In this document: positions 1-64,000 of the stretch, piece by piece | Layout of the letters: each line of letters opens with the position of its first letter | How positions within the stretch are numbered: position 1 is the stretch's first letter | Origin: a bacterium | GTDB taxonomy: Bacteria > Patescibacteriota > Saccharimonadia > Saccharimonadales > JAUPVS01 | DNA length: 64,000 nt | Reading direction: 5' to 3' | Assembly: GCA_029780855.1 (NCBI GenBank) | Contig: JAKOXV010000003.1 | Span: forward strand, 162,357 to 226,356 | The notes under the pieces: model-generated | What the model saw: only the letters and a program-made list of their open reading frames with translations | Told to the model about the DNA's origin: nothing | Databases searched by the model: none | Made by a program: the position numbers and the translations under genes

Positions 1-491
1 AACAGTGTGTAATCAAAGTGATTGCGGAACAGAACTAACTGACTGTGCCCACCACTTACAATCAAAGCTAACAGGGGGAATGTAGGCTGCTGGGCAGGCA
101 ATACGTAATCCGGGAGGGTTGTCTCGGTCAAGAAGTTGGCGTATACGTGGCCCTCTACGTGGTTTATGGCGTAGAGTGGCTTTTTCTCCGTTATAGCCAG
201 GCTTCGCGCAGTCAAAACGCCCACCAAAAGCGAGCCACCCAAGCCGGCCCCGTAGGTGACCGCAATGCCATCGATATCTTTCCAGGTGCACTTGGCTTGT
301 TCAACTGCCTGCTTGATAACTGGAACGATCGATTCGATGTGGCTCCGGGCGGCAATTTCTGGCACCACGCCACCGTACTGGGCGTGTAGATCCATACTGG
401 TAGCAACCACGTTGGACAGTAATCGCTTACCATTTTCTACGACGGCAGCGGCGGTCTCGTCGCAGCTCGACTCTATACCTAAGATTTTCAT
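1..491 (-). CDS. tsaD: tRNA N6-adenosine threonylcarbamoyltransferase TsaD (Kae1/Gcp family), N-terminal part only; the gene continues beyond the window start
   Basis: Reverse-strand translation from the ATG complement at 489-491 reads MKILGIESSCDETAAAVVENGKRLLSNVVATSMDLHAQYGGVVPEIAARSHIE...GGHSQLV, the typical TsaD N-terminus. It is absent from the ORF track because no stop falls inside the window. Confidence 0.85.
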   Translation of the reverse strand, partial: MKILGIESSCDETAAAVVENGKRLLSNVVATSMDLHAQYGGVVPEIAARSHIESIVPVIKQAVEQAKCTWKDIDGIAVTYGAGLGGSLLVGVLTARSLAITEKKPLYAINHVEGHVYANFLTETTLPDYVLPAQQPTFPLLALIVSGGHSQLVLFRNHFDYTL

Positions 492-514
492 CAAACCTAG
501 TATACTGGTAACCA

Positions 515-1816
515 ATGAGTTTTCGAAGTTCTGTTAAGAAGGTTGTACCACGAGACGTCTTTAAGCGGGTCGAGCCATACGGTCACCTGGGCGAGGCGAT
601 GATCTACAGCGTAAAGAATGGATTTCCGGCAAAAGGCTTAAAGGTTATCGGCGTTACCGGAACTAATGGCAAAACGAGCACCTGTTTTTTGATCCATAAA
701 ATGCTGGTCAATAGTGGCATAAAAGCCGGACTCATGACTACGGTTGCCTATGGGGTTGGGGACGATATTCATCCGCAGATTGCCCATATGACTACGGTTT
801 CAGTGCCACTTCTACACCAACGAATAAAAGAGATGAGATCACAGGGCATGGAGTGGCTGGTGCTCGAGGTAACGAGCCACGCACTGGCTCAGCACCGGGT
901 GTGGGGCATTCCGTTTTCGGTGGCGGTCATGACCAATATCACGCATGAACACCTCGATTATCACGGAACGTTTGAACGGTACCGAGATGCCAAAAAAATG
1001 CTCTTTACCCAAACTAATCGGAACAAAAAAGGACTCCAGATTGGCATTGCCAACGCTGATGACCCGAGTGGTCAGTTGTTTGCGGGGGCCGTACGTAACC
1101 CCGTGCTCTATGGTATGAATAACGGTGATCTGCGGGCAAAGAACGTAAAACTCACGCCCGCAGGCAGTACGTACACCGCCGAAATCGGCGATGCGGAGCT
1201 GAATGTTACCTGCCATCTTCCGGGTAGCTTTAACGTCTATAACTCGCTGGCGGCGGTTGCGGTTGGCCAGGCGGTGGGGCTCACTCAGGAACAGATAGAG
1301 CAGGGAATTGCGGCGCTTGAAGGAGTAGAGGGACGTATGACCCGCATTACCGAAGGCCAGGATTTTGACGTTATCGTAGATTTTGCTCATACCCCCGATA
1401 GTTTTGAAAAGCTGTTCAAAGACCTCAAGCCGGTGGTAAAGGGCAAGCTCATCTGCATGTTCGGCTCTGCTGGGCGGCGGGATGAGGCCAAACGGGCGAT
1501 TCAGGGAGAACTGGCAGGGAAGTACTGCGATGAAGTGGTGGTGACCGAGGAGGATGATCGAGATATCGATGGATTGGAAATCATGAATCAAATAGCTGCG
1601 GGCGTCGAAAAAGCCGGCAAAACCCGCGATACAGACCTGTTTTTAGTACATGACCGTACTGAAGCCATCAATTTTGCTATCAAACGGGCCAAAAAAGGCG
1701 ACACCGTGATACTGCTCGGCAAAGGCCATGAAAAGACTATAGAACGTGCCGATGGCGAACATCCCTGGGATGAAATTGGTACCGCCAAAGCAGCGGCTGC
1801 AAAAGCTGCTGCTTAG
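515..1816 (+). CDS. murE: Mur ligase family protein, MurE-like UDP-N-acetylmuramoyl-tripeptide synthetase
   Basis: P-loop GVTGTNGKTST. Mur ligase middle and C-terminal regions are present (HTPDSFE, DDRDID resembling the DNPR motif, GKGHE). It is divergent from tsaD. Confidence 0.72.
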   Translation: MSFRSSVKKVVPRDVFKRVEPYGHLGEAMIYSVKNGFPAKGLKVIGVTGTNGKTSTCFLIHKMLVNSGIKAGLMTTVAYGVGDDIHPQIAHMTTVSVPLLHQRIKEMRSQGMEWLVLEVTSHALAQHRVWGIPFSVAVMTNITHEHLDYHGTFERYRDAKKMLFTQTNRNKKGLQIGIANADDPSGQLFAGAVRNPVLYGMNNGDLRAKNVKLTPAGSTYTAEIGDAELNVTCHLPGSFNVYNSLAAVAVGQAVGLTQEQIEQGIAALEGVEGRMTRITEGQDFDVIVDFAHTPDSFEKLFKDLKPVVKGKLICMFGSAGRRDEAKRAIQGELAGKYCDEVVVTEEDDRDIDGLEIMNQIAAGVEKAGKTRDTDLFLVHDRTEAINFAIKRAKKGDTVILLGKGHEKTIERADGEHPWDEIGTAKAAAAKAAA

Positions 1817-2595
1817 CGACCGTAGTGCTTGTATAGCTTTTGGCGGGCGTTCTGGCTTAAGCCAGTGATAGTATCAAACTTGTCTTTTTGCATATCGGGG
1901 TAGCTTTTTCGCAAACGCCGGTATTCGTCGGGGCTCATTTTACCGGCAACATGAACAGCGGGGATTGAATCGTCGTCTTCGGCAATTTCTTCGCGGTACT
2001 TTTTGGCGAGCATGCCTTGCCACAGACGGCGAGGGTTGAGCTTCAGATCTTTATCGGTCTCATGGTACACTTCGGCGCCGTACTCATCGTACTCAATGAA
2101 TATCTTCTTTGGTATGCCAGAACCCTTAGCACCATAGCGTAACAGGTTCAGATCCTGGAAATCAGCAAACAGCTGCTCGAGTATCGATTTTCGATCTTCA
2201 TCAGGTAGTTCAATTAAAGAGTGCACCGTTTGGCCGGTACTAGTATGAACGTCATCACGCTCCATGCGCAACGAAGCGATTCCCATGGCTACGTATAGCT
2301 GGCTGAATGCACCGCGCATGTCCAAAAATTTTTCACGGTACTCTTCGCCAAGCTCAGTGCCGATATATTCCGCAACATCGCCCTCAACGCCAATCGGGTG
2401 ACCGATAGCCATAAGGCGAGCCCCGCCATCAATGAAGCCTTCTGCTTCTTCGCTCAGCAGTTGCGCAACTGTTTGCTGCTCTTCGCTGCGACGACCGGTG
2501 TAGTGAATCTGCTCCTCTTGGTATGCCTGACGAATGGTGTTGAGGTAGCCTTCACTATCTATGGGTTGGTGGACCGTTTCGGGGGTTTGTTCCAT
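1813..2595 (-). CDS. hypothetical acidic protein, 260 aa, family not recognised
   Basis: Long ORF with codon usage consistent with neighbours. It lies immediately downstream of the amidinotransferase-fold gene on the same strand. Its stop overlaps the murE stop convergently. Confidence 0.5.
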   Translation of the reverse strand: MEQTPETVHQPIDSEGYLNTIRQAYQEEQIHYTGRRSEEQQTVAQLLSEEAEGFIDGGARLMAIGHPIGVEGDVAEYIGTELGEEYREKFLDMRGAFSQLYVAMGIASLRMERDDVHTSTGQTVHSLIELPDEDRKSILEQLFADFQDLNLLRYGAKGSGIPKKIFIEYDEYGAEVYHETDKDLKLNPRRLWQGMLAKKYREEIAEDDDSIPAVHVAGKMSPDEYRRLRKSYPDMQKDKFDTITGLSQNARQKLYKHYGR

Positions 2596-2659
2596 GTATA
2601 TATTCTAACACAAAATAGTAAAAAAGTAAACATTAGTATTATAGACACGACCTGATGAT

Positions 2660-3511
2660 CTATCTATTTTTTACGGTCAGGGTGGTGCAGCGTATGTAAC
2701 CGCCACCTTTGGCGAGCTCTGAAATCTGAGGAGTGACGGTTTTGAGCCCTTTTGCTTCTATGGCAGCGCGTAACTTGGGAGCGTGAGCACTCATAACTAC
2801 CGTTTCACCCGTGGACACGAGGTTGCAGGCGAACCCTTTGGTAGCCTCCTGGTAGCTGACCTCTATTGTATCGATATCTACCGAGCGGATTTTTGCTTGG
2901 CTTTCTGGCGTGAAGGCTTCTGGGCACCAGGCGATGAGGTTAGGGGTGAGCACGGAGAGTGCCAAATCTATATCGTAAAAAAAGCTATCCGGCCAGCCGG
3001 TAACGGTATTGACGAGCGGTTTGCCCGATTGGTCGGTGTAGGGAACCGTTTCTAGACCAATAACGGTGAACCCAAGGTGTTTAGCTAGGAAATCATGCAT
3101 GCGTTTATCGGTGCGGTAGGTGGTGCCACAAAACAGCAGGTCACCACAGGGCAAGGCATCGCCTTGGCCACTGAAACGATACGGAGCTTCAATGACCTCC
3201 AAATCGAGGTTTTCGAGCGTTTGTTTGGCATAGGGCTGTTCGGCTTGCCGCTTATTGGGGAGTGAGGACAACACCGCAACGCCGTTACGGCACAGGCCCC
3301 AGTTGGCAGTGTAGACGCCGTCTTGACAGTCTTTGGGCGCCTCCACCTGCTTTACGGTTACGCCTGCATTCATCAGGGCAGTGCGAATGGCGGCATGCTC
3401 TTGATTGGCCTTTTCGCTATCGATCGCCACGGATTCATCCATGTAGGGGTTAATGGCAAATTCGTCACTAAAGTATTGTGCACTGGACATCAGCACCGTT
3501 TGGTTAATCAT
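2660..3511 (-). CDS. guanidino-group modifying enzyme fold protein (DDAH / amidinotransferase / arginine-deiminase superfamily)
   Basis: C-terminal GGGYIRCTTL matches the catalytic GGGxxxC[MT] cysteine motif of the superfamily. At 283 aa it is closer to DDAH size than to an ADI of about 410 aa. Confidence 0.6.
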   Translation of the reverse strand: MINQTVLMSSAQYFSDEFAINPYMDESVAIDSEKANQEHAAIRTALMNAGVTVKQVEAPKDCQDGVYTANWGLCRNGVAVLSSLPNKRQAEQPYAKQTLENLDLEVIEAPYRFSGQGDALPCGDLLFCGTTYRTDKRMHDFLAKHLGFTVIGLETVPYTDQSGKPLVNTVTGWPDSFFYDIDLALSVLTPNLIAWCPEAFTPESQAKIRSVDIDTIEVSYQEATKGFACNLVSTGETVVMSAHAPKLRAAIEAKGLKTVTPQISELAKGGGYIRCTTLTVKNR

Positions 3512-3530
3512 TGGTTGGTATTATACAAAA

Positions 3531-3550
3531 AAACCGCCGATTGGGGCGGG
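3531..3550 (-). terminator. candidate intrinsic terminator for the GC-rich minus-strand gene
   Basis: ccgcc-gattgg-ggcgg hairpin, preceded on the plus strand by an A-run (a T-run on the minus strand). Confidence 0.4.
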
Positions 3551-3720
3551 GAATAACGAGGCAATTTGTGGGAGGTTGGGGCTTGGAAATGGTTATGTAT
3601 GCGCGAAAGAATGGAGCGAAGTGGCTCTAAAACATTCTCTGGCTAACCAGATCCAAGCCCGGAACCGGGACGGGGTTCTCGACGTCGTTGTCGAGAAACC
3701 GCCGTCCGGCTGTCCGGGAA

Positions 3721-4104
3721 CTACCCGCGGTTGAAGGGGTCGTGCGACGCCTCGATGACCTCCAAGGGGTTGTAGGCCATGGCCGAGAAGACGTCGTGCC
3801 TGCTGGTGATCAGCCGGTCGAGGTCCTCGTCGCTGAGGCTGGAGAGGTGCGTGTTGACCTCATCGATCCAGCGGCCGGCGGAGGCGTTCGGGTTCTTGAC
3901 CTCGGGGTCGAACACGAGCTCGACTCGGGCGTTCTCGGCCTGGCTGTTGACGACCAGGACGATGCCCTCGATGCCTTCGGCGATGTTGCTGTACAGCATC
4001 TTCATCATCTCCGTGGGGATCTGATCGGACCAGATCCGCACTCGTGCTGCGCCCTTCATGCCAGGTGCTGACCCGGCGTGGTGAACCAGAACGGATTCCA
4101 GCAT
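3721..4104 (-). CDS. hypothetical protein in a high-GC segment, about 127 aa counted from MLESVLVHH; the ORF track gives 3721..4173 with an AT-rich N-terminal extension
   Basis: Third codon positions are almost all G/C, a high-GC codon pattern unlike the rest of the window. A GC-type hairpin GTTCTCGAC/GTCGAGAA lies just downstream at about 3676-3700. No family is recognised. Confidence 0.55.
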   Translation of the reverse strand: MLESVLVHHAGSAPGMKGAARVRIWSDQIPTEMMKMLYSNIAEGIEGIVLVVNSQAENARVELVFDPEVKNPNASAGRWIDEVNTHLSSLSDEDLDRLITSRHDVFSAMAYNPLEVIEASHDPFNRG

Positions 4105-4225
4105 AGCGATACCTCTTGTAGGTAGTTCCATTAGGGACTTTTTTACGATACTATCTTTGACAAAGAGTGTCAATCATTTCATTACTTGATTATTTGTCAA
4201 ATCTTCGGTATACTTTTGGGTTGCA

Positions 4226-4813
4226 ATGCCAGAGAGAGACCCATCATTTTCTTCCGATCTTCCAGAGGGCTTTGAGCCCGATTTTTATGTTGCGGAGATC
4301 GAGCGATACACCCAGCACCAGCCGGCGGTGGCTTTTTTGGTGGAACAACTTTCTGCAGCCGAGGAATTAGACGCCTCACTTAAGCGTGGTGACCCTGCGC
4401 AACCCTATCCTCTTGAGCGTCGTTTCGTGGTTTTTTCCGGCGGAAACGAGGCATTTCCGTTTACCCATAAGCGTATCTCTTATGTGCCAAAAAAAGGTGC
4501 CGGCTATAAAAATCTCGAGGGAATCATGATCCGATACGCCGTTACCCCCAAAGAAAAGGGCGGTGATGGCTCCGTAAATAACCGAATAACGATTTCATTT
4601 GGGATTGCTGGGGGTATTACAGCTAACTTTTACCTTGGCGAAACAGAGTACGAACCATTTACCGATGCCAGCGAATTGCGTATCGAAAACGGCGAGCTAC
4701 TTGGTGTTGCACGCCCGCAACATCAATCCCCTCTCAACTTCATGGAACTACAGGGCGTTCTACAGAACTGTGATCAAGAGCTGCAGAGTAACGAAACCCC
4801 TCGTGCCGAATAG
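4226..4813 (+). CDS. hypothetical protein, 195 aa
   Basis: ORF with normal GC for this window, sitting between the two GC-rich segments. No recognisable motif. Confidence 0.5.
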   Translation: MPERDPSFSSDLPEGFEPDFYVAEIERYTQHQPAVAFLVEQLSAAEELDASLKRGDPAQPYPLERRFVVFSGGNEAFPFTHKRISYVPKKGAGYKNLEGIMIRYAVTPKEKGGDGSVNNRITISFGIAGGITANFYLGETEYEPFTDASELRIENGELLGVARPQHQSPLNFMELQGVLQNCDQELQSNETPRAE

Positions 4814-4971
4814 CTCGCCGTCAACATTTTGAAAATTGCTAAAAAATGGTATACAATGGCTCCAATTTAAGCGGGGCATTTAAACGGCCTGGTTTGAAGG
4901 TTACATGATTTTTGCGGTTCGAGCACTGAAGTGTTCACCTCATAAATCAGCACCTTGAGATTGTGAGTTAG

Positions 4972-5025
4972 CCATTGGAAGCGATGAGCACCGAATAAAT
5001 TTACGGTGTTGCTCGCTTCCAATGG
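4972..5025. other. long imperfect inverted repeat / stem-loop (13 bp perfect arms CCATTGGAAGCGA and TCGCTTCCAATGG, inner imperfect pairing, AT-rich loop)
   Basis: Read directly from sequence in a 280-nt non-coding stretch upstream of the GC-rich small ORF. Confidence 0.5.
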
Positions 5026-5094
5026 GGGGAGTGCAGTAACAGAGCACGTGGAAACTACACACAGCAAAGGAGCGATTCGGTAAGTCTGTACGTC

Positions 5095-5307
5095 TTGAGG
5101 ACATTTGGCAAACATTTTGCCAAAGCAAGTCAGGAGAACAGGTTGAAGAAGCGTCTCACCGACAAGGACATCCGCACCAACGCCGACCCGGCCAAGAAGA
5201 ACCGGAAGCGCGTCACCGCCGTCCACCGTCACCGCCGCGAGCACCGCGAGGCGCAGGCCATGCGCCAGTACCGCGGTCTCACCATCGGCCTGGCGGCGGC
5301 CAGCTGA
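5095..5307 (+). CDS. small very basic protein encoded in a second high-GC segment (TTG start as listed; the GC-rich part starts near 5143)
   Basis: GC3 is close to saturation from about 5143 to 5307 (KKRLTDKDIRTNADPAKKNRKRVTAVHRHRREHREAQAMRQYRGLTIGLAAAS). Coding is likely but the product is unknown and the start is uncertain. Confidence 0.4.
   Translation: MRTFGKHFAKASQENRLKKRLTDKDIRTNADPAKKNRKRVTAVHRHRREHREAQAMRQYRGLTIGLAAAS
5105..5123. promoter_or_regulatory. perfect palindrome TTGGCAAA-cat-TTTGCCAA, operator-like
   Basis: 8-bp arms with a 3-bp spacer, read from sequence. It sits at the 5' end of the small GC-rich ORF. Confidence 0.35.
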
Positions 5308-5467
5308 GGTTCGGGGTGCGGCGTGCACGAGTGTGTTGCTCTCAAGGGGGAAAGCAAACCTCGTGCACGCCGGCCCCAACGCCATCCAATTCTCCACGTC
5401 ACGCACTCATACTCACAATCTCATTTTTACTTTCGCATCCGCGGACCGATCGTCGGTCCGTTTTTTG

Positions 5468-5497
5468 TTGACAAAAACCCGAACCACTCGGTATATT
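5468..5497 (+). promoter_or_regulatory. sigma-70-type promoter of groES-groEL (TTGACA, 18 nt, TATATT)
   Basis: Near-consensus -35 and -10 hexamers, immediately upstream of CIRCE. Confidence 0.6.
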
Positions 5498-5506
5498 TTT
5501 GTGCAG

Positions 5507-5533
5507 TTAGCACTCTCGGCTTGAAAGTGCTAA
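5507..5533 (+). promoter_or_regulatory. CIRCE operator (HrcA binding site) TTAGCACTC-N9-AAGTGCTAA
   Basis: Matches the CIRCE consensus TTAGCACTC-N9-GAGTGCTAA at 8 of 9 positions in the right arm. It lies between the promoter and groES. Confidence 0.8.
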
Positions 5534-5574
5534 CCGACTCTTATACAATGACAAGCACAGAAAGAGGAGGATAT

Positions 5575-5841
5575 ATGTCGGCACCAATCAATCCGCTATC
5601 AGACTACGTTGTTGCGCAGGAAGAAAAGGCGCAAACCAAAACCGCAAGCGGTCTCTATTTACCAGATAACGCTCAAGAAAAGCCTAAGACGGCTAAAATC
5701 GTAGCCGTTGGCAAGAAGGTTACGGAACTTAAGGTAGGCGAAAAGATTATTTACAAAAGTTACAGCACTACCGAGGTGAAAGTAGCGAACGAAACCTACA
5801 TTTTAGTAAAAGAAGAAGACGTCCTAGCGACCGTTAAATAG
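5575..5841 (+). CDS. groES: co-chaperonin GroES (10 kDa)
   Basis: The 88-aa product MSAPINPLSDYVVAQEEKAQTKTASGLYLPD...VKEEDVLATVK has GroES length and motifs. RBS AGGAGG lies upstream. The ORF-track N-terminal extension is rejected. Confidence 0.93.
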   Translation: MSAPINPLSDYVVAQEEKAQTKTASGLYLPDNAQEKPKTAKIVAVGKKVTELKVGEKIIYKSYSTTEVKVANETYILVKEEDVLATVK

Positions 5842-5853
5842 GAGGAAAAGCGA

Positions 5854-7494
5854 ATGGCAAACAAAGTTTTTTATGATGATGATGCTCGCCGAAGGGTACT
5901 CGGTGGTGCGGAAGTGTTATACAACGCCGTGAAAACCACTATGGGTCCCAAGGGCCGAAACGTGGTAATTGACAAAAGCTACGGAGCTCCAACCGTAACA
6001 CATGACGGCGTTACGGTAGCTAAAGGTGTAGAACTGCCAGAGGATGATGACGAAACGTTGGGGTACAAGGTAGGTGCAGAACTGATTAAACAGGCTGCCA
6101 ATAAAATGAATGATGTAGCCGGTGACGGTACAACTACGGTAACCGTATTGACCTACCATATCCTGAACGAAGCTAACAAGCTTATTGCTGCTGGCCATAA
6201 CCCGATGTTACTCAGGAAGGGTCTGGAGGCGGCGGCGCATGACGTGGTCAAGAAGCTGTCGGGCATGGCAGAAGACATTAAGGCCAATAAGAAGCGCGTT
6301 GCCGAGGTGGCTACCATTTCTGCAGGTGATGCAGAAATTGGTGAACTCATTGCCGATGTAATTGATAAGGTTGGCAAAGACGGTGTCGTAACTGTGGAAG
6401 AGGGCCAGAGTCTGGAGCTCGAGAGTGAAGTGGTAGAAGGGTTTACCTTTGACCGCGGGTTTGTGAGTCCCTACATGGTAAGCGATGCTACCCGCATGGA
6501 AGCGGTAGTAGATAAGCCAGCCATCGTGGTTACCGATAAAAAAATCAGTAGCATTCAGGAGTTTTTGCCACTGTTAGAGCAGCTTGCCCAAGCCGGCAAG
6601 AAAGATCTCATTCTGGTAGCCGATGACGTAGAGGGCGAGGCACTCGGTACGCTCATCTTGAACAAACTGAAAGGTGTATTAAATGTAGTTGCGGTTAAGG
6701 CGCCGGCTTTTGGTGATCGCCGTAAGGAAATTTTGCAAGACATTGCCATCCTCACCGGAAGCCAGGTAATTTCTGAAGACCAGGGCATGAACTTTGAAAA
6801 TGTCGGTATGGACGTGGTTGGTACCGCCCGAAAAGTAATCGTTACTAAAGATGAAACTACGATCATAGAGGGTGCCGGTACGGCTCGTGAACTGAAAGAG
6901 CGGATTGCACAGATCGCCGCCCAAGCAGCTGCTGCTTCAAGCGAATATGACAAAGAAAATCTTGATAAGCGTCGGGCTGCTTTACAGGGCAAGGTAGCGG
7001 TAATCAAGGTTGGTGGTGCTACGGAAACCGAGATTGAAGAAAAGAAGTTCCGTGTAGATGACGCCGTAGCGGCTGTAAAGGCAGCACTGGATGAAGGTGT
7101 TGTGCCTGGTGGTGGTGCCACATTAGTAACACTGTCTACTGGTATTGCCGACGACACAGCCGACGCGAAAGGTGCTGGTGCATCACTGCTTAAGCAGGCG
7201 CTTCTACAGCCATTCCTTCAGCTCATGGCCAACGCTGGATATAACGGACCAGCACTGCTTGCTCAGGTAGAAAATAGCAAAGCTGGGCAGGGTATTGATG
7301 TGAACAGTGGTAAACTTGTTGACCTGAAGTCAAAAGGAATTGTGGATCCGGCTCGGGTAACCAAAGAAGCTATCCTCAATTCCGTTTCAATTGCTGGAAC
7401 GGCAATGACAATGGGAGCGCTTGTAGTGGATATCCCCGTGAAAGAAGCCCCGGCTGCTCCAGGTGGTATGCCTGGTGGCATGATGGGTATGTAA
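5854..7494 (+). CDS. groL: chaperonin GroEL (60 kDa)
   Basis: Full-length GroEL with the GGM-type C-terminal tail (GGMPGGMMGM). Confidence 0.97.
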   Translation: MANKVFYDDDARRRVLGGAEVLYNAVKTTMGPKGRNVVIDKSYGAPTVTHDGVTVAKGVELPEDDDETLGYKVGAELIKQAANKMNDVAGDGTTTVTVLTYHILNEANKLIAAGHNPMLLRKGLEAAAHDVVKKLSGMAEDIKANKKRVAEVATISAGDAEIGELIADVIDKVGKDGVVTVEEGQSLELESEVVEGFTFDRGFVSPYMVSDATRMEAVVDKPAIVVTDKKISSIQEFLPLLEQLAQAGKKDLILVADDVEGEALGTLILNKLKGVLNVVAVKAPAFGDRRKEILQDIAILTGSQVISEDQGMNFENVGMDVVGTARKVIVTKDETTIIEGAGTARELKERIAQIAAQAAAASSEYDKENLDKRRAALQGKVAVIKVGGATETEIEEKKFRVDDAVAAVKAALDEGVVPGGGATLVTLSTGIADDTADAKGAGASLLKQALLQPFLQLMANAGYNGPALLAQVENSKAGQGIDVNSGKLVDLKSKGIVDPARVTKEAILNSVSIAGTAMTMGALVVDIPVKEAPAAPGGMPGGMMGM

Positions 7495-7518
7495 TTTAGC
7501 TAACACATACTAACCAAA

Positions 7519-7546
7519 GCAGCCCCTTCCGAGGGGCTTCTTTGAT
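7519..7546 (+). terminator. intrinsic terminator after groEL
   Basis: AGCCCC-ttccga-GGGGCT hairpin followed by TTCTTTG. Confidence 0.6.
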
Positions 7547-7621
7547 GTAATAAAAACGCTAACTTGCGAAAAATACCAGTTTGTACTACTGTATCTTTAT
7601 TGAAAGAGGAGTGACAAGGTC

Positions 7622-8161
7622 GTGATTCAGATGCCGTTTCGACGTAGCAAAAATAGCCAACAGAATGTTCCGCCAGAGGTGGCAGAATACTATCAAGCCG
7701 AGAAAAAACAGCGGCTTGGTATGGCTTGGTTACTATCGGCAGCGACCTTTGTGGTAACGGTCCTGGTGGTGCTCGGACTATTCTTTGGGGGACGCTGGAT
7801 TTACCGACAGGTAAAACACGATAACAATACCGGTACCTCTATTTCTCAAGAAGAGCCTAAATCAGATCAAACAAATGAGAGTCAAAAAGCGGCCGATACC
7901 AACGCTTCTCAAAACCAGTCGACTACCCAAAACAACCCATCTGGTTCAGTGGGACAGTCGACAGCTCCGGCACCAGCTTCCAATACTCCAGCTCCCAGTG
8001 CGACTCCGAATCCTAGTAACGCTGCGGCTTCTAGCCAATCGACTGCCGCTACGACTGTGCCTAACACTGGCGCTGGAGATTTGCTCGCTCTATTTATGGG
8101 TGTTGTAGTTGTTGCGGCTATCGTGCACCATCTTTACTTACGACGTAATATCGCTGAATAA
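7622..8161 (+). CDS. membrane/surface protein with N-terminal TM, S/T/N/Q-rich spacer and C-terminal sorting-signal-like VPNTG + hydrophobic + RRN tail
   Basis: Translation shows a TM helix after a roughly 33-aa N-region, a low-complexity middle, and a C-terminus ...VPNTGAGDLLALFMGVVVVAAIVHHLYLRRNIAE. Confidence 0.55.
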   Translation: MIQMPFRRSKNSQQNVPPEVAEYYQAEKKQRLGMAWLLSAATFVVTVLVVLGLFFGGRWIYRQVKHDNNTGTSISQEEPKSDQTNESQKAADTNASQNQSTTQNNPSGSVGQSTAPAPASNTPAPSATPNPSNAAASSQSTAATTVPNTGAGDLLALFMGVVVVAAIVHHLYLRRNIAE

Positions 8162-8165
8162 TAAA

Positions 8166-8190
8166 AACTCCGCTTTGAAAAAGCGGAGTT
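8166..8190. terminator. bidirectional intrinsic terminator between convergent genes
   Basis: 10-bp stem AACTCCGCTT/AAGCGGAGTT. A T-run follows on the minus strand and an A-run precedes it on the plus strand. Confidence 0.6.
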
Positions 8191-8209
8191 AGTGTTGCGT
8201 ATCTATGTA

Positions 8210-8695
8210 CTACTTATTGTGCTGTGTGAAATAGTTTATTTCATTGACGATGTCTAGCAGCGCCTGAGCTTTAACCTTTTCGTCCTGGATCTTTTGGGCG
8301 GATTCATAGGCTTGTTGCACGAGGCTGGAGTCATCAGTGGCCTGGATCATCATCATGGTGGTCTTAAACTTTTCTTCTGGTGATTGGTCCAGATGGCTCA
8401 CGAGCGGTGCAAGGTTCTCCAGAGCTTGGCGCTTTAGATTTAGCAGACCATCGTTGTCGGCAGGACTACTGAGAGGCGCCGCAGGCTCTTTATGCGTTTC
8501 GGGGCTGTCCTGAGCAAGTTCATCGACGGCTTTTGCCATGTCATCGTCAGCAGGTGTTGATACACTGCTGTCATCCCCTACCGGTGCGCTCGGCATTACA
8601 TCTTCACTGGCTGTTTCCGGTGTTACGGTCACACCATCTTCTTGCTGTTCATTTTTGTGTTCGTCTTTGTGATGGTCGTCATTTAATCCAAACAT
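8210..8695 (-). CDS. hypothetical acidic protein, 161 aa
   Basis: ORF with a D/E-rich N-terminal half and a predicted helical C-terminal half. No family recognised. Confidence 0.5.
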   Translation of the reverse strand: MFGLNDDHHKDEHKNEQQEDGVTVTPETASEDVMPSAPVGDDSSVSTPADDDMAKAVDELAQDSPETHKEPAAPLSSPADNDGLLNLKRQALENLAPLVSHLDQSPEEKFKTTMMMIQATDDSSLVQQAYESAQKIQDEKVKAQALLDIVNEINYFTQHNK

Positions 8696-8817
8696 GTCTG
8701 CTCACCCCCATGCCCGTGGTTGGTATACGGGACTTTTAGTAATTTTCAATTTACAATAGTAATCATACCAAACGAGATGGGTAAGCAAAAGCATTTTATT
8801 AGAGGGGAGAAACCACT

Positions 8818-9864
8818 GTGCTTGACGATTTGAAATACATACACGAAAAAGATGTGCAGGATGCGCTCGGAATCGCCGAGAAACAAACCGAGCAATACGC
8901 CCATGACTACGCCTTTAGCTGGGAACCGCCCCGTGAAATCAAACAGGTGATTGTGGCCGGAATGGGAGGGTCTGGTTTAGCTGCCAAGGCTGCCAAGAGT
9001 TGGCCGGGTTTGAACGTGCCCTATGATGTTGTGCAGGAATACGACCTGCCGGAATCAGTTGATGCACATACTCTGGTGGTTTGTTCGAGCTTTTCAGGTA
9101 ACACAGAAGAGACGCTCAGCGCGTATGCGCAAGCAACTGAAAGTAGTACTCTGGAAGACCGCCGTCCCATGGTGGTAGTGGTGTCATCCGGTGGAACGTT
9201 ACTAGATGCCGCTAAGAAATCAAATCTGCCGTACGTAACCCTACCCGCTGGTTATCAGCCGCGTATGACCTTTGGCTTTCAATTACGCGCATTACTGGAA
9301 ATCTATCAGGCAGCCGGGCTGTGTAGCGGCGCAATTGCCGAACTAGAGTCTGCTGCGGCGTGGCTCAAGCAGGAAATCCAGGAGTGGCTGCCGATTGTGC
9401 CGACAAGCAAGAATCCAGCCAAGCAACTTGCACAGGAATGTATGGGCAAATCGCCGGTCATTTACAGCGGACCAAAGCTGTTTCCGGCTGCCTACAAGTG
9501 GAAGATCAGTATGAATGAAAATGCCAAGAACGTTGCTTGGTGTAACGTGCTTCCAGAGTTTAATCACAACGAATTCTTAGGCTGGACCAGCCATCCTACC
9601 TCTAAGCCCTACACGGTAATTGACCTTCGCTCAAATCTGGAGAATCCCCGTGTACAGAAACGTTTTGAAATATCCGACCGGCTCCTCAGCGGCAAGCGAC
9701 CGGCTGCTGAAGTTGTCGAAGCGAGAGGGGATTCGCTCGCAAAACAAATAGTCTGGACCGTAGCGCTAGGTGATTTCGTAAGCTTGTATCTTGCGCTTTT
9801 AAATGGATTAAACCCTACACCAGTGGATCTGATAGAGAAACTTAAGGGTGAAATGGCTAAATAG
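8818..9864 (+). CDS. bifunctional phosphoglucose/phosphomannose isomerase (SIS-domain, archaeal/Aquifex type)
   Basis: VIVAGMGGSGLAAKAA and a second SIS-like segment. Length and architecture are typical of the PGI/PMI family. Confidence 0.78.
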   Translation: MLDDLKYIHEKDVQDALGIAEKQTEQYAHDYAFSWEPPREIKQVIVAGMGGSGLAAKAAKSWPGLNVPYDVVQEYDLPESVDAHTLVVCSSFSGNTEETLSAYAQATESSTLEDRRPMVVVVSSGGTLLDAAKKSNLPYVTLPAGYQPRMTFGFQLRALLEIYQAAGLCSGAIAELESAAAWLKQEIQEWLPIVPTSKNPAKQLAQECMGKSPVIYSGPKLFPAAYKWKISMNENAKNVAWCNVLPEFNHNEFLGWTSHPTSKPYTVIDLRSNLENPRVQKRFEISDRLLSGKRPAAEVVEARGDSLAKQIVWTVALGDFVSLYLALLNGLNPTPVDLIEKLKGEMAK

Positions 9865-10381
9865 GACGATCTTTGAGTTTTAACAAATAGCCAATGTAGG
9901 CCACAACTAGGTGCAGACCGAAAAACGTTATGAATATGAGTAGGACGATATGTATCGGGAGCTGTGTGAAAGGGTAGATAAATACCAAGCCGCCGATTAT
10001 GTAATCGGTTTGGTCAAAGGGGAACCAACTCTTTCCAGAGGGAATGCCTTTTTGCCGCTTGAAAAAGCTTTCCACCGCATCACCAACCAGCGCTCCAAAA
10101 CCTAAGATACAACCGAGCAAAAACACCTCAGCCAACGTACCCCCTCGGTTAATCGCAAGGTGCTGAAGGCTAGCTGTTAGGCCGCCTGCGATGGTGCCGG
10201 TAAGCAGGCCGCGCCACGTTTTGTTATCGCCAAGTACGCGGATACCACGGAAGGATTTATGCAGATCTATCGGGGTATGCCACGTATTGAGGAGAGGTAT
10301 TTTATTGGCTACAACCGGTGCGGCGTTAGCTACTCCGGCCGGCAAAAAAAACCAGATCGCAAAGAAAACTGATTCAATCAT
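9857..10381 (-). CDS. CarS-like CDP-archaeol synthase family (CTP:lipid cytidylyltransferase, DUF46) membrane protein
   Basis: FLPAGVANAAPV, PIDLHKSFRGIRVLGDNKTWRG, GALVGDAVESFFKRQ and FDQTDY match the conserved blocks of the CarS family. The protein is 174 aa and multi-TM. Confidence 0.75.
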   Translation of the reverse strand: MIESVFFAIWFFLPAGVANAAPVVANKIPLLNTWHTPIDLHKSFRGIRVLGDNKTWRGLLTGTIAGGLTASLQHLAINRGGTLAEVFLLGCILGFGALVGDAVESFFKRQKGIPSGKSWFPFDQTDYIIGGLVFIYPFTQLPIHIVLLIFITFFGLHLVVAYIGYLLKLKDRPI

Positions 10382-11025
10382 CTATGCAAGCCTCTTCGTA
10401 ACCGGTTTATTTTAGGATAGAGCAGGGTAGTGAGCGGAGGGTGAGCTACAGTCAGGTGGGCGCCATCAAGCCGTACGAGTAGTGTTTTTGCAGAAGGTTT
10501 CTCTGACACGGTGGTATAGGTTTTGCCAATTCCTTTTAGGCCGTGTGCATCACTGCTGGCAGCCCGCCGTTTGTGGTGTAGCTTTGCCCAGACAGCGGCC
10601 TGTGGGCCGCGGTTTTGGAATACTGTCCGGCCATTATGTACTTCAACTATATCGACATCCTCGGCAACATCGTCGAGCGCTTCAATCGGAACGCCGCTGC
10701 GGACTGTTTCAAAGGGGTGCGGAACGTAGACGATTCCTTTCTGGGCTTTAATCGCCCGGATGGCTTCTTGGAGCGATAAGTTTGGCTCGATTGCTTTTTT
10801 GAGGAATAAGCCGATGATTTCCCCGCTGGTAGTGTTAATCTCCTCACCAACAATAATGGAATCCCCGAGTTCATGGTGCAGTTCTTGGGCCATATCGATA
10901 CGGTTATGGTCAGTTACGGCAATGTAGTTAATGAGCCCACTCTCGATGATCTGACGGTACTGTTCGGGGCGAATGCTGCCGTCAGGTGAAGCGGTCGAAT
11001 GGGTATGTAAATCAATCTTGAACAT
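10378..11025 (-). CDS. PHP-domain metal-dependent phosphoesterase
   Basis: N-terminal IDLHTHSTASPDG (PHP motif I, HxH) and further His/Asp motifs. Its stop overlaps the CarS-like start. Confidence 0.8.
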   Translation of the reverse strand: MFKIDLHTHSTASPDGSIRPEQYRQIIESGLINYIAVTDHNRIDMAQELHHELGDSIIVGEEINTTSGEIIGLFLKKAIEPNLSLQEAIRAIKAQKGIVYVPHPFETVRSGVPIEALDDVAEDVDIVEVHNGRTVFQNRGPQAAVWAKLHHKRRAASSDAHGLKGIGKTYTTVSEKPSAKTLLVRLDGAHLTVAHPPLTTLLYPKINRLRRGLHR

Positions 11026-11680
11026 GCTTAAGCCAACGCATTATTCGAATTAGTCGTCCGGCAGCGGTGCCCCACGCGAGTATTGCTACCAGGGCGGTCG
11101 CTAGGCCTAGGTATCCGCTCAGTAACCCAATAACAATGACGCCCATACGTACTTCGTAGCGCATTAGTCCGTCGGCAAACAATTTGTTGGTGTTGGCGTG
11201 GTGCTGCTTTGTGCTAGCAACCGCGGTTTCTCCCTTAGCCTTTACGTAGCTTACAAGCAAAGCTCCGGTGGCTGCGGCTACCGCTACTACCGACAAGTAG
11301 GGCTTATCAAGTGATACGAATGCGAACGCGATGGCGATATAGACGAGCGATTCTTTCATTCTGTCTGTCGAAGCGTCGAGCAGCATGCCGCCCACAGTAG
11401 CTCTGTTCTGAAGTCGAGCAAGCTCGCCGTCCAGCGTATCCATTAGACCAAAAATAACCAAAAATCCTGCCGCCCAGATAGGGTGCAGTGTGGCAATAAG
11501 GAAGGCGACTGGCAGGTGACCGAGCAGTGAAATGGCGGTAACCGTATCGGGTGTAAGTTTTCCAGCAGTGGCGCGGTTTAGGACGCTCGCAAGTTTTTTT
11601 GCGCCAGCTCTAACAAGGGTCCGGACCGTATCAAGTACTCTGATAAGCAATTGCATTATGACTATTATAGCGCACTTCAA
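11012..11680 (-). CDS. CDP-alcohol phosphatidyltransferase family protein
   Basis: Exact signature D-G-x2-A-R-x8-G-x3-D-x3-D (DTLDGELARLQNRATVGGMLLDASTD) in a multi-TM protein. It overlaps the PHP gene start. Confidence 0.85.
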   Translation of the reverse strand: MKCAIIVIMQLLIRVLDTVRTLVRAGAKKLASVLNRATAGKLTPDTVTAISLLGHLPVAFLIATLHPIWAAGFLVIFGLMDTLDGELARLQNRATVGGMLLDASTDRMKESLVYIAIAFAFVSLDKPYLSVVAVAAATGALLVSYVKAKGETAVASTKQHHANTNKLFADGLMRYEVRMGVIVIGLLSGYLGLATALVAILAWGTAAGRLIRIMRWLKHVQD

Positions 11681-11721
11681 TTGTTACCCTACCTCTGTGA
11701 CTTGGTATACTATGTCTACAA

Positions 11722-12402
11722 ATGAGCAAAATCGTTAAGAGTAGCAAGCGGTTTATTCTAACCCTGGCGGCATCAAGTGTGGTCAGCATCGGCTTTTTAC
11801 TGGTACGGGTGCTCAGTACGCACACCGCTACCTACTGGTTCCTAGCATGGAATCTCTTGTTGGCTTGGTTGCCGCTGCTGTTTAGCTGGTGGCTGGTTCT
11901 GCGCTTACCAAACCGCCGCTGGTTTTCGCCCCTAAACGTTTTGCTCACCATCCTGTGGCTTGGGTTTCTGCCAAACACGTTTTATATAGCGAGTGACATT
12001 ATTCACCTTAAGGCAACCGGTGGTATCAGTATTTTGTTTGACGTAACAATGATGTTGTCATTCACTTGGAACGGCTTTTTGCTCGGATATACCAGCGTCT
12101 ATCTGATACATCAACAGCTCAAAAAGCGTTTAGGAAGGTATGAAGCGCATTCGCTCATTGCTTTTGTGTTTCTGCTCGTAAGTTTTGCCATCTATCTGGG
12201 GCGATATCTACGCTGGAACAGTTGGGACGTACTCATTAATCCTGCGGGCTTGTTGTTTGATGTGTCCGATTCTTTTGTGAACCCTTCTTCACATCCAAGG
12301 GCCTTTACCACTACGCTGATGTTTTTTGTGTTGACTACTAGTATCTACGCCGTCGGCTACCAGCTTGCCGCTAGCGTAAGTGCTGCTCATGAAACTGAAT
12401 AA
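11722..12402 (+). CDS. polytopic membrane protein of unknown function (possibly DUF1361-like)
   Basis: Multiple hydrophobic helices. Family assignment is a weak recollection. Confidence 0.5.
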   Translation: MSKIVKSSKRFILTLAASSVVSIGFLLVRVLSTHTATYWFLAWNLLLAWLPLLFSWWLVLRLPNRRWFSPLNVLLTILWLGFLPNTFYIASDIIHLKATGGISILFDVTMMLSFTWNGFLLGYTSVYLIHQQLKKRLGRYEAHSLIAFVFLLVSFAIYLGRYLRWNSWDVLINPAGLLFDVSDSFVNPSSHPRAFTTTLMFFVLTTSIYAVGYQLAASVSAAHETE

Positions 12403-12423
12403 TCTGCTATACTGACATCTGTT

Positions 12424-14103
12424 ATGAATTATCTTGTGGAGCTGTTAACCACTGCCTGTGACAACTTGTTTGGCGTTACTGAAACGCCCGTGCTTACACG
12501 TCCGGATGAGCAATTTGGTGACTATGCCACCAACCTTGCCCTCCAGCTCGCAAAGCCCTTGGAGCAGCAACCTCGGCACATAGCAGAACAGCTAAAAGCC
12601 TATATTGAATCAAATGGTGATGTTCGGATTGCGCGTGTAGATATCGCAGGTCCGGGTTTTTTGAACTTTACAATCGCTGATAGTGAGTTTGCCAACATGT
12701 TGGCGGGGATTGATGAAAAGCCGGGTCTGTATGGTCGCAACAAGTTATTTGCCGGCAAACGGATCGTTATTGAAACCAACAACCCCAACCCATTCAAGGA
12801 GCTTCATATAGGCCATGCCTACAATATTATTATTTCCAATTCGATCGCGAACATCTTGGAGGCGGGTGGGGCAGAAGTGCACCGAGTAAGCTATCACGGT
12901 GACGTGGGCCTACATGTTGGTAAGAGTATGTGGGCTATCCTGCAGTACGTGGGCAAAAACCCCAAAAAACTAGCTGACGTTCCTGAATCCGAACGTGCCG
13001 GTTTTTTGAGTAAGATGTACGCCAAGGGCGCTAAAGCCTACGAAGATGACAAGACATCAAAAGCGGCAATCGATGCACTTGCTAAGGAGAGTTTTGAGCT
13101 TGATGACCCACTGTACAAAGAGGTCTATGAGACCTGTAAGGCCTGGAGTTTTGAATACTTTGACGCTATGTTTACTCGTCTCCATTCAAAACGGGTAGAG
13201 AAGCGCTACCTTGAAAGGGACATGGACGAGCTGGGCAAAGAGCTGGTCATGAGTCATGTCGGTGATGTTTTTACCGAAAGCGACGGGGCAATTATCTACG
13301 AGGGTGAAAAAGATGGTTTGCATACCAGAGTGTTTATAAGCAATCGGGGAACGACCCTGTACGAAGCCCGGGATTTAGCGCTCGCCATTCAGAAAGAGCA
13401 GGACTTCACCATGGATGAATCAATCGTGGTGACCGCCAATGAACAGGCCGAGTACTTTAAGGTGGTGTACGCCGCTATGGCGAACTTCAACCCCGTACTA
13501 GCAAACAAGTGCACCAGTATTCCACATGGGGTCGTAAAGCTGACGACCGGTAAAATGAGCAGCCGTACTGGCGACGTTATAAACATAGCGTGGTTGTTTG
13601 ATAGTGTAGAAGTGGCCATGAAGCAGAAGGGCTATGAGAGTGAAGCGGCTGCAGACAATCAGTTTGCAGCTATCGCGTACCTGTTCCTGAAGAACCGGGT
13701 CGGGGGTGATGTAGTGTTTGACCCGAACGAAAGTGTCAGTTTAGAGGGAAATACCGGTCCCTACCTGCAGTATGCCTACGCTCGTGCCCGGAGCATTTTG
13801 CGGAAAAGCGAGATGGAAGCCGCGTTTAGTGACAACATCACTTTTGAAGCCGGTGAGCGCTCGCTACTACGTAAAGTAAGTGAGTACCCGGAAGTAGTAG
13901 AACGTGCCATCGTTGATCACATGCCTCATCACATTGCCACCTATCTGTATGAATTAGCCCAGGTATTCAATCGTTTTTACGAAAAAAACCGGATTATTGA
14001 TGATGAAAGGGAAGCGCTGAGGCTAAGTCTGATCAAAGCCTACGCTACGACGCTTGCGAATGGCTTAGAGCTGCTTAATATACCGGCACCGGAAAAAATG
14101 TAA
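12424..14103 (+). CDS. argS: arginine--tRNA ligase
   Basis: HIGH motif (ELHIGHAYN), KMSSRTG (KMSKS variant), C-terminal DALR-type anticodon-binding region, 559 aa. Confidence 0.9.
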   Translation: MNYLVELLTTACDNLFGVTETPVLTRPDEQFGDYATNLALQLAKPLEQQPRHIAEQLKAYIESNGDVRIARVDIAGPGFLNFTIADSEFANMLAGIDEKPGLYGRNKLFAGKRIVIETNNPNPFKELHIGHAYNIIISNSIANILEAGGAEVHRVSYHGDVGLHVGKSMWAILQYVGKNPKKLADVPESERAGFLSKMYAKGAKAYEDDKTSKAAIDALAKESFELDDPLYKEVYETCKAWSFEYFDAMFTRLHSKRVEKRYLERDMDELGKELVMSHVGDVFTESDGAIIYEGEKDGLHTRVFISNRGTTLYEARDLALAIQKEQDFTMDESIVVTANEQAEYFKVVYAAMANFNPVLANKCTSIPHGVVKLTTGKMSSRTGDVINIAWLFDSVEVAMKQKGYESEAAADNQFAAIAYLFLKNRVGGDVVFDPNESVSLEGNTGPYLQYAYARARSILRKSEMEAAFSDNITFEAGERSLLRKVSEYPEVVERAIVDHMPHHIATYLYELAQVFNRFYEKNRIIDDEREALRLSLIKAYATTLANGLELLNIPAPEKM

Positions 14104-14111
14104 GGAAAACC

Positions 14112-14129
14112 TTTACATTTTGATGTAAA
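14112..14129. other. small inverted repeat TTTACAT-tttg-ATGTAAA between argS and mscL
   Basis: Read from sequence. It may be an operator or a weak hairpin. Confidence 0.3.
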
Positions 14130-14159
14130 ATGTTCATTCTCGGTGGGAGAAGGAGAAGT

Positions 14160-14573
14160 ATGTCTACAGAAAAGAAAACAACTAATGAGAAACCGGCAAA
14201 AGTGCGTCACGAAGTTGTGATCAGCATGCCGGCGGTCAAAGTTCCCAAAATCCTGCTTCCCATACAGGGGTTCGTTGATTTCGTGCGCCAACAGGGTGTA
14301 ATCGGTCTGGCGGTCGGTTTAGTTTTGGGTACGCAGATTAAAACACTAGTAGATTCGATAGTTACTGGGTTTATTAATCCTACCGTAGCGCTCGTCTTGC
14401 CGGGTAGTGGCAATCTGAACCTTAAAGCTGCAACTGTTTCGGTTAATGGTAAGACCGCGATTTATCTGTGGGGTCCGATTATCGCGCAGATCATAAGCTT
14501 CTTAGCGGTAGCTGGGGTGCTGTACTTCATTATCCATGCGCTTAAGCTGGATCGGTTAGACAAAAAGAAGTAA
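14160..14573 (+). CDS. mscL: large-conductance mechanosensitive channel MscL
   Basis: GFVDFVRQQGVIGLAVGLVLG and the C-terminal charged helix. Start chosen at the ATG after RBS GGAGAAG. Confidence 0.85.
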   Translation: MSTEKKTTNEKPAKVRHEVVISMPAVKVPKILLPIQGFVDFVRQQGVIGLAVGLVLGTQIKTLVDSIVTGFINPTVALVLPGSGNLNLKAATVSVNGKTAIYLWGPIIAQIISFLAVAGVLYFIIHALKLDRLDKKK

Positions 14574-14613
14574 TCTGCTCCCACTCTTTAGGATGTTGGT
14601 ATAATGGGGGGGC

Positions 14614-15009
14614 ATGGTTACGAAGCGCGATGATGAGTGGAAGGATACCCTAACCCCAGAGCAGTATGAGGTGATGCGCAACAAAGGAACAGAAGCTCCG
14701 TTTTCTGGAAAGTTGCTGCACAACAAAGCCACGGGAATGTATTCGTGTGCCGCTTGCGGTTCAGAAGTTTTTAGTTCTGAGCACAAGTTTGATTCAGGGA
14801 GTGGCTGGCCAAGCTTTTACGACATCGCCAAAAAGGGCAACGTGAAGCTGGTAGAAGACACCTCTCACGGTATGCATAGGGTAGAGGTGGCCTGCGCGGT
14901 TTGTGGGAGTCATTTGGGCCATGTGTTCAATGATGCACCACAGACTCCCACCGGCATGCGCTTCTGTATCAACTCGGCTGCCCTCGATTTTAAGAAGAAA
15001 TCTGTATAA
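14614..15009 (+). CDS. msrB: peptide-methionine (R)-S-oxide reductase MsrB
   Basis: Two CxxC pairs and the GHVFNDGP-like catalytic segment (GHVFNDAPQTPTGMRFCINS). Confidence 0.92.
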   Translation: MVTKRDDEWKDTLTPEQYEVMRNKGTEAPFSGKLLHNKATGMYSCAACGSEVFSSEHKFDSGSGWPSFYDIAKKGNVKLVEDTSHGMHRVEVACAVCGSHLGHVFNDAPQTPTGMRFCINSAALDFKKKSV

Positions 15010-15018
15010 TAGGGACCA

Positions 15019-15582
15019 ATGATAGACAAGAAGATGATCTCAACTAAAATTCTGTGGGTTGATTTAGAGATGACCGGACTAGATCCACAAAAAGATGTAA
15101 TTCTGGAAATCGCCGCAGAAGTTACTGACTTCAATTTCAAGACCCTGGATAGCTATGAGGCGCGCATAAATCAGAACCGAGATACAGTGGTACAGCGTAT
15201 GCAGGAGAATATCTGGTGGAAGGACTTTCCGGAGAACCGTGATGAATTTGTTCAAAAACTCGACCAAGGCAAACCCCTGCGTGAAGTTGAACAAGAAATG
15301 ATTGAGCTACTGGTCAAGAACTTTGGAACTGAGCTGGCGGTACTGGGTGGAAACTCAATTTACAATGACCGAAAGTTTATATCCCGATGGATGCCAGAAC
15401 TCGATCTGAAGCTGCATTATCGTATGCTTGATGTCAGTGCCTGGAAGATAGTTATGCAAGCCAAATACGGCGTGAATTTTGAGAAGCCAGAAATCCACCG
15501 TGCGTTTGAGGACATTCAGGCCTCTATTGCCGAGCTACAACACTACCTCGAGTACTTTGGAGAAAAGCATGGTCAGTCATAA
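15019..15582 (+). CDS. orn: oligoribonuclease (DEDDh 3'-5' exoribonuclease)
   Basis: ILWVDLEMTGLD Exo I motif and overall Orn architecture. Confidence 0.88.
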   Translation: MIDKKMISTKILWVDLEMTGLDPQKDVILEIAAEVTDFNFKTLDSYEARINQNRDTVVQRMQENIWWKDFPENRDEFVQKLDQGKPLREVEQEMIELLVKNFGTELAVLGGNSIYNDRKFISRWMPELDLKLHYRMLDVSAWKIVMQAKYGVNFEKPEIHRAFEDIQASIAELQHYLEYFGEKHGQS

Positions 15583-15895
15583 GGAGGTTGAAACGTACGT
15601 GCTCAGTATGCCAAACGCCAAGTTGGATTATCCTTTTGGTGAAGGCGTGGCGGTCTATAAGGTCAATGAAAAAATGTTTGCACTCATACAAGAAGGCAAG
15701 GAGCCTGTACGCATTAGCCTCAAGTGTGACCCAAAGCTGTCTGAAGTATTGAGGGAGCGCTATGAAAGCGTATCTCCAGGGTATCACCTGAATAAAAAAC
15801 ACTGGAACACGATCATTGTGAGTGGCCAGCTGCCGTGGGAAGAGGTTCAGGACTTGATTCGCCACTCTTACGACTTAGTCGCTGGTATAAAGTAA
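15569..15895 (+). CDS. MmcQ/YjbR family DNA-binding protein
   Basis: MVSHKEVETYVLSMPNAKLDYPFGEGVAVYKV... is typical of YjbR. The start overlaps the orn stop. Confidence 0.7.
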   Translation: MVSHKEVETYVLSMPNAKLDYPFGEGVAVYKVNEKMFALIQEGKEPVRISLKCDPKLSEVLRERYESVSPGYHLNKKHWNTIIVSGQLPWEEVQDLIRHSYDLVAGIK

Positions 15896-15905
15896 AGACT
15901 TTTGA

Positions 15906-16529
15906 TTACTGGATTGTTTTGATCAGGAGCGTCGCTTGATCGTACAGTTTTTTGAGGAGTACTTTTTCGCTCTTGCTGTTAGTGGCTTTGTATTCGGTCG
16001 AGAGATCGCTTTGGTAGCCGGTGAGCTGAGTTTTTAGGGTGCTTTTAAGGGCATCGTCAAATTGCCCCGCTGAATTAGCGGTGTTTAGCGCCTGATCGGT
16101 AGCTTTGTTTGCGCCGAGAGCTAAGGTCTTTGAGCTTGGTTTTTTGTTGTGCTTCGTAATGTATGCCACTGTCTCTGCCTGTGCAGTTGTAAGTGTTAGC
16201 TTAGTGTTTTCATTGATGGCAGCGGCGTCTGATCCTCGGACGTACCGAGTGCCAATCTCGGTGATTCTTAGTATTTCGGTTTGATCTTGGGCGACTTTTA
16301 TCAATCCTTTGGTTGAACTCCCACCGCTACTGAAAATTAGTACCATTATGATGATAAAAAGCAGCAACACACCGCCAACTAGGGACATGAACAAAGTGGC
16401 ACGTTGCTTGGGCGAATTACCGGTAGGCAAAATTGAACGCTTTTGTTTAGGTGGTCCCTGTAGAATGAAATCGTAGGGATTTTGCCCATCACTCGGAAAC
16501 GATGGAGGCACTTGTTGGTTTGGTGGCAT
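15906..16529 (-). CDS. hypothetical membrane-anchored protein (Pro-rich N-terminus, one TM)
   Basis: ORF with a single hydrophobic helix. It is divergent from dnaG. Confidence 0.5.
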   Translation of the reverse strand: MPPNQQVPPSFPSDGQNPYDFILQGPPKQKRSILPTGNSPKQRATLFMSLVGGVLLLFIIIMVLIFSSGGSSTKGLIKVAQDQTEILRITEIGTRYVRGSDAAAINENTKLTLTTAQAETVAYITKHNKKPSSKTLALGANKATDQALNTANSAGQFDDALKSTLKTQLTGYQSDLSTEYKATNSKSEKVLLKKLYDQATLLIKTIQ

Positions 16530-16589
16530 GGCACTATTTAAGCATATGCAGCATGGTTATGACCAGATAGCGTACAATATTCACCAGAT

Positions 16590-18347
16590 ATGGATGCAGT
16601 CGAGGAGATCAAGCAGCGGTTGTCTATAGAGGACGTGCTCAGTGAGTACGTCGAGCTAAAACGTGCCGGGCGGAACTTTAAGGCGCTCAGCCCCTTTAGT
16701 AACGAAAAAACCCCTAGCTTAATGATTAGCCCCGAAAAACAGATTTGGCACGATTTTTCATCGGGTAAGGGCGGGGATATGATCAGCTTTGTAATGGAAA
16801 TGGAGGGGCTGGACTTCAAGGGCACGCTGGAGCTATTGGCCCGCAAGGCAGGGGTAGACCTGAGCCAGTATCAGAGAAGCAGCGGCGGCAACGCCAAGCT
16901 CAAGAAGCGGCTGGAAGAAGCGCATGAGCTGGCCACAAAGTTTTACCAGACCCACCTTACGCAGAATCCGGACGCTATCAATTATGTGTTCAAAAAACGG
17001 CGCATAAACAAAGAAACGGCGTTAGCGTTCAAAATCGGCTACGCACCGAACAATGGCAGTGCACTCACAGATTTTTTGATTAAAAAAGGATTCACCGCTG
17101 ACGAACTGACAAAAGCCGGCCTCTCTACCCGTCGCTCAGGTAGGCCGAGCGATATGTTCCGCGGACGAATCATGATACCGCTAATGGATCCACAAGGTGT
17201 GGTGATTGGATTTACGGGGCGTATCTTGGCTGATGTTCCCAATGCTCCCAAGTATCTCAATACCCCGCAAACACTGCTCTATGACAAAGGTCGACACGTG
17301 TTTGGGTTGCACTTGGCCAAGGAAAAAATCCGCAAAACTAAATACGCCGTGGTAGTGGAAGGGAACATGGATGTGGTGGCGAGTCACCAGGTTGGTGTCA
17401 CTAATGTCGTTGCTACCGCAGGAACGGCCATGACGGAGCACCATTTGAAAACGTTAGCTCGGTTCGTGCATGACGTGCGATTAAGTTTTGATCAGGACAA
17501 CGCCGGTATTGCCGCAGCTGAGCGGGTGATACCCTTGGCAAGTAAAACAGGGGTTAGTTTGAGTATTATTACTATTCCAGGGGCCAAAGATCCCGATGAA
17601 CTCATCCAGGCTGATCCAAAAAAATGGCAAGCTGCTATTGAGACGCCACAGTACGCCCTAGACTGGTTGATTGATCAGTATAAAAGCCGCTTAGATCTTG
17701 ATACGGCTCCTGGAAAACGTGAGTTTAGTGACGTCATTCTGGCGGTTGTGCGGACACTGCAGGATAGCGTAGAACAAGATCACTATTTGGGTACAGTTGG
17801 AAAAATATTGGGAGTTAGCAAAGATGCTTTGGCTACCAAACTGGTCGCTAAACCGGAAACTAAACGGCTCAAGCGGCACGTAGAGCTTGCGCCGCTTGAT
17901 CCGCTCCACGCCGAAACCGTGAAGAGTGAAAACCACTTTTTGTCGCTCGTGCTCATGGTGCCTAATTTACGCCCATTCTTACAACCACTGACCGAGGAAA
18001 TGTTTGTAGAAACTCAGTCATCGGAGCTGTATGCTTTTCTTACCCAAAATCCTGAGTTTTCGGGCACCAGTAAAGAGGTGGGGGGATTGAAAAACATCGG
18101 TCAGTATTGTAAAATGTTAGCATTACTCTATGAGGAACTCTATTCCCACCTCGAGTCTATAGAGCTTCGGTACGAAGCCGCTCGATTGCAGGTGCGCTTA
18201 ATAGAACGGTACGTGAAACGTAAAAAAGGTGAACTGGCCGAAAAAATGCGCCACGCCGACGAAACAGAAACGGGTACATTATTACAAAAAGCCAAGGCGC
18301 TCGACGCCTTGCTTAAGCTTACGCAAGAAGGAGAAGTGCATGGCTAG
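16590..18347 (+). CDS. dnaG: DNA primase DnaG (zinc-binding domain with ligands substituted, TOPRIM domain intact)
   Basis: N-terminal [37 protein letters not shown] aligns to the CHC2 zinc ribbon but carries Ser/Ser/Asp/Ser at the four ligand positions. TOPRIM motif VVVEGNMD...DQDNAG is present. Confidence 0.9.
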
Positions 18348-19464
18348 AAAAGCAGTGAAGAAAGCAAACCCAAGCGATTACGATGAAATTAAAGCTAAGC
18401 TAATCGCAAAGCACAAAAAAGCGGGGAAAATTGACCAACGTGAAGTCTTTCATAGCATCCCCGACACCCCGGAGAATATCGACGTCCTAGAAGGATTTTA
18501 TGCTGAGTTAACAGAGGCAGGTATTGAACTCATTGAAGCAACTGAGCCGAACGTGGAAGATTTTAGTGATGAGTGGGTAGAAGAAGATGATGAAGAGGAA
18601 ATCGTTCTCGATGACCAAACCTACCTAGATGACATTGCCGACGACTCCGTACGCCTATATTTGCGTGAAATTGGTAAGATCCCGCTGCTTACCGCCGAAG
18701 AAGAACTGGAGCTCGCACAGCGCGTGGTAGCCGGTGAAAAGGATGCCAAAGACAAGATGGCCGAGGCAAACATGCGCTTGGTTGTTTCGATTGCAAAACG
18801 CTATGTTGGCCGTGGGCTGGACCTTTTGGATCTTATCCAAGAAGGCAACACCGGATTGCTCCGCGCCGTTGAAAAGTTCGACCCGGATAAAGGGTTTAAG
18901 TTTAGTACCTATGCGACCTGGTGGATTCGTCAGGCTATCACCCGGGCTATCGCTGACCAGGCGCGTACGATTCGTATCCCCGTGCACATGGTAGAAACCA
19001 TTAACAAATTGCTCCGGACACAGCGTCGCCTCACCCAGGAATTGAACCGTGAACCTACCAATGATGAAATCGCCAAAGCGATGGAGATTGACGTTGATAA
19101 AGTTGAGCACATCATGAAGATTAAGCAAGATATATCCTCATTGGACGCCTCGGTTCGTGATGATGAGGAAGATTCTGTACTCGGCGACTTTATTGAGGAC
19201 GAAGACACTGTAACCCCCGAAGAGGCAGCCACCGGGCAGCTACTAAAAGAGCACGTCAAGGATATGCTCGGTGCCCTGACTGAGCGTGAGCAAAAAATAC
19301 TAAAACTTCGTTTTGGGCTGGAAGATGGCAAGAGTCATACACTTGAAGAAGTGGGGCAAGAATTTAGCGTGACCCGTGAACGCATCCGCCAAATAGAAGC
19401 CAAAGCACTAGCGAAACTACGAAAGCACAAAGACGCTCGCAAGCTGCACGATTACATCAAATAA
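18340..19464 (+). CDS. rpoD: RNA polymerase sigma factor RpoD (sigma-70 family, regions 1.2-4)
   Basis: Regions 2.4/3/4 are conserved ([27 protein letters not shown]..., [18 protein letters not shown]). ATG at 18340 after RBS AAGGAGAAG overlaps the dnaG stop. Confidence 0.93.
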
Positions 19465-19495
19465 TCCGGCTGACTACTCTGATACAATAGGGGTC

Positions 19496-20083
19496 ATGAA
19501 GGTAATCGGACTAAGCGGGACTAACGGAGCTGGAAAAGATAGTTTGGGTGATATGCTCGCTGAACGCTACGGGTATCTGTTTGTTTCGATGACCGATATG
19601 TTGCGCGCCGAAGCCCGCAATCGCGGCGAACCGGTGGAGCGAGAAGTGCTAAGAACTATCAGTGCCGAGTGGCGGCGGGAAAATGGCCTGGGAGTGCTCG
19701 TCGATAAAGCGGTCAAATACTACGACTCTCAGAAGGGACGCTATGCGGGACTAGTGGTCGCAAGTTTGCGAAACCCCGGAGAAGCGGACCGTATTCATGA
19801 ACTAGGCGGTGTTGTGATTTGGGTAGATGCCGATCCGAAAGTTCGGTACGTTCGGATTAGCAAAAACGCCGCGGCGCGCGGTCGACTGGCCGAGGATACC
19901 AAAACGTTTGATGAGTTTATGGCGGATGAAGAAGTTGAAATGCAGCCCTCCGGGGACACTGCCACACTAGACATGAGCGGTGTTAAAGCCAAGTGTGATG
20001 TGCAGATATATAACAACGGAGATGACGTACGGCAATTTAAAGATAGCGCAGAGGCGCAGCTACAAAGGGAAGTAGGCCTATGA
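19496..20083 (+). CDS. P-loop nucleotide/nucleoside kinase family protein (dephospho-CoA kinase-like)
   Basis: Walker A GLSGTNGAGKDS and a CoaE-like layout (VIWVDADPKVRYVRI). Specific substrate not established. Confidence 0.5.
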   Translation: MKVIGLSGTNGAGKDSLGDMLAERYGYLFVSMTDMLRAEARNRGEPVEREVLRTISAEWRRENGLGVLVDKAVKYYDSQKGRYAGLVVASLRNPGEADRIHELGGVVIWVDADPKVRYVRISKNAAARGRLAEDTKTFDEFMADEEVEMQPSGDTATLDMSGVKAKCDVQIYNNGDDVRQFKDSAEAQLQREVGL

Positions 20084-21183
20084 AAACCGCACCAAAAAAC
20101 GATGTAGAAGTGTTTAAGTCAGCCATAGCCAGGTATAAGCAGCTAATTGATGACGATATCACTAATTACCTCAAACATGCTCAGAAAACTACTCTGCAAC
20201 AGTTTGGAACCCATTCCCGTGTGGCGTTTGATGCGTTTGGCTCAATTCTGGAACGTGGTGGAAAGCGGATTCGCGGCGCGCTTGTAATGCAAGGGTACGA
20301 AATGTGCGGTGGCACAAACAAACAGATGATTATTCAGGCTGCCCGAGCGGTTGAGATGATTCACGCCTACATCCTGATACTGGACGACATCCAAGATCGT
20401 TCGGTGCTTCGAAGAGGTGGTGATACTGCCCATATCCAACTGGCTAAGTATCATGCTCAAAAACAACTCGCTGATGACGCGGACCATTTTGGTGAAGCTA
20501 TCGCCATAAATGCTGCGGTGCTTGGCAACCACGCTGCTCACGCAATCCTGGCCAACCTTGATGCTGATCCTCAACTACGTACCAATGTCATAAGTATCAT
20601 GAGTCGAACCATGGTAGTAACCGCCCACGGACAGACAAACGATATCATGAATGAAGTTACCGATACGGTTACCGAAAAAGACGTGCAGAATGTTCAAGAG
20701 TGGAAGACGGCACACTACAGTATTCTTAATCCACTACATGTTGGGATGGTACTTGCAGGCGCTGATTGCCACGCTACAGATGCGGTCACGCCTTATGCGA
20801 TGCACACCGGGCTAGCCTTTCAGATAACGGATGATATCCTCGGAGTTTTCGGTACAGAACATGAAAGCGGGAAAAGTCCCATGGATGATATCCGAGAGGG
20901 AAAGCGCACATTGCTATCAACATACGCGCTTGAGCATACAGAAGCGGCCGATAAGAATTTCCTCATCCAAATGTTAGGGAACTCGCAGCTGACCAAGAGC
21001 GAATTTGGGCGGTGTAAGGAAATACTTCAATCCAGCGGCGCCTTGGCTTATTCGCAAACTGCCGCCAAACGACACATTGAACAAGCAATTGCTTCGCTAG
21101 AAGATGTCCAAAAACACTGGTCAGGAGAGGGAACACAGTTTTTGACCGGTTTGGCACAGTATTTACTAACGAGGACTAGTTGA
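20080..21183 (+). CDS. polyprenyl (isoprenyl) diphosphate synthase
   Basis: First DDxxD motif LILDDIQDRSVLRRG and second FQITDDILG. Its start overlaps the previous stop. Confidence 0.85.
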   Translation: MKTAPKNDVEVFKSAIARYKQLIDDDITNYLKHAQKTTLQQFGTHSRVAFDAFGSILERGGKRIRGALVMQGYEMCGGTNKQMIIQAARAVEMIHAYILILDDIQDRSVLRRGGDTAHIQLAKYHAQKQLADDADHFGEAIAINAAVLGNHAAHAILANLDADPQLRTNVISIMSRTMVVTAHGQTNDIMNEVTDTVTEKDVQNVQEWKTAHYSILNPLHVGMVLAGADCHATDAVTPYAMHTGLAFQITDDILGVFGTEHESGKSPMDDIREGKRTLLSTYALEHTEAADKNFLIQMLGNSQLTKSEFGRCKEILQSSGALAYSQTAAKRHIEQAIASLEDVQKHWSGEGTQFLTGLAQYLLTRTS

Positions 21184-21193
21184 AGGAGGGGTT

Positions 21194-21463
21194 GTGACTG
21201 GACCAAGGATTCCCATAGAGTCTGGCATGGATGATAGCTGGCGCGAAGAAGCTGCCTGTAATGATATGGGTCCTGAGTATTTCTATGCCGACAAAGACAG
21301 TCCGGAGTATGAATTTGCCAAGATTGTCTGTGGGAGTTGCGCAGTACGAGCTGAATGTCTAGATTTCGCCCTGGTTACCAGGGAGAAGTTCGGGATTTGG
21401 GGCGGCTATGACGAAAGAGAGCGGGGAAGAATGATCCGTCGCCGGCAAGTTTCGGCACTGTAG
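21194..21463 (+). CDS. whiB: WhiB-like (Wbl) Fe-S transcription factor
   Basis: Four Cys in the Wbl spacing (AACNDMG ... KIVCGSCAVRAEC), the G[IV]WGG turn (GIWGG) and a basic C-terminus. GTG start with RBS GAAGGAGGGG. Confidence 0.85.
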   Translation: MTGPRIPIESGMDDSWREEAACNDMGPEYFYADKDSPEYEFAKIVCGSCAVRAECLDFALVTREKFGIWGGYDERERGRMIRRRQVSAL

Positions 21464-21479
21464 CGTATACTGGTATGAG

Positions 21480-24116
21480 ATGAGTGAGGAAAAGCCGAAA
21501 AAACTGGCGATTATTGATGGTAAATCGGTATTTTACCGGGGTTACTATGCTATGCCAAATCTCGCCACCAAAGATGGTACCCCAACTGGTGGTGTGTATG
21601 GCTTTGCAACTATGGCTTTGGAGGTATTAAAGCGGCTCAAGCCCGATTATGTTTGCGTTGCCTGGGATAAGCCAAAAACTAACATCCGTAAACGTCTGGA
21701 ACTGTATCCCGAATATAAGGCCGGCCGGAAACCAGCACCGGCAGATTTTTATGAACAAATTCCGGTTCTCCATGAACTGCTGGATGCGTTCGGGTGGCCA
21801 CTGTATGAACTAGACGACTACGAGGCCGATGATATCATGGGTACATTGGCGGTGCAGGCACGGGAAAAGGGAATCGATACGGCGCTGATAACCAGTGACC
21901 TCGATTTACTCCAGGTCATCAACGGTAACGTCCACGTGTATGCACTCAAAAAAGGCCTGTCCAACATAGAATTGTATTCACCCAAGAGCTTTGAGGCTAA
22001 GTACCATATTGGCGTTGAACAATTTTTGGATATGAAAGCACTGAAAGGCGACAGCTCCGACAATATACCCGGCGTACCAGGTATAGGAGAAAAGGGCGCT
22101 ATCCAGCTGCTGCAGGAGTTCAAGACACTCGATGGCGTATACGATAACCTGGGGCTCGTCAAAGATAGCCTGAGGCGAAAACTAGAGGCCGGGAAAGACT
22201 CTGCGTATTTAAGTAAGAAATTGGCAGCCATATGGACCGATGCCCCAATCAAGCTTGACCTTAAGGCGCTGGATATTAGCCAGTGTGATCCTAACCAAAT
22301 TCACAAAATACTCCAAAAATTGGAGTTCCGTAATCTGGCTCGCCAGCTTCCTGAGGTTATGCAGGTAACAGAGGCTCACGAAAGTAGAAATGTCTACGAG
22401 CACGGCTTTAAAGGGACATACAAAATTATCAACAAAGACAGTGAACTAGCGGGTTTGGAACTGGGAGATACCGTCACGGTGGTTGGTCGCTGTGCTGGCA
22501 AACACGGCGCAGACCCTAAATATCTGGTTCTGAGTGACAAGCGGGATCGAGTGTTCACGCTTAATTTGCAATCCTTGAGTGCGGCGAGGGTGGCCAAAAC
22601 CCTGCAGCCGGTTAAAAAAATGGTTGGGTACGATGTGAAGGCTACGCTCAAGCTCCTTCTAACCCTTGGTATTAGTCTGCCGCGGGTGGAGCATGACGTA
22701 CTGGACGGAGCGTTTTTGATAAATTCCTTGCGCCGACAGCAATCACTCACCGAACTTGCCGAGGCCGATCTTGGCTACGAGGGAACTAGTCTGGATGATC
22801 TGGATGATGAGCAGTTCGTGGAGCGGGCACCAGAAGTTTTAGCCGTCATCCGGTCGCTCCATGAGCAGCAGCGTAAGGCCATGGCAGAGATTCCTAAATT
22901 ACAGCAGCTCGCAGAAACGGTTGAATGGCCGCTCATGCCAGTGCTTGCCCGTATGGAGCACACCGGAATTTTGCTCGACACCAAGTATCTACAAAACTTC
23001 GCGGGTGAAATTGAAGACGTGATTTTACATGTCGAACAACAGATTTATGGGCATGCTGATACGGATTTCAACATAGCGAGCCCCTCCCAGCTCGCCGATG
23101 TCTTGTTCACAAAACTCAATTTACCAACACAGGGCATTAAAAAAGGTAAAACAGGGTATTCTACGGCGGCGACAGAGCTCGATAAACTTAGAGGGCTGCA
23201 CCCGATTATTGATTTAATCACTCAGTACCGCGAAGTTACCAAGCTCAAAAACACCTATGTCGACACGTTACCAAAGCAGGTTGATAAAAACTCTCGCTTA
23301 CACACAACATTCAACCTGACCGTTGCACAAACGGGAAGACTGAGTAGCAATGATCCAAACCTCCAGAATATTCCCATTCGGACTGAGCTGGGCAAGCGGA
23401 TTCGCAAGGCGTTCGTTGCCGATACGGGCAACGTGTTTGTGAGCGCGGATTATAGTCAGTTTGAACTCCGCTTGGCTGCCGCACTCAGTGGCGATAAGGG
23501 CATGTTAGACGCCTTTAACGATGAGGATGGTGACATTCATACCATCACGGCAGCAGCAGTGTACGGGATTAAGCCAGAAGACGTGACAAAAGAGATGCGC
23601 TACTCTGCCAAGGCGGTGAATTTTGGCATTATGTACGGTCAGGGGCCGCACGGACTAGCCCAGGGAACGGGAATGAGTTTTGCTGATGCTAAGCAATTTA
23701 TTGATAAGTATTTTGAAATCCGTCCAAAACTTAAAGACTATATCGAGAGTTTACGAGAGAAGGCTAAAAATGACGGCTATGTAGAGACCTTGCTCGGTCG
23801 CCGCCGGCCTACGCCTGATGTACACTCATCCAATTTTGCGGTGCGCGAAGCCGCTTACCGGGCAGCAATAAATATGCCGCTGCAGGGAACAGCTGCCGAT
23901 ATCATGAAATTGGCTATGATCGCGGTTGATGAAAAGTTACAGGGTACGGGCGCCAAACAGTTACTACAGATCCATGACGCAATCTTAGCTGAATGTCCGG
24001 AAGCGGAGGCCGAAAAAGTGGGCAAAATTCTGAAAACCACTATGGAAGACATCTATAAACTTCCGGTTACTCTAAAAGTAGAGGTTTCTACCGGTAAAGA
24101 CTGGGGCGAGGTATGA
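21480..24116 (+). CDS. polA: DNA polymerase I (5'-nuclease, inactive-looking 3'-5' exo region, family A polymerase)
   Basis: Motif A DYSQFELR, motif B RYSAKAVNFGIMYG, motif C QIHDAIL, N-terminal FEN domain, 878 aa. Confidence 0.95.
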   Translation: MSEEKPKKLAIIDGKSVFYRGYYAMPNLATKDGTPTGGVYGFATMALEVLKRLKPDYVCVAWDKPKTNIRKRLELYPEYKAGRKPAPADFYEQIPVLHELLDAFGWPLYELDDYEADDIMGTLAVQAREKGIDTALITSDLDLLQVINGNVHVYALKKGLSNIELYSPKSFEAKYHIGVEQFLDMKALKGDSSDNIPGVPGIGEKGAIQLLQEFKTLDGVYDNLGLVKDSLRRKLEAGKDSAYLSKKLAAIWTDAPIKLDLKALDISQCDPNQIHKILQKLEFRNLARQLPEVMQVTEAHESRNVYEHGFKGTYKIINKDSELAGLELGDTVTVVGRCAGKHGADPKYLVLSDKRDRVFTLNLQSLSAARVAKTLQPVKKMVGYDVKATLKLLLTLGISLPRVEHDVLDGAFLINSLRRQQSLTELAEADLGYEGTSLDDLDDEQFVERAPEVLAVIRSLHEQQRKAMAEIPKLQQLAETVEWPLMPVLARMEHTGILLDTKYLQNFAGEIEDVILHVEQQIYGHADTDFNIASPSQLADVLFTKLNLPTQGIKKGKTGYSTAATELDKLRGLHPIIDLITQYREVTKLKNTYVDTLPKQVDKNSRLHTTFNLTVAQTGRLSSNDPNLQNIPIRTELGKRIRKAFVADTGNVFVSADYSQFELRLAAALSGDKGMLDAFNDEDGDIHTITAAAVYGIKPEDVTKEMRYSAKAVNFGIMYGQGPHGLAQGTGMSFADAKQFIDKYFEIRPKLKDYIESLREKAKNDGYVETLLGRRRPTPDVHSSNFAVREAAYRAAINMPLQGTAADIMKLAMIAVDEKLQGTGAKQLLQIHDAILAECPEAEAEKVGKILKTTMEDIYKLPVTLKVEVSTGKDWGEV

Positions 24117-24649
24117 GCGAGCATGCGCTAGAAATTGCTACCACGGATTACGCCAACAAACTCCGGGCCTTCATAAATAAGTTCCATTTGCCCAACGTAT
24201 GGTTTGATGAGCCGGATCATATTGCTTTTAAGGCGCGTGATTCATATGGCTACGAACGCCTGTTAAAAGGATTTGTTCCCATGTCTGAAAGTGTAAGTTA
24301 CGTAGAAATGGATGGACGTAGGTTAGCCGCCGCCAAGCTTACTGCACCGCTGGCAATCGGGACTTTCAGTTCGGTTTCGTGGGTAGAAATAATGGAGCCA
24401 CGGCCCGAGAAAGTAGGCAAGGGGTTTGTTGGCCTGGAACATATGGAGTTCTGGCACGCCGACTTCGATAAGGTAAGGAATAACCTAGACGACGCACGGA
24501 TTCCCTATACCCTACAGAGTAATCCTGGCCACGCCTGGATAAATATCGTACTTAACGAAGCTGGACAGGAACTCAAGATAAACGATCGGCCTCTGGAGTT
24601 TATTGTGGCTGAGGAAATTCGTAACGGTGAAGCCCATGTCATCCTTTAA
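24113..24649 (+). CDS. hypothetical protein, possibly VOC (glyoxalase/bleomycin-resistance) fold
   Basis: Two HIAF-like half-motifs (PDHIAFKARD and GLEHMEFWHADFD). Its start overlaps the polA stop (ATGA). Confidence 0.45.
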   Translation: MSEHALEIATTDYANKLRAFINKFHLPNVWFDEPDHIAFKARDSYGYERLLKGFVPMSESVSYVEMDGRRLAAAKLTAPLAIGTFSSVSWVEIMEPRPEKVGKGFVGLEHMEFWHADFDKVRNNLDDARIPYTLQSNPGHAWINIVLNEAGQELKINDRPLEFIVAEEIRNGEAHVIL

Positions 24650-24962
24650 TAAACTAGTTCGCGATAAGATTCCGGAAATTATTTCGGCAAACGGGAGTAA
24701 GCCGGTTACTCGGGTACTAGATGTCGATGAATATGCTGTAGAACTAGAAAGAAAAGACCGCGAAGAACATAGGGAATTTCTTGAAGCTGAAACTCGTGAA
24801 GAAAAACTAGAAGAGCTTGCTGATAGAATGGAGATCTTAAGGGCTCAGGCTGAGTTGCTAGGGTACACCCCCGATGAGCTTGAGGCGGTGCGGGCTGAAA
24901 AGGCCCAGGCGAGGGGAGGGTTTGCGATGAGAATCTACCTTGAGCGTGTAGAGGACGATTGA
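24636..24962 (+). CDS. MazG-like nucleoside triphosphate pyrophosphohydrolase (small all-alpha NTP-PPase)
   Basis: N-terminal NKLVRDKIPEII, an E..E....EELAD metal-binding pattern and C-terminal ARGGFAMRIYLE, typical of the small MazG-like family. Confidence 0.7.
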   Translation: MSSFNKLVRDKIPEIISANGSKPVTRVLDVDEYAVELERKDREEHREFLEAETREEKLEELADRMEILRAQAELLGYTPDELEAVRAEKAQARGGFAMRIYLERVEDD

Positions 24963-24980
24963 GTTTAGTACAATAGAAGC

Positions 24981-25772
24981 ATGACAGAACAGTGGAGGGG
25001 TAAAGGGGAATTTTTAGACGCGCCTATGCTTTATATTCCCTCCGAAAGACTAACTAACATTGAACAACGTCTTGGGCCTTACGGCCCCGGTGTGTTCCAT
25101 ATTCCGGAGGCCTTAACTCCTCAGGCCGCCGATGAGTTGCTGGCTGAAGCGGCAGCCCTAAAATGGCGTGACGCTGGTGAGGACTACTACAACATCCGTG
25201 GAGTTCATGTGATCCAAAACCATGAGGTTTACGCCCTAAAGTTACTCCAGGGCGATGCTGCTTTTGTGGATGCCTTGCCAAAGATGAAGCAGTTGGCGCT
25301 TGAGACTGAAGCGTTCATACAGAGTTTGGGTACTCACTTTGCGTCGCTGAGTACGTGGGTTGCAGATGAAATGTCGTACCACCAGTATTACGATGCCGAG
25401 AAAGGTCTGACTCCTCACAAGGATAACAAGCGCTTTCCTGGCGTGGTGGTTGTGATTACCATCGATGGATCGAGTGACTTTGAAATTGTGAGTAGAGAAC
25501 CAAAATCATACAAGATTGACCCGGTGACCGGAAATGAAATCGTCGATGAGTGGACCTGGTTCAGTACGTACCGCGTACCGGTTAGCCCTGGCAGCATGGC
25601 GATTATGCGTGCACCTGGGCTTTTTGCGGAGGCTCCCGGTGAAGATTGGCGACCAGAACACGCCGTAATGAATGTGGCCAATGCGCACCGTACCGCCTTC
25701 TTGCTACGAGCAAACAGCCGGCCAAACGAACAGAGCGGCGGGTTTGTCTACGAGAATTGGCCGGTAGAGTAA
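24981..25772 (+). CDS. hypothetical protein, paralog A, putative double-stranded beta-helix (2OG/Fe(II) oxygenase-like) fold
   Basis: HKD ... H ... R arrangement (TPHKDNKRF ... PEHAV ... RTAFLLR). Clear paralogy to the next ORF (MRAPGL, ENWP/DNWP). Confidence 0.5.
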   Translation: MTEQWRGKGEFLDAPMLYIPSERLTNIEQRLGPYGPGVFHIPEALTPQAADELLAEAAALKWRDAGEDYYNIRGVHVIQNHEVYALKLLQGDAAFVDALPKMKQLALETEAFIQSLGTHFASLSTWVADEMSYHQYYDAEKGLTPHKDNKRFPGVVVVITIDGSSDFEIVSREPKSYKIDPVTGNEIVDEWTWFSTYRVPVSPGSMAIMRAPGLFAEAPGEDWRPEHAVMNVANAHRTAFLLRANSRPNEQSGGFVYENWPVE

Positions 25773-25816
25773 CTGCTTTTGTTTAAACGGTAAGTTTTTG
25801 GGTATATTGAAGTGTA

Positions 25817-26494
25817 ATGAATGTGCAAATGCATCCAAACATCACTGAGGTTGCCTCACTCGGACCGGAAGGACCGGGTGTTATGTTGTCTCGAGGTCTT
25901 GTGGCGCCAGAACTTACTGCGTCGCTGGCAGATGAGTTAGCGAACAGCCAACGTTGGGAACAGCCCATAGAGTACTTTCAGAAACGTCCCAATGTGCTAC
26001 AAAATTATGAAAAAATTGCGTTAATCCTTTCTCACGGAAACCAAGCGGTGATCGATGCGGAACTGCCTTCTTTGCGTACGCTCGTAAAAACGGTTGGGGC
26101 GTTTGCGCTAGAAATGGCTGATACGTTTCCGGCGTTGTCAGACTATCAAATAAATGATGTCGACTGTCACCGTTACAACGGTGATGGCGGAGTGCTGGGT
26201 ATGCACAAGGATTATCCAAGAAACACAAAGCTTATCGCTATCTACACAGCTGAAGGGTCGGGCATATTTCACTATGAACATGGTGGCCGGGACACCGGGA
26301 TAACGGTTGAGAGCGGGGACGTGCTATTCATGAGGGCTCCCGGACTTTACGATTTGGTAACTGATATTCGGCCGCTGCATGGAGCTACACCTGGCGAAAA
26401 CGGGAGGAAGTGTGTGGTGCTCCGGGAAGACCGCAACCCCGCGGCGACAAGGCCGTACGAGGGTTACTATGATAATTGGCCAAAAAAGGATTAA
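25817..26494 (+). CDS. hypothetical protein, paralog B of the previous ORF, putative DSBH fold
   Basis: GMHKDYPRN ... RPLHGATPG ... RKCVVLR with shared blocks MRAPGLYDL and YYDNWP. Confidence 0.5.
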   Translation: MNVQMHPNITEVASLGPEGPGVMLSRGLVAPELTASLADELANSQRWEQPIEYFQKRPNVLQNYEKIALILSHGNQAVIDAELPSLRTLVKTVGAFALEMADTFPALSDYQINDVDCHRYNGDGGVLGMHKDYPRNTKLIAIYTAEGSGIFHYEHGGRDTGITVESGDVLFMRAPGLYDLVTDIRPLHGATPGENGRKCVVLREDRNPAATRPYEGYYDNWPKKD

Positions 26495-27315
26495 GCCAGT
26501 AGTAATTCGCGATGGGCGGCAACGTCATGAACCCGGAGGTATGCAGCGCCAGCACCTACGGCGATGGCGCCAGCATACAAGTTCCGTTCGCGCATCCAAG
26601 GTTTGTTGTCTTTCAGACTGTCGGCGTTTGGCAAGTACGTGCCGGTTTGCTGATCGCTTCTCAGGAACGATTTATTGGAGTAGCCAATCATAACAGGGGA
26701 GTCCACCCTGCGGCCAAATTTGAGCAACTCCCAGTTTAAACGCATGGTTTTACCAAATCCGATACCAGGGTCTAATATGATTGCTCCGGCAGAAACGCCG
26801 GCTGTAATCATTTGTTCACGTCGTTCCAAAAGTTCATCCACGACTTGTTGAGCAGAATCAATCTTGTGTTCGGCGGAGTGGGCGGCTTGAATATCCTGGC
26901 CGAATGAAGCAGGATGATGACTTACGATTGCTGGAAATTGGAGCTTAGCTACCGTCTCAACCATTTCAGGGTTATTAAAACCGGTTACATCGTTTACGAT
27001 TACCGGGCCCATATTGGCAGCCACCCAACGGACTGTTTCCGGACGGTAGGTATCGAGGGAAATCTGTTCGGTAAAGAGGGCGGCGTATTCGTTGAGTACG
27101 GGGCCTAGACGGCGCTTTTCTTCTTCAAAATCGATCGCTTCCGCTCCTGGTCTCGTGGATTCTGCACCGATATCAATAAATGCTGCACCTTCGTCAAAGA
27201 GCTGCCGGGCCTGCTTGAGTGCATCATAGGGGTCAAAGTACTTGCCGCCATCACTAAAGCTATCTGGTGTAATGTTTAATACGCCGACTAATTTGGTCCC
27301 CTCACTTTGTTCCAT
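26491..27315 (-). CDS. folP: dihydropteroate synthase
   Basis: GVLNITPDSFSDGG, DIGAESTRPG and the pterin-binding fold. Start set at MEQSEG rather than the longer ORF-track extension. Confidence 0.9.
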   Translation of the reverse strand: MEQSEGTKLVGVLNITPDSFSDGGKYFDPYDALKQARQLFDEGAAFIDIGAESTRPGAEAIDFEEEKRRLGPVLNEYAALFTEQISLDTYRPETVRWVAANMGPVIVNDVTGFNNPEMVETVAKLQFPAIVSHHPASFGQDIQAAHSAEHKIDSAQQVVDELLERREQMITAGVSAGAIILDPGIGFGKTMRLNWELLKFGRRVDSPVMIGYSNKSFLRSDQQTGTYLPNADSLKDNKPWMRERNLYAGAIAVGAGAAYLRVHDVAAHRELLLA

Positions 27316-27400
27316 GACTTTAAGTATAGCAAACAGAGGGATTTGGTTGTAAAAAATTGACTTTTGTGTTATTATACTTCTGTAAATTGAAAGTTTTGGA

Positions 27401-27973
27401 ATGAGATACATAACCGCCGGAATCATTGCGTTTTTCATCATCCTTTTTGGGGTGTTGTTGCTGACGCGCGGCGGCAATCAAACGGCAGTTTCTCCAAACG
27501 ACCGAGCTATAAAGCTTTCTAACTATGTCGCCAATCCGGATGCCAAGCTTGTATATATTAAAGACGGACCCATAAACGCTTCTCAAAACCACCGAGCAAT
27601 TCGGATTACGGTTACTCCAAACTTTAAAATCATCGACGTAATCCAGGGATATCAGGGTGCAGTTATTAAAACCGAAACATTTGCCAATTCTAACGATGCC
27701 TTCGGTCAGTTTTTAGCTGCTTTGGATAGGGTAGGCTATACCAAAGAAAACCGCGGCAAAAGCTATAAGGATTCGATTTCGGCTTGTCCTACGGCACTTC
27801 GGTACTACTATCGTATCTATGCATCTGATGAAGAAATTATGAACCTATGGTCGGCCTCCTGTACCACAGGCTCTTTTGCGGGTGATGTCCGCTCTACGCA
27901 GTCGCTATTTCAGGCGCAAATACCAGATTACTTTAAGTTTACCAATGGCGTGAACTTCGCGCTGAGCCAGTAG
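27401..27973 (+). CDS. hypothetical membrane-anchored protein
   Basis: N-terminal TM helix followed by a soluble domain. Confidence 0.5.
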   Translation: MRYITAGIIAFFIILFGVLLLTRGGNQTAVSPNDRAIKLSNYVANPDAKLVYIKDGPINASQNHRAIRITVTPNFKIIDVIQGYQGAVIKTETFANSNDAFGQFLAALDRVGYTKENRGKSYKDSISACPTALRYYYRIYASDEEIMNLWSASCTTGSFAGDVRSTQSLFQAQIPDYFKFTNGVNFALSQ

Positions 27974-27988
27974 TTTAGGTAGAATAGG

Positions 27989-28558
27989 GTGGTGATAAAA
28001 GCGGTACTCTTTGATTACTTTGGGGTGATTAGCTCCGATGAATACTGGCGCTATGTGCGTGAAGATAAAAATATGCAAGCTGGTTTTCATGAGTTGTCGG
28101 ACCAGGTGAACAGGGGAAAGATTAGCTGGCAGGATTTTGAAGCTATTGTGGCTGAAAGAACAGGAACAAGCCGCCGAGCGGTTCATGCCATGTACGAGCA
28201 AGCGAGAATTGACCCACGGGTACTTGCGTATGCCCACGATCTGCATGAAACGTATAAAACAGCCCTGGTGACAAACGCTCACCATGAGTTTCTAGACCCC
28301 ATTGTTTCCAGTGCTCACCTCAGTAACGTTTTTGACCAAATTATCCTGTCCTCACGCATTGGCGCCACAAAACCGCAACCCCGTATTTATGAGGTAACGG
28401 CCCAAACTCTGGGCGTAATGCCAGAGGAATGCATATTCATTGACGACATAGGGCGAAACGTCGATGGTGCTGAAGCGGTGGGGATGCATGGGGTGTTATA
28501 CCAAGATCTTGTAACCTGTAAAAGTGTTGTAAAAAAGATTTTGAAACAGCAGTCCTAG
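27989..28558 (+). CDS. HAD-superfamily hydrolase
   Basis: Motif I variant LFDYFGV and motif III/IV IFIDDIGRNVDGA. Confidence 0.72.
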   Translation: MVIKAVLFDYFGVISSDEYWRYVREDKNMQAGFHELSDQVNRGKISWQDFEAIVAERTGTSRRAVHAMYEQARIDPRVLAYAHDLHETYKTALVTNAHHEFLDPIVSSAHLSNVFDQIILSSRIGATKPQPRIYEVTAQTLGVMPEECIFIDDIGRNVDGAEAVGMHGVLYQDLVTCKSVVKKILKQQS

Positions 28559-28605
28559 AAGCGTATACCGTAAGGTATACATAAACGTAAGCAAGGAAAA
28601 CAAAC

Positions 28606-28779
28606 ATGGCAATCATCGAAAGCGATTTTCCAGTCGATGTAGTCGGTGAATCACTATTGCCTCCACCTGAAACCGAGTGGGATGCAATGAATCGGTACTT
28701 TGACTGGGTGCATAAAACTGGTTTTTGGGCTCTACAAGGTGCGGCAGCCGATGAACAGGCGCCTAACCAATCCGAATAA
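28606..28779 (+). CDS. possible small protein, 57 aa
   Basis: ATG after AAGGAAAA. It is below the ORF-track length cutoff and overlaps the next gene convergently. Confidence 0.25.
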   Translation: MAIIESDFPVDVVGESLLPPPETEWDAMNRYFDWVHKTGFWALQGAAADEQAPNQSE

Positions 28780-29074
28780 CAAGTTTCTTTTCGGTATTGC
28801 AGAGCTTTTTGAGCGCGTAAAGGTGTGGCCGTAGGGTCCCAGCGAGTGCGCTTGAGCGAACTGAAATAATTATTTGTGAATCGTGTAACCCGACGGCAAC
28901 GGTTTCATGCAAGTTTTCTTGAATGTAGTTTTTGATAGTAGTAATTTCTTCCGGTTGTTGATCAAACCTATTTGCCATTATGTCCTGGAGCGAGTGAATC
29001 ATACTGACATTATATCGTCCTATGTTAAATATACGATTGTTAATGCACTCAGTAGCGGGTATAGTAGCCTGCAA
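28763..29074 (-). CDS. hypothetical small protein (possibly DUF721-like)
   Basis: ORF of 103 aa. The family assignment is a weak guess. Confidence 0.4.
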   Translation of the reverse strand: MQATIPATECINNRIFNIGRYNVSMIHSLQDIMANRFDQQPEEITTIKNYIQENLHETVAVGLHDSQIIISVRSSALAGTLRPHLYALKKLCNTEKKLVIRIG

Positions 29075-29094
29075 CAGCGCATTATAAAGAGGGG

Positions 29095-29367
29095 ATGAGT
29101 CGTATGGGTGCAGATGCTAAAACCATCATAAGTGAACCAGTCGTGCTTGAAACGATTGAGCAGGTGGAAGCGTTACATGCAGTTTCAGAGTCCTACTTGG
29201 GGGACTCTCACGTTTTGGTAGGGCACTTGGCGGTGATGCTAGCACTTCCCAAAATGGGCGGTGCTTCACACCTGCCAATGGAGCTGACGTTCGGTGACGC
29301 CATAGTGGCGCGTGCTGTAATGCACGCCCATGAAATGGATGCCGAAGATTTTGGCCTGCTAGGTTGA
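29095..29367 (+). CDS. hypothetical small protein, 90 aa
   Basis: ORF immediately upstream of mutM. Confidence 0.4.
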   Translation: MSRMGADAKTIISEPVVLETIEQVEALHAVSESYLGDSHVLVGHLAVMLALPKMGGASHLPMELTFGDAIVARAVMHAHEMDAEDFGLLG

Positions 29368-29379
29368 TACAATAGGTGT

Positions 29380-30258
29380 ATGCCAGAGTTACCAGAGGTT
29401 GAAACGGTCCGGCGAGGTTTGAGTGATCTTTTGCCCGGAAAGACAGTTCTTGCAGTTTCACACGACACACCCAAAAGTTTTCCTAACGCACCAGCAGATG
29501 TGAAAGAATTCCTGATCGGTGCAAAAGTCGAAGCGGTGAAACGGCGGGCAAAGGTGCTCATTATTGAGCTCGATACTAAGTACAGTTTAATCATACATTT
29601 AAAGATGACCGGACAGCTCGTATTTAGGTCACGTGATGATAAAAAACGCTTTGGTGCAGGGCATCCTAATCGCAGTTTAATCGGCGATTTACCAGATAAA
29701 AGCACCCGAGTAATTTTTGAGTTCAACGAAGCATTTTTGTACTTTAACGATCAGCGCAAATTTGGATGGGTTCGGCTCGTCCCGACTGCTGAAATTCCTA
29801 ACATCGATTTCTTTAGAAAGGTTGGCCCTGAGCCTTTGGCGGCAGATTTTAAGCCACAAGATTTCAAAAATAGGATACGCAGACGACCTAATAGCACTAT
29901 AAAAGCGGTACTGTTGGACCAAACGGTCATTGCCGGTGTCGGTAACATTTACGCCGATGAAAGTCTGTGGACGGCACGCATTCATCCGGAAACAAAAGTT
30001 CGGGATATATCACCCATAAAACTAACGAAGCTGTATCATGGATTACGTGACGTCATGTTCCTGAGCATCGAGAAGGGTGGAAGTAGCGATAAGAATTATG
30101 TTGATGTTGCAGGCCGCCAGGGTAGCTACCTGCAGTTTGCCAATGTGTTCAGGCGCGAAGGAAAAGCATGTCCACGGTGCGGACATGAAATAATCAAGAT
30201 AAGGGTAGCAGGTCGCGGCACGCACCTGTGCCCACACTGCCAAAGGAAAGTATCGTGA
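29380..30258 (+). CDS. mutM: formamidopyrimidine-DNA glycosylase
   Basis: N-terminal [14 protein letters not shown] and C-terminal zinc finger CPRCGHEI...CPHCQ. Confidence 0.93.
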
Positions 30259-30686
30259 AGATTAAAATCGTCAACAAATCAAAGCATCCGCTACCCAAAC
30301 ATGAATCAGCCCACGCTGCAGCAGTTGATCTGCGCGCAAACTTGGAGGAGCCGATTACCCTCCAGCCGTTAGATCGCGAAATAGTTCCAACAGGTTTGTA
30401 CATCGCGCTGCCCGTAGGCTATGAAGCTCAAATACGCCCACGAAGCGGTCTGGCAATTAAGCATGGCATCACCATGATAAACGCACCTGGTACCGTCGAT
30501 GCTGATTATCGCGGCGAATACTGTGTACTTATGGTGAATTTAGGTAAGGAACCGTACACCATTCACGACGGAGACCGAATTGCTCAGATGGTTATTGCCC
30601 GACATGAAACGGTTGAGTGGGAAGAGGTCGCCGCTCTTGATCAGACCGACCGTGCTGCTAAACGTTTTGGAAGCACCGGTCGGTAA
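30255..30686 (+). CDS. dut: dUTP diphosphatase
   Basis: dUTPase motifs [16 protein letters not shown] and GSTGR. GTG start overlaps the mutM stop. Confidence 0.9.
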
Positions 30687-30708
30687 CAGCTGTTAAAATA
30701 GATTTACA

Positions 30709-31626
30709 GTGATAACGACAGTAACAGGAACAAACGCGTATCTTGTACGCCAGGAGCTAGCTCGACTAACTGGAGATTTTGTTGGTCGGTACGGTGATTT
30801 AGGTTTGGAGCGGTTCGAGTGTGATTCGCTCGATCCAGCAAGTCTCCCGGCAATTTTACAGTCATTGCCGTTCTTGGCTGAAAAACGGTTGGTAGTGCTA
30901 CACAATCCAACGGCTCAAAAGGCCGTAGTTGAGCAGGTCGAAAAGCTGCTTGCCGATATTCCGGAAACCACCGATCTTATTATTGTTGAGCCAACGCTTG
31001 ATAAGCGGACCAGCTTTTATAAGGCATTAAAAAAAGACACCGAATTTAAGAGTTTTGATAGTCTCGACGAACGAAATCTGGTGAAATGGCTGGAAGCAAG
31101 CGCAAAAGAGCAGGGTGGCAGCATTAGTTCGGCCGACGCAAACTACTTGGTACGGCAGATCGGTACCAATCAATCTATGCTCGCCAACGAACTTTCCAAA
31201 CTAGTAGCCTATGATCCTCAGATAACAAAGCAAAGCATCGACCTGCTGACCGAACCGCTGCCCCTGAGTAGCGTGTTCGATCTTCTGGATGCGGCCCTGG
31301 CGGGTAATCGTAAAAAAATTGTTGCGCTCTATAAGGAACAACGACAGCAAAAGGTTGAACCGCATGCAATCTTGGGAATGCTTGCATGGCAATTGCATGT
31401 TTTGTCACTGCTTAAAACTTCCGCAGGTCGCGACCCTCAACAAATTGTGTCAGAGGGAAAAGTGAGCCCCTTTGTGGTTCGCAAGAGCCAAGGTGTAGCG
31501 GCGGCTCTGTCATTTGAAGACCTCAAACGATGGGTTCACGATGCCCGGCAACTGGATATGCGCCTAAAGTCAGAACCAATTGATGCCGATGATGCCATGC
31601 TTTACTACCTGCTCACCCTAAAATAA
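30709..31626 (+). CDS. holA: DNA polymerase III delta subunit
   Basis: HolA-like N-terminal domain and overall length and architecture. Confidence 0.72.
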   Translation: MITTVTGTNAYLVRQELARLTGDFVGRYGDLGLERFECDSLDPASLPAILQSLPFLAEKRLVVLHNPTAQKAVVEQVEKLLADIPETTDLIIVEPTLDKRTSFYKALKKDTEFKSFDSLDERNLVKWLEASAKEQGGSISSADANYLVRQIGTNQSMLANELSKLVAYDPQITKQSIDLLTEPLPLSSVFDLLDAALAGNRKKIVALYKEQRQQKVEPHAILGMLAWQLHVLSLLKTSAGRDPQQIVSEGKVSPFVVRKSQGVAAALSFEDLKRWVHDARQLDMRLKSEPIDADDAMLYYLLTLK

Positions 31627-31650
31627 AATCACCCCTAGGAAGGGGTGATT
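31627..31650. terminator. intrinsic terminator (mainly for minus-strand rpsT; convergent with holA)
   Basis: 10-bp stem AATCACCCCT/AGGGGTGATT, with a T-run on the minus strand. Confidence 0.65.
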
Positions 31651-31669
31651 GGTAGTGCAACCCAGTACC

Positions 31670-32023
31670 TTATTTAGTGGTTTTCTTGGCAGCAGGTTTC
31701 TTAGCGGCTGGCTTTTTTGCAGCAGCTTTTTTGGCAGCTGGCTTCTTGGCAGCAGGTTTCTTTGTTCCTGCAGCTGCTTTAGCAGCACGGGCAAGCTGAG
31801 CCTTCTTACGGGCAGCCTTGTTTTTGTGGATTACACCTTTTTTGGCAGCCTTATCAATAGCACTCTGGGCTTTTGACTGGGCTTTTTTGCTGTCTTTACC
31901 ACCGCTGATGGCAGCCTGGAAAGATTTGACTGCACTCTTAAGAGCGCGCTTAGTTTTGCTATTACGAATAGCCGCTTTCTGGGCGGTCTTTACTCGCTTT
32001 TTAGCTGACTTAATAATGGGCAT
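31670..32023 (-). CDS. rpsT: 30S ribosomal protein S20 with Lys/Ala-rich C-terminal repeat extension
   Basis: MPIIKSAKKRVKTAQKAA ... GVIHKNKAARKKAQLARAAK is S20. The tail (AKKPAAKK)n is encoded by tandem DNA repeats. Confidence 0.9.
   Translation of the reverse strand: MPIIKSAKKRVKTAQKAAIRNSKTKRALKSAVKSFQAAISGGKDSKKAQSKAQSAIDKAAKKGVIHKNKAARKKAQLARAAKAAAGTKKPAAKKPAAKKAAAKKPAAKKPAAKKTTK
31679..31772. repeat. coding tandem repeat (KKPAAKK units) in the rpsT 3' region
   Basis: Repeated ttcttggcagcaggtttc / ttggcagctggcttc units seen directly. Confidence 0.6.
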
Positions 32024-32192
32024 GTATTCCTGTCCTTTTACTTAGAATTTTGCTCGACACTAAACTATACCGGGATCATCCCTGTTTGTAAAGTGTTAAT
32101 GGTTCAGGTTTTTGCCAAGGTGACAAAATAGTAGACAAACATAAGCATTCATGGTAATTTTTATGGTATAGGTTCCCTAAAAACAAACACCC

Positions 32193-33989
32193 ATGGACCA
32201 AAGCGTAAAACAACAGATTATTGATCGCTTAAAGACAGCGAACAATGTGCTGGTAACGGTGAGTACTAACCCATCCGTTGACCAGCTTGCTGCTTGTATT
32301 GGTTTTACCTTGCTCCTGAACCATTTAGGAAAACACGGCACCGCAGTGTTCAGCGGTGAAGTGCCCTCAACCATCGAGTTTTTGAAACCCGAAGAAACCT
32401 TAGAAACTAACACCAATTCATTGCGTGATTTCATCATTGCCCTTGATAAATCCAAAGCCGATAAGCTGCGGTATAAAGTAGAAGATAAGGTTGTAAAGAT
32501 ATTCATTACGCCGTATCGGACTAGTTTAAGCCAAGAAGACCTTGAATTTAGCCAGGGTGATTTTAATGTTGATGTAGTTCTAGCGTTAGGCGTTAAAGAG
32601 CGCCAAGATCTTGATAGTGCAATTACCAATCACGGCCGGATTCTGCATGACGCTACGGTTATATCCGTGAATAATCACGAACAAGGTGACTTAGGGACGA
32701 TCAATTGGGTAGATTTAAACGCTTCGAGTCTGTGTGAGATGCTCGTAGATGTCAGTAAGGGATTAACATCCGATAAAATGGATACCCAGATGGCGACAGC
32801 CTTCATGACGGGAATCGTAGCTGAAACGGATCGGTTCAGCAATGACAAAACTAGCCCGCGGACGATGACCTTATCAGCCGAACTGCTCGGAGCAGGCGCC
32901 AACCAACAGTTAATCGCCAGCAAGCTTGAGCCAGAGGTCAACTTGCAAAAGCCAGCGGCAGCCGCACCACAAGCCGAGGCAGCTGAACCGGCATCCGAAA
33001 GTGCTGACGGTTCCCTGAAGATATCGCATGAAGAAAAGCAGGAAGAACCAGTGGAAACCGAACCAGACGTCGCAGCAGAACCAGAGCCCGAGGCAGAGGC
33101 AGTTCCAAGCAGCACAGCAGACGAAGAACCTGAACTAAAACTACCCGAGCCACCCAAGCCGAAAATTGGGAAGGCACGACCCACTGGTGAGGAGCCCTCA
33201 CACCTCCAAAATGCATCCAATATGGTGCTAGAACCCCCTACACTTGGTGGTCGCCTGACTGCTAATAGTGAACCGGAACACATGCATCTTGATCCTTCTA
33301 CAGACCCCCTAAGTACACCCTCTACACTTCAACACAAGATCCTAAACAGGGAAGGTGACGAGCCGGCTACATCATCAGTTCCAATCTCACCTCCACAACC
33401 GGCCAATCAGACGCTTACTAATTTAGAGAAAAACATCGGTAGTCCACATGCCGAACCTAAGCCTGAGCCACCTGCTATGCCCCCGAAAGCTCCTGAGGTC
33501 CCGCAGCCTAAGCCAGAGCCTACTGCTCCCCTAAAGCCGGAACCGCCAAAACCAGAACCCGTCATTCCCGTAGTGCCAGACACTCCGGAGCCTTCTGGGC
33601 CACCCGCAGAATCGGTGGATGATGCCCGGCAAGCTGTTGATCAGGCAATAAAAGCCGCCGGTGGAGATCAGACAACCCTTGATCCAATCGAAGCTCTCGG
33701 AGCACAGCCGGTAGATCTAAATCTTGGTCATCAATCGGGTCAAGAGCCTACTGTTCCGTCACCTCAGCGGGATAATACAGCTGATCAGGGTGATGATAAG
33801 GTGCCCACCGGGATGCCTGAACTACCAACCATGCCATTTCCGGGACCAATGCCTCCTTCGCCAACACAGGGGCCACAGTTACCCCCGAACCTAGTTCCCA
33901 ATAAACCTCCTGAAGATACATCCGGTAACAATGGCAGTTCTCCTACGCCTCCGCCGCCCGTTCCGCCGCCCATGACACCCTTCCAGTAG
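32193..33989 (+). CDS. NrnA-like DHH/DHHA1 phosphoesterase homolog with degenerate catalytic motifs and a roughly 350-aa Pro/Glu-rich disordered C-terminal region
   Basis: The N-terminal 240 aa align to NrnA blocks (NWVDLNASSLCEMLVDV, GIVAETDRF). DHH reads NNH, the DxD motif reads SVD, and GGGH reads GAGA. The rest is PEP/PKP low complexity. Confidence 0.7.
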   Translation: MDQSVKQQIIDRLKTANNVLVTVSTNPSVDQLAACIGFTLLLNHLGKHGTAVFSGEVPSTIEFLKPEETLETNTNSLRDFIIALDKSKADKLRYKVEDKVVKIFITPYRTSLSQEDLEFSQGDFNVDVVLALGVKERQDLDSAITNHGRILHDATVISVNNHEQGDLGTINWVDLNASSLCEMLVDVSKGLTSDKMDTQMATAFMTGIVAETDRFSNDKTSPRTMTLSAELLGAGANQQLIASKLEPEVNLQKPAAAAPQAEAAEPASESADGSLKISHEEKQEEPVETEPDVAAEPEPEAEAVPSSTADEEPELKLPEPPKPKIGKARPTGEEPSHLQNASNMVLEPPTLGGRLTANSEPEHMHLDPSTDPLSTPSTLQHKILNREGDEPATSSVPISPPQPANQTLTNLEKNIGSPHAEPKPEPPAMPPKAPEVPQPKPEPTAPLKPEPPKPEPVIPVVPDTPEPSGPPAESVDDARQAVDQAIKAAGGDQTTLDPIEALGAQPVDLNLGHQSGQEPTVPSPQRDNTADQGDDKVPTGMPELPTMPFPGPMPPSPTQGPQLPPNLVPNKPPEDTSGNNGSSPTPPPPVPPPMTPFQ

Positions 33990-34004
33990 GGTATACTAGG
34001 CGCC

Positions 34005-34691
34005 ATGGATGGATTTCTACTGATAGACAAGCCCAAAAATTGGACGTCTTTTGATGTAGTGGCTAAAATCCGAGGCATTGCCAAAGCAGAAACGGGTATA
34101 AAACGTTTCAAAGTCGGCCATGCCGGTACACTTGACCCCTTGGCCACTGGTCTGCTTATTATTTTGCTCGGTAAGTATACAAAACGGGCTGCTGAGTTCT
34201 CTAAATTGGATAAAACCTATGAAGTTACAGCATGCTTAGGAAAAACCAGTACAACTGGCGATGAAGAAGGTCAGAAGACAGAAGGGAGCGACAGCCAGCC
34301 TGCTCTGCAAGATATCCAGGCCGTTCTGGATGCCTTTACTGGTGAGCAATCTCAGGTTCCGCCACAATATTCAGCGGTAAAAGTAGGCGGCAAAAAGGCT
34401 TATGAGATTGCTCGAAAGGGCAGTACGGTAGCGCTAGAGCCTCGAACAATCACCGTTCACGAAATATCGGCGGTTCATTACGATTATCCGCTGCTATCTT
34501 TTAGAGTGAGCGTGTCGAGTGGTACGTACATTCGGTCATTGGTAGAAGACATCGGTACAGCCCTACATACCGGGGCCTATACTACCAATCTACGTCGAGT
34601 TAGTATCGGGGGTTATACTGTTACAAAAGCCCTAAGTGTAGAAAAAATTGATACACCGATCCTCAAGCAAAATCTGACCATGCTCGACTGA
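34005..34691 (+). CDS. truB: tRNA pseudouridine(55) synthase
   Basis: GHAGTLDPLATGLL catalytic Asp motif and TruB layout. Confidence 0.92.
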   Translation: MDGFLLIDKPKNWTSFDVVAKIRGIAKAETGIKRFKVGHAGTLDPLATGLLIILLGKYTKRAAEFSKLDKTYEVTACLGKTSTTGDEEGQKTEGSDSQPALQDIQAVLDAFTGEQSQVPPQYSAVKVGGKKAYEIARKGSTVALEPRTITVHEISAVHYDYPLLSFRVSVSSGTYIRSLVEDIGTALHTGAYTTNLRRVSIGGYTVTKALSVEKIDTPILKQNLTMLD

Positions 34692-34695
34692 AAAA

Positions 34696-34724
34696 AAATA
34701 TTGCCAAACAGTGGTCAGTGTGCT
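34696..34724 (+). promoter_or_regulatory. sigma-70 promoter for rpsO (TTGCCA, 17 nt, TGcTAGAAT extended -10)
   Basis: Hexamers and spacing read directly from sequence. Confidence 0.65.
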
Positions 34725-34776
34725 AGAATAGCCCTAACGCCATCAATCTCTTATCAATAAATTTACAAGGAAATAC

Positions 34777-35043
34777 ATGATTTCAACAGAGAAGAAGCAA
34801 GCAATCGTAAAGGATTTGCAGGTCAATAAGAAAGATAACGGTTCAGCAGAAGTACAAATTGGTATCCTAAGTGCTCGGATTGAGGAGTTAACCCAGCATC
34901 TTAAAGAGAACAAGAAAGACTTCATGGCTCGCCGAGGACTTTTGCAGATGGTCGGCAAACGACGCCGTTTGCTACGCTATCTCGCCAAGCAAGACAGCAA
35001 AAAGTACCTGGAGCTTACAGAAAAGCTCAAGATTCGTCGGTAA
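34777..35043 (+). CDS. rpsO: 30S ribosomal protein S15
   Basis: Typical S15 sequence (...GLLQMVGKRRRLLRYL...). Confidence 0.95.
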   Translation: MISTEKKQAIVKDLQVNKKDNGSAEVQIGILSARIEELTQHLKENKKDFMARRGLLQMVGKRRRLLRYLAKQDSKKYLELTEKLKIRR

Positions 35044-35231
35044 TTTGCATAGACTACTCCCGCCACAACCAGGCGGGACAAGCTTGTGCACATTAATAGA
35101 TCAAACTAGCTATTTGGGTGTAGGGAAGCAGATATATGGCGCTTGAATATTCAGCAAACGCACAAGGAGCTCCCGTATATTTGGCCCATACACCCAAAAA
35201 CAATTGACCAGAAAGGAACACCACGACAACA

Positions 35232-37421
35232 ATGGGAGAAATCATTAACCCAAGTGGCAAACCAATTATTAAAGTAGAGACCGAGTTCTGCGGTCGACCC
35301 CTAAGCTTAGAAGTAGGCCGTGTAGGCTTCCGTTCCAGCGCATCTGTACTTGCGCGTTACGGCGATACGGTCGTACTTGGAACCGCTATGGTCAGCCCAA
35401 AGAGTGTCCAGGGCATGGATTATTTCCCGCTCAGCATCGATTACGAAGAAAAGATGTACGCAGCCGGAAAAATCAGTGGCTCACGATTTATTAAACGAGA
35501 AGGCCGTCCGAGCGATGAAGCCATTCTTATAGGCCGCTTGATCGACCGACCGATTCGACCACTCTGGCCAAAAGGCTACCGCCATGAAGTGCAGGGTATT
35601 GCTACGGTACTGAGCCTGGACCCGGACTTTCGTCCGGATATGATCGCTATGATTGCTATGAGTGCTGCCTTCATGCTTACCGGTGCGCCATTTGATGGCC
35701 CGGTTTCCGGTGTTCGAGTGGGCATGGACGGTGATGAGTTTAAAGCGTTCATGAGTTCTGAAGAACTAAAAAACGGCAAACTTGATCTCGTGGTGGCAGG
35801 AACAAAAGATGCCATCATGATGGTTGAAGCTGGTGCACAAGAAGTTAGCGAAGAAGTTATTGCCAAGGCTTTGCAGTTTGGCCATGACGCTATGCAGCCG
35901 GCGATTGCACTGCAAGAGGAGCTAGTGAAGAAGGTTGGTGTAACCAAGCAAGCGTATGAACTAACCCTTCCTGATGAAGACATTTTGCAGCGAGCAGAAA
36001 CATGGCTAGCCGGTAAGCTTGGAGCTGCCGTCAGAGCTGAGTACCCAGAGCGCAATGAGCTCCTTCAGAAGCTCCGTGAGGAAATGCACGCCCATTTTGA
36101 AACCGAGTTTGGAGATGATTACGCCGAAGTTAAAAATGACCATGACGAAGCCTTTACAATGGCCGTTCACAAAGACGTCCGCAAAGAAATTATTGCTACG
36201 AACTTGCGTCCGGATGGTCGTAAGCTAACGGAAATCCGCCCACTGTCCAGTGAGGTGAGTGTACTGCCTCGGGCACACGGCTCAAGTATCTTTACGAGAG
36301 GCGTTACGCAGGCGATGAATATCGTTACGCTGGCACCGCTGAGCTACGCACAGCTCGTCGATACCATGGAACACGAAGGTGAGCGCCGTTACCTTCATCA
36401 CTATAACGCTCCGGGTTGGACTGTCGGAGAGGTAAAGCGACTTGGTTCTCCGGGTCGGCGAGAAATCGGTCACGGCTATTTAGCAGAACGAGCTCTCACG
36501 CCGGTACTGCCTAGCGAAGAAGAGTTTCCCTACACGATTCGTTCGGTAACTGAAATCATGAGTCAGAACGGCTCAACAAGCATGGCAGCAACCTGCTCGA
36601 GCTGTATGGCGCTTATGGACGCTGGTGTACCGCTGAAGCGACCGGTAAGTGGTATTGCCATGGGTCTCATGATGGATGGCGATACGCCGTACATTTTGAG
36701 TGATATCGCTGATACTGAGGATTTTGCTGGCGATATGGACTTTAAGGTAACCGGTACTACAGAAGGTATCACCGCCTTGCAGATGGACATGAAAGTCCAC
36801 GGCTTGCCCGTTGAAATCCTAAAGAAGGCACTACTTCAGGGTAAAGAGGGTCGGGCACATATTTTGGAGCATATGCTCAGTGTCATAAAAGCTCCAAGTA
36901 AAGAAATGAGCCCCTACGCCCCCCGAGTTGAATCGATCAAAATCAATCCTGATAAGATCCGTGAAATCATTGGTAAGGGCGGTGAAACTATTCAAAAGAT
37001 TACCGCTGAGACCGGAGCCGAAATTGATATCAAAGATGACGGCCTGGTGATGATAGCTAGTCCGGATGGAGCCTCTATCGAAGCGGCCAAGAAATGGATC
37101 GCTGGTATCGTAGAAGAACCAGAAGTAGGTAAAATCTATACTGATGTTCCGGTGGTTAGCGTGATGGACTTTGGGGTATTCGTGCAGGTGCTGCCCGGTA
37201 AAGATGGCTTGGTGCACGTCTCGGAAATGTCCGAAGAGCGGGTAGAAAAACCAAGTGATGTGGTCAAAGAAGGCGACAAAGTCACTGTTAAACTGGTAGC
37301 CATTGACGACCGCGGTAGGCTGCAGCTAAGTATGAAGGCTGCTGCTCGCGAAGCGGGAAGCCCGTCGAAGACGCAGGCTGCTGCTCGCGAAGCGGGAAGC
37401 CCAAAGAAGACTAAAAAATAG
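35232..37421 (+). CDS. pnp: polyribonucleotide nucleotidyltransferase (PNPase)
   Basis: Two RNase PH domains plus KH and S1. Classic rpsO-pnp linkage. The C-terminus carries a duplicated AAAREAGSP unit. Confidence 0.96.
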   Translation: MGEIINPSGKPIIKVETEFCGRPLSLEVGRVGFRSSASVLARYGDTVVLGTAMVSPKSVQGMDYFPLSIDYEEKMYAAGKISGSRFIKREGRPSDEAILIGRLIDRPIRPLWPKGYRHEVQGIATVLSLDPDFRPDMIAMIAMSAAFMLTGAPFDGPVSGVRVGMDGDEFKAFMSSEELKNGKLDLVVAGTKDAIMMVEAGAQEVSEEVIAKALQFGHDAMQPAIALQEELVKKVGVTKQAYELTLPDEDILQRAETWLAGKLGAAVRAEYPERNELLQKLREEMHAHFETEFGDDYAEVKNDHDEAFTMAVHKDVRKEIIATNLRPDGRKLTEIRPLSSEVSVLPRAHGSSIFTRGVTQAMNIVTLAPLSYAQLVDTMEHEGERRYLHHYNAPGWTVGEVKRLGSPGRREIGHGYLAERALTPVLPSEEEFPYTIRSVTEIMSQNGSTSMAATCSSCMALMDAGVPLKRPVSGIAMGLMMDGDTPYILSDIADTEDFAGDMDFKVTGTTEGITALQMDMKVHGLPVEILKKALLQGKEGRAHILEHMLSVIKAPSKEMSPYAPRVESIKINPDKIREIIGKGGETIQKITAETGAEIDIKDDGLVMIASPDGASIEAAKKWIAGIVEEPEVGKIYTDVPVVSVMDFGVFVQVLPGKDGLVHVSEMSEERVEKPSDVVKEGDKVTVKLVAIDDRGRLQLSMKAAAREAGSPSKTQAAAREAGSPKKTKK
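37338..37415 (+). repeat. 2 x 39-nt direct tandem repeat at the pnp 3' end
   Basis: gctgctgctcgcgaagcgggaagccc... appears twice in tandem. Confidence 0.7.
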
Positions 37422-37433
37422 GGGGATAGGTAG

Positions 37434-37634
37434 GTGAAGTTTTTAAAAAAGCTCGATACGTGGCACAAAACTAGGGTAGGGCACGCGGTTTTTGGGCTTG
37501 TCGAGCTTGGCCTAGCCTACGGGTTAGGTTCCCGGGCGCTCGATACGGGCAGCTGGTGGGAGTACGGTCTGGCACTGTTGTTACTCATCGGTGGTGTACA
37601 AAATATCGTACGAATGGTCCGGAACAGGCAGTAG
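37434..37634 (+). CDS. small hydrophobic protein, 66 aa
   Basis: ORF with two predicted TM helices, tightly spaced between pnp and udg. Confidence 0.4.
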   Translation: MKFLKKLDTWHKTRVGHAVFGLVELGLAYGLGSRALDTGSWWEYGLALLLLIGGVQNIVRMVRNRQ

Positions 37635-37643
37635 CAGAGAGAT

Positions 37644-38219
37644 ATGAGCAAACAGGACCAACTTGCAGCATTACGTGCATCGATCATTAAAAATAAGGTA
37701 TGTCCCGATCTGGCTTCCCAGGCGACCCAAGTGGTGTTTGGTGATGGAAATCCCGATGCCGACATCGTATTTATTGGCGAAGCCCCGGGTAAGAACGAAG
37801 ATTTGCAGGGCCTCCCATTCGTGGGAGCTGCCGGGAGGTTCTTTGACGAAATGTTGGAGTCTATTCAACTCAAGCGAAAAGATATCTACATCACCAACAT
37901 TGTAAAATACCGGCCGCCAAACAATCGCGACCCGCTACCAGAAGAAAAAGAGGAGTTCTTACCATACCTGCGTGAGCAGTTGGACATAATCAACCCGAAA
38001 ATGATTGTCACCCTAGGCAGGCACAGCATGGAGTGCTTCCTGCCCGGGTTGAAAATCAGCCAAGTGCACGGCCAACCCAAACGAAAGAACGGTAAGGTGT
38101 ACCTACCGCTCTTTCACCCAGCCGCAGCACTGTATAACGGCGGTATGCGCCAGACGTTACTAGACGACTTTGCGCGCATTCCGGCGATTATCAAAAAAAT
38201 TACTATCGAATCCAAATAA
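37644..38219 (+). CDS. uracil-DNA glycosylase superfamily protein, family-4-like, lacking most Fe-S cysteine ligands
   Basis: GEAPGKNED motif and ITNIVKYRPP (the family-4 consensus is CRPP). Only one of the expected four Cys is present. Confidence 0.78.
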   Translation: MSKQDQLAALRASIIKNKVCPDLASQATQVVFGDGNPDADIVFIGEAPGKNEDLQGLPFVGAAGRFFDEMLESIQLKRKDIYITNIVKYRPPNNRDPLPEEKEEFLPYLREQLDIINPKMIVTLGRHSMECFLPGLKISQVHGQPKRKNGKVYLPLFHPAAALYNGGMRQTLLDDFARIPAIIKKITIESK

Positions 38220-38252
38220 TCTTTACTAAACCAAAAAAGGAGACAAGAACAT

Positions 38253-40328
38253 ATGGATAACAAACCAAAAAATACTAAGCCCAGAAATCCTCGCTCTAAC
38301 CAGAATAAACAGGGCGGAAACCGCGGTTCAAAAAAGCCAACCAGTATGACTGGCACGGCCCGTACTGTTAGCCGTGGAGCAGCCATCCGGGCCCAAAAAC
38401 GAAACATGGAAGACGCCAGCAAACTGATCAGTCAGTACGCGCCGGCTGCTTCTAAACACCTTGAAAAACCGGCTCGAAGGGCAAATAAGATTACTGATGT
38501 CTTTGACAAACTTCGTATCACCTTTTTGGGTGGCTTAGAAGATGTCGGTGAAAAGAATACCGCTGTCATCGAGTATCAGAATGACGCTATCGTGTTGGAC
38601 TGTGGCAACAATCTTGGCGTCGATCTGCCGGGTATCAACTATGAAATTGCCGATCCTTCATACTTAGAAACTATCAAGCATAAGATCAAAGGCTATGTTG
38701 TTACGCACGGGCACCTTGACCACATCGGCGGCCTAAAACATATTGTGCCCATGTTCCCAGCGCCAATTTATGGTTCACGATTCTCACTGGGAGTCGTAGA
38801 AAAAACGTTTGAAGATATGCCGCCGAATGCCGACCAGTTCAAACCAAAACTTATGGTCATGAACATGGAAAACCACGAACGACTTAAAATCGGGGTGTTT
38901 ACTATTGAGCTTATCCGTATTACTCACTCAATTCCAGAGGCTTCTTCGGTGTGTATCGATACGCCAGTGGGGCGTATTATCGCCACGGGCGACTTCCGTC
39001 TTGACCCAGAACCGCTTGATCACCATCCCAGTGATATTGAGCGGCTTAAGCAGCTCGGGGACGAAGGAGTATTACTCCTCCTGACGGAGAGTAGTTACTC
39101 TGATTCAGAAGGTCGGACGCCAACTGAACACACCTTGCAGCAGAGTTTTCATGATGTCATTGCGCAGTCCCAAGGGCGCATATTCTGTGCGGTTTTCTCC
39201 AGTAACATGAACCGTATTCAGATGATCGTCAACGCAGCCGTGGCAGCTGGAAGAAAAGTTGCCTTAGATGGGCGCAGCATGATGAGCTACGCTGAAATTG
39301 CCGTACGTCAAGGCATCCTTAAGGTTCCCAAAGGTACCTTTATGGCGATGCGTGACATTGCTAACATTCCTGACGAACAGATCTTAGTCATGGCCACCGG
39401 CGGCCAAGGTGAGCCTAATGCGGCGCTCCAAAAAATGAGTGAAGGTACTCACAAGTACATCAAACTCAAGCCAGGAGATACCGTAGTAGTGAGTTCCTCT
39501 CCGATTCCGGGCAACGAGGTGCGCTACGACATGATTGGTAACAATCTCGCTAAACTGGGAGTGCATATGTTCCGTCACCCAACCCACGAAATTGACGGCT
39601 GTGGACCGCTGCACGTTTCCGGGCACGCTCGCCGGGACGAAATGCGTGAAATGCTTCACATCATTCGGCCAAAATACGTAATTCCGGTGCATGCCGGCGC
39701 ACTGCGTCGCCGATACCACGCCGAACTGGCGATTGAAGAGGGTTGGAAGCGCGAAAACGCGTTGCTACGTAATAACGGTGATAGCTTATACTTTGACGCC
39801 GATGGCTACCAAGATGCTGGCCAGGTGCCACATGGTAGTCTACTCGTGGACCAAACTGGCGCAATTGTGAGTGGTGTCGTGGTTAAGGATCGTTTGATGC
39901 TTGCAGAAGAAGGTATTGTGGCCGTAATCCTAACCGTCGACCGCAAAAACGGAACACTCCTCACTAGCCCTGATATCATTAGTCGCGGGTTCATCCATAT
40001 GCGTGATTCAGAAGAGCTGATGAATGAGTTCCGAACCGAGTTGCGCCGTGCTGTTCAACAGCGGTTTAAGCGCATAGATCTTGATCGTTTCAAGCAAGAG
40101 CTAAAAGAGCACGTAACACACTTCTTGTTCGAGAAAACCGGTCGAGCTCCAATTGTTATTCCGGTGGTTAATGTAATCGGAAAGAATGGTGAGAAGCAAA
40201 ACAATGGTTCCGGTCAAAATCAGCCCAAGAACGAACAGAAAAACCCTCAGGATGAAGCCGCCGAACTACAACGACGTTACGCCGCAATGCGCCAGAAGCT
40301 ACTCAACCAAGATTCCAAAGGCGTATAG
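38253..40328 (+). CDS. rnj: ribonuclease J (metallo-beta-lactamase / beta-CASP) with basic N-terminal and Q/N-rich C-terminal extensions
   Basis: VTHGHLDHIGGL and beta-CASP motifs. 691 aa. Confidence 0.9.
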   Translation: MDNKPKNTKPRNPRSNQNKQGGNRGSKKPTSMTGTARTVSRGAAIRAQKRNMEDASKLISQYAPAASKHLEKPARRANKITDVFDKLRITFLGGLEDVGEKNTAVIEYQNDAIVLDCGNNLGVDLPGINYEIADPSYLETIKHKIKGYVVTHGHLDHIGGLKHIVPMFPAPIYGSRFSLGVVEKTFEDMPPNADQFKPKLMVMNMENHERLKIGVFTIELIRITHSIPEASSVCIDTPVGRIIATGDFRLDPEPLDHHPSDIERLKQLGDEGVLLLLTESSYSDSEGRTPTEHTLQQSFHDVIAQSQGRIFCAVFSSNMNRIQMIVNAAVAAGRKVALDGRSMMSYAEIAVRQGILKVPKGTFMAMRDIANIPDEQILVMATGGQGEPNAALQKMSEGTHKYIKLKPGDTVVVSSSPIPGNEVRYDMIGNNLAKLGVHMFRHPTHEIDGCGPLHVSGHARRDEMREMLHIIRPKYVIPVHAGALRRRYHAELAIEEGWKRENALLRNNGDSLYFDADGYQDAGQVPHGSLLVDQTGAIVSGVVVKDRLMLAEEGIVAVILTVDRKNGTLLTSPDIISRGFIHMRDSEELMNEFRTELRRAVQQRFKRIDLDRFKQELKEHVTHFLFEKTGRAPIVIPVVNVIGKNGEKQNNGSGQNQPKNEQKNPQDEAAELQRRYAAMRQKLLNQDSKGV

Positions 40329-40340
40329 AAGAGGACATAA

Positions 40341-40679
40341 ATGAGAGAGCTGCTTTCTGCACCACAAGCCTTAGCAGTGAGCTTGCGGGCGCGGGAGGTG
40401 TTGAAAAGTGCAAAGCAGACTGACCAGGAGGTGCAGTTTGTGAGCACAGAACTTGCCTGTGCCGAAGCCGTTGGCGGAGTACCTGCTTCAATCGGGGTAA
40501 TGGAGAACCTCGGTTTGATTACCGTAGGCTATGTGACGGAGCACGATAAACCGCTCTGTATGCTGATAATTCCCCCTGAGGCACCGGCTCGGGGGTATAT
40601 TGCTGCCCGGATACCGCCAGGTATGCTGGGTACTTTAGTGCTCCAGGACATGGAGGCGTTCCAAGCGCAAGCGGATTGA
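40341..40679 (+). CDS. hypothetical protein, 112 aa
   Basis: ORF only. Confidence 0.35.
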   Translation: MRELLSAPQALAVSLRAREVLKSAKQTDQEVQFVSTELACAEAVGGVPASIGVMENLGLITVGYVTEHDKPLCMLIIPPEAPARGYIAARIPPGMLGTLVLQDMEAFQAQAD

Positions 40680-40710
40680 CAAGTGATGTAAAAATTGCTA
40701 TAATAAGCCC

Positions 40711-41001
40711 ATGTCTAAATATGAAAACAAAAACACTATTCCCAAACATCTAACTGAATCAGACCGGACTACAACCCTTGTGCACGAAATACAGCGCCGA
40801 CCCGTTTCAAGTGCGGCACTAGGAAGGCTGGCTACTGAACATAGCAGTGAAGGGATAGACCAGTGGGTGCTGGAAGCACGTTTACGTGCAGAGGCTCAGG
40901 CTGAAATGGGGGACGATTCTCGGTACGCCAAAGAGCTCGCCGATTATGCTGAAGCAGCGGCCGACAAAACAGCGGCGCATCCTGTTATCCCAGAGGAATA
41001 G
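40711..41001 (+). CDS. hypothetical protein, 96 aa
   Basis: ORF only. Confidence 0.4.
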   Translation: MSKYENKNTIPKHLTESDRTTTLVHEIQRRPVSSAALGRLATEHSSEGIDQWVLEARLRAEAQAEMGDDSRYAKELADYAEAAADKTAAHPVIPEE

Positions 41002-41022
41002 TTGTTATAATAGAAAGTCGTT

Positions 41023-43260
41023 ATGGCTAAGAAAGCAAACAAAAAGAAGACCACCAGAAAGAGAAAAGTCGAACAGATCGAGGAGCGATCTCCGTTTTGG
41101 CCAATGGCTGGCGCTATTATTATGATTCTCTTGGCCCTCTTCTTGCTCCTTGGGGGGTTTGGCACCGGTGGGCCCCTGCCTAAGGGGCTGTTTCATGGAG
41201 CCTACTGGCTACTCGGTTGGGCCGCCTTCGTAGCGCCGATTGCCCTGGTCTACTTTGGTATTCATAAATTCATGAGTGAAGATAAGCAGATACCACTGAA
41301 TAAATTCGTGAGTATGCTTGGTGTGCTTTTGTTTGCGGCGGCCTGGCTGGATGTCGCGTTCGCTACTAAAGATGGAACAGGGGAGTATCTTGCGGGTCAC
41401 GGGGGCACCGCTGGTCATGTGATTGGCGGAGCGACGCTAAGCGTGCTCGACAAAGTCCCCGCAAGTATTTTGTTCTTTGTGTTCATGGTGCTCTCAGTAT
41501 TCTTTGCTTTCGCGATTTCGCCAGCCGTGATCCTGAAACTAGGTGATCTATTTGCAAAGAATGAGGCCGACACTGATCTGGCAGAGCTGAAAAGTAAGGC
41601 TCACGAGAGTAGCTTTAAGATGAATGAAGGTGTGCCGGTGGTGCATCACCGTGGCTCTACAGAAGAGAAGTCGGTCGCTCGTCTCAGTAGCTTCCGTAAT
41701 TCAGCTCAAAAATTAGCCCCAGCCGACAACCATGAGGCACTTACCACCACTAGTGATCCTGATTGGAAGTTCCCCTCAATTACGCTATTAAATCAGAAGC
41801 AAGATAAAGCCGATGCGGGTGATGTAGAGGGTAACGCTAAAGCTATAGAAGAATCATTCGGCAACTTTAATATTAATGTCGAGATGGAAGGGGCCAATAT
41901 CGGGCCCCGGGTAACCCAGTACACCCTTAAGCCACCCTCTGGTATTAAGCTCAGTAAAATTACCGCTCTGGAAAATAACCTGGCACTCGACCTAGCGGCA
42001 CATTCAATCCGTATTGAGGCACCTATTCCCGGCAAGCGAGCGGTAGGTATAGAGGTGCCAAACATTAAGCCGGCAACGGTACGTATTAGCAGTTTGTTGC
42101 AAGCTCACGAGTGGCAAGAGGTGAAGGGACCGCTTGGCTTTGTGATTGGTAAAGACATTGCCGGAACACCGATTGTCGGTGACCTTGCTAAAATGCCGCA
42201 CCTTCTCGTCGCTGGTCAAACAGGTTCAGGTAAGTCGGTTATGATCAATGACATTCTAACCAGTCTTCTGTACCGCAACAGTCCGAGTGATCTTAAGCTA
42301 ATCCTCGTTGACCCTAAGCAGGTAGAACTTACGCCATATAATGATATTCCGCATCTGTTAGCTCCCGTTATTAATGAACCGGAAAAGTGCATAAGTGCGC
42401 TGAAATGGGCGGTTGCCGAGATGGAACGACGCCTCAAGACAATGGCGGAAGTCGGTCGTCGAAATATTGAAGAGTATAACAACCTCAAAAAAGAAGAGGG
42501 TATGCCGTATATCGTCATCGTTATTGATGAGTTAGCTGACCTAATGATGGTAGCGGCTCGTGACGTAGAGTCATTAATCGTCCGTTTAGCGCAGAAAGCT
42601 CGTGCTGCTGGAATACACCTGGTACTAGCAACGCAGCGTCCATCAGTAGATGTGATTACAGGATTGATTAAAGCTAACGTTCCAGCGCGTATCGCGTTTA
42701 CAACGGCCAGTCAGGTTGATTCGCGTACCATTATTGACCAGATGGGTGCCGAGAAACTTCTGGGACGGGGTGATATGCTGCTGTTAACTGCCGACATGCC
42801 CAAGCCAAAACGTGTCCAAGCGGCGTTTATAGAAGACGATGAAACGCTCAAGGTAACACAGTTTATCCGCGACCAGCGTGAACCTAACTACGATGAAGAA
42901 GTCGTGAGCCAACCAGTCCAGCTGAATGGTAAGGGTGGTGTAGTGGCTGATTTTGGTGGTAGTGATGCTGATGACGATATGTTCAAAGACGCCGTAAAAG
43001 TTGTAGTGGATGGCCGTAAAGCGAGTACCAGCTTACTGCAGCGTCGTTTAAGAGTGGGGTATGCTCGCGCAGCCCGATTGATAGAAACGATGGAAGAGCA
43101 GGGGATTGTGGGGCCGGCAGATGGCTCACGGCCACGTGAAGTACTGGTAGGCTCTATGGACGAAGTATTTGGTGGTGCCGCTGGCTCAGACGAAGGCGGC
43201 GACGTCTACGACGAGATTGAGGTGGATGAAAATCCCAAAGACGAGTTCTTAGCGCGCTAA
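41023..43260 (+). CDS. ftsK: DNA translocase FtsK/SpoIIIE
   Basis: N-terminal TM segments, Walker A GQTGSGKSV, ATQRPS and a C-terminal gamma-like domain. Confidence 0.93.
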   Translation: MAKKANKKKTTRKRKVEQIEERSPFWPMAGAIIMILLALFLLLGGFGTGGPLPKGLFHGAYWLLGWAAFVAPIALVYFGIHKFMSEDKQIPLNKFVSMLGVLLFAAAWLDVAFATKDGTGEYLAGHGGTAGHVIGGATLSVLDKVPASILFFVFMVLSVFFAFAISPAVILKLGDLFAKNEADTDLAELKSKAHESSFKMNEGVPVVHHRGSTEEKSVARLSSFRNSAQKLAPADNHEALTTTSDPDWKFPSITLLNQKQDKADAGDVEGNAKAIEESFGNFNINVEMEGANIGPRVTQYTLKPPSGIKLSKITALENNLALDLAAHSIRIEAPIPGKRAVGIEVPNIKPATVRISSLLQAHEWQEVKGPLGFVIGKDIAGTPIVGDLAKMPHLLVAGQTGSGKSVMINDILTSLLYRNSPSDLKLILVDPKQVELTPYNDIPHLLAPVINEPEKCISALKWAVAEMERRLKTMAEVGRRNIEEYNNLKKEEGMPYIVIVIDELADLMMVAARDVESLIVRLAQKARAAGIHLVLATQRPSVDVITGLIKANVPARIAFTTASQVDSRTIIDQMGAEKLLGRGDMLLLTADMPKPKRVQAAFIEDDETLKVTQFIRDQREPNYDEEVVSQPVQLNGKGGVVADFGGSDADDDMFKDAVKVVVDGRKASTSLLQRRLRVGYARAARLIETMEEQGIVGPADGSRPREVLVGSMDEVFGGAAGSDEGGDVYDEIEVDENPKDEFLAR

Positions 43261-44039
43261 GCGGCAGCGAACTCCGGCGGCACGGCCGGAATAAAGCCCC
43301 CTCCTTTTATACGACTACTCAATGCTCTGACACTGAATAAGCGAGGATCCGGAATAAAACGATATTCTTGAGGGATTTCCTCTTGGGCTGAATCGGCGAT
43401 GTATCGCCAGCCCGCTAACTGTTCGTTCAGTTTACTCAACCAGTACTCGCGGTTCATGCGTACTTCTACATCAAAATCGCCTCTTGCCGATACGGGAGTG
43501 AGGCCTTCAAAACAGCCGTAGACGATTCGTGTGCCGTGCTTGTTTTCGTTGTAGTTCTTGCGGGCTTTATCGAGGTCAAATGCACTCTTGAGCAATATTT
43601 TGGCGCTCTCCCAGGCTTCGTTACGCTGTTTCATTACGTCGATTGCGGGTGGAGGTGCGGGTTGCATGACGGTTTCAATCCAGGAATGTATTACACGGGG
43701 GACGAACATTTTTTGTGGAGTCCCGTTCCGGAAGTCGTAGATGATATTCCTTTCAGCTTCCTCATGTCTATCAGCGTAGGCCCGCCACCACGCCTCACTC
43801 CAGTAAATATGATGTGCGTCGTCATCGTCCATACGCCTGCTAAAATCGGGTAATTCGTCAGGGTAGGTTCGTAGCGCAAGTTCAAGTATGGCGTCGGCAT
43901 CGGCGATACCACGAGAATCGAGAGGGGTAGCGAATGTATTGGTGCGGTAATCGTAAAGGCGTGCGAAGCGCTCCGGAAGGTCACGCTCAATACGCGCCTC
44001 CGCTTGCATCTTAGTTCCTAAACCCTTTTGTTTTTGCAC
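43257..44039 (-). CDS. hypothetical protein, 260 aa
   Basis: ORF convergent with ftsK (overlapping stops). No family recognised. Confidence 0.5.
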   Translation of the reverse strand: MQKQKGLGTKMQAEARIERDLPERFARLYDYRTNTFATPLDSRGIADADAILELALRTYPDELPDFSRRMDDDDAHHIYWSEAWWRAYADRHEEAERNIIYDFRNGTPQKMFVPRVIHSWIETVMQPAPPPAIDVMKQRNEAWESAKILLKSAFDLDKARKNYNENKHGTRIVYGCFEGLTPVSARGDFDVEVRMNREYWLSKLNEQLAGWRYIADSAQEEIPQEYRFIPDPRLFSVRALSSRIKGGGFIPAVPPEFAAA

Positions 44040-44112
44040 TCATGCTTATCAATATTTTGACGTATACTCCGTGGTCTGGTCAAAGGTAATTTATACACCA
44101 GTCTCGCATTCC

Positions 44113-44141
44113 TTGACTAACAGAGGTAAATAGCGTACAAT
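44113..44141 (+). promoter_or_regulatory. sigma-70 promoter for rpsF-ssb-rpsR (TTGACT, 17 nt, TACAAT)
   Basis: Read from sequence. Confidence 0.55.
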
Positions 44142-44214
44142 AGCCAAGTTATTAACTTCAGCTCATCACTATAGGTGGATGGGCTCGTAATGAACCAAAG
44201 GAAGGAGTTCTTAT

Positions 44215-44604
44215 ATGTCTCAGTACGAGATAGCAGTGTTGTATCACCCCGACTTAGAAGTCGACCTGACCAAGGCCGAAGAGCGGGTGACTAAGATCTT
44301 TACCGACAATGGCGGTAAAGTAACCAAGACCGACAATTGGGGCAAGCGGAAGCTCGCATACCCAATTAAGCGCAACGAGCACGCGGTGTACGTGTTTTAC
44401 ACCGTCGATATGCCCGGCGAAGGCGTAAAAAAGGTTGAAAGCACACTAAACATCACGGACGAGGTTATTCGCTACTTGATTGTGAAGCCTGACCTGAAGG
44501 CTATCGCCAAAGCCGAAGCTGCCAAAGCCGAAAAAGCCCAAAAAGCGGCTGAACGCGGCGATAAAGCAGACGACAGCGAAGATTCAGAAGATACCGAAGA
44601 ATAA
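44215..44604 (+). CDS. rpsF: 30S ribosomal protein S6
   Basis: S6 core plus acidic C-terminal tail. Confidence 0.92.
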   Translation: MSQYEIAVLYHPDLEVDLTKAEERVTKIFTDNGGKVTKTDNWGKRKLAYPIKRNEHAVYVFYTVDMPGEGVKKVESTLNITDEVIRYLIVKPDLKAIAKAEAAKAEKAQKAAERGDKADDSEDSEDTEE

Positions 44605-44688
44605 TTTGCCTCTCTGCAGCAAACGCAGTAAGGTAGAAACACAATAACGTTAAAATAAGACATAGATCTTATAAGGAGGGTAGCCACC

Positions 44689-45144
44689 ATGGCTCGAAGT
44701 TTTAACCAAGTTACTTTAATGGGGAACCTAACCCGTGATCCGGAACTCCGGCAAACGCCAAACGGCCAAAGTGTCTGCAGTTTTAGCCTGGCGCTAAACC
44801 GTAGCTACAAGGGTAGTGATGGCAACTGGCAGGAGGCAACGGATTACATCGATGTGGTTGCGTGGGGGCCGCTCGGCGAACGCGTTTCACAGTATCTTAC
44901 CAAAGGTCGTCCTGCACTCATAAGCGGTCGTTTACAGAGCCGTTCATGGGAGCAAGATGGTCAAAAGCGCAGTAAGGTTGAGGTTGTAGCACAGGATGTT
45001 ACATTCCTCGGCGGAAGAGGCGAAGGTGGGGACAATGGTGGTGGCAGCAGTGCTCCCGCACCAAGTAAAGCTTCTAAGAAAGACGATGTGGTAATTGAAG
45101 ATATCGGCGACGAGCCTATCAACCTCGACGACATCCCGTTTTAA
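44689..45144 (+). CDS. ssb: single-stranded DNA-binding protein
   Basis: OB-fold core, Gly-rich linker and acidic tip DDIPF. Confidence 0.93.
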   Translation: MARSFNQVTLMGNLTRDPELRQTPNGQSVCSFSLALNRSYKGSDGNWQEATDYIDVVAWGPLGERVSQYLTKGRPALISGRLQSRSWEQDGQKRSKVEVVAQDVTFLGGRGEGGDNGGGSSAPAPSKASKKDDVVIEDIGDEPINLDDIPF

Positions 45145-45151
45145 CAAATTA

Positions 45152-45170
45152 TTGACTCCAGTAGTCAATA
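45152..45170. other. perfect inverted repeat ATTGACT-ccagt-AGTCAAT after ssb
   Basis: Read from sequence. Possibly a weak terminator hairpin or an operator. Confidence 0.3.
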
Positions 45171-45233
45171 TTCGTTAAGCCCAAATCCATTCCGGCATAC
45201 AACCATCCGGACTAAGTATTTAAGAAAGGAATA

Positions 45234-45443
45234 TTGAACATGGCGAAGATTTTTAAACGACGAACTGATGTAGCCTATTTTGACTACAAAGATTTCAAGA
45301 CCTTACAGCGTTACGTAAACGTGTACGGTCAAATTGAAAGCCGCAAAAAGACTGGTCTTACCGAAAGTCAGCAACGACACCTAAGCGTAGCTATTAAGCG
45401 TGCTCGTCACCTCGCATTGCTACCATTCGTAGCCTCGAACTAG
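45234..45443 (+). CDS. rpsR: 30S ribosomal protein S18
   Basis: Typical S18 sequence. The start may be the second ATG at 45240. Confidence 0.92.
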   Translation: MNMAKIFKRRTDVAYFDYKDFKTLQRYVNVYGQIESRKKTGLTESQQRHLSVAIKRARHLALLPFVASN

Positions 45444-45453
45444 GAGCCGGGCA

Positions 45454-46020
45454 ATGGCTTTAGGTGTAACTGATCTCAAAAAAGGGCAGGTATTTCAGAT
45501 GGATGGTACGCCGTACCGGGTAGTTGAGTACGCCCAAAAGGTGATGGGTCGTGGTGGCTCTATCGTAAACGTGAAGATTAAGAGCTTGATCGATGGCAAG
45601 GTGCTTGACAAAACCTTTAAAGGTAACGAGTCTATCGAACCTGCCGATGTGACCAACCGTAACGTGCAGTACCTCTATAATGATGGCGCACAGTATCATT
45701 TCATGGATCAAGATAGTTACGAGCAGTTTGAGTTGCCAGCTGAAGATATGGCTGAGCAGGCAGGGTACATGAAAGAAAGTGATATCGTCCAGGCTCAGCT
45801 ATTTGACGGTAACGTCATAAATATAGAGTTGCCAAAAAATGTGCCACTCAAAGTAACCTACGCAGAAGACGTGGTGAAGGGCGATACTACCAGTTCAGTC
45901 ATGAAAGATGCCACCGTAGAGACAGGTATAACCGTCAAAGTCCCAGCATTCGTAAAAACCGGCGATCTCATAAGCGTGGACACTACTACCGGTGCCTACC
46001 GCGAACGAGTAAAGGGTTAA
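45454..46020 (+). CDS. efp: elongation factor P (Arg at the modified-loop position)
   Basis: Full EF-P three-domain pattern. The loop reads KVMGRGGS with R33 where E. coli has K34. Confidence 0.93.
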   Translation: MALGVTDLKKGQVFQMDGTPYRVVEYAQKVMGRGGSIVNVKIKSLIDGKVLDKTFKGNESIEPADVTNRNVQYLYNDGAQYHFMDQDSYEQFELPAEDMAEQAGYMKESDIVQAQLFDGNVINIELPKNVPLKVTYAEDVVKGDTTSSVMKDATVETGITVKVPAFVKTGDLISVDTTTGAYRERVKG

Positions 46021-46022
46021 TT

Positions 46023-46310
46023 ATGACTGTCTGGGAGATGAGGCCACTATTTAAAGAGTGGCAGCAGCGCCCAGAAGCAGATCCATGGGGACAGTATTTT
46101 GCTGGGTTAAGTGATGCTGAATTACTTGATCAAATCCACTGTACGGGACAAGAATATGAAAACGCATACGGACGTGCTATTACGAGCGATGAAGTGGATG
46201 ATGTTCTAGTTGAGGAGATACTCAGTCAACTTGAGAAGTGTGAACAAGAGTGGCAAAGAAGAGTGGATGTAGCAAATGTAAGTGCCGACACACAGTTGTT
46301 GCACGCATAA
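46023..46310 (+). CDS. hypothetical protein, 95 aa
   Basis: ORF. Its start is close to the efp stop. Confidence 0.45.
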   Translation: MTVWEMRPLFKEWQQRPEADPWGQYFAGLSDAELLDQIHCTGQEYENAYGRAITSDEVDDVLVEEILSQLEKCEQEWQRRVDVANVSADTQLLHA

Positions 46311-46324
46311 AGGGAATTAGAATA

Positions 46325-47053
46325 ATGAAACAGCGGCTTGATCAGGAACTGGTGAATCGTGGGCTGGTGAGCACTCGTAGTCAGGCGGAGAGCTACATTA
46401 AGCTTGGGCAGGTCAAGCTGAACGGCAACGTGGTGACAAAATCTGGTACTCAGGTACAGGCCACAGACAAGTTGGAAGTAACTGCTGAAGAACAATATGT
46501 CTCAAGAGCAGCCTTGAAACTGGCGTCGGTGAGTGAGATTCTAGGCCTCGACTTTCGCGGTAAGGTGGTGCTAGATATAGGTTCGTCTACCGGTGGATTC
46601 ACCCAGTACGCACTTATGCACGATGCACGTCGGGTAATTGCGGTAGATGTGGGAACTAATCAACTGCACCCGCTCCTACGGGACGATGAACGCATTGACC
46701 TGTTCGAGCAGACTGATTTTAGGGAGTTTAGAGCGCTGCCGGAAACGCCCGACATCGTACTTGCCGACGTATCCTTTATTTCACTCCGGGAGATTTTGCC
46801 GCACGCCCACGAACTCGGGAACGCAGGAACACAGTATGCCATCATGGTTAAGCCCCAGTTTGAAGCAGGTGACGCCGTAAAACATAAGGGTGTGATAAAA
46901 AATGATTCGATGCGTCGGGCAATACTGAAAGACTTTGAATCCTGGGTGCAAAAATTATTCATCATAACTGCTAAAGCCGATAGTCAAGTTGCCGGGGCAC
47001 GGGGAAACCGCGAACGCTTCTATATCCTAAAGAAACTGACCCCTAAAGCATAA
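46325..47053 (+). CDS. tlyA: TlyA family rRNA 2'-O-methyltransferase (S4 domain + FtsJ-like MTase)
   Basis: S4-like RLDQELVNRGLVSTRSQAESYIKLGQVKLNG and an SAM-MTase motif DIGSSTGGFTQ. Confidence 0.85.
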   Translation: MKQRLDQELVNRGLVSTRSQAESYIKLGQVKLNGNVVTKSGTQVQATDKLEVTAEEQYVSRAALKLASVSEILGLDFRGKVVLDIGSSTGGFTQYALMHDARRVIAVDVGTNQLHPLLRDDERIDLFEQTDFREFRALPETPDIVLADVSFISLREILPHAHELGNAGTQYAIMVKPQFEAGDAVKHKGVIKNDSMRRAILKDFESWVQKLFIITAKADSQVAGARGNRERFYILKKLTPKA

Positions 47054-47074
47054 GGGGTGTGATACACTGGCGAT

Positions 47075-47731
47075 ATGTATTTCAAGGATCGCTCAGAAGC
47101 AGCCGAAAAACTTAGTAAGCTGATTGTTCCGAAGTACCGTTACGAAAACTGTGCGGTGGTAGCTCTGAGTGATGGCGCAGTGGTGATCGCTAGCCATCTT
47201 GCGATGCAGCTGCACTGTGCGCTAATGATGCTTCTTACCGAAGAGATCGAGCTACCAGGTGAGCATATGACAATAGGAGGCATTGATCAGAGCGGTCTGT
47301 TTACGTATGACGGCATGTATTCTGCGGGCCAGATTGAAGAGTTTGTAGGGGAGTTCCATGGTGCTATCGAACAGCAAAAAATGGAAAAACTGCACGAGAT
47401 GAACCGCTTACTCGGCGGCTCCGGAATTATCGATCCGCATCTGCTCCGATACCATAATGTCATACTGGTTTCTGACGGACTAGCCAGTGGTATATCACTG
47501 GATTCGGCAGCAGCGTACCTAAAACCTTTTAAATTGGAGAAACTGATTATCGCCACTCCTATCGCCAGTGTCCCGGCAGTTGATAAAATGCACCTGACCA
47601 CCGACGAAATATACTGTCTCAGCGTGGTTGATAACTTCCTTGGGGTTAATCATTACTATGACAACAACAAGCTTCCGCCACACGAAGAGATTGTGGAGAC
47701 CATAAAAAACATTGTTCTTAAGTGGCAGTAG
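47075..47731 (+). CDS. phosphoribosyltransferase-domain protein (COG1926-like)
   Basis: MYFKDRSEAAEKL N-terminus and PRPP-binding-like VILVSDGLASG. Confidence 0.72.
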   Translation: MYFKDRSEAAEKLSKLIVPKYRYENCAVVALSDGAVVIASHLAMQLHCALMMLLTEEIELPGEHMTIGGIDQSGLFTYDGMYSAGQIEEFVGEFHGAIEQQKMEKLHEMNRLLGGSGIIDPHLLRYHNVILVSDGLASGISLDSAAAYLKPFKLEKLIIATPIASVPAVDKMHLTTDEIYCLSVVDNFLGVNHYYDNNKLPPHEEIVETIKNIVLKWQ

Positions 47732-48407
47732 GGTGGTCGCCCAGTATTTTATGGAGCGCTTCGGTGTCTTTAAGGATGAAGCAGGATTGCTTGGTCGCTT
47801 CGATGAGGCCTTTTTTCTCGAGCTGTGAGAGCTCTCGACCGGTAGTTTCCCGCGAGGCATTGATAGAACTCGCAATATCTTGATGCTTCAGGGGTACATC
47901 GACCAAAAAGCCGGAATCAATCTCGCGTCCGAAGCGATTGGACATGATAAGCAAGAATGCTACCAGTCGTTCACGGACGGTGCGGTACTCCAAATTCATA
48001 ATACGCTCCGAGTGAATGCGGTACATTTCTAAAATTACGCCCAATGTTTGCTGCAAGATATCGGGGCGCTTTTGTATATAGTCTAGGAATTCGGCTCGGT
48101 CCAGACGCCAGACTTTTGTAGGACCCAGTGCTTCATAGATTACATTTCGACCTTCGCCGGTGAAGGCCCATAGCAGGGGAAAAATCTCGTTTTCTTTTCG
48201 AATAATTAGCAGGTTTTCTTCACCGTATTTAGTTATATCGTAGGCCTTTACGAGGCCACTTTCAACATAAAAAACGCCTGGTGGCGTTTCTCCGGGACGA
48301 ATGACAAATTCGCCTTTTCTGTAATCTAGGCACGTACCTTTCTGGAACATCTGCAGCATCGCTTTGCGCTGCGCGGCGGTGTCGAGCATAACTATATTAT
48401 GAATCAT
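47718..48407 (-). CDS. Crp/Fnr family transcriptional regulator
   Basis: cNMP-binding beta-roll and a C-terminal HTH (...ASRETTGRELSQLEKKGLI...). Confidence 0.88.
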   Translation of the reverse strand: MIHNIVMLDTAAQRKAMLQMFQKGTCLDYRKGEFVIRPGETPPGVFYVESGLVKAYDITKYGEENLLIIRKENEIFPLLWAFTGEGRNVIYEALGPTKVWRLDRAEFLDYIQKRPDILQQTLGVILEMYRIHSERIMNLEYRTVRERLVAFLLIMSNRFGREIDSGFLVDVPLKHQDIASSINASRETTGRELSQLEKKGLIEATKQSCFILKDTEALHKILGDHPTAT

Positions 48408-48425
48408 TTCTTAGTACCTGCCAAC

Positions 48426-48441
48426 TGTGACAAATATCACA
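48426..48441. promoter_or_regulatory. Crp-type operator TGTGA-caaata-TCACA
   Basis: Perfect TGTGA-N6-TCACA in the divergent intergenic region, 19 bp upstream of the regulator start. Confidence 0.6.
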
Positions 48442-48515
48442 CCTCTGTTGTGAGTTACTTAGCAGTTTTTAAGTTTGCGTGAGCATACTATAGAAGTACA
48501 AACGGAGGAGGGGAT

Positions 48516-49208
48516 ATGGTTACACACAAAGAGGTGGAAAAACAGCTCAAACGAATTGGCTTCACCATTAAGTTTTGGGGACGCCCGGAAATCATGGAAC
48601 TCCAGCACATATTAATTCCTGGCGAGCAGGTCATGCACTGTATGAATGGTCGCTATGAAGGGGGGTTTGCTACGCTCGTCGCGACAGATCAGCGCCTCTT
48701 ATTGATTGACAAGCGGATCATGCATTTATTTGTAGAAGATATTCGCTATGACATGCTCGCAGAGGTAGATTTTAGTAGCCAAATTATTAGTGCATCGGCG
48801 AAGGTTTGCACCCCTACAAAGACATTGATATTTACTACCTTCAGAAGTAAAGAACTCCGCCAGCTAGTCTCCTACGTCCAGCAGCGTGTTATAGAAATTA
48901 GACAGCAGTACTCGTTCCAGGCAACCAGCCAGGGGCAACAGGATACGCAACCCCAGCAAGCAGCAGCCTATACGCAGCCTGCAGATACTACCCCAGTCTA
49001 CCAACCTCAGTTCCAGACGCCACCACCAGCACAACCCGTTGATGAATTCACGCGGCAGGTTGTGTCAGAAAATATCGGCATAGTCGCTACTAATGATGCT
49101 ACTAACCAAAACCAGATGCGCTTATTGCCTCGGCCAAAGTTCAGAAACCCCTATGCCCAAGGGCCGTTCATGACGCGCCGAAGGGTAGGGCGTTTTAGTG
49201 CTCACTAA
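48516..49208 (+). CDS. hypothetical protein with bacterial PH-like N-terminal domain and Q/P-rich C-terminus
   Basis: ORF. The domain guess is weak. Confidence 0.45.
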   Translation: MVTHKEVEKQLKRIGFTIKFWGRPEIMELQHILIPGEQVMHCMNGRYEGGFATLVATDQRLLLIDKRIMHLFVEDIRYDMLAEVDFSSQIISASAKVCTPTKTLIFTTFRSKELRQLVSYVQQRVIEIRQQYSFQATSQGQQDTQPQQAAAYTQPADTTPVYQPQFQTPPPAQPVDEFTRQVVSENIGIVATNDATNQNQMRLLPRPKFRNPYAQGPFMTRRRVGRFSAH

Positions 49209-49213
49209 AGGGC

Positions 49214-50293
49214 CTATACATTAAATCGGAACTCAACTACATCGTCTGGTTGCATGACGTAGTATTTCCCCTCGGTGCGGATTTTGCCCGCGCTTTTAGC
49301 GGCTGCTTCTGAGCCGGCGGATAGTAGATCATGATAATCAACGATCTGAGCAGCAATAAAACCGCGTTCGAAATCGCCATGGATAACTCCAGCTGCCTGA
49401 GGGGCGGTGGCTCCTTTGGGAATTGTCCAAGCGCGTACTTCTTTTTCGCCGGCGGTAAGGTAGCTCTGTAAACCGAGGGTGTCATAGGCGGCATGAATCA
49501 GCTGTTCCAGGCCAGAGCTTTCCACTCCGTAGCTCTCAAGTAACTCTTGCCGATCAGTTTCATCCAAGCTTTGGAGTTCATGTTCTAACTTGGCGCACAC
49601 AAAGATGCTCTGAGCAGGTGCTACCATCTGGGAAAGCTCTTGTTTCTTTTGTGCATCGGCTAGCCCTTGTTCATCAACATTGAACACATAAATCACTGGC
49701 TTCATGGTGAGTAGCTGTAAATCTTCTAGACCTTCGTATCCATCTGCATCAATCGCGACGTGAACCGGCTTGCCACTATCCAACTCAAGCTCAATCTGTT
49801 TAAGTGCATCGGCCATATGCTTTAGTTTCGGATTGGCTCGCGCCTCTTTCTCCATGCGAGGAAGCCGTTTTTGGACGGTCTGTAGATCGGCTAGGACGAG
49901 TTCAGTGTTTATGACTTCGATATCTTTTTTAGGGTCGTGCTCGCTATCGACATGCGTAACATTTGTATCATCAAAGGCTCGTACCACATGTGCTATGGCG
50001 TTAGTAGATCGAATGTTAGCCAGAAACTGATTACCCAGACCTTCTCCTTGGCTTGCGCCAGCTACCAATCCTGCAATATCTACGAATTCAACGGTGGCCG
50101 GCTTAATTGGAGCGCCGTGATACAGAGCAGATAGCTTATGTAGCCGTTCATCACGAATAGGCACAATACCATTGTTTGGCTCTATGGTAGCAAAGGGGTA
50201 GTTGGCCGCTAAGATATTGTTGTTCGTGAGGGCGTTGAAGAGGGTAGACTTGCCGACGTTCGGTAGCCCAACGATGCCAATTGATAGACTCAT
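49214..50293 (-). CDS. ychF: ribosome-binding ATPase YchF (Obg family)
   Basis: GIVGLPNVGKSTLFNALT G1 motif and a TGS-like C-terminus. Confidence 0.93.
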   Translation of the reverse strand: MSLSIGIVGLPNVGKSTLFNALTNNNILAANYPFATIEPNNGIVPIRDERLHKLSALYHGAPIKPATVEFVDIAGLVAGASQGEGLGNQFLANIRSTNAIAHVVRAFDDTNVTHVDSEHDPKKDIEVINTELVLADLQTVQKRLPRMEKEARANPKLKHMADALKQIELELDSGKPVHVAIDADGYEGLEDLQLLTMKPVIYVFNVDEQGLADAQKKQELSQMVAPAQSIFVCAKLEHELQSLDETDRQELLESYGVESSGLEQLIHAAYDTLGLQSYLTAGEKEVRAWTIPKGATAPQAAGVIHGDFERGFIAAQIVDYHDLLSAGSEAAAKSAGKIRTEGKYYVMQPDDVVEFRFNV

Positions 50294-50316
50294 TGCTTGG
50301 TATTATAACAAGAAAT

Positions 50317-51897
50317 TTATCTCCTCCTAAGTAGTTTACAGGCTGCCATTAGCCCGTACATAATAAGTAGTAACAAACTGAATGTTAGTACCCATTCACC
50401 GAGGCGGGTAAAGGGTGTAATTTGACTGTTTGGCATAAAGCTGAAGTCAATGAAGCGAGTTTTTGAATCGGTTGGTTTTACGATGTAGTTACCGTCGCTG
50501 TTGAGCGCAAAGGCCGGTGCTCCGAGCGAAGATTGGATAAAAGGGCGGTTGTTGGCAATGGCATGAAAGCGAGCGAGCAAAATGGATTGCCGAAAATAAG
50601 ACTTAGACCCTGCAAAATCTATCAGCGAGGCACTATTGGTTAACACTTTCGCTCCATGTCGAGTTAGGTTGCGGTAAATATTCGTACCGAGAATTCCCGA
50701 ACAGGCTACCGGACCGATAGTGAGCCCTCCGTAGCTAAAGGTCTGTGCTGGATTCCCTTTATACACTTGGCGATAATGCTGAAAGTGAGTAATAATAGAG
50801 CTTTGTCCGGTAAGGTGATAGAATATCTGAACCATGTACGGAAGATATTCGCCAGTCGGTATCAGAAAACCTTTGGTTTGTTCCGAAATTAATCTTCCTT
50901 TGGCGTCATGAAAGTCAAGCGTACCGTACCACCTTTGGCGGTTGCCTTTACTTACCGTAACGCTGAAGCCGCTCTCTTTTAAGCGTTTATTCACCAGGGT
51001 CTCAGTAACTGATGAATAATCAGATAGAAACATTCCGGAGTACTCGGGTAGTACAATGAGGTCTCTTTTTTCATCTGATTTATTGTCGATAGACGTATGA
51101 TAACCAGCCTCAGGTATGGTCGTTGCATTTTGTAATACGCTTGCTTGTAGTATGTTCCCGGAATTGTCCGTCCGGTAGTACCGAATGCTTACTCCAAAAG
51201 CAATAACCATCATTACCGTAAGCGTAAGTGGGGCAGTAAGGTTTTTTTGCTGCAGTGCGAAGAACAGAATGAGTGCCATGAGGACGACTAAAAAGGTAAG
51301 CCCGTACATGCCAATAAACCGGCTGAGTACAGCAAGAGGTGTTTGAACGCTGCCTAGTCCAAAATTGCCAAAATTCCAATAATCACCGATTGTCCCTTGT
51401 GAACCATACAAAACTACAGAAAACCATACACTTCGTAACCATTCTAAAACTACCCAGGATGCACAGAATAATATCCATGCCACTGGCGTTGGTCGTAGTT
51501 TAATAGTAAAACCGAAAAATAATCCTAGAGGAAGCATAGGTATGCACACAACAAAGGACATTAAGAGCCAGCCGATAATCGCCGATGAAACTGAGTATAA
51601 GCGGTTCATACCGATTAGGCCCGACACATTAACTCGAAGAAACCAAGAAAGTACTACGAGAAAGAAAGGCAGAAAAAAACTCGTCGTATAGGCTGTGATC
51701 GTCCTGAAACCTTCGCTTTCGGTTTTTTGCCAGGCCAAAAAGAGAGGCATTAGACACAATGGCAACACTAGCCCTGGAATGCCCCAAGAGAATACGCCGC
51801 CCGCTATGATTCCGGCAAAAATAACAAGGACAAAAAGTACGAGGGGACGGTCTTTATTGATAGCAAGTAGAGGTTTATCGAACGGTGATTGGTTCAT
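50317..51897 (-). CDS. lnt: apolipoprotein N-acyltransferase-like protein (polytopic N-terminus + CN-hydrolase domain)
   Basis: Blocks equivalent to the Lnt E-K-C triad (DLIVLPEYSG, QTKGFLIPTGEYLP, GPVACSGILG) plus a C-terminal TM. Confidence 0.65.
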   Translation of the reverse strand: MNQSPFDKPLLAINKDRPLVLFVLVIFAGIIAGGVFSWGIPGLVLPLCLMPLFLAWQKTESEGFRTITAYTTSFFLPFFLVVLSWFLRVNVSGLIGMNRLYSVSSAIIGWLLMSFVVCIPMLPLGLFFGFTIKLRPTPVAWILFCASWVVLEWLRSVWFSVVLYGSQGTIGDYWNFGNFGLGSVQTPLAVLSRFIGMYGLTFLVVLMALILFFALQQKNLTAPLTLTVMMVIAFGVSIRYYRTDNSGNILQASVLQNATTIPEAGYHTSIDNKSDEKRDLIVLPEYSGMFLSDYSSVTETLVNKRLKESGFSVTVSKGNRQRWYGTLDFHDAKGRLISEQTKGFLIPTGEYLPYMVQIFYHLTGQSSIITHFQHYRQVYKGNPAQTFSYGGLTIGPVACSGILGTNIYRNLTRHGAKVLTNSASLIDFAGSKSYFRQSILLARFHAIANNRPFIQSSLGAPAFALNSDGNYIVKPTDSKTRFIDFSFMPNSQITPFTRLGEWVLTFSLLLLIMYGLMAACKLLRRR

Positions 51898-51900
51898 AAA

Positions 51901-53055
51901 TCACCATTGGGCGAACCAAGTTGCGGTATAGATTTGTCCCGTTGAAGTGTTTTTATACGCGTAGGTACCGACTCTGTTGAATTTAGGATTGAGTATATTT
52001 GCCCGGTGACCAGCACTATTGAGGTACGCCTGAAAGATCTGATCTGATGAGGAACCGGTGCCGACATTCTCGCCTAGGGACAGCCAATATTGATTCGGAC
52101 AGGGTGCATACTGGTCTTCAAAGGCCCCGATTAAATTGCCGCCGTTGGAGTGAAACAGACGATTGAAGTGTGCATTTGCCCAGGCCACTCTACCTGCAAG
52201 TATATTTAAACAACCTTCTGCCTTCAGTCCCTGTAAGCCTCCGAGTCCTCTTACGTAGTTTACTGCGTCCCGCTGTTTTGCTGTTGTATCATAATCTGCC
52301 TCCCACCCTGTCTCGGCTGCCGGTGAAGCTCCTGCATGGGGCATGAATAAGTCAGCAACTTGTTGTAATGCGTTCTTGGAATATCCCGACGCACGATTTA
52401 GGGCGCTGACGTTGTTCTGACGCCGCCGAGGCTGTTTGGGCTTGCGGGATTCCATGCCTCGCTTTTGGCGAACGGATGCCGTACTGCAAACCTGCTGCAT
52501 TTTGTTCTGCATTGTAGAAAGTATCGATGGCTGTGAACTGCCAGGATAGACATCAACGGCAGTTGCCTCGTCACCCTTGGTTAGCATAAAACCACTGTAA
52601 TTATTCACGAATGCTTTAGTACCGGGAGGAGCAATGTTGTCCGGAAGTGTTTCAATATCTAACATGTCTAAGGCATTATATAAATTATTGAGCTGCGGTT
52701 TATTTAGGCGTCCCATGGTTACGTCACCTTGTGCGTTACCATCATCGCAAAGTAGCGTACCGTCTTTAAGTACAATATTTGATGATGAAATCGAATTGTA
52801 GGTGATATTGCCGCTGGCGTCTTTAGTAATGGTCGACGGTTTCTCTACGGTATACGACGCTAAAATAAGATCCGGATCTACTTCTAGAGCAAAGCTCCGA
52901 TAGGTTACTACGGATCCGATAACTGCAAACAAGGCAATAAATATTAAAAATGACTTCTTTCGAAGCCAATTGTTTGATGAAATTAATCTGTTTTTTGAAC
53001 TACGCGAAGCAGTTCCGGGCCTTTTATTCCTGGAGGGACTAATTCGAGCTACCAT
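51901..53055 (-). CDS. membrane-anchored CAP/SCP/PR-1-like domain protein
   Basis: C-terminal GHRANILNPKFNRVG matches the CAP-domain signature. N-terminal basic region plus TM. Confidence 0.72.
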   Translation of the reverse strand: MVARISPSRNKRPGTASRSSKNRLISSNNWLRKKSFLIFIALFAVIGSVVTYRSFALEVDPDLILASYTVEKPSTITKDASGNITYNSISSSNIVLKDGTLLCDDGNAQGDVTMGRLNKPQLNNLYNALDMLDIETLPDNIAPPGTKAFVNNYSGFMLTKGDEATAVDVYPGSSQPSILSTMQNKMQQVCSTASVRQKRGMESRKPKQPRRRQNNVSALNRASGYSKNALQQVADLFMPHAGASPAAETGWEADYDTTAKQRDAVNYVRGLGGLQGLKAEGCLNILAGRVAWANAHFNRLFHSNGGNLIGAFEDQYAPCPNQYWLSLGENVGTGSSSDQIFQAYLNSAGHRANILNPKFNRVGTYAYKNTSTGQIYTATWFAQW

Positions 53056-53364
53056 TTGCTTTCCTCTTGATAGTAATATTACGCTTATGGTAGTACTTTC
53101 GAAAAGCTTTGTAAACTCTCCTTATCACTAAGCGTCTAGACTGGCTATTTAGCGGCTGTACACTCAATTGCTCAGCGCCATCTACCTATTTTGTACGTCC
53201 ATTCTGGAGCACTGATTGCTTCAAAGATTATGTTACACACTATTGACAGTATAGAAAATACTTGTCATACTATATATACTGCTAACTCATGGGCTTTAGC
53301 CCTGTGTGAATATGAGTTTTAGCGGATCATTAACATATCAGATTCGGTTTACCCTTATTATACA

Positions 53365-53410
53365 GGGAACGGGGCTTATTCTTTTTATCAAGAGGGTATA
53401 CCCCGTTCCC
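53365..53410. other. 10-bp perfect inverted repeat GGGAACGGGG-N26-CCCCGTTCCC in a 400-nt non-coding region
   Basis: Read from sequence. Possibly an RNA structure in a long 5' leader. Confidence 0.4.
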
Positions 53411-53456
53411 AAGAAGGGTTACGGTGCAGGCAGAAGCCGAAGTAACTGCGGAGAGT

Positions 53457-54050
53457 ATGATGGGTATTAAGCGAATCAGCCTGACCCTGTTAGCGGTCCT
53501 GCTAACAAGTATTTCGACCGGCTCCATGGCTTATGCCGGGGAGTCCAGTACATCTACTACAGGGAAGAGCGTGACTTTGGTGTCGATTCCGGTCGACAAT
53601 GAGATACATGATGAACCAGGTAGTCAAGTCGAAATCACAACCCAATTGGCGGGTCCAATCGACGGTCAGATGTGCAAAGTGGATTTCTCCTTCGAGAACA
53701 ACACCAGCATTCATTCTGACAACACCATTCTGCTGTACTCTGGGGAAAGCATGGCTCGCTTCGACGGCGTCGAAGATGCCGATTTCGCCGAGCGTCTCGC
53801 CACTATGCAGCCACAGTATCTCTATATTGATGGCTATATCACGGTACAGATGATTCTCGGCGAAGAGGGTGTATCGAGTGGTGGTATAATCGTCGATCTG
53901 TACTGCGAGGTACTGCCTCCTGCTGAGATCGGTACTCCTGTTTCTGTTGTCCGCCAGATCGGTGACTACACTCCAGATATCGTGGTCACACCAACAGTTT
54001 CGTCAGTTCCAGCTGCGGCAATCCCAGCTAGCCCGCGGTTTACTGGCTAA
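53457..54050 (+). CDS. secreted hypothetical protein (signal peptide MMGIKRISLTLLAVLLTSISTGSMAYAG)
   Basis: ORF with a classical signal peptide. The start is uncertain (GTG 53424, ATG 53457 or ATG 53460). Confidence 0.5.
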   Translation: MMGIKRISLTLLAVLLTSISTGSMAYAGESSTSTTGKSVTLVSIPVDNEIHDEPGSQVEITTQLAGPIDGQMCKVDFSFENNTSIHSDNTILLYSGESMARFDGVEDADFAERLATMQPQYLYIDGYITVQMILGEEGVSSGGIIVDLYCEVLPPAEIGTPVSVVRQIGDYTPDIVVTPTVSSVPAAAIPASPRFTG

Positions 54051-54055
54051 GGTTC

Positions 54056-54131
54056 GCGCAGTGGCAGAGGAAAGAGCAATGGCGCTTTCAAGTTTTTCCG
54101 GTTATGCTGGAAATCTCCTCTGCCACTGCGC
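54056..54131. other. 16-bp perfect inverted repeat GCGCAGTGGCAGAGGA-N44-TCCTCTGCCACTGCGC immediately after the secreted-protein gene
   Basis: Read from sequence. No T-run follows. Confidence 0.5.
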
Positions 54132-54361
54132 TGCAATTTAACCAATCTGATATGTTTCACAATTTTTATCGCTTTATACTGCTCAGCGTTCTTGATCAGG
54201 AACAAAGCGACAAAGCTATACACTAGTCTGTAAAATACTACTCATTTTGAGGTGTTAAATTCAGTATAATACATAAACACTTAGATGGTATATTTTCATA
54301 TTGCAGCTATGACGAATCATATTTTAATCATAAGCGTATCATGGTATTTTAATAGCAAGCT

Positions 54362-54841
54362 ATGGCAGCGGAAGTGAAATATACACGAGTGTCGTTTTGG
54401 CAACGATTGAAGCTTCAGGTGGGCAAGCTGTATGCGAACCATACAAAATTGAAGTTGTTGGCAACCGCATTGGTTATCCTTCTAGTCGTCGGCTTAATTG
54501 CGAGCGCTGTATATTCGAACTACAAGTCTCGTTCCAAAACCACAGTCGTCAAGCCAGTTACCACGGCGGACGTTATTTCTAACTTAAAAAAATCCTCGAA
54601 CGTGCCCACGATTCAAGAACGATACGATGCTCAAAAAGACAGTTTGCCGGACGGTGGTACCTACACCCAGAAGGATCTTGGTAACCTTATAGACATGGCG
54701 TTAGCCGCCAAGGCTCTCGGCAAAAAAGAAGAAGCAAAAACCTATGCTCAAGCGGCGCTGCCGTTAATAAATAAGAATGCCGAGTTCCAAAAACAGTATC
54801 CCGAGGTAGTAACTTCTATTAAATTGATTGCGAATAATTAG
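54362..54841 (+). CDS. hypothetical membrane-anchored protein, 159 aa
   Basis: ORF with a single TM helix. Confidence 0.45.
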   Translation: MAAEVKYTRVSFWQRLKLQVGKLYANHTKLKLLATALVILLVVGLIASAVYSNYKSRSKTTVVKPVTTADVISNLKKSSNVPTIQERYDAQKDSLPDGGTYTQKDLGNLIDMALAAKALGKKEEAKTYAQAALPLINKNAEFQKQYPEVVTSIKLIANN

Positions 54842-54845
54842 TACC

Positions 54846-57218
54846 ATGAAACTACTGCAGAATCAGTACATCAGTAAAACAAAAATCTACATGTTAATTC
54901 TCGGGTTGTTGAGTGTCATGCTGGGGGGTCACATTGCGTTCGGTAGTCCTTTAGTTGATGCCGCTCGAGATACTAGTTACGATTGCGAAAGGTACGTTCA
55001 TTACGGAGGTAGCACTTCGGTTCCTGGCGTGGGTACTTACCATGTTGTGCAATATGGCTTAAAAGGTAACGATGCAGCTCGTTGGCAGAACAATGATAAT
55101 GGGGCCATTATTGCTGATTCTGATCCTTCACCGTCAAATTACACTATTGATACTGGTCCTAACTTTGGCGATTGTGCTGCTGCGTTTGGGTATTCGCCCA
55201 TAGACTGTGACCCAAATAACGGAATCAATCTTTTTTGGGATTGTCTTGGTAACGTGCCTTTTACAAACTCATACTATAGAACTTTTTTTGGTGGATCACC
55301 TACAAAAGTGTACCTTGGAAGTGCAATAGCTCATCCTGATAACGTCGAGCACTACGAAAATAATCCAGCACTTGTGGATTCAGATTATTCTGACCCTACA
55401 AGGACGAATGCTGGGGTGACCTCGACACTACACTATCCCTTCGGTGATATAAACGACGCAGGTTTAGTAAACATTAATAATCAGAGGATTTGGTGCGTAG
55501 GTTTCGGTATCTTTTGCCGCCTCAACGCACTAACGGATGGAGCGGGAGGTAATCCTGCTGCGTGGGCTGGCTATCTAGATGCTGCACAATTTATTTCTAA
55601 TCCTACGGTTTCGCAGAATGCTATAGAGAATATTCCTAACGTTTCATATAGGGATGCGTTATTCAAAGGTTCTGGAGTGCCTGTGAGAGACCTGCATGAT
55701 GTGGGGCTGTTGGCCTCGGGTGCTACAAGCTTTCAACTAAGAATGTCAGGAGCAAACACACAAGATCCTTTTTTTGGTTGTTTAGCATCTACCGGTGTTT
55801 CTTGGGACAATGGACCAGCACCCAATAACTGTTATTCTGGTCATTTTTTGAATACAAAAGTAGCTACATACTTAACGTTTTTTGTCCCCGAAACAGCAAA
55901 CAACCCCTTTGACCCAAAGTGCGACAATATTTATCCGTCCCCAAGTAGTCCAGAACCCGGACAGTTGTTTAACATAACAGCAACCTTTAAAGACATCCAA
56001 AACATGCACAATAACGATATTAACTACCAGGCTCGGATCACAATTGATGGAACTAGTATTAACGACCGGTTGTTTGCTAACGGTAAGTTAAGCAAAACAA
56101 GCTCAGCACTGTCGGTGTCAAGCAATGATCCTAACTGGCTGAGTATTCCCACTGCCGGGCAGTATACCGGTAAAGTTACGCTTGGTCTCACGGGCCAAGA
56201 AAACAGGACGATTACCTGTCCGTTCGGAGGGAGTAATGAACCGCCTAAAATTCCCATTACAGCGAAACCGTACGTGCGGGTGTATGGTAATGACACCATA
56301 GCGGGTGGAAACTTTGCGAACACCAATGGGATATGTAGTGGACCTGACCCCAATCCTGATGCGTCTATTGCTACGTTTGCAGTCAATGAGAGTGGATGGA
56401 AGGGTAGTGGCGTAGAGTACGCCGCCTTTGCCATGGGGGCTATTATGGATAATGGCTTTATTAGTGCCAGTACCCACAACGGGGCTGCTACGGGTCCTAA
56501 GCTGGGCTTGACGTTTGGAAACTACCGGATGGGCAATGCGATGGTTAATGATTTTGGCGGGCTCAGTGGCATAAGTTCTTGCGCGCCAAATTACTATTCG
56601 CTCAAGTCTGCCAATGCTAGAAAAAGCCAAGCAGATAATATAAGTACTCTGATTAGCGCTAGCAACGAGGCGCTGGATGTTAACCCATCCAGTGGTAAAA
56701 CGATGATTAACGGAAGCTGGAGTAACATTTCTGGTAACCATGCCGTGTTTATAAACGGCGATCTGATTATTAACGATGACATTAGCCTTGCAAGCTTTAG
56801 CGATACTGATGTGAATGGAATACCTTCACTCTATGTGGTGGTGAAAGGAAATATATACCTAACCAACAAGGTAAAGCGTCTGGATGGAGTCTTTATTGCC
56901 CAACCAGATGGTAGTAGCGGCGGAACGATCTTCACGTGCGCAAAGCAGAATGCCACTACGTACACAATATCTGAACTATATGATAACTGCGGCAATCAAC
57001 TGATAGTTAACGGGGCGTTTATTGCCAATAAAGTTAGGTTTTTGCGCACGAATGGAACATTGAATGCCGCTGGTGTCGACGAGGCGCCAAGTTCGAACAA
57101 AATCGCAGAAGTGTTTAATTTTACTCCGAGTATCTATTTGGCAAAAAACCCTTACATAGTAATTCCTGACACTAAAGGCCAGAACAGCACAATAATTAGT
57201 TTGCCACCAATCTTATAA
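54846..57218 (+). CDS. large secreted Asn/Gly/Ser-rich protein (about 790 aa) upstream of the pilus locus; candidate surface/adhesin protein
   Basis: Signal peptide MKLLQNQYISKTKIYMLILGLLSVMLGGHIAFG, many Cys pairs and a beta-rich composition. Confidence 0.6.
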   Translation: MKLLQNQYISKTKIYMLILGLLSVMLGGHIAFGSPLVDAARDTSYDCERYVHYGGSTSVPGVGTYHVVQYGLKGNDAARWQNNDNGAIIADSDPSPSNYTIDTGPNFGDCAAAFGYSPIDCDPNNGINLFWDCLGNVPFTNSYYRTFFGGSPTKVYLGSAIAHPDNVEHYENNPALVDSDYSDPTRTNAGVTSTLHYPFGDINDAGLVNINNQRIWCVGFGIFCRLNALTDGAGGNPAAWAGYLDAAQFISNPTVSQNAIENIPNVSYRDALFKGSGVPVRDLHDVGLLASGATSFQLRMSGANTQDPFFGCLASTGVSWDNGPAPNNCYSGHFLNTKVATYLTFFVPETANNPFDPKCDNIYPSPSSPEPGQLFNITATFKDIQNMHNNDINYQARITIDGTSINDRLFANGKLSKTSSALSVSSNDPNWLSIPTAGQYTGKVTLGLTGQENRTITCPFGGSNEPPKIPITAKPYVRVYGNDTIAGGNFANTNGICSGPDPNPDASIATFAVNESGWKGSGVEYAAFAMGAIMDNGFISASTHNGAATGPKLGLTFGNYRMGNAMVNDFGGLSGISSCAPNYYSLKSANARKSQADNISTLISASNEALDVNPSSGKTMINGSWSNISGNHAVFINGDLIINDDISLASFSDTDVNGIPSLYVVVKGNIYLTNKVKRLDGVFIAQPDGSSGGTIFTCAKQNATTYTISELYDNCGNQLIVNGAFIANKVRFLRTNGTLNAAGVDEAPSSNKIAEVFNFTPSIYLAKNPYIVIPDTKGQNSTIISLPPIL

Positions 57219-57223
57219 AAACG

Positions 57224-57254
57224 TTGCAAATTAGTATTACGCTTATGCTATAAT
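57224..57254 (+). promoter_or_regulatory. candidate promoter for pilM operon (TTGCAA, 19 nt, TGcTATAAT)
   Basis: Perfect -10 with extended TG. The spacer is longer than ideal. Confidence 0.45.
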
Positions 57255-57264
57255 CAGCGTAAGT

Positions 57265-58305
57265 ATGAGTTTACTAACAGGCGTATCTGATTTTATTGGG
57301 CTAGACATCGGTACATCTGCAATCCGGGTGGTACAGCTTCGTGGTGGCAGTGGTGTGAAGACATTGGATAAGTATGCCTTTGCTCCCGTAGATAGTAAGC
57401 TGGCTATGAGCGATTCCAAAGCTGACCAGCAAAAGCTTATTCAGATAGTGCGGGATTTGCTGGAACAAGCTCGTATTGGTTCCAGGAACGTAGCAGTTGG
57501 CCTGCCATCACAACGAGTATTTACAACGGTGGTTGATATTGATCGTTTGGATGAAAATGAGCTAGCCAAAAGCATACGCTACCAAGCTGATTCATTGATA
57601 CCTACACCAGTGGTCGATTCAAAAATTGATTGGGCATTGTTGGGCGATTCTCCCAAGGATAAGACCAAAGTAGAACTTCTGCTTACCAGCGTAACGAACG
57701 AAATTGTAGAAAGTCGACTGGACATGCTTGAATCGATAGGGCTAAACGTGATTGCGTTCGAGCCTGATAACTTGGCTCTGGCACGAGCGCTGGTGGCTGC
57801 GGACGCTACAACACCTCAGCTAGTACTGGATATGGGAAGCAAGAGTTCGGACTTGGTTATTGTTATGAACGGTGCGGCGCGGCTCACTCGTTCCATCCCG
57901 ACTGGCTCAGATGCCATTATTAAAGCTGCCATGCAGAACTTGGGCATTGATGAAAAACAGGCACAACAGTTTGTGTTCAAGTTTGGACTAAGCAAAGACA
58001 AGCTGGAGGGGCAGATACATCAAGCTATAATTTCTACCGTTGATTTGTTGGTTGGTGAAATCGAAAAATCAATTAAGTTCTTTCAGGCTCGTTACCCCCA
58101 GGTTAAACTTGACCGTATTATCGTAACCGGTGGCGCATCAACCTTGCCGGAGTTTCCGTTGTACATTGCAAACAAGTTTGGTGTAAGCGTAGAGATTGGA
58201 AACGCCTGGCGGAATGTATCATTCCCTGCAGATATGCAAAACGAATTACTTGCCGTGTCCAATAGTTTTGGAGTAGCAGTCGGTTTAGCGGAGCGAATGG
58301 AATGA
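57265..58305 (+). CDS. pilM: type IV pilus assembly protein PilM (actin-like ATPase fold)
   Basis: IGLDIGTSAIRVVQL N-terminus and PilM/FtsA-like layout. Confidence 0.85.
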   Translation: MSLLTGVSDFIGLDIGTSAIRVVQLRGGSGVKTLDKYAFAPVDSKLAMSDSKADQQKLIQIVRDLLEQARIGSRNVAVGLPSQRVFTTVVDIDRLDENELAKSIRYQADSLIPTPVVDSKIDWALLGDSPKDKTKVELLLTSVTNEIVESRLDMLESIGLNVIAFEPDNLALARALVAADATTPQLVLDMGSKSSDLVIVMNGAARLTRSIPTGSDAIIKAAMQNLGIDEKQAQQFVFKFGLSKDKLEGQIHQAIISTVDLLVGEIEKSIKFFQARYPQVKLDRIIVTGGASTLPEFPLYIANKFGVSVEIGNAWRNVSFPADMQNELLAVSNSFGVAVGLAERME

Positions 58306-58976
58306 TTCAGCTAAACCTACTCCCCGACATTAAGCTTGATTATATTAAAGCCAATCGCACAAAACACATGGTGCTCGTGGTATCAGCCATCGTGGCAGCT
58401 AGTGCATTTACTATATTTTTGCTCATGTTTATATCGGTGAAAGTGTTTCAAAAGCAGCACATTGACCACCTGACTACAGATATTAAGAGCAATAATGCCA
58501 AGATTCAGAACATCAACGATATATCAAAGATCTTAACGGTGCAGAATCAGCTTAAGGCACTACCGGATTTACATAGTCAAAAACCGGCTACCTCACGACT
58601 TCCTGAGTACCTTATCCAGATTACCCCTAGTAATGTCTCCCTTGCTAGTGTCAATATCGACTTTACGAGCCAGACAGTTTCTATGAGTGGTTCGGCACCG
58701 AGTTTGAGTGATGTAAACACATTTGTAGATACCATTAAGTTCACAAACTACACGGTAAAGGGCACTGAGGGTTCATCTAAAGCGTTTTCAGACGTGGTGC
58801 TTACTGGTTTTTCTAAGGACCAAAAAGGCGCTAGCTACCAGATTGACTTCAAATTTGATGCTGCCATCTTTGATAACACCAAAGAAGTGAGCCTCTCCAT
58901 TCCTAAGATCATTACCACTCGTTCGGAAATTGAGAAACCAAGCGCGCTCTTTAATCAAACCGGCACGGGGCAATAG
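58302..58976 (+). CDS. pilN: type IV pilus assembly protein PilN
   Basis: MIQLNLLPD start and a single TM. Overlaps the pilM stop. Confidence 0.7.
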   Translation: MIQLNLLPDIKLDYIKANRTKHMVLVVSAIVAASAFTIFLLMFISVKVFQKQHIDHLTTDIKSNNAKIQNINDISKILTVQNQLKALPDLHSQKPATSRLPEYLIQITPSNVSLASVNIDFTSQTVSMSGSAPSLSDVNTFVDTIKFTNYTVKGTEGSSKAFSDVVLTGFSKDQKGASYQIDFKFDAAIFDNTKEVSLSIPKIITTRSEIEKPSALFNQTGTGQ

Positions 58977-58984
58977 GAACAAAT

Positions 58985-59656
58985 ATGGCAGACAAAAAAC
59001 CAACCACCAAACGACTACAAATAGATAAGGCCAACGCCATGATGGTGATTGCGGTAGCGGTCGCTTCTTTCGTGGTAACGTTTTCGATAATCGCCGCGCG
59101 CGCGCTTTGGAGTCAGCAAAACTACCAAAGTAGGGTGATAAAACAAAAGAAAGTGGCGCTAGACCAGCTCAAGAGCAATTTACAGGCAGCACAGAACCTT
59201 GATATAGCGTATAAAGAGTTCACTGGCGGCAATGATAATGTGTTAGGCGGTAATCCCTCGGGAAACGGCGAAAAGGACGGGGATAACGGTAAGATTGTCC
59301 TCGATGCGCTCCCCAGCAAATACGACTTCCCAGCTCTCGTAACCAGCGTAGAAACGCTGCTCACAAAAAACAGTATTGCAGTTAAATCAATTGGCGGAAC
59401 GGATGATCAGCTAAATCAGAATGACAAACCTGCCAGTTCACCAAAACCCGTTGAAATGCCGTTTACCTTCACTGCAGGGGGATCCTACCAGGCTCTAAAA
59501 GATTTAATGAGCGTGACGGAGCGTTCTATTCGACCAATTAACGTTCAGTCAATCTCTATAAGCGGGCAGGACAATGATTTATCCGTGACGGTCAATGCAA
59601 TAACGTATTATCAGTCAGAGGTGAGCCTAAAGATGGGAACAAAGGTAATCAAATGA
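58985..59656 (+). CDS. pilO: type IV pilus assembly protein PilO-like
   Basis: Short cytoplasmic N-terminus, TM, coiled-coil, C-terminal domain. Positioned after pilN. Confidence 0.5.
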   Translation: MADKKPTTKRLQIDKANAMMVIAVAVASFVVTFSIIAARALWSQQNYQSRVIKQKKVALDQLKSNLQAAQNLDIAYKEFTGGNDNVLGGNPSGNGEKDGDNGKIVLDALPSKYDFPALVTSVETLLTKNSIAVKSIGGTDDQLNQNDKPASSPKPVEMPFTFTAGGSYQALKDLMSVTERSIRPINVQSISISGQDNDLSVTVNAITYYQSEVSLKMGTKVIK

Positions 59657-59898
59657 AACAAAAAGATATATTAACGGTCGGTATCGTAATTTTTGTAACC
59701 GCAATCATTTCTTATTTTGTGAGCAATAAACTTTTTGCAGCACCAGCTAATCGCCAGACGCCCGTAGAGGTAGTAACCCCGATAAGTGCGGAATTTACCC
59801 AGCCTGATAGCAGGTACTTCAATAAAGACTCGCTTGATCCGACCCGACTCATACAAATTGGTGAGTCAACCAACTCACAACCGTTCAACGCTCAGTAG
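59653..59898 (+). CDS. small membrane protein in pilus operon, 81 aa
   Basis: ORF with one TM. Overlaps the pilO stop. Confidence 0.4.
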   Translation: MKQKDILTVGIVIFVTAIISYFVSNKLFAAPANRQTPVEVVTPISAEFTQPDSRYFNKDSLDPTRLIQIGESTNSQPFNAQ

Positions 59899-59909
59899 GG
59901 AGGTAGAAG

Positions 59910-61706
59910 ATGAGCGTGCTCTCAGCTGACGCCCAAAAACAAGTCGAAGAACTACTGCAGAAAGACGGCTTAGTCTCTAAGGAAAAAATAGATGAGGTCC
60001 GAAAAAAAGCGGCAAAAGAAAGCGTACCGCTTTTTGGTGAGCTGGTTTCTGAAGGAATTATTACTAATGAGCAGCTTACCAAAACAATTGCTACTGTTAC
60101 TAAAATCCCGTATGTCAATTTGAGCACCGCCCAGATAGATGCTGATGTATTGCAACTCCTGCCGCAGGACATTGCGGAGCGCTATATGGCGGTACCACTG
60201 GGTGAAATGCAGCAGCGATTGGTGGTTGCTATGCTCGACGCCGACAATGTCCAAGCGGTAGACTTTTTGGCAAACAAAATTGGCCGGCCGCTCAAGGTTT
60301 ATGCCGCCAGTGAGGAAGGAATACGACGCATACTCGGCCAATATGATAATGCCAACATCGACAAAGAGGTTGCCGGGGCGCTCGGAGCCCATCTAGACGA
60401 AGAAGATTCTGCCGAACGAAAGGAAAAGAAGAAAGAGCAACCTAAAAATATCGAGGCCATGGTCCAAGATTCGCCGATTAGTAAGGCCCTGACCACTATT
60501 CTAGATTACGCTGCAAAAAACCGCGCCAGCGATATCCATATTGAGCCGTTGGAGAACGAATTACGTATCCGTTGCCGAATAGACGGCGTGCTGCGTGAAA
60601 TCATGAAACTACCAAAAAGCACCGAACCGCCTCTTGTCTCCCGTATAAAAATTTTATCCAACCTGAAGATAGATGAGCATCGCATCCCACAGGATGGTCA
60701 GTTTAGTATTGTGGCTAACAATCATCCGATTGACCTGCGTATCGCCATTTCTCCGGTAGTGTGGGGAGAACAGGTAGTAATACGTCTGCTAGATAAGACC
60801 GGTACGAGCCTCAAGCTGGAAGACATGGGCTATACAGGGCGGGCTTTGCGAATGATTAGGAAGGGACTAAAACGGCCGAACGGCATGATTCTCACTTCTG
60901 GACCGACCGGTTCCGGTAAGTCAACATCCATGTATGCCATGATCCAGGAAATCAAAAACGATAGCATAAACATCGTCACGCTAGAGGATCCGGTAGAATA
61001 CAAAATGCAAGGTATCAACCAGATTCAAGTGAATGCTGATGTGGGACTTACCTTTGCATCCGGGCTCCGGTCTATCTTGCGTCAAGATCCGAACGTCGTG
61101 ATGGTAGGTGAGATTCGTGATAAAGAGACTGCTACCCTGGCGGTGCAAGCTGCCCTTACCGGACACTTGGTGTTCTCAACATTGCATACCAACTCAGCTG
61201 CCGGAATTCTTCCTCGTTTACTCGACATGGGTATTGAGCCCTTCCTGATAGCCTCTACCGTCCATACAGTTATTGGTCAGCGATTGGTTCGTCGGCTAAC
61301 CGAAAGTCGTCAAAGTTATCAATCTGACGCAGCGGAAGCGGAAGCAGTTCATGCCACAATCGGATCCCTACTACCCGAGAAGACAGAAGACGTTAAAAAA
61401 GTTGGCGAAGATTTGGGGTACGAAACCTTGCCTCTTAGAGGCCAAAATGCTTATACTTTATTCAAGGGCGCGGATAGTCCTGATAATCCAGGAGGATACA
61501 AAGGTCGGATGGGCTTGTACGAGGTGTTTGAAGTAACCTCGGCAATCCAGGAACTCATCTTAAAACAAGCACCGAGTTCTGAAATCCAAAAAGCAGCACA
61601 AGCCGAGGGTATGATAACTATGCGCCAGGATGGCTACCTGAAGGCTTTGGCAGGAGAGACAACATTACAAGAGGTAAATCGCGTTGCTGCGGCAGATAGC
61701 GCGTAA
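59910..61706 (+). CDS. pilB: type IV pilus assembly ATPase PilB (GspE family)
   Basis: N-terminal GspE_N domain, Walker A GPTGSGKST and an Asp box. Confidence 0.93.
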   Translation: MSVLSADAQKQVEELLQKDGLVSKEKIDEVRKKAAKESVPLFGELVSEGIITNEQLTKTIATVTKIPYVNLSTAQIDADVLQLLPQDIAERYMAVPLGEMQQRLVVAMLDADNVQAVDFLANKIGRPLKVYAASEEGIRRILGQYDNANIDKEVAGALGAHLDEEDSAERKEKKKEQPKNIEAMVQDSPISKALTTILDYAAKNRASDIHIEPLENELRIRCRIDGVLREIMKLPKSTEPPLVSRIKILSNLKIDEHRIPQDGQFSIVANNHPIDLRIAISPVVWGEQVVIRLLDKTGTSLKLEDMGYTGRALRMIRKGLKRPNGMILTSGPTGSGKSTSMYAMIQEIKNDSINIVTLEDPVEYKMQGINQIQVNADVGLTFASGLRSILRQDPNVVMVGEIRDKETATLAVQAALTGHLVFSTLHTNSAAGILPRLLDMGIEPFLIASTVHTVIGQRLVRRLTESRQSYQSDAAEAEAVHATIGSLLPEKTEDVKKVGEDLGYETLPLRGQNAYTLFKGADSPDNPGGYKGRMGLYEVFEVTSAIQELILKQAPSSEIQKAAQAEGMITMRQDGYLKALAGETTLQEVNRVAAADSA

Positions 61707-61716
61707 AAGGTGAAGG

Positions 61717-62790
61717 GTGGCTATGCAAGGACAACCAAAAATCGAAATACTACTAGAAGAGGTAATCAAAAAGAAAGCCTCTGACCTTCATATTCAAGTG
61801 GGGCTTCCGCCTATGTTACGTGTTGATGGTTCACTGGTCGCGGTATCGGGTGCTGATCCGCTGAACGAAGAGGCAGTAGAATCGCTGGTGTTTGCCATTT
61901 TGGACGAAGATCAAAAGCAAATTCTCTTAAAAGACAAAGAGTTTGACTTTAGTTTCGCGTTTGGAGACTTAGGCCGGTTCCGTGTTAACGCGTTTCATGA
62001 GCGCGGTAACTTGGCGGCCGCACTGCGTTTAATCCCGAATGAAATTCTAACGATTGAGCAGCTCGGATTGCCGCAAGTGGTTAATAAGTTTGCTGATTAT
62101 CCACGAGGACTGGTACTGGTAACCGGCCCGACTGGTTCCGGTAAGTCAACCACATTGGCTGCACTGGTTCATAAAATTAATGCCGAGCGAGCCTGTCACA
62201 TTGTGACCATCGAAGATCCGATTGAATTTACGCATAAATCCCAGAAATCGGTGATTGTGCAACGAGAAGTACACTATGACACCTATTCATTCTCTGCGGC
62301 GCTCCGTAGTAGCTTGCGACAAGACCCGGACGTTGTCTTGATCGGTGAGATGCGCGACCTCGAAACTATTGCTGCTGCGATTACTATCGCCGAAACCGGC
62401 CACTTGGTCTTTGCAACACTTCATACCAACTCTGCTTCTCAGAGTATTGATCGTATGATTGACGTGTTCCCGCCGCACCAGCAGCCACAAATTCGTTCAC
62501 AGCTTGCAAACATTCTACAAGCTATCTGTTCACAGCGGCTGGCGCCAGCAATCGGTGGCGGTCGGGTGGTGGCAGCAGAAATTCTAATTGCTACGCCAGC
62601 AGTACGCAACATCATCCGTGAAGGTAAGAGCCACCAACTAGAAGCAGTTATACAGACCGGTGCAGAGCATGGCATGCAATCCATGGACAAGACGCTGGTT
62701 AACATGATTCATAACGGTACAATCACCTATGATGAAGCCCGAAACTTTGCCGTGGACATAGAAGAACTAGACCGGTTAATGCGAGGCTAG
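61717..62790 (+). CDS. pilT: twitching motility ATPase PilT
   Basis: Walker A GPTGSGKSTT and PilT length and motifs. Confidence 0.93.
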   Translation: MAMQGQPKIEILLEEVIKKKASDLHIQVGLPPMLRVDGSLVAVSGADPLNEEAVESLVFAILDEDQKQILLKDKEFDFSFAFGDLGRFRVNAFHERGNLAAALRLIPNEILTIEQLGLPQVVNKFADYPRGLVLVTGPTGSGKSTTLAALVHKINAERACHIVTIEDPIEFTHKSQKSVIVQREVHYDTYSFSAALRSSLRQDPDVVLIGEMRDLETIAAAITIAETGHLVFATLHTNSASQSIDRMIDVFPPHQQPQIRSQLANILQAICSQRLAPAIGGGRVVAAEILIATPAVRNIIREGKSHQLEAVIQTGAEHGMQSMDKTLVNMIHNGTITYDEARNFAVDIEELDRLMRG

Positions 62791-62791
62791 T

Positions 62792-64000
62792 ATGCTAACG
62801 TACGAATATACCGCAAAAGATTCCGCGACTGGCCAGAAAGTAAAATCAGAAGTACAGGCTGAAAGCGAGCATGCTGCGGTGCAGATGATAACCAAAGAAG
62901 GTTTAGCGCCGATAGAAATTACGCTGAAGCAAAACGCCAACGGTTCGCTGTTGGGTAAGTTTCTCCACCGCATAAGGGTGAAGGATAAGGTACTGTTTTC
63001 TCGGCAGCTTTCGACATTGATTAACGCCGGTTTACCGCTGGTCCAAAGTTTGCGTAACGTCGCCAGACAAACCTCTAATAAGAATCTCCAAGAGGTGATA
63101 TCTAAAGTTATTGCTGACGTTGAGGCTGGTTCGAGTTTTTCGTCGGCATTGGCAAAGTTCCCGCAGGTATTTGATGAGGTTTTTATAAACCTTATTGCTG
63201 CCGGTGAAGCTTCTGGTACACTGGATCGTTCACTTGAGCGATTGGCTGATCAACAAGAAAAAGATGCTGAGATTCTCAGCAAGGTACGCGGCGCCATGAT
63301 TTACCCGGTAATTGTCCTGCTTGTCATGGTGGGAGTGGTCGGGTTTATGATTATTGCGGTATTGCCACAAGTGCAAAAGGTGTACGATGGCATAAAAGGT
63401 GCGCATCTACCCATCCTGACCCGTGTATTGCTGGCCGTTTCTAATTTTATGGTTCACTGGTGGTGGATTGTATTAGCTGTTGTAGTTGCGGGGACATTCT
63501 TCACTACGCGATGGGCGCGTACTTTCGGTGGTAAACAAGTGATTGACCGAATAAAGATGAAAGCGTGGCCTATTGGACCGCTCTTTAGAAAGCTATATAT
63601 GGCACGTTTTGCTCGAACTGGCTCGACTCTCGTCGCCAGCGGCGTACCTCTCATCCAGATGCTCCAAATAACCTCAAAATCAGTGAACAATGTACACGTG
63701 GAGGCTTCTCTAAAGCGAGCAACTGATAAAGTACGCGGAGGTAAGGCACTGTCTGAAGCGCTTGCCAATGACCCAAACTTTCTCGAGCTTGTCCCAAATA
63801 TGTTAAAAATTGGTGAAGATTCCGGTTCTATGGAGCAAATGCTCGAAAAGACTGCGGACTACTATGAAAAAGAAGTCGATACGCAGATAAAAAACATCTC
63901 CACTATTATCGAACCGGTTCTCATGATTATCCTCGGCGTTGTGGCGCTGCTGATTGTTGCGGCAATCTTGCTGCCTATATACGGGCTTGTCGGGCAGAAT
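62792..64000 (+). CDS. pilC: type IV pilus inner-membrane platform protein PilC (GspF family), partial; continues beyond the window end
   Basis: Two GspF repeats with TM segments. Absent from the ORF track because no stop falls inside the window. Confidence 0.88.
   Translation, partial: MLTYEYTAKDSATGQKVKSEVQAESEHAAVQMITKEGLAPIEITLKQNANGSLLGKFLHRIRVKDKVLFSRQLSTLINAGLPLVQSLRNVARQTSNKNLQEVISKVIADVEAGSSFSSALAKFPQVFDEVFINLIAAGEASGTLDRSLERLADQQEKDAEILSKVRGAMIYPVIVLLVMVGVVGFMIIAVLPQVQKVYDGIKGAHLPILTRVLLAVSNFMVHWWWIVLAVVVAGTFFTTRWARTFGGKQVIDRIKMKAWPIGPLFRKLYMARFARTGSTLVASGVPLIQMLQITSKSVNNVHVEASLKRATDKVRGGKALSEALANDPNFLELVPNMLKIGEDSGSMEQMLEKTADYYEKEVDTQIKNISTIIEPVLMIILGVVALLIVAAILLPIYGLVGQN

Follow-up and report, generated by a model that had tools for sequence, protein, structure and literature searches.

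The window, a 64-kb stretch of a soil Saccharimonadales (Saccharibacteria) genome obtained by metagenome assembly from one sample, shows two segments with extreme GC content at third codon positions (GC3), and both fall inside one 2-kb gap between a dimethylargininase-like gene, named DDAH here, and groES. The first segment is hg127, a small gene adjacent to its partner gene orf195. The second contains an ORF of 54 codons, small54. Its unit covers about 650 bp (4814-5467) and lies after orf195 and ahead of the groES promoter. The genes and features of this region are:

2660-3511, minus strand: dimethylargininase-like gene (DDAH), the island border opposite groES.
3525-3719, minus strand: structured 3' element and terminator downstream of hg127 (fold z -7.8), conserved.
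3721-4104, minus strand: hg127, conserved small gene and first GC-rich segment (GC3.90).
4226-4813, plus strand: orf195, acidic 195-aa protein (pI 4.8), conserved partner of hg127, with normal-to-low GC3.
4829-4857, plus strand: predicted sigma-70-like promoter, TTGAAA-17-TACAAT, 15 nt past the orf195 stop (10/12 matches in a consensus scan).
4860-5142, plus strand: structured leader of about 280 nt and normal GC (RNA fold z -5.2), which holds a 22-bp hairpin at 4972-5025 (inverted repeat I1).
4956-4968, plus strand: left arm of a perfect 13-nt inverted repeat (TGAGATTGTGAGT), pairing with 5411-5423.
5085-5142, plus strand: predicted hairpin pairing the Shine-Dalgarno sequence, UCUU 5093-5096 with AGGA 5132-5135.
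5131-5388, plus strand: entire GC-rich patch, made up of the ribosome-binding site, the ORF and the 3' hairpin, from the codon-by-codon view and the GC profile.
5132-5136, plus strand: Shine-Dalgarno sequence AGGAG, 6 nt upstream of the TTG at 5143, read from the sequence.
5143-5307, plus strand: small54, ORF of 54 codons with a TTG start and a TGA stop, encoding a basic peptide.
5314-5377, plus strand: GC-rich hairpin with 18-nt arms and no T-run, right after the small54 stop (inverted repeat I2, fold z -4.0).
5411-5423, plus strand: right arm of the 13-nt inverted repeat, pairing with 4956-4968.
5441-5467, plus strand: intrinsic terminator with a 9-bp stem and a T-run, which ends the unit right before the groES -35 box.
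5468-5841, plus strand: context, with the groES promoter TTGACA-18-TATATT, the CIRCE operator (5507-5533) and groES (5575-5841).

The ORF of small54 (5143-5307) shows a GC content of 0.69, with 0.655, 0.491 and 0.927 at first, second and third codon positions (GC1, GC2 and GC3), and the 48 nt preceding it (5095-5142) show 0.44. Among 165-bp stretches of the 64-kb window, the GC maximum starts at 5159 (0.727, versus a mean of 0.4825 and a standard deviation of 0.049), and values above 0.68 are reached solely at 5133-5400. Read codon by codon, 55 of the 58 codons between 5131 and 5304 end in G or C, with three exceptions; at least 51 of 55 third positions would be G or C with a probability of 2e-5 if the base GC is 0.69, and of 1.5e-12 if it is 0.48. 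Background GC3, taken from 66 long ORFs of the window, has a mean of 0.50 and a standard deviation of 0.06. Small54 exceeds the genome background in GC3 (.93 vs.48) by more than the 0.2 set for the island class described below, with the shift beginning at the start region, and a phase-GC scan of the 64 kb shows just two strong segments, 3682-4065 and 5118-5351. The GC3 calculation confirms the compositional deviation and the coding-type periodicity that the first-pass annotation had reported (GC.69 and GC3.93, versus.48 and.50). The sequence and translation of the ORF are as described there, and the gene at 4226-4813, which it had placed between both pieces as one of normal GC, has a GC3 of 0.47.

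The start of the ORF, called unclear before, is probably not at 5095: the TTG at this position falls within a hairpin and lacks a ribosome-binding site, and the TTG at 5143 is located six nt behind AGGAG. Position 5307, regarded before as the end of a high-GC insert, is the end of the ORF, and the GC-rich patch runs on through the hairpin to about 5388. The GC shift begins at the translation start and not at an arbitrary point, the frame is unbroken over all 58 GC3-rich codons, and GC1 is higher than GC2, which resembles real protein-coding composition. In the reading tentatively preferred below, the GC-rich stretch is a complete lineage-specific mini-gene and not a random scrap. An improbable alternative is a non-functional relic, an ORF no longer made into protein and left over from turnover at a recombination hotspot, whose gene-like signals are fortuitous or decaying. 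Small54 is an orphan of a single genome in a region of rapid gene turnover, its start is TTG, its ribosome-binding site is predicted to be sequestered, and the gene caller of public collections chose an antisense ORF of 172 aa over it, all of which fits a relic. However, the intact GC3-rich frame, the correct spacing of AGGAG, the coding-like composition of first and second positions and the predicted promoter and terminator of the unit argue against decay, and native mutation pressure should erode GC3.

The predicted transcript would run from the sigma-70-like promoter (4829-4857) to the intrinsic terminator (5441-5467). This terminator had already been placed ahead of the groES promoter, where a stem at 5441-5461 and a T-run are found, followed by TTGACA at 5468. 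Along the putative transcript, the order would be the 280-nt leader, the base-paired AGGAG/TTG (5132/5143), the 54 codons, the GC-rich hairpin and a 13-nt clamp between 5' and 3' regions. The fold of 5080-5150 has a dG of -21.4 kcal/mol (z -3.3), and translation of small54 may be gated by opening of the leader structure. The 13-nt repeat, for which 0.04 matches are expected by chance in 64 kb with one mismatch allowed on both strands, forms the stem that closes region 4940-5440 in its MFE fold and its centroid fold alike (z -6.5). Neither the whole unit, at gathering score, nor its leader (4860-5142) matches a covariance model of Rfam, and the leader has no relative in 80 related loci. A consensus scan of 4814-5470 shows no promoter-like site on the minus strand, and no tRNA, mobility gene, target duplication or flanking direct repeats were found near small54. 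The 3' hairpin was considered as an integron attC site and rejected, its GTT and AAC ends being in the wrong order as judged by eye.

Two further readings of the unit start from these structures. In the first, the 13-nt repeats (4956-4968 and 5411-5423) are DNA sites, and the 468-bp segment that they bound is either a MITE-like mobile element or a cassette whose inversion turns the ORF round with respect to a fixed promoter at 4829. The repeat is perfect and improbable by chance, it encloses exactly both big hairpins and the ORF, and the promoter is outside the enclosed segment. Nevertheless, this reading is quite unlikely: no target-site duplication is present, no other copies exist in the 64 kb or in the 80 loci, the adjacent ORFs (2660-3511, 3721-4104, 4226-4810 and 5095-5304) have no Pfam recombinase match, both available assemblies show a single orientation, and the predicted RNA closing stem would fully explain the repeat. 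In the second, the unit works chiefly as a structured RNA, non-coding or regulatory, that happens to contain an ORF. The predicted structure is very strong (z -5.2, -6.5 and -4.0) and the promoter and terminator are discrete, but RNA structure alone cannot produce three-base periodicity together with a coincident open frame, and the lack of an Rfam family match and of relatives in the 80 related loci also speaks against this reading, which is very unlikely.

The small54 peptide has a pI of 11.7, a net charge of +11 and a GRAVY of -1.29, without any hydrophobic stretch and with a low hydrophobic moment. A single-sequence AlphaFold2 model shows mainly one long helix (pLDDT 75). The product would be a soluble helical peptide, which may bind nucleic acid or an acidic partner.

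Small54 has no match in Pfam, NCBIfam, PHROGs or PADLOC, nor among PDB sequences. No homologue was found by a full HMMER search of 1.84 billion protein representatives, by a word-indexed search of 5.8 billion protein clusters, by translated searches of phages and plasmids, or by scans of metagenome and viral contigs. The antisense ORF of 179 aa, used as a proxy query, recovered itself only, and when the unit was compared by tblastx and nhmmer with the 80 loci and the remainder of the window, nothing above noise emerged. The only HMMER hit, a marginal likeness of 19-25 residues to the ankyrin repeats of P0001, was judged to be due to chance, and no Pfam Ank match appears at E values up to 1. 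Descent from the basic C-terminal tail of some island protein, with small54 as what is left of it, was dismissed, the similarity being undetectable. The suggestion that the ORF is a fragment of a larger actinobacterial gene is not upheld: a homologue is found nowhere in the databases searched, and the patch starts at a proper ribosome-binding site and TTG.

Only one genome carries the unit, and nhmmer and tblastn did not detect it in the 80 loci. In four related Saccharimonadales genomes whose neighbouring genes are the same (L007, L015, L010 and L076) the plus-strand gene at the orf195 position ends 90-125 nt before groES and the unit is missing, so that by presence and absence in related genomes, a check proposed by the first-pass annotation, the second piece is a lineage-specific addition. 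An assembly artefact, formed by chimeric reads from a co-occurring high-GC organism, might be suspected in a metagenome assembly from one sample. The Logan assembly of run SRR15686344 is, however, 100% identical over 10,813 bp, and a chimera made by one assembler is therefore unlikely. In addition, the patch of about 258 bp has native sequence on either side, a ribosome-binding site marks its beginning and a hairpin its end, and the neighbouring GC3-rich gene recurs in MAGs of other studies, which makes an artefact extremely improbable.

That neighbouring gene, hg127, has homologues at the same position in L007 and L015, beside orf195 homologues, with identities of 23-34%, and the pairing of hg127 and orf195 is conserved in at least three lineages. 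The homologues of hg127 show a GC3 of.87 versus a background of.65 in L007, and of.71 versus.46 in L015. Across the window, L007 and L015, the GC3 of orf195 and its homologues is.47,.42 and.35, versus.90,.87 and.71 in the hg127 family. The first GC-rich piece (3721-4104), to judge from these sequence comparisons, is not a recent insert. Because hg127 is conserved with high GC3, high GC3 in this region is, alone, no evidence of foreign origin. Neither of the origins formerly proposed, decay of a larger island or two acquisitions with a high-GC donor as source, agrees with the first piece having same-position homologues whose GC3 is still high. The alternative recognised at that time, an ancestral gene of this lineage with homologues, holds for the first piece and not for small54. 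No match to hg127 was found in phages, plasmids or viral contigs, a metagenome scan with the orf195 alignment gave nothing, and the single-sequence structure model of hg127 (pLDDT 43) is too poor for a fold search. The 3' element of hg127 shows compensatory changes in 8 of 33 predicted pairs, and its covariance model matches eight loci besides the window below an E value of 1e-4 and three more with weaker scores; Rfam has no family for it.

High GC3 is not restricted to these two genes. Island small genes with GC3 of.65-.94 are present in at least 11 related genomes, and over the 80 loci the 1.3 kb upstream of groES are enriched in segments of anomalous GC3. The GC3-enriched small-gene cassettes of the DDAH-groES island are an operational class defined in this analysis. 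In 13 island small genes from 11 genomes, mean GC1, GC2 and GC3 are.579,.415 and.786, versus.581,.397 and.470 in native genes, and the fraction of Ala, Gly, Pro and Arg equals the native value (.273). GC3 is raised with native GC1, GC2 and amino acids, a pattern not expected from a high-GC proteome. At four-fold sites C is preferred over G in small54 and in the island small genes (.78 and.62, respectively), versus.51 in native genes.

Small54 shares some characters with this class and differs in others. It is located in the DDAH-groES gap, and both small54 and hg127 have a GC-rich 3' hairpin followed by a T-run terminator. It is encoded on the plus strand and has 54 aa, whereas members of the class are on the minus strand and have 110-180 aa. 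Its GC1 and GC2, measured on 54 codons, are.65 and.49, beside class means of.58 and.415. No sequence similarity was detected between small54 and any island small gene. The conserved two-stem (P1/P2) 3' element was looked for after small54 with covariance model R1, which has no match at 5305-5470, and the 3' flank of small54 is unranked in a position-weight-matrix scan built from the 13 island genes. The base of the small54 hairpin and the hg127 3' element share GGTTC(N)GGG...GCCCCAAC. The global alignment of the two flanks is weak (z 2.0, with 37 of 1000 shuffles reaching the score). A copy of the hg127-type 3' element in the small54 3' flank was set aside, since neither the covariance model nor local alignment or the matrix scan lends it support; weak motifs of the same genome remain.

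Two general causes of high GC3 were set aside. GC-biased gene conversion at a recombination hotspot is not supported, since orf195, the partner gene at that hotspot, shows a GC3 no higher than background. Codon optimisation for high expression is likewise not supported, because groEL has a GC3 of.46 and the genome is almost without codon bias.

The reading tentatively preferred here is that small54 is a lineage-specific small gene that shares the local third-position GC enrichment. An autonomous unit of about 650 bp (4814-5467) would have been added into the hypervariable DDAH-groES gap, and the near-saturated GC3 of small54 would be due to a force confined to ORFs and their synonymous sites, so far unexplained, which would act likewise on the island small genes; it would not be due to an actinobacterial origin. 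Small54 may thus not be borrowed actinobacterial DNA, given that nearby small genes in relatives share its third-position oddity.

Its close rival, possible although doubtful, is a recent horizontal capture. A fragment of about 258 bp (5131-5388), with a small gene, its ribosome-binding site and a GC-rich terminator hairpin, would have come from a high-GC bacterium, plausibly the actinobacterial host, and entered by natural transformation and illegitimate recombination at a permissive intergenic hotspot downstream of an existing native promoter and leader. GC1, GC2 and GC3 of.65,.49 and.93 and a fraction of Ala, Gly, Pro and Arg of.39, higher than the native.273, fit a genome of about 70% GC, but the fraction of Phe, Tyr, Met, Ile, Asn and Lys (.22) is native-like. 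This donor-like composition is not decisive, because small54 has only 54 codons, of which 10 encode Arg. The borders of the patch are sharp on either side, the unit is unique to this lineage, and the hairpin past the small54 stop lacks a T-run, as an actinobacterial terminator would, being a GC-rich hairpin. The 5' border, however, lies no more than 12 nt from the start codon, a closeness hardly to be expected of a random fragment, and the start region contains AGG and TTG, atypical codons in high-GC coding sequence. A blastn 'distant' search against plasmids and phages gave only short chance matches, mostly to Streptomyces, Clavibacter and mycobacteriophages, which reflect compositional likeness and offer capture no more than that, and the protein, metagenome, viral, plasmid and phage searches described above provide no donor homologue. 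Mobility genes, tRNA and target duplications are also lacking nearby, and the adjoining hg127, demonstrably no recent import, makes GC3 undiagnostic here. Saccharibacteria in culture grow on Actinobacteria and possess natural competence (PMC10633639), but the TM7x study reports that a strong signal of host-derived genes is lacking (PMC7427843).

A wider proposal, possible and put forward with reserve, concerns the whole slot. In Saccharimonadales, the slot upstream of groESL would hold fast-evolving small genes with G+C raised at synonymous sites only (GC3 up to about.9, versus.4-.5) and native amino acids, mostly with a conserved and undescribed structured RNA element, and small54 would be a minimal, reoriented member. 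The enrichment would be maintained, for example by selection on mRNA or codon choice, and would not be a foreign trace. In the extreme version, island codon usage may be tuned to the high-GC actinobacterial host.

In a genome of moderate GC, a short patch of high GC is usually taken as foreign DNA; in an epibiont of Actinobacteria it would count as direct evidence, rarely available, that genes pass from the host to its symbiont. Hg127 shows that a gene of these genomes can carry extreme GC3 as a heritable trait of its own, with normal GC1 and GC2, which undermines transfer calls based only on composition in CPR genomes. It also raises the question of what keeps synonymous-site GC in a few hypervariable genes beside a heat-shock operon. 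If small54 is expressed, the poorly known small proteome of Saccharibacteria gains a micro-protein that is an orphan, is highly basic and has an elaborate leader; if it is host-derived, it is a datable marker of host association.

Several known systems resemble parts of this locus. As in the genomic-island and amelioration framework of Lawrence and Ochman, a sharp local deviation of GC and GC3, missing in sister lineages, is found in a variable intergenic hotspot; unlike it, small54 has no donor homologue, mobility genes, tRNA or direct repeats, and its deviation starts at the start codon. Amelioration theory does not predict a neighbour such as hg127, which keeps its deviation across lineages at 23-34% identity with native GC1 and GC2. 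The DDAH-groES slot resembles replacement (hypervariable) islands in holding non-homologous small genes in each lineage, with a gap that spans 122 bp to 4.8 kb among about 36 loci. It differs from them in that its cassettes share a structured 3' element and synonymous-site GC enrichment, although small54 has no recognisable copy of the element and is in reversed orientation. The small54 unit resembles type I toxin mRNAs (hok/sok-like and AapA1/IsoA1-like) in its ORF of fewer than 60 codons and, by prediction, in a 5' UTR that is long and structured, in the sequestering of its Shine-Dalgarno sequence and in long-range 5'/3' pairing around the message. Its peptide, by contrast, lacks a transmembrane segment and is hydrophilic and strongly basic, an antisense RNA promoter was not found, and there is no sequence relation. 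SgrS/SgrT and SR1/SR1P are dual-function small RNAs that also encode a small protein. The small54 unit shows neither conservation nor any indication of a base-pairing target, unlike these RNAs, which it resembles in its predicted discrete and highly structured transcript of about 600 nt with one tiny ORF. Finally, bL34, bS21 and the actinobacterial bS22 are very small basic ribosomal or nucleoid-associated proteins. In contrast to these, small54 is an orphan of one genome and not a core protein, without homology by HMMER or in Pfam, NCBIfam or PDB; in common with them, it has about 50 aa, a pI near 12 and a helical or extended chain rich in Arg and Lys, and is presumed to bind nucleic acid.

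In the window, the dimethylargininase-like gene DDAH (2660-3511, minus strand) and groES are separated by a gap that contains small54, a 54-codon ORF (5143-5307, plus strand). The compositional anomaly marks an orphan mini-gene that looks complete and occupies a hypervariable slot in a single MAG. groES shows 70-78% identity to groES of soil, bog and sludge Candidatus Saccharibacteria (Saccharimonadales) MAGs. Among the 80 fetched related loci (L002-L081), about 36 have DDAH on the minus strand upstream of groES, and the gap between the two genes ranges from 122 bp to 4.8 kb, which defines a hypervariable slot between two conserved genes. This slot is a replacement hotspot beside the heat-shock operon. 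The small genes found in it differ between Saccharimonadales genomes and are mutually unrecognisable, and L002 and L026 show two in tandem. The gap in the window has the following distribution:

Features of the DDAH-groES gap (3512-5574), in order
3525-3719, minus: structured element, first in the gap
3721-4104, minus: hg127, the first GC-rich piece, second in the gap
4157-4173: TTGACA-N5-TGTCAA palindrome, in the promoter region between hg127 and orf195
4226-4813, plus: orf195
4814-5467: small-ORF unit, between orf195 and the groES promoter
4829-4857, plus: predicted sigma-70-like site TTGAAA-17-TACAAT, 15 nt past the orf195 stop codon
Leader of 280 nt: normal GC, fold z -5.2 versus shuffled sequence
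4956-4968 and 5411-5423: arms of a perfect 13-nt inverted repeat
4972-5025: 22-bp hairpin within the leader
5132-5136, plus: AGGAG, 6 nt upstream of TTG 5143
5305-5307, plus: TGA stop codon of small54
5314-5377: GC-rich hairpin, 18-nt arms, no T-run, 3' of the small54 stop
5441-5467: canonical terminator, after the right arm of the inverted repeat
Last, after the small-ORF unit: groES promoter, CIRCE operator and groESL

At four related loci (L007, L015, L010 and L076) the orf195 position is taken by a plus-strand gene that stops 90-125 nt before groES, versus 762 nt between orf195 and groES in the window, so the small-ORF unit is a lineage-specific addition; the second GC-rich segment is absent at these four loci.

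The GC content of the 64-kb window is 48.3%. small54 shows a GC of 0.69 (GC1/GC2/GC3 of 0.655/0.491/0.927) and the 48 nt preceding it 0.44. The most GC-rich 165-bp stretch of the 64 kb begins at 5159 (0.727, versus a mean of 0.4825, sd 0.049), and a codon-by-codon reading of 5131-5304 finds G or C at the third position in 55 of 58 codons. The probability of at least 51 G/C third positions in 55 is 2e-5 even with a base GC of 0.69, and the background GC3 of the window is 0.50 (sd 0.06, n=66 long ORFs). A phase-specific GC scan of the window returns only two strong segments, 3682-4065 and 5118-5351. The first-pass annotation, which described two small high-GC pieces flanking a normal gene, was right about the anomaly: it is statistically extreme on calculation, the GC3 of 3721-4104 is 0.90 and that of 4226-4813 is 0.47, and the terminator (5441-5461 plus T-run) and groES promoter (5468) lie where it placed them. 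A GC3 far above GC1, with GC1 above GC2, and an open frame in exactly the same phase constitute a protein-coding signature. RNA structure does not yield such phase-specific composition, and an RNA-only function of the unit is very improbable; that small54 is a non-functional relic is unlikely. An assembly artefact is barely credible, the SRR15686344 Logan assembly being 100% identical to the window locus across 10.8 kb.

The AGGAG upstream of TTG 5143 is base-paired with UCUU (5093-5096) in a predicted hairpin of -21.4 kcal/mol (z -3.3). The start proposed earlier, TTG 5095, sits inside this hairpin and has no ribosome-binding site of its own, so TTG 5143 is preferred. Only 0.04 matches to the 13-mer of the inverted repeat are expected by chance in the window, and in the folds predicted for 4940-5440 (z -6.5), MFE and centroid alike, these arms pair as the closing stem; a mobile or invertible DNA-level element bounded by these repeats is quite improbable. 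The promoter region of the unit (4829-4859, TTGAAAatTGCTAAaaaatggTATACAATG) is similar to the sequence that covers the right half of CIRCE before groES (5521-5550, TTGAAAgTGCTAAccgactctTATACAATG), which could reflect a partial duplication at unit insertion or merely a common promoter consensus. Immediately upstream of the unit promoter, a 16-nt inverted repeat (4689-4704/4806-4821, 88% complementary) spans the final 120 nt of orf195 and its stop, followed by TTTT, forming an unusual structure with a long loop where this gene ends. groES, groEL and small54 show clear GGAGG-type sites, unlike DDAH and orf195, which have a TATAAT-like box about 9-12 nt ahead of the ATG and no Shine-Dalgarno sequence (3511-3535 and 4205-4228), suggesting leaderless mRNAs.

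small54 matches no family in Pfam, NCBIfam, PHROGs or PADLOC, and neither word-indexed protein search nor full HMMER against 1.84 billion representatives found a homologue. The sole marginal HMMER match is a 19-25-residue likeness to ankyrin repeats: residues 14-36 (5182-5250, IRTNADPAKKNRKRVTAVHRHRR) are similar to the loop, and the beginning of the helix, of ankyrin repeats in P0001, a protein of 1596 aa (E 1.3e-4 for the whole library, summing the repeats). The Pfam Ank models do not match small54, and this likeness is probably due to chance. PDB yielded no relative, nor did phages and plasmids searched in translation or scans of metagenome and viral contigs, and blastn gave only short compositional matches (DNA of Streptomyces, Clavibacter and mycobacteriophage). 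The unit matches no Rfam family, no relative of it turned up at DNA level or in translation in the 80 loci or the rest of the window, and the antisense 179-aa ORF annotated by gene callers over small54 was likewise seen in this genome alone. Across positions 1-64000, tRNA genes are absent and no Rfam family reaches the gathering threshold.

hg127 and orf195 form a divergent pair which recurs at the same position in two loci:

Homologues of hg127 and orf195
L007: 6782-7192 and 7312-7878
L015: 6763-7209 and 7296-7910

The hg127 homologues are just 23-34% identical, so synonymous sites must be saturated, and GC3 is nevertheless raised (window/L007/L015.90/.87/.71; genome backgrounds.48/.65/.46). 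orf195 and its homologues are at or under background (.47/.42/.35), and the module thus shows opposite codon-composition deviations in its two genes in three lineages. hg127 is ancestral and evolves fast, with its synonymous-site anomaly maintained; it is not a recent insert, and the earlier reading of it as a foreign one was wrong. The divergent promoter region contains the perfect palindrome TTGACA-AAGAG-TGTCAA (4157-4173), likely an operator or overlapping divergent -35 boxes; conservation of the surrounding 110 nt in L007 (nhmmer E 4.5e-5) greatly exceeds that of the proteins on either side.

Elsewhere, the same slot contains non-homologous small minus-strand genes whose GC3 is raised too (families L076/L071, L026/L002/L011 and L010/L078, plus L009 and L012). 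Thirteen such island genes from 11 genomes have a mean GC1/GC2/GC3 of.579/.415/.786, versus.581/.397/.470 in native genes, and their Ala+Gly+Pro+Arg fraction equals the native one (.273). The shift is at synonymous sites only, a pattern that imports from a high-GC proteome would not show. Across the 80 loci, the 1.3 kb upstream of groES is enriched in GC3-anomalous segments. Just downstream of groEL, L007 10170-10415 shows a third-position GC of 0.98 in its best 40-codon stretch, and the anomaly may not be confined to the upstream side of the groESL operon. As causes of the raised GC3, GC-biased gene conversion is unlikely, since the partner gene orf195 lies in that hotspot too and has a low GC3, and so is expression-linked codon optimisation, since groEL has a GC3 of.46 and the genome is almost without codon bias.

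Downstream of the island genes lies a conserved structured element with two stems, about 190 nt long and usually accompanied by a terminator. Its position downstream of non-homologous small genes was checked in the window, L007, L015, L010, L076, L078, L071 and L011. It contains a GC-rich hairpin (P1, CCGGACGG...CCGTCCGG), a long-range stem enclosing a variable hairpin (P2, GGGCTTGG...CCAAGCCC) and a ...TT.CCAC tail before the usual terminator, with a fold z of -7.8 and compensatory changes in 8 of the 33 predicted pairs. With a covariance model made from five copies, the element is also found in L081, L078, L056 (twice), L003, L071 and L011, directly 3' of the small island gene wherever one was called (L078, L071, L011):

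Copies of the 3' element
Window: 3525-3719, minus
L007: 6585-6773
L015: 6578-6757
L010: 6550-6740
L076: 6439-6612
L081: 6620-6823
L078: 6426-6596
L003: 7147-7334
L071: 6495-6679
L056: 4543-4754 and 5133-5349
L011: 7159-7350 and 6444-6683

This element matches no Rfam family and could represent a 3' UTR, a small RNA or a motif at cassette boundaries that has yet to be described.

small54 shares with island genes the slot, an extreme GC3 that sets in where translation starts, a GC-rich hairpin on the 3' side with a T-run terminator after it, a preference for C over G at 4-fold sites (.78, versus.62 in island and.51 in native genes) and, with many of their products, a basic composition. It differs in strand, in size (54 versus 110-180 aa) and in lacking sequence similarity to them, and its GC1, GC2 and Ala+Gly+Pro+Arg fraction all exceed island-gene values. 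Its 3' flank is recognised neither by the covariance model nor by a position-weight-matrix scan; the base of its hairpin and the hg127 element of the same genome have GGTTC(N)GGG...GCCCCAAC in common, and global alignment of the two gives a z of only 2.0. Given these differences, membership of small54 in the island class is not established. The slightly favoured, though tentative, reading is that its GC3 comes from the same local synonymous-site phenomenon, by which we infer a common cause and not homology. Capture from a high-GC donor, as the two acquisitions or decayed island proposed earlier would imply, is only a little less likely: composition at each of the three codon positions is compatible with a donor of about 70% GC, the hairpin downstream of the stop lacks a T-run, only one lineage carries the unit, and Saccharibacteria have natural competence and live on Actinobacteria (PMC10633639), whereas very large searches found no donor homologue, the compositional boundary lies at most 12 nt from the start codon, a single 2-kb slot holds the two GC3 outliers of the 64 kb, the other (hg127) being demonstrably not foreign, and for TM7x one study reported that host-derived genes leave no strong signal (PMC7427843). 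A foreign origin of small54 is unproven. What is unexpected in this slot across Saccharimonadales is the synonymous-site-only GC enrichment and the undescribed 3' RNA element, both testable.

The predicted 54-aa peptide has a pI of 11.7, a net charge of +11 and a GRAVY of -1.29, and sequence analysis finds no amphipathic or transmembrane segment. Single-sequence AlphaFold2 gives essentially one long helix (pLDDT 75), and such a soluble, helical +11 peptide would most plausibly bind nucleic acid or an acidic protein; hg127 and orf195 products are both acidic (pI 4.8). Sequestration of the ribosome-binding site, together with the 5'/3' clamp, suggests that small54 would stay untranslated until the leader is remodelled. 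Since the peptide lacks hydrophobic character and a consensus scan turned up no antisense promoter, small54 is not a member of the type I toxin or dual-function small RNA families, but the architecture of its unit, with the sequestered site and the clamp, is reminiscent of both type I toxin mRNAs and dual-function small RNAs.

Follow-up and report, generated by a model that had tools for sequence, protein, structure and literature searches.

A DnaG primase with a zinc-binding domain lacking all zinc ligands, shared across the Saccharibacteria

[quoted passage not shown] The original prediction held that all four ligands are replaced, by Ser34, Ser37, Asp55 and Ser58, and this is borne out by the codons, by the PF01807 match and by alignment to the crystallographic reference 1D0Q. 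It also regarded the replacement as a feature of one gene; comparison of primase sequences indicates instead that the zinc-less primase is phylum-wide and convergent. The protein is probably a functional replicative primase, the only and orthologous DnaG of a Saccharibacterium (Saccharimonadia/Nanosynbacteria, Patescibacteria), in which the zinc-ribbon fold has been kept and a polar network around Asp55 stands in for the zinc. The CHC2 zinc site counts, to our knowledge, as an invariant hallmark of bacterial DnaG, and we found no prior report of a zinc-less DnaG in the literature.

The dnaG reading frame (Table 1) is full-length and free of frameshifts. Its product belongs to the TIGR01391 dnaG equivalog family (389.9 bits over residues 3-404, against a cutoff of 283.6), and its top sequence match in the PDB is 2au3 (E 6e-59). 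The Pfam domains occur in the order PF01807 (Zn_ribbon_DnaG; residues 3-93 on model positions 5-95 of 98, 94.9 bits against a cutoff of 24.9), PF08275 (DNAG_N), PF13155 (Toprim_2) and PF10410 (DnaB_bind), which is the architecture of ZBD, RNA-polymerase and helicase-binding parts. The ZBD aligns with 1D0Q, the B. stearothermophilus (Bst) domain, without a gap over 93 residues (offset +6, 51% identity). This alignment sets S34, S37, D55 and S58 on Bst Cys40, His43, Cys61 and Cys64, so that the Cys-X2-His...Cys-X2-Cys pattern is absent; the interval 16689-16763 runs exactly from ligand 1 through ligand 4. There is no Cys anywhere in the ZBD, and the sole His of the ribbon core, H54, is kept in canonical primases too. 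A scan for promoters and terminators around dnaG gave counts equal to the shuffled expectation.

Table 1. Location of dnaG, its domains and former ligand positions, and the adjoining genes in the window.
Feature	Position	Strand	Evidence and remarks
dnaG, DNA primase	16590..18347	+	585 aa; single Cys in whole protein; TIGR01391, Pfam domain set
ZBD, N-terminal zinc-ribbon-type domain, residues 1-95, without Cys/His ligands	16590..16874	+	PF01807 94.9 bits; AF2/Foldseek; conservation
RNA-polymerase domain, N-terminal subdomain, residues 118-244	16941..17321	+	PF08275 112.7 bits
TOPRIM catalytic subdomain, residues 252-339, EGxxD/DxD/DPD intact	17343..17606	+	PF13155 77.9 bits; alignments to 2au3, 1dd9
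DnaB_bind helical subdomain (residues 358-412) and C-terminal helical domain (residues 441-579)	17661..18326	+	PF10410 40.9 bits; confident model helices; weak Foldseek match to 5z51
Ser34 (AGC), ligand 1 = Bst Cys40	16689..16691	+	codon read; invariant 120/120; AGY and TCN codons across 116 species
Ser37 (AGT), ligand 2 = Bst His43	16698..16700	+	variable S/T/G/N/K/Q/H/A in clade
Ile52-Trp53, aligned to Bst Ile58/Phe59	16743..16748	+	ungapped alignment; PMC8928506; invariant 120/120
Asp55 (GAT), ligand 3 = Bst Cys61; proposed hub of polar network	16752..16754	+	invariant 120/120 and in every sampled zinc-less lineage
Ser57 (replaces knuckle Gly of CFGCG) and Ser58 (TCG, 16761-63; ligand 4 = Bst Cys64)	16758..16763	+	G57S convergent; codon families mixed
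rpoD, primary sigma factor	18340..19464	+	Sigma70 r1.1, r1.2, r2, r3, r4; ATG overlaps dnaG stop by 8 nt
Divergent hypothetical gene upstream of dnaG	15906..16529	-	no Pfam match; minus-strand hypothetical at same place in L001 and S. epibionticum (SEML1_0061)

Whether related genomes share these substitutions, a point raised in the original prediction, is answered by the 120 closest homologues (60-100% identity): every one reads S-[SGTNA]-D-[ST], and none has a Cys in the ZBD. A pattern search of GTDB species genomes extends the observation. Of its 120 matches, 118 are dnaG loci (in species-representative genomes, nearly all labelled Saccharibacteria and including cultured Nanosynbacter strains), and the 116 that yielded a complete motif have S-[STGNAH]-D-[ST]. 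The primase of Nanosynbacter sp. TM7-008, whose genome is complete, has S-T-D-S and no Cys at all, and most primases of the clade likewise contain no Cys; TM7-087 also falls in the zinc-less set. At 50% clustering, approximately 38 of 147 representatives are zinc-less. (Searching a phage collection with the ZBD gave 292 primase matches, all below 60% identity.) Within the 120 homologues S34, D55 and S57 never vary, and the ZBD is the best-conserved domain of DnaG (majority fraction 0.90; catalytic core 0.78-0.80). The Ser positions alternate between AGY and TCN codons across 116 species; invariance of the residues combined with switching between codon families argues for selection of the new residues rather than decay.

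The history of the replacement was followed in NJ trees, of which the bootstrapped one (200 replicates) used the RNA-polymerase domain only. Monophyly of all zinc-less proteins was recovered in none of the 200. A zinc-less Paceibacterota subclade with S-[HN]-D-[SAL] holds together in 192/200 and groups with Paceibacterota primases of the Cys-His-Cys-Cys (CHCC) type in 185/200; four CHCC proteins (P0135, P0136, P0143 and P0144) are placed among the zinc-less ones without support. These trees indicate that the changes Cys to Ser, Cys to Asp, Gly to Ser and Cys to Ser arose independently in the Paceibacterota subclade (bootstrap 92-96%), and the same replacements are probably independent in a Dojkabacteria-like lineage. 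Systematic differences between zinc-less and CHCC domains are confined to positions 34, 55 and 57 (and 58 and 37), and the only ZBD columns that are common to both zinc-less lineages and absent in 32 CHCC relatives are 34, 55 and 57. The G57S change is found in 25/25 and 7/7 proteins of the two independent zinc-less lineages versus 0/32 CHCC proteins. Horizontal transfer of a zinc-less ZBD was considered and rejected, the flanking residues being lineage-specific (GANYRA...SFFVSPAKQ in Paceibacterota, SPSLQIFK in the Dojkabacteria-like pair). There is about an even chance that at least three Patescibacteria lineages (Saccharibacteria, the Paceibacterota subclade and the Dojkabacteria-like one) have converged on a metal-free site, making the primase zinc structurally dispensable, by way of differing intermediates: S-x-C-S, examples of which were found, and S-H-D-S, which is seen in most of the zinc-less Paceibacterota clade. 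If so, selection may have acted in these ultra-small, host-dependent cells to rid the replisome of its zinc, or of an oxidisable Zn-thiolate site.

General avoidance of Cys was examined as a driver and rejected. Zinc-less primases, when pooled, have a median of 0 Cys versus 3 non-ligand Cys in CHCC primases, but the effect vanishes once lineage is controlled (other Cys number 4-7 in the zinc-less primases of Paceibacterota, and already only 0-1 in Saccharibacteria-like primases of the CHCC type), implying that the loss is site-specific. A genome-wide loss of Cys metal sites likewise fails as a blanket explanation: MsrB (two CxxC), the Fpg zinc finger and WhiB all retain their Cys sites in the window, where Cys makes up 0.68% of the proteome. 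The parallel that had been drawn with the UDG at 37644-38219 stands in so far as three of its four Fe-S Cys are replaced; a causal link between the two losses is speculative, given these intact sites.

In the reading that we favour, the tetrahedral Cys-His-Cys-Cys site would have given way to Ser34, Asp55, Ser58 and, at position 37, some small polar residue, with Gly57 exchanged for Ser as well. Ser hydroxyls, residue 37 and backbone amides of both knuckles would donate hydrogen bonds to the Asp55 carboxylate, and this network would tie the knuckles together without metal; we infer it from the residue pattern and by analogy with the adenylate kinase LID. The metal-free ZBD would read the template trinucleotide by way of the unchanged Ile52/Trp53 strand and cooperate with the TOPRIM core on DnaB. 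This state is probably ancient; purifying selection would have fixed it over most of the phylum, and other Patescibacteria lineages would have arrived at it on their own. Structure prediction of the N-terminal domain, which had been proposed as a check, is consistent with retention of the zinc-ribbon fold. The AF2 model of the ZBD (pLDDT 91.7) is a five-strand ribbon with a helical bundle, and Foldseek superimposes it on 1d0q_A with TMq 0.89 and rmsd 1.3 Å (TM 0.85 to 2AU3), although the alignment used for it included CHCC homologues and AF2 is metal-blind, so that the match speaks to compatibility with the fold and not to stability without zinc. The full-length model (pLDDT 87.8) matches 2au3, 5guj and 3b39, and its C-terminal part weakly matches the M. 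tuberculosis primase helicase-binding domain 5z51.

An Asp at a former ligand position might also signify that the ZBD still binds a metal, now through oxygen and nitrogen ligands. Asp55 would be assisted by His54 or Glu39 and by water or Ser hydroxyls, and the ion would be a harder one (Mg2+, Mn2+ or Ca2+) or weakly bound Zn2+. In favour, an Asp, which is able to bind metal, always occupies ligand position 3, neither E39 nor H54 varies in the clade, and most zinc-less Paceibacterota primases keep a His at ligand position 2 (S-H-D-S). We nonetheless consider this unlikely. Canonical CHCC primases conserve E39 and H54 just as strongly, so that neither is newly recruited; H54 and D55 are, in the models, adjacent on one β-strand and should face opposite sides; position 37 is freely S/T/G/N/K/Q/A in Saccharibacteria, and neither Lys nor Gly can serve as a ligand; and Ser hydroxyls are poor Zn ligands on general grounds of coordination chemistry.

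A further alternative is that the ZBD is kept as structure and reduced in function, with template reading lost and priming proceeding at relaxed or different specificity, or with the help of another factor. Removal of the ZBD from T7 gp4 abolishes template-directed priming, and other DnaG-type primases need their ZBD for template-directed synthesis (PMC2910064); a working metal-free ZBD is thus without experimental precedent in the family. Metazoan Twinkle lost its Cys ligands along with primase activity (PMC3610141), and residues 31-40 are a weaker part of the full-length AF2 model (pLDDT 59). Set against this are the standing of the ZBD as the best-conserved part of the protein in the clade, TOPRIM catalytic residues that are all intact, unlike those of Twinkle, the essentiality of the syntenic primase gene in the cultured relative S. 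epibionticum (below), and the state of the specificity residues. Bst Ile58/Phe59 have been shown experimentally to set trinucleotide specificity (PMC8928506); their counterparts I52/W53 are invariant in 120/120 homologues, and I-W is also found in most CHCC relatives of the same radiation. Loss of template reading accordingly appears improbable, and the expectation, part of the original prediction, that zinc loss would change the recognition of initiation sites finds no support in these unchanged residues.

That the window's dnaG is a non-replicative paralog, with a canonical zinc primase elsewhere in the genome, has a very low probability, even though the window represents no more than 64 kb of a contig that is at least 241 kb long. 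The protein passes the dnaG equivalog model, and tblastn found no second DnaG-like locus in the 64-kb window. Its TOPRIM acidic motifs (E257-G-N-x-D261, D301-x-D303 and D334-P-D336) align with those of the Aquifex and E. coli enzymes and are invariant in 120 homologues, and the full primase domain set is present, in line with the intact TOPRIM and C-terminal regions noticed at the outset. The dnaG-rpoD arrangement, also recognized at the outset, has the two genes overlapping by 8 nt; the same order occurs at L001, in 77/118 genome loci and in Ca. Southlakia epibionticum (SEML1_0062/0063). The CHCC protein P0136 (45% identity; CHCC primases from Saccharibacteria-like contigs are few, 11/120 around P0136) lies in the same neighbourhood, msrB-RNase T (orn)-YjbR-hyp(-)-dnaG-rpoD-AAA kinase-polA. 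This shared synteny implies that the zinc-less dnaG is an ortholog and that P0136 represents the ortholog of another lineage, not a co-resident paralog. In Tn-seq of S. epibionticum the syntenic gene, the only one annotated 'DNA primase' in the gene table, had 0-1 insertions in 69-77 sites and was classed as essential throughout the time course (PMC10633639 Table S1); its product is presumably zinc-less, since the species is placed in the G1 oral clade with Nanosynbacter. Domain set, motifs and synteny thus point to an orthologous, functional replicative primase, as originally claimed, almost certainly. An error of sequencing, assembly or reading frame, the event that could have undone the prediction, is practically nil in probability and already refuted by the unbroken ORF, by an identical primase in the public collection (P0001) and by the same state in hundreds of independent assemblies.

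A major lineage, including culturable and genetically tractable human oral TM7, would accordingly replicate with a primase devoid of any zinc ligand, with replacement residues whose conservation exceeds that of the catalytic core and which recur independently in other lineages. Existence of this clade, with its conserved and recurrent replacements, makes the role of primase zinc (structural, regulatory through redox, or in reading DNA) directly testable; if the convergence reading is true, nature has provided a genetically tractable test of what the zinc is for. One practical corollary is that a PF01807 match alone is an unsafe basis for inferring zinc binding. A replication enzyme would also join the short list of zinc ribbons turned into metal-free folds.

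With the canonical DnaG ZBD (CHC2; 1D0Q, 2AU3, PF01807) the Saccharibacteria domain shares the place in the ZBD-RPD-CTD order, the specificity strand and, in the predicted model, the five-strand ribbon and helical bundle; it differs in having Ser, Ser/Thr/Gly, Asp and Ser in place of the four ligands and Ser in place of the knuckle Gly. The adenylate kinase LID has a Cys4-Zn site in many Gram-positives and a His/Ser/Asp/Thr hydrogen-bond network in E. coli. There too a structural zinc site is exchanged for a polar network with Asp and Ser/Thr at former ligand positions, in another fold and enzyme, the network in DnaG being the putative one. Loss of Cys ligands in zinc-ribbon ribosomal proteins was reportedly described by Makarova et al. 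in 2001. The zinc-free 'C-' forms of L31, L33, L36, S14 and S4 recurrently lost Cys ligands and kept their function (PMC3087516, PMC5912738), and to this extent resemble the primase; they are, however, often extra paralogs induced by zinc starvation, whereas the zinc-less DnaG would be the sole copy of an essential replication enzyme, fixed phylum-wide, with invariant and convergent replacement residues. Metazoan Twinkle, a T7 gp4-like primase-helicase, also combines a DnaG/TOPRIM-type module with an N-terminal ZBD lacking zinc ligands, and among the structural matches of the ZBD model human Twinkle ranks third (TMq 0.49). Twinkle's primase catalytic residues and activity are lost (PMC3610141), while the Saccharibacteria DnaG has an intact core and its gene is essential in a relative. 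DnaG/TOPRIM cores working without a zinc finger are known in T7 56-kDa gp4 (which cannot prime; PMC2910064), in Mycoplasma MG010-type TIGR00646 proteins and in archaeal DnaG. In these the whole domain is missing; the Saccharibacteria DnaG keeps its ZBD, as the best-conserved part of the protein.

The gene encoding the window DnaG, a 585-residue primase of complete architecture, scores 389.9 bits against the dnaG equivalog model (cutoff 283.6). The closest solved structures are the zinc-binding domain (ZBD; residues 1-95) plus RNA-polymerase domain of Aquifex primase (2AU3, E 6e-59) and the ZBD of B. stearothermophilus (Bst; 1D0Q). The latter aligns over 93 residues without a gap, at a constant offset of +6, which places Ser34, Ser37, Asp55 and Ser58 at the positions of zinc ligands Cys40, His43, Cys61 and Cys64, respectively; the second knuckle, canonically H-C-F-G-C-G, reads H-D-F-S-S-G. 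The original prediction that all four ligands are replaced is exact in its coordinates and residue calls, on which codons and 1D0Q alignment agree, and the TOPRIM domain is intact, as it had also claimed (EGNMD, DQD and DPD align with the Aquifex and E. coli motifs). No second primase-like locus is found in the 64-kb window by tblastn with five canonical DnaGs as queries. (An antisense ORF at 16538-16846 is a shadow ORF without support.)

Features of the window DnaG and of other genes in the window
Feature	Position	Strand	Evidence or remark
dnaG, 585 codons, ORF unbroken	16590-18347	+	TIGR01391
Zn_ribbon_DnaG	residues 3-93		Pfam, 94.9 bits
DNAG_N	residues 118-244		Pfam
Toprim_2	residues 254-339		Pfam
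DnaB_bind	residues 358-412		Pfam
Ser34 codon AGC	16689-91	+	read from DNA
Ser37 codon AGT	16698-700	+	read from DNA
Asp55 codon GAT	16752-54	+	read from DNA
Ser58 codon TCG	16761-63	+	read from DNA
WhiB-family Fe-S transcription factor	21194-21463	+	PF02467, 4 Cys intact; adjoins polA
ORF, 598 aa	32193-33989	+	no Pfam match at E<=1e-5
Family-4 uracil-DNA glycosylase (UDG)	37644-38219	+	PF03167; best PDB matches 4zbx, 1l9g, 1ui0
ORF, 796 aa, 14 Cys	54828-57218	+	no Pfam match at E<=1e-5

The ligand-free state is widespread. The window DnaG belongs, by the source labels of its homologues, with Candidatus Saccharimonadales/Saccharibacteria; every ligand is absent in all of the best 120 (60-100% identity), homologues, which read S-[S/G/T/N/A]-D-[S/T] and among which a 16-residue stretch is nearly invariant. 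This shared state, the unbroken ORF and an identical entry in a public protein collection rule out a sequencing or frame error. In GTDB genomes, one for each species, a degenerate DNA pattern for IWHDF[ST][ST]xxGG has at least 120 matches. Among the 120 listed, nearly all labelled Saccharibacteria, 118 are dnaG (42-73% identity to the window DnaG), and each of the 116 listed dnaG loci with an extractable full motif reads S-[T/S/G/N/A/H]-D-[S/T]; the ortholog comparison proposed with the original prediction thus finds the substitutions common to both samples. The matches listed include the complete genome of Nanosynbacter sp. TM7-008 (S-T-D-S, in a 581-residue ORF with no Cys), as well as TM7-087, Nanogingivalaceae, Nanoperiomorbaceae, Nanosyncoccaceae and Saccharimonas. 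Five zinc-less (Zn-less) sequences (L081, L107, P0108, P0282, P0397) are labelled Dormiibacterota, Bacillota, Limnocylindria or 'Pacearchaeota archaeon', probably through binning or labelling errors, since they are typical Saccharibacteria or Paceibacterota primases.

The two non-dnaG matches listed, from Rickettsia tamurae (contig L006, 1773-4103, minus strand) and an uncultured Rickettsia (L003), lie in a 776-residue conjugative TraA/relaxase-associated Toprim protein. This has 'GIWHDFSTGDGGDLF', a DnaG-type second knuckle without Cys; the first knuckle is absent. NCBIfam TraI_TIGR and PRK07078 weakly match residues 49-139 of the window DnaG, and primase-like modules of conjugative elements may often contain ligand-free ZBD remnants.

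Far from decaying, the ligand-free domain is better conserved than any other part of the protein. Among 120 close homologues the mean majority-residue fraction is 0.90 for the ZBD and 0.93 for its ribbon core, with 0.78 for the RNA-polymerase N-subdomain, 0.80 for TOPRIM and 0.57 for the C-terminal domain. Ser34, Asp55 and Ser57 are invariant in this set, and position 58 is Ser in 119 of 120; position 37 alone floats (S, G, T, N or A, and also K, Q or H in wider sampling). The AGY and TCN families of Ser codons are two substitutions apart, and both are used at the three Ser positions (103/13, 50/66 and 50/64 in 116 species), which implies that Ser has long been maintained at the amino-acid level. 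By this codon evidence the Ser positions do not look like a decaying site.

Among 1.84 billion cluster representatives, searched exhaustively with HMMER, the best 150 matches comprise 108 primases with Cys-His-Cys-Cys ligands (CHCC), about 38 with none of the Cys/His ligands, and 4 intermediates reading S-[T/N]-C-S. (Some long representatives, namely P0157, of 1028 residues, P0161 and P0210, join DnaG-like regions to other sequence; P0157 aligns with the window dnaG in two separate DnaG-like stretches.) The closest CHCC protein among these 150, P0136, is 45% identical to the window DnaG, and its 48-kb contig has the order msrB, RNase T exonuclease, YjbR, hypothetical (minus strand), dnaG, rpoD, AAA-type kinase and, farther on, polA. 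The window order matches (msrB 14614, RNase T 15019, hypothetical 15906-16529 on the minus strand, dnaG, rpoD, kinase 19496, polA 21480), so that the Zn-less gene is orthologous to a zinc-type dnaG and was altered at its original locus. The canonical dnaG-rpoD arrangement of the original prediction is borne out by this shared neighbourhood and by the rpoD ATG (18340), which overlaps the dnaG stop by 8 nt; rpoD also lies directly downstream of dnaG in 77 of the 8-kb pieces from the pattern matches listed. Between kinase and polA, the P0136 contig (L001) carries two extra sigma-70-family genes (306 and 148 residues; 11866-13279), which the window lacks; its interval holds a polyprenyl-synthase-like ORF and the WhiB gene. 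The nearest 120 proteins around P0136 comprise 11 CHCC and 109 Zn-less; the zinc site is kept by a minority of Saccharibacteria-like lineages.

Table S1 of a Tn-seq study of the cultured Saccharibacterium Ca. Southlakia epibionticum (PMC10633639) has one gene annotated "DNA primase", SEML1_0062, neighboured by a minus-strand hypothetical gene and rpoD, with 0-1 insertions in 69-77 sites and scored essential at each of three time points. Since this species groups with Nanosynbacter in the G1 oral clade, its primase is probably Zn-less; the structure-based annotation there calls the domain "CHC2 zinc finger" and "Rubredoxin-related".

The same end state has been reached more than once. The motif is S-[H/N]-D-[S/A/L] in P0188 and ten clusters related to it; around these, where the rest is CHCC, proteins with names are labelled mostly Paceibacterota, Nealsonbacteria, Minisyncoccales or Parcubacteria. 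The dnaG-rpoD pair of P0188 lies in an unrelated neighbourhood with rubrerythrin and desulfoferrodoxin. In a neighbour-joining tree of the RNA-polymerase domain only (residues 100-419, ZBD excluded; 200 bootstraps), the Zn-less Paceibacterota are monophyletic in 192/200 and group with CHCC Paceibacterota in 185/200; all Zn-less proteins together are monophyletic in 0/200. Neighbour-joining trees do not order or count the losses within Saccharibacteria, since CHCC proteins P0135, P0136, P0143 and P0144 fall among Zn-less ones without support. Transfer of the ZBD between the groups is excluded by the lineage-specific signatures in its flanks in each. Among ZBD columns, only 34 (Ser), 55 (Asp) and 57 (Ser) hold a residue that both Zn-less groups share and that is seldom seen in 32 CHCC relatives. 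The residues now at the site are under selection and have converged. A probable third case, P0160 (S-Q-D-S), has the signature SPSLQIFK in common with the CHCC proteins P0242 and P0244 (the latter labelled Candidatus Dojkabacteria). P0134, P0233, P0262 (L124) and P0269 (labelled Patescibacteria group bacterium) read S-[T/N]-C-S with F-S-S-G ('CFSSG'), keeping the third Cys alone, and are candidate evolutionary intermediates that would lack the capacity for tetrahedral zinc; S-H-D-S proteins keep His as sole ligand. That intermediates differ between lineages implies different routes to the same end.

The full-length AlphaFold model (mean pLDDT 87.8, dipping to 59 at residues 31-40) matches 2AU3 and RNA-polymerase domain structures, and its ZBD matches 1D0Q (TM 0.81). 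A model of the ZBD by itself, for which the alignment was broadened to 69 diverse sequences with CHCC relatives among them, has the same five strands and helices (pLDDT 91.7, pTM 0.81) and superposes on 1D0Q (TM 0.89, 1.3 Å) and 2AU3 (TM 0.85, 1.9 Å); human Twinkle follows as a match, through its zinc-less N-terminal domain. The sequence is thus predicted to be compatible with the zinc-ribbon fold, by models that are mute on metal-free stability. The canonical zinc site is gone; the rest of the ZBD, including the template-reading strand, is unchanged. Asp55 may lie at the centre of a network of hydrogen bonds or salt bridges with Ser34, Ser58, Ser57 and a donor at 37 (Ser, Thr, Asn, Gln, Lys or His), which would tie the two knuckles together as the stand-in for zinc. 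Such a network would resemble the zinc-free form of the adenylate-kinase LID.

The original prediction also held that zinc loss would change the recognition of initiation sites. Mutagenesis shows that Bst Ile58/Phe59 set CTA vs CTG initiation (PMC8928506). The corresponding Ile52/Trp53 are invariant among 120 close homologues, and I-W also stands in most of the CHCC relatives among Patescibacteria, so there is no reason to expect altered recognition.

Two candidate drivers fit the restriction of the Zn-less state to ultra-small, host-dependent bacteria: saving zinc, and ridding an essential enzyme of an oxidisable Zn-thiolate site. General cysteine avoidance is rejected, because 4-7 Cys remain elsewhere in the Zn-less primases of Paceibacterota. 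Within the window, MsrB, WhiB and the Fpg zinc finger retain their Cys-metal sites; WhiB-family factors are typical of Actinobacteria, which host the cultured Saccharibacteria. The parallel drawn in the original prediction with cofactor loss in the UDG stands as an observation: three of its four 4Fe-4S Cys are gone (relative to 4zbx, C to N, C to Y in NIVKYRPPNNR, and C to F; C20 is kept).

Full-text literature on primase/DnaG and zinc with Saccharibacteria, Patescibacteria or CPR yielded no report of a zinc-less DnaG. Ribosomal proteins are a well-known case of zinc-ribbon cysteine loss (PMC3087516, PMC5912738), and metazoan Twinkle is described as having lost the ligands of its primase ZBD and primase activity with them (PMC3610141). 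What appears new here is a replicative primase, probably sole and essential, that has kept its catalytic apparatus and whose ligand-free ZBD is convergent and conserved across a phylum.

What the first reader, a model, noticed from the sequence alone, without database searches (positions are those of the whole stretch)
24113..26494. Four-gene cluster coupled to polA: VOC-fold protein, MazG-like NTP pyrophosphohydrolase, and two tandem paralogous putative 2OG/Fe(II)-oxygenase-fold proteins
The first gene overlaps the polA stop (ATGA) and the second overlaps the first, indicating co-translation with polA. The MazG-like protein has the hallmark KLVRDKIPEII N-terminus, an EE..E metal-binding pattern and an ERGGF-like C-terminus. 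The last two ORFs are clear paralogs with shared blocks MRAPGL and [EY]NWP. Each shows an HKD...H...R spacing reminiscent of the HxD...H...RxS facial triad of double-stranded beta-helix oxygenases. Small-molecule enzymes sitting directly behind the replicative repair polymerase could form a nucleotide-pool sanitising or base-modification module. The function is unknown and this arrangement is not one I recognise.
Basis: inference. Interest (0 to 1): 0.6.

Follow-up and report, generated by a model that had tools for sequence, protein, structure and literature searches.

The report
Divergent AlkB-like oxygenase pair behind polA
Behind the DNA polymerase I gene of a Saccharibacteria (TM7) genome sit a YecM-type protein, a MazG-type nucleotide pyrophosphatase and two old paralogues of an unannotated but recognisably AlkB-like iron/2-oxoglutarate oxygenase. 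They belong to a loosely conserved neighbourhood of DNA- and nucleotide-cleaning genes, not a new kind of system.

Summary
All four ORFs are real, at the stated coordinates, with the stated overlaps and motifs.

- **Gene 1** passes Pfam's YecM threshold (VOC fold).
- **Gene 2** belongs to a family of over 900 proteins that sources name NTP or PRA-ATP pyrophosphohydrolase. It carries the EExxE...EExxD acidic set of MazG.
- **The two paralogues** (32% identity, E 5e-20) match no Pfam or NCBIfam model themselves. A profile of them finds 788 relatives. Of 62 proteins scanned (60 of these relatives plus the two paralogues), 22 hit PF13532, the AlkB-like family.
- **Structure:** an AlphaFold model (pLDDT 80) matches ALKBH6, ALKBH2, ALKBH3 and PHD2 (E about 4e-8).
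- **Motifs:** Y, HxD, H and RxxxxxR, the AlkB signature, are invariant or nearly so.

The idea of a four-gene module coupled to polA is only partly right. Start/stop overlaps are common in this genome. In other Saccharibacteria only the oxygenase recurs between polA and a convergent folP. YecM, the MazG-like gene, Ham1, NADAR and dUTPase shuffle around it.

The most likely role is oxidative dealkylation of bases, in nucleic acid or in scavenged nucleotides, alongside nucleotide-pool cleaning. The substrate is unknown. I rate it a new member of a known kind, of modest interest.

The parts
21480..24116 (+). polA (DNA polymerase I, 878 aa), the upstream anchor gene
   Evidence: ORF. Pfam 5_3_exonuc_N, 5_3_exonuc and DNA_pol_A on the identical gene in L002. 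55-63% identical to polA of Saccharibacteria relatives.
24113..24649 (+). YecM-family (VOC-fold) protein, 178 aa. Its start overlaps the polA stop (ATGA).
   Evidence: Pfam PF06185 YecM, E 2.1e-8, 34.6 bits against cutoff 25, residues 11-114. NCBIfam PRK11700 'VOC family protein' gives weak hits. Overlap read. Orthologues at 48-54% identity in L006/L018 and L015.
24636..24962 (+). All-alpha (MazG/HisE-type) NTP pyrophosphohydrolase-like protein, 108 aa from ATG 24636. A public gene call uses GTG 24627, giving 111 aa.
   Evidence: 929 homologues, named by sources as NTP or phosphoribosyl-ATP pyrophosphohydrolase or MazG superfamily. Invariant K6 L7 R9 D10 I12 P13, E43 E44 E47, E60 D63, G94 F96. 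Profile hit to the PRA-PH domain 7bgm at E 6e-3, with weaker YpjD, HisE and MazZ hits. AF2 model is four helices, pLDDT 96.
24762..24824 (+). Acidic metal-binding motif of the MazG-like protein: E43 E44 xx E47 ... E59 E60 xx D63
   Evidence: Positions, conservation. The pattern matches the six conserved acidic residues of E. coli MazG (E171 E172 E175 E192 E193 D196) described in PMC10014863.
24981..25772 (+). Paralogue A: divergent AlkB-like Fe(II)/2OG dioxygenase, 263 aa, with a beta-hairpin insertion at about residues 165-201
   Evidence: AF2 model pLDDT 80, pTM 0.82. Foldseek PDB: ALKBH6, ALKBH2, PHD2, ALKBH3 and ALKBH5 at E 4e-8 to 1e-7. The family profile finds 788 relatives. 22 of 62 proteins scanned (60 relatives plus the two paralogues) hit PF13532. 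Profile against PDB sequences: ALKBH8, Ofd2 and ALKBH2 at E 1e-3 to 1e-2.
25380..25424 (+). Paralogue A: H134-x-Y136 (2OG-binding Tyr) and the H146-K-D148 iron ligands
   Evidence: Positions. Y136, H146 and D148 are 44/44 in the family. hhalign places them on AlkB's NRY...HQD segment.
25650..25709 (+). Paralogue A: distal His (H227 in RPEH) and the AlkB-type R237(x)5R243 motif
   Evidence: Positions. H227 44/44, R237 40/44, R243 44/44. RxxxxxR is the AlkB-family signature (PMC544882).
25817..26494 (+). Paralogue B: second AlkB-like dioxygenase, 225 aa, with no hairpin insertion. It belongs to a small separate clade.
   Evidence: 32% identity, E 5e-20 to paralogue A. Motifs H118-R-Y120, H130-K-D132, H188 and R197(x)5R203. 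It clusters with P0004 and P0005 away from the A clade. The tandem A>B order is also seen in L001 and L020-L022.
26491..27315 (-). folP (dihydropteroate synthase), convergent, with its stop overlapping the stop of paralogue B by 4 nt
   Evidence: TIGR01496 DHPS, 209.6 bits against cutoff 162.6. The oxygenase/<folP arrangement recurs in L001, L003, L004 and L006/L018, and in L005 with one gene between.
27989..30686 (+). Downstream frame of the neighbourhood: HAD-IA phosphatase (27989-28558), Fpg (29380-30258) and dUTPase (30255-30686)
   Evidence: Pfam annotation of L002 and NCBIfam. The same frame of genes is seen in L003, L004, L006/L018 and L015.

Best explanation
The region holds four genuine genes in a tightly packed co-directional array behind polA, in a Candidatus Saccharibacteria genome.

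1. A YecM-family VOC-fold protein whose chemistry is unknown.
2. A small all-alpha NTP pyrophosphohydrolase of the MazG/HisE superfamily. By inference it cleaves non-canonical (d)NTPs to (d)NMP plus PPi, using Mg2+ held by its EExxE...EExxD residues.
3. and 4. Two anciently diverged paralogues of an unannotated, divergent subfamily of AlkB-like Fe(II)/2-oxoglutarate dioxygenases.

Shown: the oxygenases have a double-stranded beta-helix fold with a complete, conserved catalytic set. This comprises the HxD + H iron triad, the Tyr and first Arg that hold 2OG, and the second Arg of RxxxxxR that is specific to AlkB homologues.

Inferred: each binds Fe(II), 2OG and O2, decarboxylates 2OG to succinate, and hydroxylates an alkyl (methyl) group on a base. 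The group then leaves as an aldehyde and the base is restored. The substrate may be DNA or RNA, or scavenged nucleotides or nucleosides.

The genes are not a fixed operon. They belong to a variable stretch between polA and fpg/dut/holA that different Saccharibacteria fill with different DNA- and nucleotide-hygiene genes: MazG-like, Ham1 ITPase, dUTPase, NADAR, YecM, a HAD phosphatase and one or two of these oxygenases. Most also have a convergent DHPS gene there.
For: **Genes and overlaps:**

**YecM:**

**MazG-like:**, and for the four-helix model. The acidic motif matches that of E. coli MazG.

**Oxygenase fold:** model. Foldseek gives ALKBH6, ALKBH2, ALKBH3, ALKBH5 and PHD2 at E 4e-8 to 4e-7.

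**Sequence bridge to AlkB:**
- 788 relatives.
- 22 of 62 proteins scanned (60 relatives plus the two paralogues) hit PF13532, against 2 for PF03171.
- The close relative P0144 carries PF13532 and the PGAP name 'alpha-ketoglutarate-dependent dioxygenase AlkB'.
- Profile hits to ALKBH8, Ofd2, ALKBH2, Tpa1 and ALKBH6.
- hhalign to E. coli AlkB aligns Y136/H146/D148 with the NRY...HQD segment.

**Motif conservation:**. Definition of the AlkB signature: PMC544882.

**Neighbourhood:**
- The oxygenase lies downstream of polA in L003, L004, L006/L018, L007, L012 and L015.
- Ham1 lies directly upstream of it in L003 and L012.
- NADAR lies directly upstream in L006/L018, and two genes upstream in L020.
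- RecG is divergent in L005.
- YecM is followed by the MazG-like gene or dUTPase in L015 and L018.

**Background:** Saccharibacteria depend on external nucleosides and carry many repair and sanitising enzymes (PMC6031116).
Against: - No activity or substrate has been tested.
- The window proteins themselves hit no Pfam, NCBIfam, PHROG or PADLOC model, even at E <= 1, so they lie at the edge of the AlkB family.
- The family is uniformly acidic: median pI 5.2, 43 of 44 below 7.5, net charge -14 and -9. This is unlike the basic Fpg of the same genome and is a weak argument against a polynucleotide substrate.
- Foldseek scores PHD2-type prolyl hydroxylases about as well as the ALKBH proteins.
- Relatives also occur in unrelated contexts (L008, L011, L016).
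- Gene order is generally conserved within this phylum, so the neighbourhood evidence is weak.
- Foldseek support for the MazG fold is not significant (best E 0.85).
- The region equivalent to a nucleotide-recognition lid (residues 60-80) is modelled with low confidence.
Confidence: 0.55

Rival explanations
1. The oxygenases act on free nucleotides or nucleosides, not on polymers. In an organism that must scavenge nucleotides from its host or from degraded RNA and DNA, they would strip methyl or other alkyl groups from modified bases so these can be reused. They would work alongside the pyrophosphatases (MazG-like, Ham1, dUTPase) and a HAD nucleotidase.
For: The genes that flank the oxygenase closely and in the same direction are NTP pyrophosphatases in several genomes: MazG-like at an 18-nt gap in the window and Ham1 overlapping or adjacent in L003 and L012. 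Nearby genes include NADAR, a weak Nuc_deoxyrib_tr-like protein, dUTPase and HAD. The family is acidic. Saccharibacteria depend on external nucleosides (PMC6031116).
Against: I know of no AlkB-family enzyme whose physiological substrate is a free nucleotide (own knowledge). Nucleotides are anionic, so an acidic protein is no better suited to them. The neighbourhood evidence is confounded by conserved gene order. Nothing was tested.
Confidence: 0.15
2. They are protein-modifying 2OG oxygenases (prolyl or lysyl hydroxylase, or protein demethylase, as proposed for PHD, Tpa1/Ofd1, ALKBH4 or Ofd2). Their position near polA is incidental.
For: PHD2 and a Trichoplax prolyl hydroxylase score like the ALKBH proteins in Foldseek. 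Tpa1 and Ofd2 are among the profile hits. The family has an acidic pI. Several relatives lie in contexts unrelated to DNA.
Against: The second Arg of RxxxxxR, stated to be AlkB-specific, is invariant. Relatives hit PF13532 in 22 of 62 proteins scanned and no prolyl-4-hydroxylase family at E <= 0.01. PHD2 sequence-profile hits are about 100-fold weaker than the ALKBH hits.
Confidence: 0.12
3. They act in pterin or folate metabolism together with the neighbouring dihydropteroate synthase.
For: The oxygenase and a convergent folP are adjacent in the window, L001, L003, L004 and L006/L018, and one gene apart in L005. One distant family member, P0274, is a fusion of a FolB (dihydroneopterin aldolase) domain to the oxygenase domain (Pfam FolB 1.6e-28; sequence).
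Against: Convergent genes cannot share a transcript. L015, L016, L008 and L011 have the oxygenase without folP nearby. The fusion is a single case on a 1.2-kb contig, found among the 60 relatives scanned, and it sits at the weak end of the listed hits (E 1.1e-13). No FolB was found in the window or the loci. I know of no 2OG oxygenase step in folate synthesis (own knowledge).
Confidence: 0.08
4. There is no shared function. The four genes are unrelated housekeeping or accessory genes packed together by genome compaction, and the region between polA and fpg is simply a tolerated insertion site.
For: Overlaps and tiny gaps are the rule in this window: 28 of 44 same-strand pairs overlap or are 30 nt or less apart, and coding density is about 0.9. 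Gene content and order between polA and fpg vary between relatives and include an aldo-keto reductase, SAICAR synthase, hydrolases and membrane proteins. Promoter and terminator scans are at background.
Against: Three of the four house-cleaning NTPase superfamilies listed in PMC10014863 recur in this same interval, together with NADAR, Fpg, polA, RecG and the AlkB-like gene. That is more thematic than random filling would suggest. The enrichment was not tested statistically.
Confidence: 0.1

Closest known systems
AlkB / ALKBH family of Fe(II)/2-oxoglutarate dioxygenases (Pfam PF13532 2OG-FeII_Oxy_2; E. coli AlkB, human ALKBH2, 3, 5, 6 and 8, S. pombe Ofd2)
   Same: Double-stranded beta-helix fold (Foldseek E about 4e-8, TM 0.5-0.63). 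HxD...H iron triad, an upstream (N/H/Q)xY, and the family-specific RxxxxxR, all conserved. Relatives hit PF13532, and PGAP names one of them AlkB.
   Different: The window proteins fall below every curated model. The subfamily has its own invariant features: R210 in LLRAPG, W62, a QNH..ALKL block and a C-terminal Y-x-NW(P). It is acidic overall. Paralogue A carries a roughly 35-residue beta-hairpin insertion. The substrate is unknown, and the lid region is poorly modelled.
HIF/PHD-type prolyl hydroxylases (PHD2/EGLN1; Tpa1/Ofd1)
   Same: Comparable structural similarity (E 1e-7, TM about 0.5) and the same HxD...H...R core.
   Different: Sequence-profile hits are much weaker (E 0.2 or higher, against 1e-3 for the ALKBH proteins). 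No prolyl-hydroxylase Pfam family appears among the relatives. The extra AlkB-type Arg is present.
All-alpha NTP pyrophosphohydrolases (MazG, HisE/PRA-PH, B. subtilis YpjD, phage MazZ)
   Same: A small helical protein with the EExxE...EExxD acidic set. The best PDB profile and fold hits all come from this superfamily. Sources name the homologues NTP or PRA-ATP pyrophosphohydrolase.
   Different: No Pfam or NCBIfam model matches and the PDB hits are weak (E 6e-3 at best). It has a distinctive invariant N-terminal KLVRDxIP motif and a C-terminal RGGF. No characterised member was found here.
E. coli YecM (PF06185; PDB 1k4n), a VOC-fold protein of unknown function
   Same: Pfam hit above the curated cutoff, covering residues 11-114.
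   Different: Only the N-terminal two thirds match. The direct sequence hit to 1k4n is insignificant (E 0.99). In Saccharibacteria it is repeatedly followed by an NTP pyrophosphatase gene: MazG-like in the window and L015, dUTPase in L018.

Membership tests
AlkB-like Fe(II)/2OG dioxygenases (PF13532) | HxD ... H iron-binding facial triad | tested here: met
   Paralogue A: H146, D148, H227. Paralogue B: H130, D132, H188. 44/44 in family alignment A4. Aligned to the HQD of AlkB and to the HxD of ALKBH8, Ofd2 and ALKBH2.
AlkB-like Fe(II)/2OG dioxygenases (PF13532) | RxxxxxR motif (the first Arg binds 2OG; the second Arg is AlkB-specific, PMC544882) | tested here: met
   RTAFLLR at 237-243 in A and RKCVVLR at 197-203 in B. 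R237 40/44 and R243 44/44. Definition. The family consensus RisvtfR aligns to RTSFTFR of ALKBH8.
AlkB-like Fe(II)/2OG dioxygenases (PF13532) | Upstream NxY-type 2OG-binding Tyr | tested here: met
   H134-Q-Y136 in A and H118-R-Y120 in B. Y is 44/44, and the first position is H, Q or N.
AlkB-like Fe(II)/2OG dioxygenases (PF13532) | Double-stranded beta-helix fold resembling solved ALKBH structures | tested here: met
   Model pLDDT 80, pTM 0.82. ALKBH6 and ALKBH2 are the top hits at E 4.4e-8, TMt 0.59-0.63. PHD2 scores similarly, so the fold alone does not discriminate.
AlkB-like Fe(II)/2OG dioxygenases (PF13532) | Match to the curated family model above threshold | tested here: not met
   No Pfam or NCBIfam hit for either window protein at E <= 1. 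Membership is only transitive: 22 of 62 proteins scanned (60 profile relatives plus the two paralogues) hit PF13532 at E <= 0.01, and the close relative P0144 has a precomputed PF13532 hit.
AlkB-like Fe(II)/2OG dioxygenases (PF13532) | Nucleotide-recognition lid and oxidative dealkylation of nucleic-acid bases | not testable with these tools
   The candidate lid region (residues 60-80) has pLDDT about 50. No coordinates or docking were available. The acidic pI is a weak argument against.
All-alpha NTP pyrophosphohydrolase superfamily (MazG/HisE) | Conserved acidic metal-binding residues EExx(E/D) ... E(E)xxD | tested here: met
   E43, E44, E47, E60 and D63 are invariant, and E59 is at least 90% conserved, in 35 homologues. 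The same pattern is described for E. coli MazG.
All-alpha NTP pyrophosphohydrolase superfamily (MazG/HisE) | Helical-bundle fold or sequence similarity to solved members | tested here: inconclusive
   Four-helix model, pLDDT 96. The top Foldseek hits are HisE, MazG, HisN2 and YpjD, but E is 0.85 or higher. The sequence profile gives PRA-PH domain 7bgm at E 6.3e-3 and others at E 0.16 or higher. No Pfam hit.
YecM family (PF06185, VOC clan) | Match to the curated family model above threshold | tested here: met
   34.6 bits against gathering cutoff 25, E 2.1e-8, residues 11-114 on profile positions 10-109 of 180.
Prolyl-4-hydroxylase / PHD-type 2OG oxygenases | Sequence-family membership (P4H/PHD models or significant profile hits) | tested here: not met
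   No such Pfam family among the 62 proteins scanned. PHD2 profile hits have E 0.2 or higher, with zero stretches passing on their own. Only structural similarity is seen.

The most novel reading that the evidence does not exclude
The two AlkB-like enzymes, with the YecM protein and the MazG-like, Ham1 and dUTPase pyrophosphatases, form a repair or recycling system for modified nucleotides. It would be specific to nucleotide-scavenging episymbionts: bases methylated in the host's RNA or DNA are oxidatively demethylated at the level of free nucleotides or nucleosides before reuse. This would be a substrate class not established for any AlkB homologue. The A and B paralogues would cover different lesions.
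Probability: 0.12. Interest if true: 0.65.

Novelty: new member of a known kind. Interest (0 to 1): 0.3.

Why it matters
Saccharibacteria and other CPR bacteria cannot make nucleotides and live on scavenged ones. How they keep damaged or modified bases out of their DNA is therefore a real question.

This work shows that an unannotated gene family, with at least 788 representatives and labelled 'hypothetical' in most records, is a catalytically intact AlkB-like dioxygenase. In Saccharibacteria it sits among polA, fpg, dUTPase, ITPase, MazG-like and NADAR genes. That gives annotators a name for it and gives experimenters a short list of substrates to try.

It is not a new type of system. The value is an annotation gain and a testable hypothesis about nucleotide hygiene in reduced genomes.

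Tried and rejected
- **Direct family scans of the paralogues** (Pfam, NCBIfam, PHROGs, PADLOC) and phmmer against PDB sequences gave nothing meaningful.
- **The word-indexed homologue search** found only 2-3 relatives per paralogue. The exhaustive profile search was needed.
With A1 it gave 5 genomes, 3 metagenome contigs and no viral contig.
- **Promoter and terminator scans** were at shuffle level. Rfam and tRNA scans of the window were empty.
- **tblastn with the FolB domain of P0274** found no FolB in the window or the loci. Together with the loci that lack folP, this led me to rank the folate idea low.
- **A phage or defence origin was rejected:** no PHROG or PADLOC hits and no viral relatives.
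- **Literature searches** for Saccharibacteria with AlkB or 2OG dioxygenase, and for YecM, returned nothing relevant.
- **Recent tandem duplication was rejected.** The paralogues fall in separate clades, and the A>B pair recurs in other genomes.

Full report
**Observation**

The four ORFs exist as described: 24113-24649 (178 aa), 24636-24962 (108 aa from the ATG that matches the N-termini of homologues), 24981-25772 (263 aa) and 25817-26494 (225 aa), all on the + strand.
- The polA stop (TGA, 24114-24116) overlaps the ATG at 24113.
- Gene 2 overlaps the end of gene 1 by 14 nt.
- The quoted motifs are present.
- The two last proteins are paralogues: 32% identity, E 5e-20.
- The C-terminal shared block is Y[ED]NWP, not [EY]NWP.

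**Source organism**

The closest loci in the genome collection are Candidatus Saccharibacteria MAGs, with polA 55-63% identical. The same sequence is on public contigs. The window is compact: coding density is about 0.9, 10 of 44 same-strand neighbour pairs overlap, and 18 more are 30 nt or less apart. It contains no tRNA or Rfam hit.

**Gene 1**

Gene 1 passes Pfam's YecM model (PF06185, 34.6 bits against cutoff 25), and NCBIfam's PRK11700 'VOC family protein' models hit weakly. The function of YecM is unknown.

**Gene 2**

Gene 2 hits no curated model, but several lines place it in the MazG/HisE superfamily.
- It has 929 homologues at E <= 1e-3. Those that carry names are called nucleoside triphosphate pyrophosphohydrolase, phosphoribosyl-ATP pyrophosphohydrolase or MazG-superfamily house-cleaning NTPase.
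- In 35 aligned homologues K6, L7, R9, D10, I12, P13, E43, E44, E47, E60, D63, G94 and F96 are invariant.
- The acidic set E43 E44 xx E47 ... E59 E60 xx D63 reproduces the six conserved acidic residues of E. coli MazG (E171, E172, E175, E192, E193, D196) described in PMC10014863.
- A profile of the family hits the PRA-PH domain of HisN2 (E 6e-3), then YpjD, a Bacillus MazG, HisE and MazZ at weaker E-values.
- A confident four-helix model (pLDDT 96) retrieves HisE, MazG and HisN2 first, but not significantly (E 0.85 or higher).

Membership of the all-alpha NTP-PPase superfamily is therefore well supported by motif and naming, and only weakly by statistics.

**The paralogues**

Direct scans fail, and the word-indexed search finds only two or three relatives each. 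A profile of the five sequences, searched exhaustively, finds 788 proteins at E <= 1e-3 and 297 at E <= 1e-10.

*Link to the AlkB family by sequence*
- Of 62 proteins scanned (60 of these relatives plus the two paralogues), 22 hit PF13532 (2OG-FeII_Oxy_2, the AlkB-like family) and 2 hit PF03171.
- One close relative from a Saccharimonadales MAG carries a PF13532 hit and the PGAP name 'alpha-ketoglutarate-dependent dioxygenase AlkB'.
- The family profile hits ALKBH8, Ofd2, ALKBH2, Tpa1 and ALKBH6 among PDB sequences (E 1e-3 to 2e-2). The HxD and RxSxxxR segments are in register.

*Structure*

The AlphaFold model of paralogue A (pLDDT 80, pTM 0.82, from a 5-sequence alignment) is a double-stranded beta-helix. 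Foldseek against the PDB gives ALKBH6, ALKBH2, ALKBH3, ALKBH5 and PHD2 at E 4e-8 to 4e-7.

*Conservation in 44 family members*

| Residue (paralogue A numbering) | Conserved in |
|---|---|
| Y136, H146, D148, R210, H227, R243 | 44/44 |
| R237 | 40/44 |
| S239 | 37/44 |

PMC544882 states that the AlkB homologues share just HxD, H and RxxxxxR, and that the last Arg is the AlkB-specific one. Both window proteins have RxxxxxR (RTAFLLR and RKCVVLR).

*Features specific to the subfamily*
- An invariant Arg in LLRAPG.
- W62, a QNH..ALKL block and a C-terminal Y-x-NW(P).
- An acidic overall charge: median pI 5.2, with 43 of 44 below 7.5.
- In the clade of paralogue A, a long beta-hairpin insertion.

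*Age of the duplication*

Paralogue B belongs to a small separate clade with P0004 and P0005. The tandem A>B order recurs in L001 and in L020-L022. The duplication is old, not a recent tandem copy.

**Neighbourhood**

A frame of polA ... HAD, fpg, (dut), holA is shared by the relatives. The stretch after polA varies.

| Locus | Gene order |
|---|---|
| Window | polA > YecM > MazG-like > A > B, then convergent folP |
| L004, L007 | polA > oxygenase directly |
| L003 | polA > MazG-like > ... > Ham1 ITPase > oxygenase, then convergent folP |
| L012 | polA > membrane protein > hydrolase > Ham1 > oxygenase |
| L006/L018 | polA > NADAR > oxygenase, convergent folP, then YecM > dUTPase > HAD > fpg |
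| L015 | polA > aldo-keto reductase > SAICAR synthase > ... > YecM > YecM > MazG-like > ..., a divergent methyltransferase, then oxygenase > HAD > fpg; no folP |
| L005 | divergent RecG, then oxygenase > hypothetical, then convergent folP |
| L020 | NADAR > weak deoxyribosyltransferase-like > A > B |
| L016, L008, L011 | oxygenase without polA or folP |

Three conclusions follow.
- The four-gene cluster is not conserved as a unit.
- The oxygenase's place downstream of polA and next to a convergent DHPS gene is recurrent within Saccharibacteria.
- The interval is repeatedly filled with house-cleaning enzymes. Three of the four NTPase superfamilies listed in PMC10014863 appear there. Starr et al. 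noted that Saccharibacteria depend on external nucleosides and have many repair and sanitising enzymes (PMC6031116).

Because gene order is conserved in this phylum and genes are packed tightly, this is suggestive evidence, not proof, of a functional link. Promoter and terminator scans gave no information.

**Mechanism**

*Shown:* fold, catalytic residues, family links and gene arrangement.

*Inferred:*
- Each oxygenase binds Fe(II) through H146, D148 and H227, and holds 2OG with Y136 and R237.
- It uses O2 to hydroxylate an alkyl group on a base, which then leaves as an aldehyde.
- The MazG-like protein hydrolyses non-canonical (d)NTPs.
- YecM's chemistry is unknown, but it is repeatedly followed by an NTPase gene.

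The substrate could be DNA or RNA, which is the default for the family, or free nucleotides or nucleosides. The second option fits the flanking pyrophosphatases and the acidic charge, but has no precedent that I know of.

**Rivals**
- **Protein hydroxylase.** PHD2-like fold hits support it, but the AlkB-type Arg and the PF13532 hits argue against it.
- **Folate or pterin role.** The adjacency to folP and a single FolB-oxygenase fusion, P0274, support it. However, the genes are convergent, several loci lack folP, and no FolB was found.
- **No shared function.** This remains possible.

**Novelty and verdict**

No paper in the library describes this subfamily. It lies below the thresholds of curated models, yet it has every sequence hallmark of AlkB homologues, and one relative is already named AlkB by PGAP. 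I class it as a new member of a known kind. Interest is modest at 0.3: a useful annotation and a testable hypothesis about nucleotide hygiene in CPR bacteria, but not a surprise to a specialist.

**Limits**
- Model coordinates could not be inspected.
- The structure rests on a 5-sequence alignment.
- Neighbourhood enrichment was not tested statistically.

Noticed in passing
P0274 (319 aa, Logan contig of 1212 nt): A distant family member is a fusion of an N-terminal FolB (dihydroneopterin aldolase, Pfam E 1.6e-28) domain to the AlkB-like oxygenase domain. Together with the recurrent convergent folP neighbour, this hints at a pterin link, but it is a single case.
   Followed up: partly
window 24113-24962; L015:4463-5831; L018:8482-9440: The YecM-family gene is followed, with overlapping stop and start, by an NTP pyrophosphatase gene in three genomes: MazG-like in the window and L015 (where YecM is itself tandemly duplicated), and dUTPase in L018. 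This may be a clue to the unknown function of YecM.
   Followed up: partly
L003:7321-7971, L012:6770-7339, L006:7422-7883 (= L018:6482-6943), L020:3-458: In relatives, the gene next to the oxygenase on its upstream side is a Ham1-family ITPase (L003, L012) or a NADAR-domain protein (L006/L018), instead of the MazG-like gene. In L020 the NADAR gene lies two genes upstream.
   Followed up: yes
window 26491-27315 (-): A bona fide dihydropteroate synthase (TIGR01496 above cutoff) is convergent with paralogue B, with a 4-nt stop/stop overlap. No FolB was detected in the window or in related loci by tblastn. Whether the rest of the folate pathway exists in this reduced genome was not checked.
   Followed up: partly
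window 21194-21463 (+): A WhiB-family gene (Pfam Whib on the identical L002 gene) lies 16 nt upstream of polA, in the same co-directional run as a nucleotide-kinase-like gene and a polyprenyl synthase.
   Followed up: no
window 27401-27973 (+); L004:11961-12530; L015:7802-8383: A conserved protein of about 190 aa with an N-terminal hydrophobic segment and no Pfam or NCBIfam match recurs next to the HAD phosphatase gene in several Saccharibacteria.
   Followed up: partly
window 25470-25585 (paralogue A, residues about 165-201): A confidently modelled beta-hairpin insertion inside the double-stranded beta-helix is present only in one sub-clade (paralogue A, P0002, P0136, P0160, and the L003, L004 and L012 proteins). 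It is absent from paralogue B and most relatives.
   Followed up: partly
window 1-64000: There is no tRNA gene (ARAGORN) and no Rfam family at gathering threshold anywhere in the 64 kb.
   Followed up: yes
L003:6452-6856: The MazG-like orthologue directly after polA in L003 carries a C-terminal extension of about 30 residues (134 aa from the longest ORF start) that is not seen in the window protein.
   Followed up: no
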